Source: Octopus sinensis
Taxonomy: Eukaryota
DNA: 32,516 nucleotides
Direction of reading: 5' to 3'
NCBI RefSeq assembly: GCF_006345805.1
Contig: NW_021829649.1
Location: 1 to 32,516, forward strand
Position numbers and translations under genes: made by a program. The notes beneath the pieces are model-generated. The model did not search any database. It was not told where the DNA came from and was given only the letters and a program-made list of their open reading frames with translations. This document shows, piece after piece, positions 1 to 32,516 of the stretch; the stretch's first letter is position 1, and each line of letters starts with the position of its first letter.

Positions 1-151
1 ATTTTTAAGTGGAACATAATTCGACTCATGTTGTTCGTGGAATGTCGTTTCACGCGAACACTGACCGGGAATTGATGTTGAAGCGCTTCTGACCAATCAA
101 GACTGCGTTTGGTCCGATCTGCTGACAGTTGTATCTTGTTGAAGTCTTCAA
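1..151 (-). CDS. SVEP1: Exon running off the window edge (LEDFNKIQLSADRTKRSLDWSEALQHQFPVSVRVKRHSTNNMSRIMFHLK...)
   Basis: Strong acceptor ttttccttcccag|TT, phase 1. The frame is open to base 1 and contains RTKR and RVKR. Confidence 0.85.
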
Positions 152-174
152 CTGGGAAGGAAAACAGGTGAGGA

Positions 175-179
175 AATAA

Positions 180-246
<67 letters not shown>

Positions 247-371
247 TAATAAAATAATGATAATGATAATAATAATAATAACAACACAACAACAAAAATA
301 TAATAAAATAATAATAATAATAATAACATAATAAAACAACAACAACAACAACAACAATAATAATAATAATC

Positions 372-435
<64 letters not shown>

Positions 436-440
436 TGATG
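175..440. repeat. (AAT)n/(AAC)n compound microsatellite
   Basis: Seen directly in the sequence. Confidence 0.97.
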
Positions 441-488
441 ATATTTTACCCCAGTGTCACTTTGATGGCATGCATTGCTCTCTCACTG
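441..488 (+). mobile_element. Short terminal fragment of the (TAA)n-associated element seen at 13885-14797
   Basis: ttttaccccagtgtcactttgatggcatgcattgctctctcact is nearly the reverse complement of 13885-13930. Confidence 0.75.
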
Positions 489-497
489 TGGGAAGGA

Positions 498-603
498 GAC
501 TAATCGATTACATCGACCCCAATGTTTCACTGGTACTTATTTATCGACCCCGAAAGGATGAAAGACAAAGTCGACCTCAGTGGAATTTGAACTCAGAACG
601 TAG
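498..603 (-). mobile_element. SINE family A fragment
   Basis: Contains atcgaccccgaaaggatgaaag..aaagtcgacctc..ggaatttgaactcagaacgt, shared with the other family A copies. Confidence 0.85.
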
Positions 604-692
604 GCTTTTAAAATATCTCTGAGACACAGCGAGGCATTTGCTGCACACAAACACAAACATATGTGCATATGTGTATGTATGTGTATTCATGT

Positions 693-727
<35 letters not shown>

Positions 728-789
728 CATGTCTTTATATGTATATGTGTTCATGTGCATCTGAGTGTTTGTGTGTGTATAAGTAATAT

Positions 790-1008
790 GTCTTTGCGTT
801 TGTGTCTGTCCCCTGTCAATCCCTGGCAACCGGTGCTGGTTTGTTTGCATCCCCGTAGCTTAGCAGTTTCGCAAAAGAACCGATAGAATAAGCACCAGGT
901 TTTTATCAAGTAAAAACAAAAGCAAATTCCTGGAGCTGGTTTGCGTGATTAAAACCCTTCGAGGACGTGCTCCAGCATGGCGACAGTCCAATAACTGAAA
1001 CAGCTAAA
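790..1008 (+). mobile_element. Diverged 3' half of a family B-like SINE
   Basis: Contains ccgatagaataag and gtgctccagcatgg..cagtc..actgaaac, which match the family B 3' module. Confidence 0.7.
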
Positions 1009-1048
1009 ACACACACACACACAAACAGGTGCATGCAGAGATACTCAC

Positions 1049-1121
1049 GCCTGACATCCTCGCAAGTTGTGTCCACATCTTCAACTTCACACTCAATGTT
1101 GTTTGTACACATGCCGTTCAC
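1049..1121 (-). CDS. SVEP1: Exon, linker (VNGMCTNNIECEVEDVDTTCEDVR)
   Basis: 73 bp, phase 0-1. Acceptor tttgacag|GTG, donor C|gtgagt. In frame with both neighbours. Confidence 0.85.
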
Positions 1122-1223
1122 CTGTCAAATACAATACATTTGATTATATTTTATATATACATGTACGTGTGTGTGTGTGTGATACTGATTTAAAATCATA
1201 TTATATATATATATTAATATATA

Positions 1224-1253
<30 letters not shown>

Positions 1254-1254
<1 letters not shown>

Positions 1255-1412
1255 ACAACAATTGAGGAACGGCTATAATAGGCCGTTCGACCAATAGAAA
1301 TAGCAGTAATTACGAAATCAGAGGAAAAATTAAAAAAACATTTACGGTTGGAGCCCTGGCTGCTATTCTAGTGGGTCGAACGGCCTATTATAGCCGTTCC
1401 TCAATTGTTGTT
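1254..1412. repeat. Foldback/MITE-like element with 39-bp perfect inverted arms
   Basis: 1254-1292 is the exact reverse complement of 1374-1412. Confidence 0.85.
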
Positions 1413-1521
1413 GAATTATTAATAGTCTCTGACTATTTCCTCTTTCTCACTAGGCGCTGGTGGCAAATTATTTCTATGAATTTTTTGCTACCCTAATATT
1501 GATTTATATATATATATATAT

Positions 1522-1577
<56 letters not shown>

Positions 1578-1580
<3 letters not shown>

Positions 1581-1963
1581 CTCAGTCGAAGTCGACTCTC
1601 GGTCACTCGTTGGATCAGAGTCCTCCAGTCAGTTCTATCGGGCCGTTTCTTTCAGACTGGCCATGTCCATTCCGGTATCACACTTGATGGTGTCAAGCCA
1701 GCAGGTTCTTGATCGGCCTCTTCCTCTCTTGCCACTGACCATTCCGAGCATGATGTCCTTCTCCAGGGATTTTCTCCGCATAATATGACCGAAATATGCC
1801 AATCTATACTTGGTGATCCTAGCTTCTAGCGACAGTTTCGGCATGATCTGCTTAAGAACTTCTCCATTGGTGAGCCTCGCTGTCCATGGAATCCGTAAAA
1901 GTCTTCTCCAACACCAAAGCTCGAATGCATTAATTCTCTTCTGGTCAGCTTTCTTTAGTGTCC

Positions 1964-1966
<3 letters not shown>
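1578..1966 (-). mobile_element. 5'-truncated RTE-clade LINE, C-terminal ORF fragment, embedded in (TA)n
   Basis: Translates as WTLKKADQKRINAFELWCWRRLLRIPWTAR..LSLEARITKYRLAYFGHIMRRKSLEKDIMLGMVSGKRGRGRSRTCWLDTIK, then continues DRTDWRTLIQRVTESR after one frameshift. This is the typical RTE/BovB post-RT region. Confidence 0.9.
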
Positions 1967-2008
<42 letters not shown>

Positions 2009-2570
2009 TCAGTAAAGATTTAGATGAATATGGTACTTAAGTTAAAGGCACCAGAATTTAGTATGGTATTATCCATATAAATCAAGTGGGGTGATTATAA
2101 TCAAAATAAGCAACAAGGATATCCAAATGTAACGCAGTACGGTCGTTTCACGCGACTCCATTTAATTGAATAATGCATGTATTACATCAGTTTTAAAATG
2201 TAGGCCAATCTTCAGCTGCATACAAATATAGAATGTAGTTAAATTGAAAAGATTCATTTTTATAGTTATTCCATTAACCAACATTAGGTGGTTTCAAAGT
2301 CAGATCATGGCTGCTATTTTCAGCATGGTGGTATCTCGTAGATAACCTAATTTATAATTTTAATAATTATTACCTTTGAAGGTTATTTTTTCCATGCTGA
2401 CCACTTGATAAAATCGTTATTTTATTCTTAAATTAACGATCTTATACTTATTCATATAAATAAGTAAATAAATATATATATATATAGGATAGAATTTTTC
2501 GAAAAAAATTCTATCAATGGCCAGCATATTAAAAAATACCTTTAAAGGTTAAATTTATAAACAATTTATG

Positions 2571-2715
2571 AGTAAGGGCAAAAGAAAATATTTCTAATGC
2601 CAAATATGCCAAAAATAGACACTACGTCAATAACCGTGATAAATTACATGTCTATTGAGGTAGTGTCTATTTTCGGCATATTTTGGCATTAGAAATTTTT
2701 TCTTTTGCCCTTACT
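2571..2715. repeat. Long imperfect inverted repeat (arms about 62 bp, 20-nt spacer)
   Basis: 2571-2632 pairs with 2653-2715 with about 4 differences. Confidence 0.85.
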
Positions 2716-2724
2716 TATAAATAT

Positions 2725-2917
2725 TTGTGTGTGTGTGTGTGTGTGTGTATGTATGCATGTATGTAAGTATGTAAGTATGTATGTATGTAAGTATGTATGT
2801 GTGGTGTATGTATGTATGTATGTATGCATGTATGCATGCATGTATGTGTGTGTGTATGTATGTATGTATGTATGATGCATGTATGTATGTGTGTGTAAGT
2901 ATGTATGTATGTATGTA

Positions 2918-2950
<33 letters not shown>

Positions 2951-3045
2951 GTGTGTGTGTATGTACGTATGTATGTATGTATGTATGTGTGTGTGTATGC
3001 ATGCATGTATGTATGCATGTATGTATTTATGTATGTATGTATGTA

Positions 3046-3076
<31 letters not shown>

Positions 3077-3110
3077 ATGTATGTATGTATGTATGTATGT
3101 ATGTATGTAT
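2725..3110. repeat. (TG)n/(TATG)n compound microsatellite
   Basis: Seen directly in the sequence. Confidence 0.97.
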
Positions 3111-3344
3111 AGGGTCTTGCACTCAAACTGAGTAATCTGGTCTCGGCGGGACGTCCGGATTTAGAGGTTGGAGGTTTTGAAGCAGTTGCGTCCCAGGCTT
3201 TACCAGAAAGAATCCAAGATGGTGATATTGAAGAATTATCAACGGAGTCTGGATTGTCAAACTGAATTGGAGATTTGTGGATTAAAGTGGGATATGTGGT
3301 TGCCATGGAGTCGTTTGCCTCTTGACCAACTGTGAGATACAGTG

Positions 3345-3957
3345 GTATGCAGATATTTCTTTACTACCCACAAGGGGCTAAACACAAAGAGGACAAAAAA
3401 GGACTGACAAACGGATTAAGTCGATTATATCGACCCCAGTGCGTAACTGGTACTTATTTAATCGACCCTGAAAAGATGAAAGGCAAAGTTGACCTCGGCG
3501 GAATTTGAACTTAGAACTTAATCCGTTTGTCAGTCCTTTTTTGTCCTCTCTTTGTTTAGCCCCTTGTGGGTAGTAAAGAAATAGGTATTTCGTCTGCCGT
3601 TACGTTCTAAGTTCAAATTCCGCCGAGGTCGACTTTGACTTTCATCCTTTCGGGGTCGATTAAATAAGTACCAGATACGCACTGGGGTCGATATAATCGA
3701 CTTATTCCGTTTGTCAGTCCTTTTTTGTCCTCTTTGTGTTTAGCCCCTTGTGGGTAGTAAAGAAATAGGTATTTCGTCTGACAAACGGAATAAGTCGATT
3801 ATATCGACCCCAGTGCGTATCTGGTACTTATTTAATCGACCCCGAAAGGATGAAAGGCAAAGTCGACCTCGGCGGAATTTGAACTCAGAACGTAGCGACA
3901 GACGAAATACTGCTAAGCATTTCGCCCGGCGTGCTAACGGTTCTGCCAGCTCGCCCA
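3345..3957. mobile_element. Rearranged SINE family A cluster in alternating orientation (-,+,+,-)
   Basis: Family A motifs occur on both strands. A tRNA-like head with box A/box B lies on the minus strand at about 3880-3957. Confidence 0.88.
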
Positions 3958-4061
3958 GTGGTATGCGGAGTCAACACGGTCCCAGGATGACACAACACCA
4001 CCGCTAAGAACAACAACAACAATAACACACACACACACACGCATACATAGATGATACGTAC

Positions 4062-4186
4062 CAGCTGGGTGACTCTGTGTTTAAAGTTGTCCTCGATTCG
4101 GTTCAACGCCCTCACTTCATCGCATAACACATTCCCCAAGAAAGTTAACCGCGCTGGCTGGATGACGTCATTTGAAACCTGTTGGA
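4062..4186 (-). CDS. SVEP1: Exon, linker (VQQVSNDVIQPARLTFLGNVLCDEVRALNRIEDNFKHRVTQL)
   Basis: 125 bp, phase 1-0. Acceptor tcctgctgcag|TC after a pyrimidine tract, donor CTG|gtacgt. An island of unique sequence among microsatellites, in frame with both neighbouring exons. Confidence 0.85.
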
Positions 4187-4639
4187 CTGCAGCAGGAGGA
4201 GGAGGAGGAGGAGAAAGTGAAGGGGATGTTGAAGAGGGGCTGTTGATAATGGTGATAGTGATGATAATGATGGTGGTGATGTTGATGATGGTAGTCTCAC
4301 ATACACAGACACACATACACACAGACTCCCCCACACAGACTTCCAAACACACACGCGCACACACACTCACTGACACACACACACACACTCACTGACACAC
4401 ACACACACACACACACACACACTGACACACACACACACACGCACGCACATTTCTTAAACTTATCACATTTACCATATTTACATCAGAGCAGCAGAGGCAA
4501 AAAGAGAAAGGGACAAAAAAAAAATCAAGAACAACAGTCAGAGACACAGACAGACAGACAGACAGACAAACGGACAGACAGACAGAGGGACAGAGACAGA
4601 CAAATAGGCATAGACAGAAAGACAGGCAGACATAGACAT

Positions 4640-5345
4640 ACAAGCTCCTACACGCATTTTTTCTCTCCTTTTTTTCTCTCCTTGTTTCTCTCCTTGTTTT
4701 TTTCTGTGTTCCTTTCTGTCGTGTCCCTTAAGAGCGTAGGCTCGAAACGTAGAAGACTTTTTCTATTCCTGAGCGCTACTAATACATTTGTTTGTTTGTA
4801 CTCCACCTGCCTTCGTCTTTTGTTTATTTTCGTAAACTCTCCCTTTATATATATATATATATTATATATATTATTATATATATATATATATCTTATATAT
4901 ATATATATAGTTTATCTATATATATTCATTTTTTCTCTCCTTGTTTTTTCTGTGTATCTTTCTGTCCAGAGCGTAGGCTCGAACGTAAAAGACGTTTCTA
5001 TTTCATATTCCTGAGCGCTATTTAATAATTGTTTGTTTTGTACTCCACCGCCTTAGTCTTTTGTTTATTTTCGTAAACTCTCCCTTATATATATATATAT
5101 TATATATATATATATATATCTATATATATATATATATATAGATATATAGTATATATATATATTAATTATATATATAATATATATATATATTCTTTTTTTT
5201 CTCTCTTGTTTTTTCTGTGTATCTTTCTGTCCGAGAGCGTAGGCTCGAAACGTAAAAGACTTTTCTATTCTGAGCGCTATACTAATACATTGTTTGTTTA
5301 TACTCCACCTGCCTAGTCTTTGTTTATGTTCGTAAACTCTCCCTT

Positions 5346-5427
<82 letters not shown>

Positions 5428-5820
5428 ATACACACACATATATATAATATATATATTCATTTTTTTTCTCTCCTTGTTTTTCTGTGTATCTTTCTGTCCA
5501 AGAGCGTAGGCTCGAAACGTAAAAGACTTTTCTATATTTCTCTTCCTGAGCGCTATATTAATAATTTGTTTGTTTGTACTCCACCTGCCTTAGTCTTTTG
5601 TTTATTTTCGTAAACTCTCTTTTATATATATATATATATATAATATATATATTCTTTTTTTTCTCTCCTTGTTTTTTTTCTGTGTATTTTCTATCCGAGC
5701 GCGTAGGCTCGAAACGTACAAGACTTTTCTTTCCTGAGCGCCATACTAATACATTTGTTTGTTTCTCCTCCACCTGCCTAGTCTTTTGTTTATTTGCGTA
5801 AACTTATATATATATATATC

Positions 5821-5851
<31 letters not shown>

Positions 5852-6021
5852 CATATTCTTTTTCTCTCTCGCTTGTTTTTTCTGTGTATCTTTCTGTCCG
5901 AGAGCGTAGGCTCGAAACGTAAAAGACTTTTCTATTTCTATTCCTGAGCGCTATACTAATACATTGTTTGTTTGTACTCCAGCTGCCTTCGTCTTTTGTT
6001 TATTTTCGTAAACCTTCCCGT
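4640..6021 (+). repeat. Six tandem copies of a ~200-270 bp (TA)n-containing element with a hammerhead-like motif
   Basis: gagcgtaggctcgaaacgta recurs with its GAAA at about 4744, 4981 (GAAC), 5247, 5514, 5711 and 5914. Spacing varies with (TA)n length. Confidence 0.9.
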
Positions 6022-6245
6022 TACATATAGATAGACAGATAGACAGACAGAGGGACACTGACAGACATAGACAGACAAATAGACAAGCAGACAGAGACAG
6101 ACAGACAGACACAAACAGACAGATGGACAGACGGACGGACGGACGGACAGTCACAGACTGGCAGATGATAAAAGAGAGAAAAGCAAATAGAATGACAGGC
6201 TGACAGTAGGGGACAGAGAGACAGACGAACAGACAGACGAAGGAA
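6021..6245. repeat. (AGAC)n/(GGAC)n cryptic microsatellite
   Basis: Seen directly. A similar tract lies at 4540-4640. Confidence 0.9.
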
Positions 6246-6276
6246 TGGCAGACGTTATCGGACGTGTGTTTCTTAC

Positions 6277-6471
6277 CTGAACAGTCCGGGAATGGCAAGT
6301 GGCTCTTTGGTGTCCATTCGTAGTCTTCGAAGCTACAGAAATATTTTTCAGCGGGTTGCAAGGCGAACGCGTACCCTTCCATACAGACGAGGGTACAGTG
6401 TACCCCAGCTTCGCTTCTGTGGCAGTCTCTCATGCCATTCCTGGGGGCAAGTGGTATGGTGCAGCGATGTT
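6277..6471 (-). CDS. SVEP1: Exon, sushi-like domain (EHRCTIPLAPRNGMRDCHRSEAGVHCTLVCMEGYAFALQPAEKYFCSFEDYEWTPKSHLPFPDCS)
   Basis: 195 bp, phase 1-1. Acceptor caacag|AA, donor G|gtaaga. Resembles the post-HYR sushi of SVEP1 (C-x-L-x-C-x-EGY ... KY-x-C ... W-x-P ... PDC). Confidence 0.92.
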
Positions 6472-6517
6472 CTGTTGTTACAGAAGATATCAGATAAAAA
6501 AAATCACAGAAAGCCCC

Positions 6518-6562
<45 letters not shown>

Positions 6563-6593
6563 ATTTCCCCAAGTAGATAAATTGATTATTCCC

Positions 6594-6646
<53 letters not shown>

Positions 6647-6658
6647 AAAGGTAAAAGA

Positions 6659-6992
6659 ACCCCCCTTCGTCATGAGTGACCATGGGTTTGCACCTAGAGA
6701 GTTACCCTCCTAGACACAAGTCTGGGCAAGGTTGTTTTTATGGAAGACCAGTAGTCGCCCATGCATACTGGCCTTCCCCTCTCCACGCCACCAGTGTTAT
6801 CCAAGGGAAAGACAAAGGTCGATACAGCTTGGCACCAGTGACGTCGCAACTCATTTCTACAGCTGAGTGAACTGGAGCAACGTTAAAGTAAAGTGCTTTG
6901 CTCAAGAACACAACACGCAGCCCGGACCGGGATTCGAGCTCACACACCTCACGATCGTAAGCTCGACGCTCTAACCACTGAGCCATGCGCCT

Positions 6993-6995
<3 letters not shown>
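6659..6995 (-). mobile_element. tRNA-headed SINE family D, flanked by (TA)n
   Basis: The minus strand reads GGCGCATGGCTCAGTGGTTAGAGCG...GCTCGAATCCCGG (box A/box B), followed by a ttgtgttcttgagcaaagcacttt core. Confidence 0.8.
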
Positions 6996-7078
<83 letters not shown>

Positions 7079-7086
7079 ATTATATA

Positions 7087-7148
<62 letters not shown>

Positions 7149-7175
7149 GATATATATATATTATATATAATATAT

Positions 7176-7228
<53 letters not shown>

Positions 7229-7309
7229 GTAAATTATCACCATATATTATATATATAATTTCACACACCATATATATATATATATATTATTATTCACCAT
7301 ATATATAAG

Positions 7310-7343
<34 letters not shown>

Positions 7344-7370
7344 TGTGTGGTGTGTGTGTGTGTGTGTGTG
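6996..7370. repeat. (TA)n then (TG)n microsatellite
   Basis: Seen directly in the sequence. Confidence 0.95.
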
Positions 7371-7379
7371 AGAACAGAT

Positions 7380-7535
7380 ATGCGAGGTGGGTCTGAAAAG
7401 TTCTTGGCTTTAAGGGTATCGTGAAAAACCTGGTTGGAGGCCTTACCTTGCGAGTTCTTTTTAAAGGGCTTAGAAAAACTGAAGGACCCCTTCAATAGGT
7501 GTGTGACGTGACTCTGAGGGGGGAATATGTATAAA
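7380..7535 (+). mobile_element. Internally deleted mariner-like fragment
   Basis: Begins with the mariner-like end tgcgaggtgggtctgaaaagtt. Degenerate translation EFFLKGLEKLKDPFNRCV..LRGEYV resembles a mariner transposase C-terminus. Confidence 0.6.
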
Positions 7536-7664
7536 GCCTGACCCAGTAGATTGTTCTGGAAGATCAATTTGTCAAATGGGATTATCTGACTGCTGGGTGA
7601 CAGCCTCAACAAAACATCCCCGTTCTCCTGATACAGCGTCAGTTTACATATTTACAGCTAACAA

Positions 7665-8389
7665 ATATATCTCACGTCTGTTTCTTGATTTTGTTATGTG
7701 TTGATAGTAATTAGTAAGAAGTTAACGAGGCTTTATTGATTTCAGTAACAGAACATTGTTCCATTCTCAATTTATTGAGAACAGACAATATCTCACGTCT
7801 ATTTCTTGATTTTGTTATGTGTTGATAGTAATTAGTAAGAAGTTAACGAGGCTTTATTGATTTCAGTAACAGAACATTGTTCCATTCTCAATTTATTGAG
7901 AACAGACAATATCTCACGTCTATTTATTGATTTTGTTATGTGTTGATAGTAATTAGTAAGAAGTAGGTTTTATTGATTTCGGTAACAGAACAGTGTTCCA
8001 TTCTCAATTTATTGAGAACAGACAATATCTCACGTCTATTTCTTGATTTTGTTATGTGTTGATAGTAATTAGTAAGAAGTTAACAAGGTTTTATTGATTT
8101 CGGTAACAGAACAGTGTTCCATTCTCAATTTATTGAGAACAGACAATATCTCACGTCTATTTCTTGATTTTGTTATGTGTTGATAACAATTAGTAAGAGG
8201 TTAACAAGGTTTTATTGATTTCGGTAACAGAACATTGTTCCATTCTCAATTTATTGAGAACAGACAATATCTCACGTCTATTTCTTGATTTTGTTATGTG
8301 TTGATAGTAATTAGTAAGAAGTTAACAAGGTTTTATTGATTTCGGTAACAGAACAGTGTTCCATTCTCAATTTATTGAGAACAGACAAT
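7665..8389. repeat. Tandem repeat, 6 x 121 bp (one copy 116 bp)
   Basis: ctcacgtc recurs at 7671, 7792, 7913, 8029, 8150 and 8271. Confidence 0.95.
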
Positions 8390-8674
8390 GGTAAAATGAC
8401 AGACGTCAATTTAAACGTTTAACAAAACTGATGAATATAAAAGCTGCAGAGAGTGATTCATAAAAAAAACAAAACAACTGGGCCTGAAAAACCGCAGTGG
8501 TGTTATTTGGGTCTAGAACGCAGACGACAGGAAGCTCCCTTCTTCACTTTTACTTTATGCCTTCAAGAACAAAGCCTGTGGTCATGTTGGCGCATTTGCC
8601 ATTTAAGGAGAGTGGAGTTTCGGGATTTGTCAACGCTATCTTTGTAATGGACTTGTGAAGTTGCGTCATTTTCT

Positions 8675-9435
8675 ATATGTATGTATGTATGTATGTATTT
8701 ATGTATGTATGTATGTATGTATTTATGTATGTATGTATGTATGTATATATGTATTATGTATGTATGTATGTATGTATGTATTGTATGTATGTATGTATGT
8801 ATGTTGTATGTGTATTATGTATGTATGTATGTATGTATGTATGTATGTATTATGGTATGTATGTATGTATGTATTATGTATGTATGCATTAGGTATGTAT
8901 GTATGTATGTATGTATGTATGTATTATGTATGATGTATGTATGTATGTATGTAGTATGTATGTATTATGTATGTATGTATTATGTATTTGTATGTATGTA
9001 TGTATGTATGTATGTATGTATTATTATGTAGTATATGTATGTATTATGTATGTATGTATGTATGTTTTATGTATGTATGTATGTATGTATATATGTATGT
9101 ATGTATGTATGTATTATGTATGTATATGTATTTTATGTATGTATGTATGTATTATGTATGTATGTATGTATTTATGTATGTATGTATGTATGTATATATG
9201 TATTATGTATGTATGTAATGTATGTTATGGTATGTATGTATGTATGTATGTATGTATTAGTATGTATGTATGTATGTATTTTATGTATTATGTATGTATG
9301 TATGTATGTATGTATGTATGTATGTATGTATTTAGTATGTATGTATTATGTATGTATGTATGTATTGATGTATGTATGTATGTCTGTATGTTATGTATGT
9401 ATGTATGTATGTGTATATATGTATGTATGTATGTG

Positions 9436-9467
<32 letters not shown>

Positions 9468-9725
9468 TGTATGTATGTATGTATGTATGTATGTATGTAT
9501 GTATGTATATATGTATGTATAATATGTATGTATGTATGTATATAATGTAGTACATGTATGTATGTAGGTATGTATGTATTTATGTATGTATGTATGTATG
9601 TATGATATGTAGTAAGTATGTCTGTAGTATGTATGTATGTATGTAGTATTTATGTATGTATGTATTATGTATGTATGTATTATGTATTATGTATGTATGT
9701 ATGTATTATGTATGTATGTATTAGG

Positions 9726-9759
<34 letters not shown>

Positions 9760-10350
9760 TGTATTATTATGTATGTATGTATTAGTCTATATGGATTATG
9801 TATTTATGTATGTATGTATGTATGGTATGTATGTATGTATGTATGTATGTATGTATGTATGTATATATGTATTATGTATGTATGTGTATGTATGTAGGTA
9901 TTATGTATTATGATTATGTCTTTATGTATGTATGTATGTATGTATGTATGTATTTGTATGTTATGTATGTATGTATGTATGTATTATGTATGTATGTATA
10001 TATGTATATATGTATTATGTATGTATGTATTTATGTATGTATGTATGTATGTATATATGTATTATGTATGTATGTATGTATGTATGTATGTATGTATTAT
10101 GTATGTATGTATTATGTATGTATGTATGTATGTATGTATTATGTATGTATGTATTATGTATGTATGTATGTATTATGTATGTATGTATATATGTATGTAT
10201 TATGTATGTATGTATGTATGTATGTATGTATGTATGTATGTTTATGTATGTATGTATGTATGTATGTATGTATATATGCATGCATGTATATATGTATGTA
10301 TGCATGTATGTATGCATGTATATATGTATGTATGTATTATGTAAGCATGT
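8675..10350. repeat. About 1.7 kb degenerate (TATG)n tract
   Basis: Seen directly. It is the source of the MYVC/HTYI pseudo-ORFs. Confidence 0.97.
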
Positions 10351-10597
10351 ATGTCAGAGTCAGCACGCGGCTTTTCTTTAGCTGGGAAGAGTGAAAAGTC
10401 TTTTTCCGTTTGATGGCCATGACGAAGGCAAATGTATGGTGGACTGAAAGATAGACACGTTTCCCTTCAGACCAGCCATCATCAATATCTACAAGTTTCA
10501 TTTAAAGAGAGGAAGAGAGGAGTGCTGCTCTGAAGAGGATTTGTGAGAATGGCATGGGTGGAATGGGTAGATAGGTCTATTTTCAGGGCGTACCTAT

Positions 10598-10883
10598 TCT
10601 TTTATTCTTTTTCTTGTTTCAGTCATTTGGCTGCGGCCATGCTGGAGCACCACCTTTAGTCGAGCAAATCCATCCCAGGGCTTATTCTTTGTAAGCCTGG
10701 TACTTACTCTATCGGTGTCTCGCGCCGAACCGCTAAGTTACGGGGATGTAAACACACCAACATCGGTTGTCAAGTGATGGTGGGGGGACAATTACAGACA
10801 CAAATAACACACACACACACACACCACACTATAATATAATAATATATAATATATATATAGATATATATATAGTATATCTATAT

Positions 10884-10923
<40 letters not shown>

Positions 10924-11087
10924 GATGGCTTCTGTTCTTCCTGTTTCCGTTTACCAAATCTACTCACAAGGCTTTGGTCGGCCCGAGCATATAGTAGAAA
11001 ACACTTGCCCAGGGTGCAACGCAGTGGGACTGAAACCGGGACCATGTGGTTGGTAAGCAAGCTTCTTACCACACAACCACTCCTGCA
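10598..11087 (-). mobile_element. SINE family B, near full length
   Basis: On the minus strand: head GGAGTGGTTGTGTGG..GGTTTCAGTCCC, an internal (TA)/(TG) tract, and the 3' module gtgctccagcatggccgcag..actgaaac. Confidence 0.88.
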
Positions 11088-11269
11088 CCTATATAATATT
11101 AATATGCTAATTTGCTTTTTGTACGTACTTGACGCGTGTGTCACGCTTAAGAGAAAGACATTTTGTTGCTGAAATAAAAAGTGTAATTTCTGGAAGAGAT
11201 TTGAAACCGCCCCCCTGTGTGTTGTATTACTACTTCTCAACGGCAATGCCTACTGGGCCACCGAAGCAG

Positions 11270-11534
11270 CAACCTATACGTGTTTCAGTTGCACAAGATC
11301 TTCTTGATTGTGTCGAGAACGGCGAAAACTTTGTGAAAACGGTCATAACGGGTGATGAATCGCGGGTCGATGGTTATGTCCGCGATACAAAGGCTCGGTC
11401 TTCGCAGTGGAAGACCCCAACTTCTCTGAGACTGAAGCAATGTGAAGACCCTGCTGACCGTTTTCTTCGACTACAAGGGGATTGTTCATCGTAAGTATGC
11501 TCCATCTGGCCAGACAGTAAACAAGGGGTACTAC
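11270..11534 (+). pseudogene. Mariner (DD34D) transposase fragment containing the first catalytic Asp, interrupted by a SINE
   Basis: Translates as ENFVKTVITGDESRVDGYVRDTKARSSQWKTPTS, then after a frameshift NVKTLLTVFFDYKGIVHRKYAPSGQTVNKGYYL. Confidence 0.88.
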
Positions 11535-12588
11535 CTATTTCTTTACTACCCACAAGGGGCTAAACATAGAGGGGACAAACAAGGACAGACATAAGTATTA
11601 AGTCGATTCATCGACCCCAGTGCGTACTGGTACTTAATTTATCGACCCCGAAAGGATGAAAGGCAAGTGGACCTCGGCGGAATTTGAACTCACAACGTAA
11701 CGACGGCAGACGAAATACCTATTTCTTTATTACCCACAAGGGGCTAACACAGAGGGACAAACAAGGACAGACCATACGTATTAAGTCGATTACATCGACC
11801 CCAGTGCGTAACTGGTACTTAATTTATCGACCCCGAAAGGACGAAAGGCAAGTGGACCTCGGCGGAATTTGAACTCACAAAACGTAACTGCAGACGAAAT
11901 CGGCTAACGCATTTCGGCCCGCGTGCTAAACGTTTCTGCCCCCTCGCCGCCCAAGGGGTACTACCGTTGACGTTTTGCAGCGTTTGTGGGATGCTATCTG
12001 TCGGAAAAAGGCCACAGTTGCATGCTTTCCGGTGAGTGGCAATTGCACCCTGACAACGCACCCGCCCACTCGACGGCAGCGAGCTGGCAGAAACGTTAGC
12101 AAGCCGGGCGAGATGCTTAGCAGTATTTCGTCTGCCGTTGCGTTCTGAGTTCAAATTCCGCCGGGGTCGACTTGGCCTTTCATCCTTTCGGAGTCGATTA
12201 AATAAGTACAGGTTACGCACTGGGGTCGATGTAATCGATTTAATGTCCTTGTTTGTCCCCTCTATGTTTAGCCCCTTGTGGGCAATAAAGAAATAAAAAC
12301 ATAACGGCAGACGAAATACGGCTACGCATTTCGCCTGGCGTGCCAACGTTTCTTATTTCTTTATTGCCCACAAGGGGCTAAACATAGAAGGGACAAACAA
12401 GGACAGACGAACGGATAAAGTCGATTGTATCGACCCCAGTGCGTAACTGGTACTTAATTTATCGACCCCGAAAGGATGAAAGGCAAAGTCGACCTCGGCG
12501 GAATTTGAACTCAGAACGTAGCGTCAGACAAAATACGGCTACGCATTTCGCCTGGCGTGCTAACGTTTCTGACAGCTTTCCGCCTTAA
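11535..12588. mobile_element. SINE family A cluster (tandem minus 11535-11950; plus 12076-12298; minus 12303-12588)
   Basis: Repeated family A motifs on both strands. Confidence 0.88.
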
Positions 12589-12843
12589 TAATAGTAATAC
12601 TATTTATTCGCTAATTTGCTTTTTGTACGTACCTGACGTGTGTGTCACGCTTAAGAGAAAGAAATAGCTGAAAGAAAATTTGTTGCTTAGATAAAAAGTG
12701 TCAACTAGATCTTTTGTAATTTCTGGAAGAGATTTGAAACCGCCTCCTGTGTGTTGTATAACTACTTCTCAACGGCAATGCCTACTGGGCCACCGAAGCA
12801 TAAAATTAAGATACTTAAATTTGACGGGAGAGAGGAAGTGAGT

Positions 12844-12879
<36 letters not shown>

Positions 12880-12980
12880 AAGGTAGAGAGACAGAGAGAG
12901 AGGAGAGGGGGTGACTGATAGGTATTTGAATTCTTTTCTACGATTGAACTGAAATTGACCCCTGGCTATTAAAGAACAAC

Positions 12981-13015
<35 letters not shown>

Positions 13016-13085
13016 ATTTGTTTTAGGTCTTTCTACCCATTTGAATTCGGTCATATACCCGATAACATTATTATCACTATTATTA

Positions 13086-13322
13086 CGGCGGCGGCGAGCC
13101 GGCAGAATCGTTAGCACGCCGGGCGAAATGAGTGGCAGTATTTCGTCTGACTTTATGTTCTGAGTTCAAATTCCGCCGAAGACGACTTTGCATTTTTTAT
13201 CCTTTCGAGGTCGATAAATTAAGTACCAGTTGCGTACTGGGATCGGTCTACTCAACTGGCCCACTCTCCCAAGATTTCAGGCCTTGTGCCTATAGTAAAA
13301 AGGATTATTATTATTATTATTT
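13086..13322 (+). mobile_element. SINE with a family A tRNA-like head, a different 3' end and an (ATT)n tail
   Basis: ggcgagccggcagaatcgttagcacgcc...gagttcaaattcc, then gccttgtgcctatagtaaaaaggattattatt. Confidence 0.8.
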
Positions 13323-13735
13323 ATGCCTTTGCACAGCTACTAACGCTGGATGTGTACTACAGTAACAGCTATTCACTATCAGTGATCTAAGGTAACACCT
13401 CTTATTTTTCGAGGAGCCTCCGGTGTATTCGAGAGGTTCCAGGTAGTGCAGTTTCGTGCAAGTACTCGAGCGTTATTGCAGCCCCTATCTGTTCCACGTA
13501 CTTCTCGACATTTTTGCTCACTGTTCCCAGGGCTCCGACAATTATTGGTATTTCATCGACCACAACTGCTTAACTTCCCAAGCTAACCTGTCATATCTCT
13601 CGACTTTTCTTTCTTCCTTATCGCATACCTTATTGTCAGCTGGGCCGGCTACATCTATGATCCAGTTTGTTTTCTTTCTCAATTAAGAGTACGACCGGCT
13701 TCCTATTCTCAGTCTCATAGTGGCATAAATTATTA
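13323..13735 (-). mobile_element. 3' fragment of an R4/Dong-type non-LTR retrotransposon (restriction-like endonuclease domain) ending in (AAT)n
   Basis: With two frameshifts it reads ENRKPVVLLIEKENK-WIIDVAGPADNKVCDKEERKVERYDRLAWEVKQLW-IPIIVGALGTVSKNVEKYVEQIGAAI...*. This fits the RLE pattern PD..D..KE..K..KY / GALG. A ~100-nt 3' UTR and a TAA tail follow. Confidence 0.82.
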
Positions 13736-13754
13736 TCATCATCATCATCATCAT

Positions 13755-13820
<66 letters not shown>

Positions 13821-13884
13821 AACTACTACTACTACTACTACTATAATTATAATAAAAATAATAATAATAATTATTATTATTATT
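13735..13884. repeat. (ATC)n(ACT)n(AAT/ATT)n compound microsatellite
   Basis: Seen directly in the sequence. Confidence 0.97.
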
Positions 13885-14794
13885 GAGTGAGAGAGCAGTG
13901 CATGCCATCAAAGTGACCCTGGGGTAAAATATACGAAGCCCAGTATACCCACAATGACTACCCATCTGATAAGGATACACCAGGCACATGCATCACAACC
14001 ATATGTGCGTGACATGGTGAATCTCATATCAAGATAAACAGCGCATGACCTTGCAGGTGGGGCCCAATTAGAATTTTCTTCTGGTCGAGTAGCCCATTCC
14101 ACTCAAAAGGTCCCTGAATAAGGGTTGTTTAAGGATGTTGAACGAAACACCCATGTTTCCAAAGGTGAATTATCCAAACCCCAAAGAATCCCTCTCAACA
14201 CATGGCTATGATGCTCCCCCACTACTTCTGCTCGTGATCAGAGGAGAGAGCAGTGCATGCCATCAAAGTGACCCTGGGGTAAAATATACGAAGCCCAATA
14301 TACCCATCATGACTACCCATCTGATAAGGATACACCAGGCACATGCATCACAACCATATGTGCGTGACATGGTGAATCTCATATCAAGATTAACAGCGCA
14401 TAACCCTGCAGGTGGGGCCCAATTAGAATTTTCTTCAGGTTGAGTAGCCCATCCCGCTCAAACGGTCCCTGAATAAGGGTTGCTTAAGAATGTTGAAAGA
14501 ACCACCCATGTTTCCATAGGTGAATTATTCAAACCCCAAAGAATCCCTCTCAACACATGGCTATGATGCTCCCCCACTACTTCTGCTCGTGATCAGAGAT
14601 GCACATATCGTCAGCCACTAAGGGACATGGTCAACTGGTTACGGTCAAACAACTGACAAGCAAATCTGTGGTATTGAGCAGAATATTTGCTGTGGGCCAT
14701 CTTTTATACCAAGACAAAACAATGTACATGATAACACTTCCAATCAGTTAAGATCAGAAGTCACGAGAGCCATTGTCTGGTACTGCATCAGGGC

Positions 14795-14797
<3 letters not shown>
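13885..14797. mobile_element. Non-coding repeat element with a ~355-bp internal direct duplication, flanked on both sides by (ATT)n
   Basis: About 13887-14241 is repeated at about 14243-14598. No convincing ORF. Confidence 0.75.
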
Positions 14798-14859
<62 letters not shown>

Positions 14860-14945
14860 GCTGGACCCGTGTAAAATTCACGGACTGTAAATTGTGTGCT
14901 GGTGCCATAAGAAATGTTTCTATATTGTGACAGCTAAAGGTAGAG

Positions 14946-15441
14946 AGTTGGCAGAATCGTTAGCACGCCGGGCGAAATGCTCAGCGGTGTTTCGTCTGTC
15001 TTTACTCTTGAGTTCAAATTCTGCCGAGGTCGACTTTACCTTTAATCCTTTCGGGGTCGATTAAATAAGTACCAGTTACGCACTGGGGTCGATGTAATCG
15101 ACTTAATCCGTCTGTATGTCCTTGTTTGTCCCTTCTGTGTTTAGCCCCTTGTGGGTAATTAAGAAATAAGAATGGCTAGCACGCCGGGCTAAACGCTCAG
15201 CGGTGTTTCGTCTGTCTTTACTCTTGAGTTCAAATTCTGCCGAGGTCGACTTTGCCTTTTATCCTTTCGGTTCCTCGCGCAACAATTCTCTCCTTCTACG
15301 CTGACACTGTCGTGCTACGCCCCTCATGCGAGCACGCCGGGCGAAATGCGTAGCCGTATTTCGTCTGTCGTTACGTTGTGAGTTCAAATTCACTGCTAAG
15401 CATTTCGCCCGGCGTGCTAACGTTTCTGCCAGCCCGCCGCC
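14946..15441. mobile_element. SINE family A copies and fragments
   Basis: Plus-strand copy at 14946-15170, partial duplicate at 15176-15272, head fragments in both orientations at 15330-15441. Confidence 0.82.
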
Positions 15442-15696
15442 TTCATTCTAAGTTATATTTCCTTAAAACTACCATCAGACGTTACGGTTTATTACCAGGC
15501 TACTTAGAGTGTAAAGTCACTATACTGATAATAAGGAAAACGAAGCATTTGAACATCCAAACTTTCCGCTTCGTTTATTCATAACTAGCACTATGACCCA
15601 GCAACGCCGAGTCATACTGCTACTGCATGCATATACAGCTCCGTGCGTGCGCACATACACGTGAGTACTGTCCAAATCTCCGACCAATCACATGGA

Positions 15697-16060
15697 TGGA
15701 AGCACTCCGTCGGTTACGATGACGAGGGTTCCGGTTGATCCGAATCAACGGAACAGCCTGCTCGTGAAATTAACGTACAGACACGTGTACCCTTAACGTA
15801 GTTCTCGGGGATATTCAGCGTGACACAGAGAGTGACAAGGCCGGCCCCTTGAAATACAGGTACAACAGAAACAGGAAGTAAGAGTGAGAGAAAGTTGTGG
15901 TGAAAGAGTACAGCAGGGATCACCACCATCCCCTGCCGGAGCCTCGTGGAACTTTAGGTGTTTTCGCTCAATAAACACTCACAACGCCCGGTCTGGGAAT
16001 CGAAACCGCAATCCTATGCCCGCGAGTCCGCTGCCCTAACCACTGGGCCATTGCGCCTCC
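15697..16060 (-). mobile_element. SINE family C
   Basis: Reverse complement of the 17662-18047 copy, with a small deletion. Confidence 0.9.
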
Positions 16061-16863
16061 ATTATTTGTGTATACACACACACACACACACATACGAGGG
16101 AGAGTCAGAAATTTTACCCACTCTTGTTTTTCCAATGTATTCACACAAAAACAGGGGACAAACAAGGAGGAATTACAACCGCGTTTCGTGGTCTGCTATC
16201 ACAACAGATCCTTTATAGGATCCAGTTAGCTCAAGACATCATCAGGAGGAACCACGTCCGGTTTCTGCCCCTACTCCTCTACCGTTTTGACGTGGTGGGG
16301 CACCCCCTTTCAGAGGTGTCTTCAGCTCTGGTGTTGGGTGCATGTCTTCTTTCTTCTTCTTTCTTCTGTTCCCTGGCCCCTTCGATGTATCGTCAGCGAG
16401 TGTCAGCCGGTGACTGACTGACTTGTCAAATTTTTCCCTTTAAATACCTGCCTGCTAGGCTCCAGCAGGCAGCCCCAGCAAGTTGTCACGTGATACTGTC
16501 TCACCATAACTGACTAGAGAAGGCGCATAGTTTTAGCCCGCGCTTTTTCCAAACGACCGTCACCTGTCAGTCAGCAAAGCTGATTCAGTCAGTTTGTCTC
16601 ACTTAATGATATTTCCCGCCGGCATGTTTATGACTTTCAAGCCATTTTCGGTCTTCCCGCTTCATCCATATACAGAAGCTGACAATGGATAAACAAGTAC
16701 ATTATTTTTTATATAGTTTCCTTCCTTTTCCATGCATTTGGTCCAGCGGTCTACAAGATTGCGTATTCCCTCCAAGAGGAAGGTTTTCGCTTGGTCGTGC
16801 AACCATTTATACCCCTGCACATCTTCATCCGTAGGAAATCGACATTGTAGACCATCTTTGAGC

Positions 16864-17314
16864 GGTCCAAAGATATGATAGTCGTTAAGGGGCGACATCT
16901 GGGCTGTAAGCAAGGTGTTCCAACACACCAAAACCCAATTGGTTAATGGTTTTCGGTCCAAAGATATGATAGTCGGAAGGGGTGACATCTGGACTGTAAG
17001 CAAAGTGTTCCAACACACCAAAACCCAATTGGTTAATGGTTTTCGGTCCAAAGATATGATAGTCGTTAAGGGGCGACATCTGGGCTGTAAGCAAGGTGTT
17101 CCAACACACCAAAACCCAATTGGTCAATGGTTTTCGGTCCAAAGATATGATAGTCGGAAGGGGCGACATCTGGGCTGTAAGCAAAGTGTTCCAACACACC
17201 AAAACCCAATTGGTTAATGGTTTTCGGTCCAAAGATATGATAGTCGGAAGGGGCGACATCTGGGCTGTAAGCAAAGTGTTCCAGCACACCAAAACCCAAT
17301 TGGTTAATGGTTTT
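16864..17314. repeat. Five tandem 90/91-bp units
   Basis: ggtccaaagatatg recurs at 16864, 16955, 17045, 17136 and 17226. Confidence 0.95.
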
Positions 17315-17661
17315 AACGGGCTGGGCGGTCGTGTGAGGCGTGCATTATCATGGAATATTAAAACTTTGACAATAGGTTTCGGCGTTTGGTGCGAATTGCT
17401 GGCTTCGGTTTGTTGGTCAGCAAAGCACTGTCTCCTACACTGTTTATCGGACACTCCTTTTCCGTGTAGTATTCCAGTATAGGCCCTTTTGGGTCCGATA
17501 ACCTTTAAACTTCTCGATCCACTTATACACATTTCTACGCAGTAGTGCACTGTCCTCGTATTGAGCTAAAAGCCTCCGCTAAATTTCGGCCCTTGACACA
17601 GCTCCTGACCAGTGAAATCAGATCACTGTTCTTTGTTCTTCTTTGGTGCACATTGCTAGTG

Positions 17662-18047
17662 TGGAGGCGCAATGGCCCAGTGGTTAGGGCAGCGGACTCG
17701 CGGTCGTAGGATCGCGGTTTCGATTCCCAGACCGGGAGTTGTGAGTGTTTATTGAGCGAAAAACACCTAAAAGCTCCACGAGGCTCCGGCAGGGGATGGT
17801 GGTGATGCCTGCTGCACTCTTTCACCACAACTTCCTCTCACTCTCACTCTTCCTGTTTCTGTTGTACCTGTATTTCAAGGGGCCGGCCTTGTCACTCTCT
17901 GTGTCACGCTGAATATCCCCGAGAACTACGTTAAGGGTGCACGTGTCTGTGGAGTGCTCAGCCACTTACACGTTAATTTCACGAGCAGGCTGTTCCGTTG
18001 ATTCGGATCAACCGGAACCCTCGTCGTCGTAACCGACGGAGTGCTTC
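17662..18047 (+). mobile_element. SINE family C, full length, with a 13-bp target-site duplication CACATTGCTAGTG
   Basis: Head GGAGGCGCAATGGCCCAGTGGTTAGG..GGTTTCGATTCCC (box A/B). The TSD lies at 17649-17661 and 18048-18060. Confidence 0.92.
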
Positions 18048-18244
18048 CACATTGCTAGTGGAGCGGTCATGCTTACACTGTATAGCCAGAGAAAAAAATG
18101 GTGCGATCAGGCTCAAACTTCGATCGCATGACCACAATAGTACCAACAATATGCGCGCATGTGCAGAAGGCAGTTTGAAATTAATAAAGATGTTATGGTG
18201 AAAGTGCGGATAATTTTTTTTTACTTCCCCTCGTGTGTGCGCGT

Positions 18245-18375
18245 TTTGATTTGCCTACACACACCACACACACACACACACACCACACACAACACAACAC
18301 ACCACACCACACACTCACACACACACCCTCCACACACACACACTCACACAACACACACTCACACACACACACACT

Positions 18376-18406
<31 letters not shown>

Positions 18407-18762
18407 CACACACAACACACTCACACCACACACATCACCACACATCACACACACACACACTCACACACACACACACCCAACTCACACATCACACCCACCA
18501 CACACACAACCCACTCACACACCACACTCACACACTACACACTCAACACACACCACACTCACACCACACACATACACACTCAAACACACACACACTCCAC
18601 ACACACACACTCACACCACACACACACACACTCACACACACCACACTCACACCCACACCACACACACACTCACACACACACCTCACAACACACACACACT
18701 CACACACACACACACTCACACACACACACTCACACACACACACTCACACACACATACACACT

Positions 18763-18801
<39 letters not shown>

Positions 18802-18822
18802 ACACTCAAACACACACACACA
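18245..18822. repeat. Degenerate (CA)n tract
   Basis: Seen directly in the sequence. Confidence 0.96.
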
Positions 18823-19317
18823 GACGAGTCGAATAATGTAATTACAAAATGCCAAACAAAATCCAGGCACTTTATTTTTATCGATTTCTTTATTTTATCG
18901 ATCTCTTTATTTTTATCAATCTTGTAAGCCGGTATAATCGACTAAAACTCAGTCTTTCAATTCTGTGCTACAGTATGGGCGTAGCACAATGAATGAAACC
19001 AGTAAAAGTATAAATGTAAAAAAAAAAAGCAACATTTAAAAAGAAAAGCAAAATAAAGCATTTTTTTCGTGAAAATTTGTACAAAATAACCATTTTAAGA
19101 AGAAAGACGAATGTTTCTGATAAATCTCGCCCTTCCCCTCAACAAACCCAAGCGAGAGTTTGCTGAGCTGCTAGTAATAGCAGTTAAACACTTTTCAAAT
19201 CACTTTTTTCCATCAAATTATTTTGTACAATTATAAAATAGGGGAAGCATGGCTGGATTCTGATTGGGCCATATATCTGTCCAATTAGAGTCCAGCTGAG
19301 TATTAAGCAACAATTTC

Positions 19318-19707
19318 GGATCTTTTCTGTTTGAACGGCAGTTTTTAACATAATTTCTAGGTAACTAAAAAAATTTAAACTTCGTATACTGGTAGAATGT
19401 GTTTATAAAACATCTTTTCCTCTTGGCTTTATTGAGAAAATTCCATAGTTTTTTTCTTCAATTTCTGCAATTTCAACCAATCACTGACGTCCATTGAGGT
19501 GAAAACATTCTGTGCCGTATGAATATGTCCCTCGTTTAAGAAACAGATTGGGTTTAGTTATATTTGTGAAGTAAAAAAGATACCTTCCCCCCACCCCTAA
19601 CCCTAAAATAGATTGAAATGCAATAGATCGATACTAGGGTCATAATTATGGGTGACAATTTCGTATGACACCACTAGAAAAAACTGTCGTTCAAACCGAA
19701 AAGATCC
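19318..19707. mobile_element. MITE with 29-bp TIRs and an 8-bp TSD (ACAATTTC)
   Basis: Left end ggatcttttctgtttgaacggcagttttt and right end aaaaactgtcgttcaaaccgaaaagatcc (2 mismatches). ACAATTTC lies at 19310-19317 and 19708-19715. Confidence 0.9.
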
Positions 19708-20132
19708 ACAATTTCTACAAATTTACAAAATATGTTTCTTTCTTTCTTTTTGCGTACCGCATAAACTGCACTTTTTTCTCTTTTAGTACAATATAAACTG
19801 CACTTTTTTTTTTGCCTACAAACTACTTTATTCTCGCTACTAATTCTTATCTATACTCACTCTCCATTACACATTCTACGTCAACAAACTTCGGTTCCAA
19901 GACTTGAGTTGTAGAGTTGGAACACGTTATCTTTGTAGAGCTCTTGTAGAACATGCAAGAAACGGTGTAGCGTTTTTGTAGAGTTGGAGCATGTAGGTGT
20001 AGTGTTTTCGTAAAATTTGAACGTTTTGCTGTTGGACTTTATGTAGAACTCCTGTATATATAGTGGAGAGTCTTGTAGGGTTTATGTATGCATATATTGT
20101 TGTAGGTATTTGTAGCAATTTTATGACTCTTT

Positions 20133-20668
20133 ACTCTTTTACTCTTATACTTGTTTCAGTCATTTGACTGCGGCCATGCTGGAGCACCGCCTTTTAGTCG
20201 AGCAAATCGACCCCGGGACTTATTCTTTTTGTAAGCCTAGTACTTATTCTATCGGTCCCTTTTACTTGTTTCAGTCATTTGACTGTGGCCATGCTGGAGC
20301 ACCGCCTTTTAGTCGAGCAAATCGACCCCGGGACTTATTCTTTTGTAAGCCCAGTACTTATTCTATCGGTCTCTTTTGCCGAACCGCTAGGTGACGGGGA
20401 CGTAAACACACCAGCATAGGTTGTCAAGCAATGCTAGGGGGACAAAAACAGACACACAAACATATACACACACACTTATATATATATATATATATATACA
20501 TATATACGACAGGCTTCTTTCAGTTTCCATCTACCAAATCCACTCACAAGGCATTGGTCGGCCGGGGCTATAGCAGAAGACACTTGCCCAAGATGCCACG
20601 CAGTGGGACTGAACCCGGAACCATGTGGTTGGTTAGCAAGCTACTTACCACACAGCCACTCCTGCGCC
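20133..20668 (-). mobile_element. SINE family B with a duplicated 3' module
   Basis: Family B head on the minus strand at about 20590-20668. The 3' module occurs twice between 20147 and 20380. Confidence 0.9.
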
Positions 20669-20713
20669 TATGTGTGTGTATATATTCAATATATTCAATA
20701 TATATACATATAT

Positions 20714-20867
20714 GTGACTGTGTGGTAAGTAGCTTGCTAATTTTCCACATGGTTCCGGGTTCAGTCCCACAGCGTGGCATCTTGGGCAAGTGTCTTCTGC
20801 TATAGCCTCAGGCCGACCAAAGCCTTGTGAGTGGATTTGGTAGACGGAAACTGAAAGAAACCCGTCC

Positions 20868-20900
<33 letters not shown>

Positions 20901-21116
20901 ATATGTTTGTGCGTCTGTGTTTGTCCCTCTAGCATTGCTTGGCAACCGATGCTGGTGTGTTTATGTCCCCGTCCCCTAGCGGTTCGGCAAAAATGACCGA
21001 TAGAATAAGTACTGGGCTTACAAAGAATAAGTCCCGGGGTCGATTTGCTCGACTAAAGGCGGTGCTCCAGCATGGCCGCAGTCAACTGACTGAAACAAGT
21101 AAAAGAGTAAAAAAGA

Positions 21117-21117
<1 letters not shown>
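20714..21117 (+). mobile_element. SINE family B
   Basis: gtgactgtgtggtaagtagcttgc...ggttcagtccc, ending in an (agtaaaag)n tail. Confidence 0.9.
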
Positions 21118-21162
<45 letters not shown>

Positions 21163-21326
21163 TGAGAGAGAGAGAAAAAGAAATAGAGAGACAGACAGAC
21201 AGTCTGAATCGCTACCTGCACTGTATTTAGCAGTAATAATATGGAAGAAGTCTTCGGTATTTGTAGACGTCATGTGGTTGGGACGGGTGAATGGCTTGTG
21301 CCGACCCTGCAGTGTGACATAACAGT

Positions 21327-21695
21327 GCGCGCGTGTGTGTGTGTGTGTGTATGTATGTGTGTGTGCGTGTGTGTGCGTGTGTGTGTATGTGTGTGTGCGT
21401 GTGCGTGTGTGTGTATGTGTGTGTGTGTGTGTGTATGTGTGTGCGTGTGTGTGTGTGCGTGTGTGCGTGTGCGTGTGTGTATGGGTGCGTGTGTATGTGT
21501 GTGTGCGTGTGTGTGTGTGTGCGTATGTGTGTGTGCGCGCGCGCGTGTGTGTATGTGTGTGTGTATGCGTGTGTGCGTGTGTGTGTATGTGTGCGTGCGT
21601 GTGTGTATGTGTGTGTGCGTGTGTGTGTATGTGTGTGTGCGTGTGTGTGTATGTGTGTGTGTGCGTGTGTGTGTATGTGTGTGTATGTGTGTGTG
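21327..21695. repeat. (TG)n/(TGCG)n tract
   Basis: Seen directly in the sequence. Confidence 0.96.
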
Positions 21696-22292
21696 AGTAG
21701 AAATGTACTCACACGCGCACACATGCACTCCTCGGTCTACGAAGAGCATATCTTTATGGCAATTCGAAAGACACTACCGACGGCTCAACGTTTGCAAACC
21801 CAGTCTTGCAACGACCGTAAAAGTCTCAACTCAAGAATGGACAACTATGTATTCTTCCCCATCACCAAAGGAAAAGAAAAAAACACTCTACAAAATCCAC
21901 AGAGTCTGAATCGAACCTATAAAAACTCTACAATTATTGTCGCTACGGAAATTTTACAAACAACCCAATGAATTCAATATTTGAGAGTGAAAAAACTCTT
22001 GCAGGCCCCCAACGAGGACTTCGTTTCTCACTTCCATCCACCACCAACGAACAGGATAAGACGTACAAAAACTCCCTCGGGCTCTGCAAATAAGCTCTGA
22101 CTCTAAAACTTCAACGTACAGCCCTGTACAAATAACAAAAGCAACAACAACAGCAACAACAATATAAATAACATATAAATATTTACAAAAAAAATAATAG
22201 CGATTAGCACTACAAACAATGCAAAGCTTATCACGACACATTCTACTAGTTTCTACAAACTCTACAAAATCTCTACATTCTCTACAAATCTC

Positions 22293-23339
22293 TACAGATT
22301 AGAAGCTCCTCTAAAAATCGCACTACATCTACAAACAGCTTGGTTGGCGTAAACAAAGTAGACGGCCCCAAGCAGAAACTGCAGAACCTACTTCGAGGTG
22401 TTGCAAGGTTTCTCTTTAACCCTTTAGTGTTCAGATTACTCTGTTAAATGTAATATTTTTTTACTCAAATTGTTTTTAATTAATCATGCATTATCTTATA
22501 GTTTTGAGGTTTCAATGATGTGATTGTTTATTTCTATAATGTCAATATAGGTTAGGTGTGAGAGCCCTGATCTGATCAGTTTAAACATAAAATAGGTAAA
22601 AAAAACTTCGGCCAGATATGGCCAGTTTAAACACTAATGGGTTAAATCTCTCAAAATGTTGAACAGCCTTTTGTACCATTATGAACTATCTTGGAACCAC
22701 AGGGGTTTCATACATTGGCCTGTATGATTTGTTTAGGTGGGGCAAAGGTCATCAAAGTCCACAGGCACAGGAGTGGCTGTGTGGTAAGTAGCTTGCTTAC
22801 CAACCCCATGGTTCCGGGTTCAGTCCCACTGCGTGGCACCTTGGTCAAGTGTCTTCTACTATAACCTTGGGCCGACCAAAGCCTTGTGAGTGGATTTGGT
22901 AGATGGAAACTGAAAGAAGCCCGTCGTATACAGATTAGAAGCTCCTCTACAAATCGCACGACATCTACAAACGGCTTGGTTGGCGTAAACAACGTAGACG
23001 GCCCCAGGCAGAAACTGCAGAACCTACTTCGAGGTGTTGCAAGGTTTCTCTTTAAATCTCTCAAAATGTTGAACAGCCTTTTGTACCATTATGAAGTATC
23101 TTGGAACCACAGGGGTTTCATACATTGGCCTGTATGATTTGTTTAGGTGGGGCAAAGGTCATCACAGTCCACAGGCACAGGAGTGGCTGTGTGGTAAGTA
23201 GCTTGCTTACCAACCACATGGTTCCGGGTTCAGTCCCACCGCGTGGCACCTTGGGCAAGTGTCTTCTACTATAACCTCGGGCCGACCAATGCCTTGTGAG
23301 TGGATTTGGTAGATGGAAACTGAAAGAAGCCTGTCGTAT
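22293..23339. repeat. Local tandem duplication of a ~410-bp unit (left copy carries the MITE)
   Basis: tacagattagaagctcctct occurs at 22293 and 22929. The copies are collinear apart from the 226-bp insertion. Confidence 0.9.
22420..22641. mobile_element. piggyBac-type MITE, 222 bp, TTAA target duplication
   Basis: TTAA|CCCTTTAGTGTT ... AACACTAATGGG|TTAA. The adjacent duplicated segment has the empty site ctctttaaatctc (23048-23060). Confidence 0.9.
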
Positions 23340-24211
23340 ATATGTATATGTGTGTGTGTCTGTGTGTGTGTGTATGTGTGTGTGTGTTTGTGCGTGTGTT
23401 TGTTCCCCCCAACATCACTTGACAACTGATGCTGGTGTGTTTACGTCCCCGTAACTTAGCGGTTCGGCAAAAGAGACCGATAGAGTAAGTACTAGGCTTA
23501 CAAAGAATAAGTCCTTGGGGTCGATTTCCTCGACTAAAGGCGGTGCTCCAGCATGGCCGCAGTCAAATGACTGAAACAAGTAAAAGAGTAAAAGAGTATA
23601 GGCGTTGGAGTGGCTGTGTGATAAGTAGCTTGCTCACCAACCATATGGTTCCGGGTTCAGTCCCACTGCGTGGCACCTTGGGCAAGTGTCTTCTACTATA
23701 GCCTTGGGCCGACTAATGCCTTGTGAGTGGATTTGGTAGACAGAAACTGAAAGAAGCCTGTCGTATATATGTATATATATGTATGTGTGTGTATACGTTT
23801 ATGTGTCTGTGTTTGTACCCCCAGCATCGCTTGACAACTGATGCTGGTGTGTTTACGTCCCCGTAACTTAGCGGTTCGGCAAAAGAGACCGATAGAGTAA
23901 GTACTAGACTTACAAAGAATAAGTCCTTGGGGTCGATTTGCTCGACTAAAGGCGGTGCTCCAGTATGTCTTCTACTATAGCCCCAGGCCGACCAATGCCT
24001 TGTGAGTGGATTTGGTAGACGGAAACTGAAAGAAGCCCGTCGTATATATGTATATATGTGTGTGTGTGTTTGTGTGTGTCCGATGCTGGTGTGTTTACGT
24101 CCCCGTACTAGGCTTGCAAAGAGTAAGCCCTGGGGGTCGATTTCCTCGACTAAAGGCGGTGCTCCAGCATGGCCGCAGTCAAATGACTGAAACAAGTAAA
24201 AGAGTAAAAGA
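23178..24211 (+). mobile_element. Tandem SINE family B copies (23178-23598, 23606-23960, rearranged 23965-24211)
   Basis: Repeated family B heads and 3' modules. Confidence 0.88.
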
Positions 24212-24499
24212 GGCAGCAAAAACTCTACAAAACTCTACAACAATCACATCATTGGACAATATTTGACTAAATCCACAAGTGACCACCCTTTCTCACACGC
24301 AACAACACTGGTTTATGCTCCTGCACTTTGTTTAGCGTCAGGCCACCCTGATCTGTAAGACGTAGGAGGGGGTTCCACCCATGACCATCCTGTCTGTTAT
24401 TTCCTTTCCCAAGATTCCATGGTTGTGATTTGAGGGAAATTTTGCTCGAATTTCTTTCACATTCAACGACTAAGTGTAGTTTATAGCTTATTGCGGTAG

Positions 24500-25560
24500 T
24501 GGTAGGAATAATGATGGTGGTGGTAGTGGTGGTGATGGTGGTGGTTTTGGTGGTGGTGTGGTGGTGGTGTTTTGGTGGTTTTGGTGGTGGTTTTGGTGGT
24601 GGTGGTGGTGGTTTTGGTGGTGGTGGTGTTGTTGTTGGTGGGGGTGGTTTTGGTGGCGGTGATTTTGGTAGTTTTTGTGGTGGTGGTGGTGGTGGAGGTG
24701 GCGGCGGTGGTGGTGGCGGCGGCGATGGTGGTGGTGGTGGTGGTGGCGGTTTTGGTGAAGATGGTGGTGGTGGTTTTGGTGGTGGTGGTGGTGGTGGTGT
24801 TTGTGGCGGCGGCGATGGTGTTGGTGGCGGCGGCGATGGTGGTGGTGGTGGTGGTGGCGGTTTTGGTGGAGATGGTGGTGGTTTTGGTGGTGGTGGTGGT
24901 GGTGGCGGCGGCGATGGTGGTGGTGATGGTGGCGGTTTTGGTGGTGGTTTTGGTGGTGGTGGTGGCGGTGGTGGTGGTTTTGGTGGTGGTGGTGGTGGTG
25001 GTGGTAGTGGTGGTAGTGGTGGTGGTGGTGATGGTGGTGGTGGTAGTGGTGGTGATGGTGGCGGTTTTGGTGGTGGTTTTGGTGGTGGTGGTGGTGGTGG
25101 TGGTAGTGGTGGTAGTGGTGGTGGTGGTGATGTGGTGATGGTGGTGGTGATGGTGGCGGTTTTGGTGGTGGTTTTGGTGGTGGTGGTGTGTGGTGGTGGC
25201 GGTGGTGGTGTGGGTTTGGTGTGGTGTATGGTGTAGTGGTGGTGGTGGTGATGGTGGTGGTGGTGGTGGTGGTAGTGGTGGTGATGGTGGCGGTTTTGGT
25301 GGTGGTTTTGGTGGTGGTGGTGGTGGTGGTGGTGGTTTTGGTGGTGATGGTGGTGGTTTTGGTGGCGGTGATTTTGGTAGTTTTTGTGGTGGTGGTGGTG
25401 GAGGTGGCGGCGGTGGTGGTGGCGGCTGCGGCTGTGGTGGTGGTGGTGGTGGTGGTGGTGGTGATGGTGGTGGCGGCGGTGATGGTGACAGTGATAGTTG
25501 TGGCAACAGTGGAGATGGTAGTGTTAGTGGTGGTGTTGGTGGTGTGTTGTTGTGATGGTG
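24500..25560. repeat. About 1.1 kb degenerate (GGT)n tract with internal block duplications
   Basis: Seen directly. The block near 24644-24720 recurs near 25355-25427. Confidence 0.96.
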
Positions 25561-26091
25561 GTATTGGTAATCGTAGTGATACTGTTGTTATTATTGTTCT
25601 CACCTTTGACCCAACAGATATGTCAACAGAACTGTTCCAACCACGACCACCTCTCCTTTCTATGGGTACATATATCGAATCCCACATCATTTAATGTGAC
25701 CGTTTGTTTCTTCATGGTAAAGTGTAATTTTAAACTATGGCTGTTATTTTTAGCAAATCAAGCGATCACAGAGACTCTTACATTGCTTTTGGATCAAGAC
25801 TGACCTAGGGCTAAACAACAAGGAAGGACACATTCAATAATGTAGTCCTAGATACACTATTTCTGAGTGAAAGGCAGGATGGTCATAACTGGAACGCCTT
25901 TGATTGCAGGTCTGCTCAGGGTGGGTGGGGTGAGGGTGGAACTAAACATTAGTAACAACATTACAAAAATACAAAAAGTAAAAGCGACAAACACAACAAA
26001 AATTGCTACTACAACCACTACTACTATTACAACTACTACTAGTACTACTACTACTACGTTTGCGGTGGCTGTATAGTTTTGGTGGTAGTAC

Positions 26092-26331
26092 CTAGTACGT
26101 GTATCTGTATCGTACAGTTGTTAACATTTTTCGAGTTGTCGTAGGCTCGGTAAATAACATCTGTGATCCCTTGTTGGAAGTAACTGTTGGGTTCGTGGGT
26201 CTTGGTGATTTGCAGTTTACCATTGGAGTTGTCGCTGAAAAGGGGCTCATCCCAGGTGACAATCACTTCTGGTTTATTGCTGACAACAGTGACCGAACGT
26301 GGGCAGCGGTCAACACGTGGTGGCTGAGTGT
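26092..26331 (-). CDS. SVEP1: Exon, HYR domain 2 (DTQPPRVDRCPRSV...WDEPLFSDNS...YRAYDNSKNVNNCTIQIHVL)
   Basis: 240 bp, phase 1-1. Acceptor ctttcag|AC, donor G|gtacta (weak consensus). HYR motifs are present. Confidence 0.9.
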
Positions 26332-26793
26332 CTGAAAGAGAGAGAGAGAGAGAGAGAAAAAAAAAACAACAGTTGTAGTATTTGCTCACTAGGTGGTAAT
26401 TGTTTGGCGAAAAATACTTTTTATTGTGTAATACACATCAATACGTCCCCTAGAACATACTTAGTTTTACGGTGAACACTTTCAAGCTATGCTATAACCA
26501 ACATTTTCACATATTCCGAAACCTAGTTTCAAGAAATGATACTTTACTATAGAGCAACCTATAAAATTTGAAGTCTAAAAACAAAGATTACTTCTTAGGA
26601 TGGAGCATCTAATCCTGTGTAACCTCACGTGCAGAAAGCAATAGAGCCCACACAGCTGCACAACTAAATGCATAGAAATACTTTTTGCTGAGATTCCCGA
26701 TTCTCAAACCTTTGGAAAGATCTTTGCCTAGTTTATACATAAACAACTCAAGACATAGAATATATGACTTTCTCTAGCCTAAAACATACAGTA

Positions 26794-27227
26794 TCTCTCT
26801 CTATATAAACGGCAGTTTGTCTGTCTGTGTGTCTGTGTGTTTTTCAGGTTGTACCCTCACCCTGACCACGGCTTTCAACGATTCTGATGAACTGACACAA
26901 CCCATAGCCCAATGTCATAATTCAAACTAACGCAGTCAAAATTTTGAAAAGTTCCCCCAGTTCTGAAAAAAAATCGATAAATTCGACATGGGGTCGATCT
27001 AAGCTTTTTATATGCAACATTTTTCTGTCTAGGGGACACAACTCGACCTTTTTATCGCCCAAAGGGACAGCTAGGAACATCGTATACACAGAAGTATTCG
27101 AGTGAAGAGAAGACATTGCAACCTACACATGCGCCTTCGTTCCCTAGAGGGAAAGGACTAGATTGGGATTAGTCGTTGCCTACTAGGGGCTCTTACATAC
27201 CCGGGCAACGCCGGGCTATGCTGCTAG
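26794..27227 (+). mobile_element. Non-autonomous Helitron
   Basis: A|TC start, subterminal hairpin CCCGGGCAACGCCGGG (27200-27215), CTAG|T end, no TSD. Confidence 0.8.
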
Positions 27228-27429
27228 TTGTACATATATTCAGCGATGTCTCATTACTATCTCTACAAGTCTTATGCGATTCATGTTTCGCTAAAGAAGC
27301 CCAATAACACTGAAACATGTTCAAAGTTATCATTTCCATCATTTTGACTGTATGTGAACCAATGTTGTCATTTCCTCACCTCATAAATATTTTGAATTAT
27401 ACTTCTTTATGAGCACTACATGAAATCTC

Positions 27430-27550
27430 TTAATTACGAGCAGTGATCCGATTTCTCTGAGAAAGAGGTGTACGATAAACAGTGCAAGATACGGTGCTTT
27501 GCTGGCCAGCAAACGGAAGCCAGCAATTCACACCAAACGACGAAGCCTAT
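27430..27550 (+). mobile_element. Fragment related to the mariner remnant at 17380-17460
   Basis: gataaacagtg..gtgctttgctg.cca.caaac.gaagccagcaattc.caccaaacg.cgaa.ccta is shared in inverted orientation. Confidence 0.7.
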
Positions 27551-28000
27551 TCTCTTACTCTTTACTCTTTTACTCTTTTACTTGTTTCAGTCATTTGACT
27601 GCGGCCATGCTGGAGCACCGCCTTTAGTCGAGGAGCAAATCGACCCCAGGACTTATTCTTTGTAAGCCTAGTACTTATTCTATCGGTCTCTTTTACTTGT
27701 TTCAGTCATTTGACTGTGGCCATGCTGGAGCACTGCCTTTAGTCGAGCAAATCGACCCCAGGACTTATTCTTTGTAAGCCTAGTACTTATTCTATCGGTC
27801 TCTTTTACTCGTTTCAGTCATTTGACTGCGGCCATGCTGGAGCACCGCCTTTAGTCGAGCAAATCGACCCCCAGGACTTATTCTTTGTAAGCCCAGTACT
27901 TATTCTATCGGTCTCTTTTTGCCGAACCGCTAAGTGACAGGGAGGTAAAAAAAACAGCATCGGTTGTTCAAGCGATGCTGGAGGGACAAACACAGCAGAC
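27548..28000 (-). mobile_element. SINE family B 3' part with the ~113-bp terminal module triplicated
   Basis: cagtcatttgactg..gccatgctggagcac..cctttagtcgag occurs three times. Confidence 0.9.
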
Positions 28001-28112
28001 ACAGATCTCTTTCCTTTGCTAATTCCACCTGTTACAGTGGCCCTTCAAAAGGGTCATGTGTTCCAACCCTCTCTCTCCAACCCGTCAAACCTGAAAACGC
28101 AAGGGGGCTTAC

Positions 28113-28361
28113 CTTTAACTGTGACATTGAACTTGCATTCCTGTCGGTTTTTGTTAGCATCCTGTGCTATGTATGTGACCGGTGTCACACCGATGGGGAA
28201 ACGGGCCGGTGGCTGGACAGCTGGGATCGTTGTGATGGACGGGACCAGGCCGGAGTTGTCATAGGCCAGTGGAAGAACCCACGTGACATTGGTCATGTGA
28301 CTGTTCTCGTCTGCTTCGACGTCGATGTCGTCTGGACAGAAGATTTGCGGCGGACTTGTAT
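28113..28361 (-). CDS. SVEP1: Exon, HYR domain 1 (DTSPPQIFCPDDIDVEA...FPIGVTPVTYIAQDANKNRQECKFNVTVK)
   Basis: 249 bp, phase 1-1. Acceptor cactag|AT, donor G|gtaagc. HYR motifs D-x-x-PP-x-I-x-CP, V-x-W, DNSG, FPIG, C-x-F-x-V-x-V. Confidence 0.93.
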
Positions 28362-28813
28362 CTAGTGAGGAAGGAAAAGAGGAGAGATAATTATATTGAT
28401 AAATAGTGCGGGGGGGAGGGGGGTAAAGAGGGTGAGTGGGGCTTAGAGGAGGAGGAGTGAGTGAGAGTGTGAGTGCATGAATGTCAGAGTAAGGGAAACT
28501 GAGAGCGATGTAAGCGGGCAAAAAGTGGGCAAACTTTGTGAGAAAGATTTGACAAACAAGAACTCGCGCTCGTACACACACACACACACACACATACACA
28601 CGCACACACGCATACACACACGCATACACACACACATACAAACATATGTACATGCACAGACATATATAGATATACACAGACATACAACTCTCTCTCTGTA
28701 TATATATATATATATATACATATAATATATCTATATGTATATAATATATATATAATATATATGTATACATACATATATAATATATATACATACATGTATA
28801 ACATATATACAGG

Positions 28814-28846
<33 letters not shown>

Positions 28847-28851
28847 GTATG

Positions 28852-28884
<33 letters not shown>

Positions 28885-28885
<1 letters not shown>

Positions 28886-29085
28886 ACGGGAAGCTTTATG
28901 AAAATAAACAAAAGACGAAGGCAGGTGGAAAACAAACGAACAATTGTATTAGTATGGCGCTCAGGAAATATAAATAAAACAAGTCTTTAACGTTTCGAGC
29001 CTACGCTCTTCAACAGAAAGATACACAGAGAGAGAAAAACACAGAAAGAAGGAGAGAAAAAAAATGCGTGCAGTAGCTAACGAAT

Positions 29086-29087
<2 letters not shown>
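28885..29087 (-). mobile_element. Single copy of the hammerhead-like element family, flanked by (TA)n on both sides
   Basis: The minus strand reads tctttctgttgaagagcgtaggctcgaaacgttaaagac and matches the 4640-6021 unit. Confidence 0.88.
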
Positions 29088-29138
<51 letters not shown>

Positions 29139-29200
29139 CATATACATATATATATAATACATACATATGTACATATATATATAAGTACATACATATATAT

Positions 29201-29233
<33 letters not shown>

Positions 29234-29563
29234 CATACATATATATCCTACATATATATATACATACATATATATATACATATACATACATACATATACA
29301 AACATATATATATGTTTGTATATGTATGTATGTATGTATGATGTATGTATGTATGTATGTATATGTATGTATGTATATATATATGTATGTATGTATTTAT
29401 ATATGTATGTATATATATATATAATATGTATGTATATATGTGTGTGTGTGCGTATATACACTCATGTATATGGATGAATGTAAATGAAATACAAGCCACA
29501 AAATGAGAACTATTAATGCATCATCATCATCATCATGCTCATCAGTTTGCTTTGGGCACTTAC

Positions 29564-29764
29564 CTATGCAACGGCTGGCCTCTATCTCGATGGGTGACCA
29601 CACCCCGTCCGGGGTGCACTGCTTGCTCGGGGAGCCGATCAGTGTGAAGCCGTGGTTGCAGGAAAGCTTGCACGTCGTCCCAAATGGCACTTCGTCCCCT
29701 CCCGTGCACACGTCTGGGCTGACGGTGCCAAACTGAAGACCGCTCAGGTGTTGACAGGTGATCT
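29564..29764 (-). CDS. SVEP1: Exon, sushi/CCP domain (EITCQHLSGLQFGTVSPDVCTGGDEVPFGTTCKLSCNHGFTLIGSPSKQCTPDGVWSPIEIEASRCI)
   Basis: 201 bp, phase 1-1. Acceptor tttacag|AG, donor G|gtaagt. Sushi Cys/Trp pattern. Confidence 0.92.
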
Positions 29765-30314
29765 CTGTAAAGGTGGGAAGTCGACAGTGGAGAGGTTAAA
29801 GAAGGGGCGCAATTAGGGGAGAGGAAGGGGAACGGGGGAGGCGAAAGGAGGAGAGGGACACACGCCTGGGCTGACGGTGCCAAACTGAAGACCGCTCAGG
29901 TGTTGACAGGTGATCTCTGTAAAGGTGGGAAACCGACAGTGGAGAGGTTAAAGAAAGGGCGCATGTAGGGGAGAGGAAGGGGAACGAGGGAGACGAGAGG
30001 AGGAGAGGGACACACGTCTGGGCTGACGGTGCCAAACTGAAGACCGTTCAGGTGTTGACAGGTGATCTCTGTAAAGGTGGGAAACCGACAGCGGAGAGGT
30101 TAAAGAAGGGGCGCATGTAGGGGAGAGGAAGGGGAACGAGGGAGACGAGAGGAGGTGAGGGACACACGCCTGGGCTGACGGTGCCAAACTGAAGACCGTT
30201 CAGGTGTTGACAGGTGATCTCTGTAAAGGTGGGAAACCGACAGTGGAGAGGTTAAAGAAAGGGCGCATGTAGGGGAGTGGAAGGGGAACGAGGGAGACGA
30301 GAGGAGGAGAGGGA
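29707..30314. repeat. Four tandem 152-bp copies spanning a splice acceptor and the first 58 nt of an exon
   Basis: ggtgatctctgtaaaggtggg recurs every 152 bp. Confidence 0.96.
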
Positions 30315-30406
30315 GATGAATGAGTGAAGGAGCATGAGCAGAGGAAGGGGTAGAATCGGAGGAGGAGGAGGGAGGGACAAAGTGGAATGGTGTGTGGTTA
30401 GGGTGA

Positions 30407-30515
30407 GCTGGCAGAGACGTTAGCACGCCGGGCGAAATGCGTAGCCGTATTTCGTCTGCCGCTACGTTCTGAGTTCAAATTCCGCCGAGGTCGACTTTGC
30501 CTTTCATCCTTTCGT
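30407..30515 (+). mobile_element. SINE family A 5' fragment
   Basis: gagctggcagagacgttagcacgccgggcgaaatgcgtagcc...gagttcaaattccgccgagg. Confidence 0.85.
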
Positions 30516-30941
30516 CCTTATCTCTTAACAACTGCTTTCCTTGCTGGTATGGGTTGGACTGTTTGACAGGGTCCAACAAGTCACAGAGCCGTCATCTTTG
30601 CTCTGGTTTCTAACAACTGGATGCTGCCCTTCTTAACACCCACCACTTTACAGTGTGCACTGGGGGCTGTTTTTATGTGGCACAAGCACCAGTGGGGTCT
30701 CTGAGTAGTCTACAAGATTAGAAAAGAACAGCAAAAAGGAAAATGCATCCCCCCACACCTCAAATGAATGGATGTACATTTGTGAGAGGGGAGTGGCCTC
30801 ATGCTTGGCATTAAGATTAGAGTATGATAAAGGGACAAGCATTTGTATCGTGGCAGAGAAGATACATGAAGGGCTTTCCTGCATTATGTGAGGGTGGGTG
30901 AGAGTAGGAGAGAGAGGGCGAGAGAGAGAGAGGGCGAGAGA

Positions 30942-30973
<32 letters not shown>

Positions 30974-31062
30974 TGAGGATGGGAGGGATGTGGTGCCAAG
31001 GTGTTACCTGAAGGTAGAGAAAAGTGAGCGTTCTTACGAGAATATAGGAATTAGGAAAAGTG

Positions 31063-31400
31063 GACTAGGCGATTAGGAATGGTGGATTAGGGGATTAGGA
31101 GGGGTGGATGAGGGGATTAGGAAGGGTGGATTAGGGGATTAGGAAGGGTGGATGAGGGGATTAGGAAGGGTGGATTAGGAGAATGGGAAGGGTGGATAAG
31201 GGGATTAGGAAGGGTGGATTAGGGGATTAGGAAGGGTGGATTATGGGATTAGGAAGGGTGGATTAGGGGATTAGGAAGGGTGGATTAGGGGATTAGGAAG
31301 GGTGGATGAGGGGATTAGGAAGGGTGGATTAGGAGAATGGGAAGGGTGGATGAGGGGATTAGGAAGGGTGGATGAGGGGATTAGGAATGGTGGATTAGGA
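31063..31400. repeat. G-rich 22-bp minisatellite (GGGGATTAGGAAGGGTGGATTA), about 15 copies
   Basis: Seen directly in the sequence. Confidence 0.93.
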
Positions 31401-31678
31401 GAATGAATAGTTGAAATGGGAGAATATCAAATTGTTGATGGAAATAGCTTTGATGTGGACAAAAGTAATGAAAATAGAGGAAAAGAAGATGAGAGAGAAG
31501 AGGAAGAATTTGATGGAGTTGATTCGACATTACAAGGAAACAAATGAAGGCGGTAAAATGATGAAATATAACTGTTGAGATGTGGCTGAAAATCTTTGGA
31601 AATTGAGTTGGGGGGGGGGGGACTTGAGAAAGATCAAAATGAGCAGAAAACAGATAAAATGGAAATTGCCAAACTTAC

Positions 31679-31858
31679 CTCGACACCTGGTGGTTATACC
31701 GGACCAATAGGCAATAGCAAGACAAGTTCGTCTTCGGGACCCAATCAGTTTGTATCCTGTGTCGCAAGTGAAACGACAAACCGTAGAGAAAGTGAAGTCC
31801 CCTCGACTACAGATGCGATTTCCGTTCTTTGGGGTTGGCAGATGAGGACAGACTTTCA
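31679..31858 (-). CDS. SVEP1: Exon, sushi/CCP domain (VKVCPHLPTPKNGNRICSRGDFTFSTVCRFTCDTGYKLIGSRRRTCLAIAYWSGITTRCR)
   Basis: 180 bp, phase 1-1. Acceptor ttcctccag|TG, donor G|gtaagt. Four-Cys sushi pattern with C-x-x-GY-x-L-x-G and W. Confidence 0.93.
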
Positions 31859-31914
31859 CTGGAGGAACGAAAGAGAGAAGGGAGAGGTTAATGGCTTAAG
31901 CGATGGCACAGTGG

Positions 31915-32516
31915 GTGCCCAGACTTATTCTTTTTAAGCCTGGTACTTTTTGTATCAGTCTCTTATGCCGAACCACTAAGTGACGGGGACGTAAACGCAC
32001 CAACATCGGTTTCAAGCAATGGCGGGGATACAAACACAGACACACAAACATATACATACATATGTACATATAACGGGCTTCTTTCAGTTTCCATCAACCA
32101 AATCCACTCACAAGGCTTTGGTCAGTTTGGGACTACAGTAAAAGACACTTACTTGAGATGCCATGCTGTGGGATTGAACCTAAAACCATGTGGTTGAGAA
32201 GCAAACTTCTTAACCACACAGCATGCAGGTACCTATCACTATGCCTGAACATAGTTCCATATCTGTGCCTATAGGCATCCTTGCATCTCTTTTTTACTCT
32301 CTTTTACTCTTTTATTTGTTTCAGTCATTTGACTGTGGCCATGCTGGAGCACCACCTTTAGTCGAGCAAATCAACCCCAGGACTTATTCTTTGTAAACCT
32401 AGTAACTTATTCTATCGGTCTCTTTTTTGCCGAACCGCTAAGTGACGGGGACGTAAATGCACCAACATCGGTTGTCAAGCAATGGTGGGGATACAAACAC
32501 AGATACACAAACATAT
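31915..32516 (-). mobile_element. Two SINE family B copies (about 31915-32225 diverged; 32287-end partial)
   Basis: Family B motifs on the minus strand. Confidence 0.82.

What the first reader, a model, noticed from the sequence alone, without database searches (positions are those of the whole stretch)
29707..30314. Splice acceptor and exon start quadruplicated by a 152-bp tandem repeat, giving three upstream poison acceptors
Seen: each unit holds 94 nt of intron (pyrimidine tract, a TTTAAC branch-point candidate, tttacag) plus the first 58 nt of the sushi exon. Near-identical AG acceptors therefore lie at 29765, 29917, 30069 and 30221. Only the most downstream one keeps the frame. Using 29917 hits TAA inside the repeat; using 30069 or 30221 reads ...PPLQRSPVNT* into the next unit. 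Inference: either exon definition strictly selects the proximal site, or copy number tunes the share of NMD or truncated secreted isoforms. This would be a VNTR acting on splicing.
Basis: partly seen in the sequence, partly recalled or inferred. Interest (0 to 1): 0.7.

Follow-up and report, generated by a model that had tools for sequence, protein, structure and literature searches.

The report
Tandem-duplicated splice acceptor ("mirage" minisatellite)
A 152-bp stretch covering the end of an intron and the first 58 bases of a sushi-domain exon is repeated four times in an octopod-like SVEP1-type gene; this kind of repeat is already known from lancelets, where RT-PCR and mRNA data found splicing undisturbed, so it is a neat but probably ordinary by-product of a repeat-rich genome.

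Summary
Window 29707-30314 holds four head-to-tail 152-bp units. Each unit is 94 nt of intron end plus 58 nt of exon start, on the minus strand. The acceptor AGs are at 29765, 29917, 30069 and 30221.

The host gene is a live, constrained SVEP1/polydom-like gene (CCP-CCP-HYR-HYR; dN/dS about 0.07 against Argonauta hians). Argonauta and a second relative each have one acceptor at the same exon position. The array is therefore lineage-specific and young.

The four acceptors are equal in strength and predicted accessibility. The upstream exon stubs have no usable donor. Only the authentic acceptor is followed by a whole exon and a GTAAGT donor 201 nt downstream.

The structure matches the "mirage" minisatellites of amphioxus, including a 150-160-bp acceptor-side case with normal splicing. 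It mirrors donor-side minisatellites in human F7, IFI6, CBS, LMNB2 and PDGF.

Most likely it is a near-neutral tandem duplication with silent or weakly leaky decoy acceptors. A copy-number "rheostat" for NMD is not excluded, but nothing here supports it. No RNA or population data were reachable.

The parts
29707..30314 (-). 152-bp x 4 tandem array ('mirage'-type minisatellite). Units are u1 29707-29858 (authentic, contiguous with the rest of the exon), u2 29859-30010, u3 30011-30162 and u4 30163-30314.
   Evidence: TRF. Register and pairwise differences: u1 differs from u2-u4 at 9-11 of 152 positions, and u2-u4 differ from each other at 2-5. The unit occurs nowhere else in the window.
29564..29764 (-). 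Authentic sushi/CCP exon B (201 nt, phase 1-1, six cysteines). Acceptor AG has its G at 29765. Donor is TAG|GTAAGT, with GT at 29563-29562.
   Evidence: Pfam Sushi. Same exon boundary in Argonauta and in L002. Approximate donor PWM score 7.07.
29859..29916 (-). Pseudo-exon stub of u2 (58 nt) behind decoy acceptor 29917. Reading from it stops at the TAA inside u1.
   Evidence: No donor-like GT.
30011..30068 (-). Pseudo-exon stub of u3 behind decoy acceptor 30069. Reads ...PPLQRSPVNT* (TGA in the next unit).
   Evidence: The best GT in the whole array is GAC|GTGTGT at 30015, score 0.21 against 7.07 for the real donor.
30163..30220 (-). Pseudo-exon stub of u4 behind decoy acceptor 30221. Reads ...PPLQRSPVNT*.
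29809..29817 (-). Approximate position of a CTAAT branch-point-like motif (A at -49) found only in the authentic unit. u2-u4 have CTACAT at this place. The same two substitutions create the TAA that stops the frame read from acceptor 29917.
   Evidence: This is a sequence observation only; any function is inferred.
31679..31858 (-). Upstream sushi/CCP exon A (180 nt, phase 1-1). Donor is GAG|GTAAGT, with the G of GT at 31678.
   Evidence: 93% amino-acid identity to Argonauta.
29765..31678 (-). Intron between exons A and B (1914 nt if the authentic acceptor is used). It is CT-rich on the transcribed strand and also holds a 22-bp x 15.9 minisatellite (31050-31399) and a (GA)n-type array (30900-30977).
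28113..28361 (-). Downstream HYR exon C (249 nt, phase 1-1), intact.
26092..26331 (-). Downstream HYR exon D (about 240 nt; the 3' end is inferred from TAG|GTACTA and the frame), intact.

Best explanation
This is a lineage-specific minisatellite of the 'mirage' type. A tandem duplication, later expanded to four copies, had a unit that straddled the 3' splice site of a CCP exon in an SVEP1/polydom-like gene of an octopod-like cephalopod.

Origin (inferred): slippage or unequal exchange in an intron end that is CT-rich and repeat-prone in octopods generally. An older first duplication was followed by recent homogenising expansion of the internal units.

Consequence (inferred from the anatomy and from published experiments on the same architecture): the three upstream copies are complete but context-poor decoy acceptors. 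Each is followed by a 58-nt exon stub with no 5' splice site and then by more CU-rich intron. The spliceosome therefore pairs the upstream donor (31678) overwhelmingly with the exon-adjacent acceptor (29765). That is the only acceptor followed by a full 201-nt exon and a consensus GTAAGT donor, and so the only one supported by exon definition. It may also carry an extra branch-point motif.

A small share of transcripts may use a decoy. Those transcripts carry a premature stop more than 50 nt before later exon junctions and would be expected to be removed by NMD. The net effect on the gene is near-neutral.
For: Shown:
- The array and its register.
- Acceptors identical from -16 to +12, with equal pyrimidine content (0.75) and an equal TTAAC at -32.
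- Equal predicted accessibility, 0.51-0.54.
- No donor-like GT in any stub: best 0.21 against 7.07 for the real donor.
- All decoy frames stop.
- The orthologous acceptor is single-copy at the same exon position in Argonauta hians and in a second relative.
- The Argonauta gene model reads RCR-E-ITCQHL across the junction.
- Exons A-D are intact, with dN/dS about 0.07 over 285 codons.
- In Argonauta a 940-bp CT-rich minisatellite ends 2 nt before the same acceptor AG.
- The boundary unit u1 is the outlier while u2-u4 are homogenised. The same pattern is described for the amphioxus BflGb6 mirage (PMC3087553).

Published:
- The BflGb6 mirage is intron 3' end plus exon 5' part, with a 150-160-bp unit, 3 versus 6 copies in two haplotypes, and regular splicing by RT-PCR.
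- Lancelet Adh, TnC and PGBD5 repeats duplicate splice sites without aberrant mRNAs (PMC3902484).
- In a minigene with duplicated 3' splice sites and a short, donor-less upstream stub, the full exon was preferred 25:1, or 6:1 when coupled to Pol II transcription (PMC1450099).
- In human F7, with 5-9 identical donors from a boundary-spanning VNTR, only the exon-adjacent donor is used (PMC1557585).
Against: - There is no RNA evidence from the source species. The source assembly and its transcripts are not in any collection I could reach.
- The four acceptors are equal in sequence. The decoys are transcribed first, which favours them kinetically; Pol II coupling raised use of the upstream site about five-fold in PMC1450099.
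- Early duplicated-acceptor experiments gave contradictory answers, as summarised in PMC1557585.
- An exon starting at the nearest decoy would be 353 nt long, which is still within the range where exon definition can work. Leakage could therefore be more than trivial.
- Copy number in the assembly could not be checked against reads. The amphioxus authors noted that their mirage was mis-assembled in the draft genome.
Confidence: 0.75

Rival explanations
1. Splicing rheostat. The array is a polymorphic VNTR, and each extra decoy acceptor diverts a further share of pre-mRNA into PTC-containing transcripts or a truncated secreted VWA-CCP isoform. Copy number would then set the output of the gene, and selection could act on it.
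For: Four equal-strength acceptors. The decoys are transcribed first, and co-transcriptional splicing raises use of upstream sites (PMC1450099). Some boundary-spanning donor minisatellites do use one or two pseudo-sites constitutively (IFI6 6-16 and CBS, cited in PMC1557585). Mirage arrays vary in copy number between haplotypes.
Against: There are no polymorphism or RNA data. The array is absent from both relatives, so it is not a conserved regulatory device. The stubs lack donors and the remainder of the exon. The published acceptor-side mirages splice normally. The window is full of similar arrays in plainly non-functional sequence.
Confidence: 0.12
2. Assembly artefact. The true locus has one unit, or a different number, and the extra copies come from mis-assembly or from haplotypes laid in tandem.
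For: Tandem repeats are a classic source of copy-number error. The BflGb6 mirage was 'aberrantly assembled' in the amphioxus draft genome.
Against: The units have a perfectly regular 152-bp period with no indels and 13 structured substitutions, some shared between units. That is not what read errors or haplotype stacking look like. The same contig carries uninterrupted microsatellites of 1.0-1.7 kb, which points to long reads that would span a 608-bp array.
Confidence: 0.06
3. Gene in decay. The duplication has already broken splicing, and the downstream exons are a young pseudogene.
For: If the first-transcribed acceptor were used, every transcript would be truncated.
Against: Exons A-D are intact, with all cysteines and strong Pfam matches. 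dN/dS is about 0.07, although that figure averages over a much longer time than the age of the array. The units have had time to diverge by 6-7% without any disabling change in the 690 nt of exons B-D. This last point is a rough inference, not a test.
Confidence: 0.05

Closest known systems
[quoted passage not shown] 2002, cited in PMC3087553; PMC3087553; PMC3902484)
   Same: Head-to-tail repeats whose unit spans an intron/exon boundary and reiterates the splice signal. BflGb6 is the same side (intron 3' end plus exon 5' part), almost the same unit length (150-160 bp against 152) and a similar copy number (3-6 against 4). In both, the internal units are homogenised and the boundary unit is excluded from that.
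   Different: The phylum differs (cephalochordate against cephalopod mollusc), as does the host gene. For amphioxus there is RT-PCR evidence of normal splicing and evidence of haplotype or somatic length variation. Neither could be tested here.
Human minisatellites whose first monomer spans an exon/intron boundary: F7 IVS7 37-bp VNTR, IFI6 (6-16), CBS IVS13, LMNB2, PDGF (PMC1557585)
   Same: A tandem array multiplies an authentic splice site into a row of identical pseudo-sites. The exon-adjacent site is used exclusively, or together with one or two neighbours.
   Different: Those arrays are on the donor side, where the authentic site is transcribed first. Here it is the acceptor, and the authentic site is transcribed last. 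A simple 5'-to-3' 'first site wins' rule would therefore pick the wrong site.
Engineered duplicated 3' splice-site minigenes (wt14 substrate, PMC1450099)
   Same: One upstream exon, two competing 3' splice sites, and an upstream pseudo-exon that is short and lacks a 5' splice site.
   Different: That substrate is artificial, mammalian and has two sites rather than four. The quantitative ratios (1/25 and 1/6) may not transfer to a cephalopod.
Intron gain or alternative splicing from tandem duplication (Rogers model; Gao and Lynch 2009; Zhuo et al. 2007, known to me only as citations in PMC3087553)
   Same: An internal tandem duplication carries splice signals and lengthens or creates intronic sequence.
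   Different: No new intron or new exon is created here. The extra copies simply extend an existing intron.

Membership tests
'Mirage' minisatellite (tandem duplication of an intron/exon boundary) | Head-to-tail tandem repeats of minisatellite unit size | tested here: met
   152 bp x 4.0, 95% matches, no indels.
'Mirage' minisatellite (tandem duplication of an intron/exon boundary) | The unit spans an exon/intron boundary, so the splice signal is reiterated | tested here: met
   94 nt of intron ending in tttacag plus 58 nt of exon in every unit. The boundary is confirmed as the orthologous one in two relatives.
'Mirage' minisatellite (tandem duplication of an intron/exon boundary) | One terminal unit is the authentic gene section, continuous with the rest of the exon | tested here: met
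   u1 (29707-29858) runs on into 29706..29564, giving a complete six-cysteine CCP domain.
'Mirage' minisatellite (tandem duplication of an intron/exon boundary) | Concerted evolution of the internal units, with the boundary unit excluded | tested here: met
   u2-u4 differ at 2-5 positions. u1 differs from them at 9-11.
'Mirage' minisatellite (tandem duplication of an intron/exon boundary) | Regular splicing is maintained, with no aberrant mRNA | not testable with these tools
   No transcripts of the source species are in the collections. The only support is indirect: gene integrity and dN/dS.
'Mirage' minisatellite (tandem duplication of an intron/exon boundary) | Length instability or polymorphism between haplotypes | not testable with these tools
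   Only one haplotype is available. No other individual was found.
Conserved poison-exon or regulated unproductive splicing element | The PTC-introducing splice element is conserved across related species | tested here: not met
   Argonauta hians and the L002 species each have a single acceptor and no repeat of the exon start.
Conserved poison-exon or regulated unproductive splicing element | Observed use of the poison site in RNA | not testable with these tools
   No RNA data.
NAGNAG or short-range tandem acceptors | Competing AGs a few nucleotides apart that share one branch point and pyrimidine tract | tested here: not met
   The AGs are 152 nt apart, and each has its own branch-point candidate and pyrimidine tract.
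Host gene: SVEP1/polydom-like | VWA, then CCP repeats, then HYR repeats at the N-terminal end; EGF, pentraxin and a long CCP run further on | tested here: inconclusive
   CCP-CCP-HYR-HYR in consecutive phase 1-1 exons. A VWA gene fragment lies upstream and HYR downstream in the Argonauta locus. The EGF and pentraxin parts lie outside the window and were not examined.

The most novel reading that the evidence does not exclude
The array is a length-polymorphic VNTR in the source population. Its decoy acceptors are transcribed before the real one and capture a copy-number-dependent share of transcripts. Copy number would then act as a heritable dial on the output of an SVEP1-like extracellular matrix gene. 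This would be an acceptor-side counterpart of the human F7 intron 7 VNTR, and a natural test of how a spliceosome chooses among identical 3' splice sites when the correct one comes last.
Probability: 0.1. Interest if true: 0.6.

Novelty: new member of a known kind. Interest (0 to 1): 0.3.

Why it matters
It is a clean natural example of four equal 3' splice sites in a row where only the last-transcribed one is correct. That makes it a natural test for models of acceptor choice: exon definition, 5'-to-3' scanning, or kinetic 'first come, first served'.

In the literature I could search, such boundary-spanning repeats were reported only for lancelets on the acceptor side and for a handful of human genes on the donor side. 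Finding one in a cephalopod suggests they are a general by-product of minisatellite-rich genomes.

There is also a practical side. Repeats like this mislead gene predictors and spliced aligners, which can report false junctions between repeated sequences (PMC10632439, listed; I saw only its abstract). If the array is simply silent, as is most likely, it is of modest interest.

Tried and rejected
1. Same-species or close-relative DNA or RNA:
- The protein search returned only three relatives. The best was Argonauta hians at 86% identity.
- Exact look-ups of window ORFs across the exon and the array found nothing.
- An exact 27-mer scan of the metagenome collection found nothing.
- Copy-number variation and splice-junction use therefore could not be tested. 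I ran no further search on the repeat ORF, because the first search showed that the species is not represented.

2. A usable donor behind the decoy stubs, which would make them mini-exons. None was found. By hand, the frame-compatible micro-exon options (9 nt, 24 nt, 53 nt) either hit a stop or need very poor donors.

3. RNA structure that might hide the decoys. Predicted accessibility is the same for all four acceptors.

4. Homology of the unit to anything else in the window. There is none.

5. Literature:
- Two searches were unproductive or swamped by unrelated uses of 'duplicated 3'.
- The MIR137 VNTR paper turned out to be a VNTR near splice sites, not one that carries them.
- Canestro 2002 and Zhuo 2007 are not held and are cited only second-hand.

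6. The 90-bp array at 16863-17314 looked from memory like a mariner transposase fragment, but Pfam gave no hit.

Full report
**The observation**

Tandem Repeats Finder reports one array at 29707-30314 with period 152, 4.0 copies, 95% matches, no indels and score 1104. In register, the four units vary at 13 of 152 columns. The gene is on the minus strand. Each unit consists of 94 nt of CT-rich intron ending in tttacag, followed by 58 nt that equal the start of an exon.

That exon continues beyond the array only from the lowest-coordinate unit. It runs 29764..29564 (201 nt) and ends TAG|GTAAGT. The Gs of the four AGs are at 29765, 29917, 30069 and 30221.

With the phase-1 entry set by the upstream exon (31858..31679, donor G at 31678), the outcomes are as follows:
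- 29765 gives an intact domain, ITCQHLSGLQFGTVSPDVCTGGDEVPFGTTCKLSCNHGFTLIGSPSKQCTPDGVWSPIEIEASRCI.
- 29917 stops at TAA.
- 30069 and 30221 read ...PPLQRSPVNT*.

**The gene**

The two exons are Pfam Sushi domains (3.7e-16). Two further conserved phase 1-1 exons lie downstream on the same strand, at 28361..28113 and about 26331..26092. Both are HYR domains (2.5e-37).

The best database relative is a partial gene model from the octopod Argonauta hians, at 86% identity. It reads ...TTRCR-E-ITCQHL... across the same junction. In its locus a VWA-domain fragment lies upstream and an HYR fragment downstream. VWA / CCP / HYR is the N-terminal layout of SVEP1/polydom, but I did not see the rest of the gene.

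Against Argonauta, over 285 codons, dN/dS is about 0.07 with synonymous sites saturated. The gene is constrained. The source species is not a close relative of Argonauta. Its own assembly and transcripts are not in any collection I could query.

**Comparative anatomy**

Two relatives were available: Argonauta (L001) and a second, more distant one from an unnamed ENA assembly (L002). Both have a single copy of the exon start, and both have the acceptor at the same exon position, cag|AAATCAC. The array is therefore lineage-specific.

In Argonauta, a CT-rich minisatellite of about 940 bp (60-bp period, 13.7 copies) ends 2 nt before the acceptor AG. The same intron in the window also holds a 22-bp x 15.9 array that is CT-rich on the transcribed strand. 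The end of this intron is thus repeat-prone in octopods. In the window's lineage, one unit happened to reach 58 nt into the exon.

Unit u1, the authentic one, differs from u2-u4 at 9-11 positions, while u2-u4 differ from each other at 2-5. This suggests an older first duplication followed by later expansion or homogenisation of the internal units.

The window as a whole is loaded with arrays of similar unit size: 121x6, 90x5, 112x3.1, 355x2, 185x1.9 and 203x1.9. Together they cover about 11% of it. One array touching an exon edge is therefore not statistically remarkable.

**What distinguishes the acceptors**

Very little distinguishes the sites themselves:
- The sequence from -16 to +12 is identical in all four.
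- Pyrimidine content from -23 to -4 is 0.75 in all four.
- A TTAAC branch-point candidate sits at -32 in all four.
- Predicted unpaired probability of the acceptor region is 0.51-0.54 for all four.

The differences are in context:
- Only the authentic acceptor is followed by a complete exon and a consensus donor 201 nt away.
- The stubs are followed by CU-rich intron.
- No GT in the array resembles a donor. On an approximate donor weight matrix written from memory, the best scores 0.21 against 7.07 for the real donor.
- Only u1 carries a CTAAT motif, at -49. Whether that matters is unknown.

**Mechanism**

I infer that exon definition selects 29765 and that the decoys are silent or weakly leaky. 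Leaked transcripts would carry premature stops upstream of later junctions and would be expected to be NMD substrates.

This rests on published work, not on data from this species:
- A minigene with duplicated 3' splice sites, in which the upstream pseudo-exon is short and has no 5' splice site, spliced to the full downstream exon 25:1. The ratio was 6:1 when splicing was coupled to Pol II transcription (PMC1450099).
- In human F7, 5-9 identical donors created by a boundary-spanning VNTR are ignored in favour of the exon-adjacent one (PMC1557585).
- In IFI6 and CBS, one or two neighbouring pseudo-sites are also used.

Some points weigh against a fully silent array:
- The decoys are transcribed first.
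- The classical duplicated-acceptor experiments disagreed with each other.
- The nearest decoy would define an exon of only 353 nt.

**Comparison with what is known**

The structure meets every testable defining feature of a 'mirage' minisatellite. The amphioxus BflGb6 case is strikingly similar. It combines the intron 3' end with the exon 5' part, has a 150-160-bp unit, shows 3 versus 6 copies in two haplotypes, has 81-100% unit identity, and excludes its boundary units from homogenisation.

Two features could not be tested here: normal splicing and length polymorphism. The array is not a conserved poison-splicing element, since it is absent in relatives. It is not a NAGNAG-type tandem acceptor either.

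In the searchable literature I found mirages reported only for lancelets. I therefore file this as a new member of a known kind.

**Verdict**

The feature is real and was accurately described. It is most probably a near-neutral tandem duplication whose extra acceptors are decoys. The idea of a VNTR that tunes NMD remains possible (about 0.1) but has no evidence behind it. The decisive data are long-read cDNA and copy-number genotyping in the source species. The two-SNP signatures of the stubs make the junctions assignable.

Noticed in passing
L001 17535-18474 (Argonauta hians): A CT-rich minisatellite of about 940 bp (60-bp period x 13.7) ends 2 nt before the orthologous acceptor AG (18476-77). 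In effect it forms the polypyrimidine tract. It abuts the exon edge but does not cross it.
   Followed up: partly
window 16863-17314: A 90-bp x 5.0 tandem array (181-bp higher-order period). Its minus-strand reading repeats '...YSPDV(A/T)PSDYHIFGPKTINQLGFGVLEH...'. From memory this resembles the C-terminal motif of mariner/Tc1 transposases, but Pfam gave no hit.
   Followed up: partly
window 7667-8389; 13889-14598; 11532-11880; 5623-6013: Further long-period tandem arrays (121x6.0 at 96%; 355x2.0; 185x1.9; 203x1.9). Together with the focal array, such repeats cover about 11% of the window, which suggests a genome-wide tendency to form minisatellites.
   Followed up: no
window 27573-27919 and about 32330-32440: A SINE-like unit (...TCAGTCATTTGACTGCGGCCATGCTGGAGCACCGCC...) occurs as a 112-bp x 3.1 tandem array, and again in the opposite orientation near the window end. 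From memory it resembles the abundant octopus SINE. This was not tested.
   Followed up: no
window 8676-10354 and 24515-25562: Very long uninterrupted microsatellites, (TATG)x432 and (TGG)x350. They imply a long-read assembly. The second gives spurious ORFs of 340-400 aa on both strands.
   Followed up: no
window 5951-6673 (minus strand): This ORF contains a CCP-like stretch (HRCTIPLAPRNGMRDC...FCSFEDYEWTPKSHLPFPDC). It may be a further exon of the same gene about 20 kb downstream. The Pfam Sushi match is only E=0.054, below the cutoff.
   Followed up: partly
window 31050-31399: A 22-bp x 15.9 minisatellite (ATTAGGAAGGGTGGATTAGGGG on the plus strand, CT-rich on the transcribed strand), inside the same intron as the focal array.
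   Followed up: no
window 29713/29743, 29865/29895, 30017/30047, 30169/30199: The two variable exon-stub positions (+52 and +22) give each of the four units a unique haplotype: A/G, G/G, A/A and G/A in the order +52/+22. RNA junction reads of at least 52 nt can therefore be assigned to one acceptor.
   Followed up: yes
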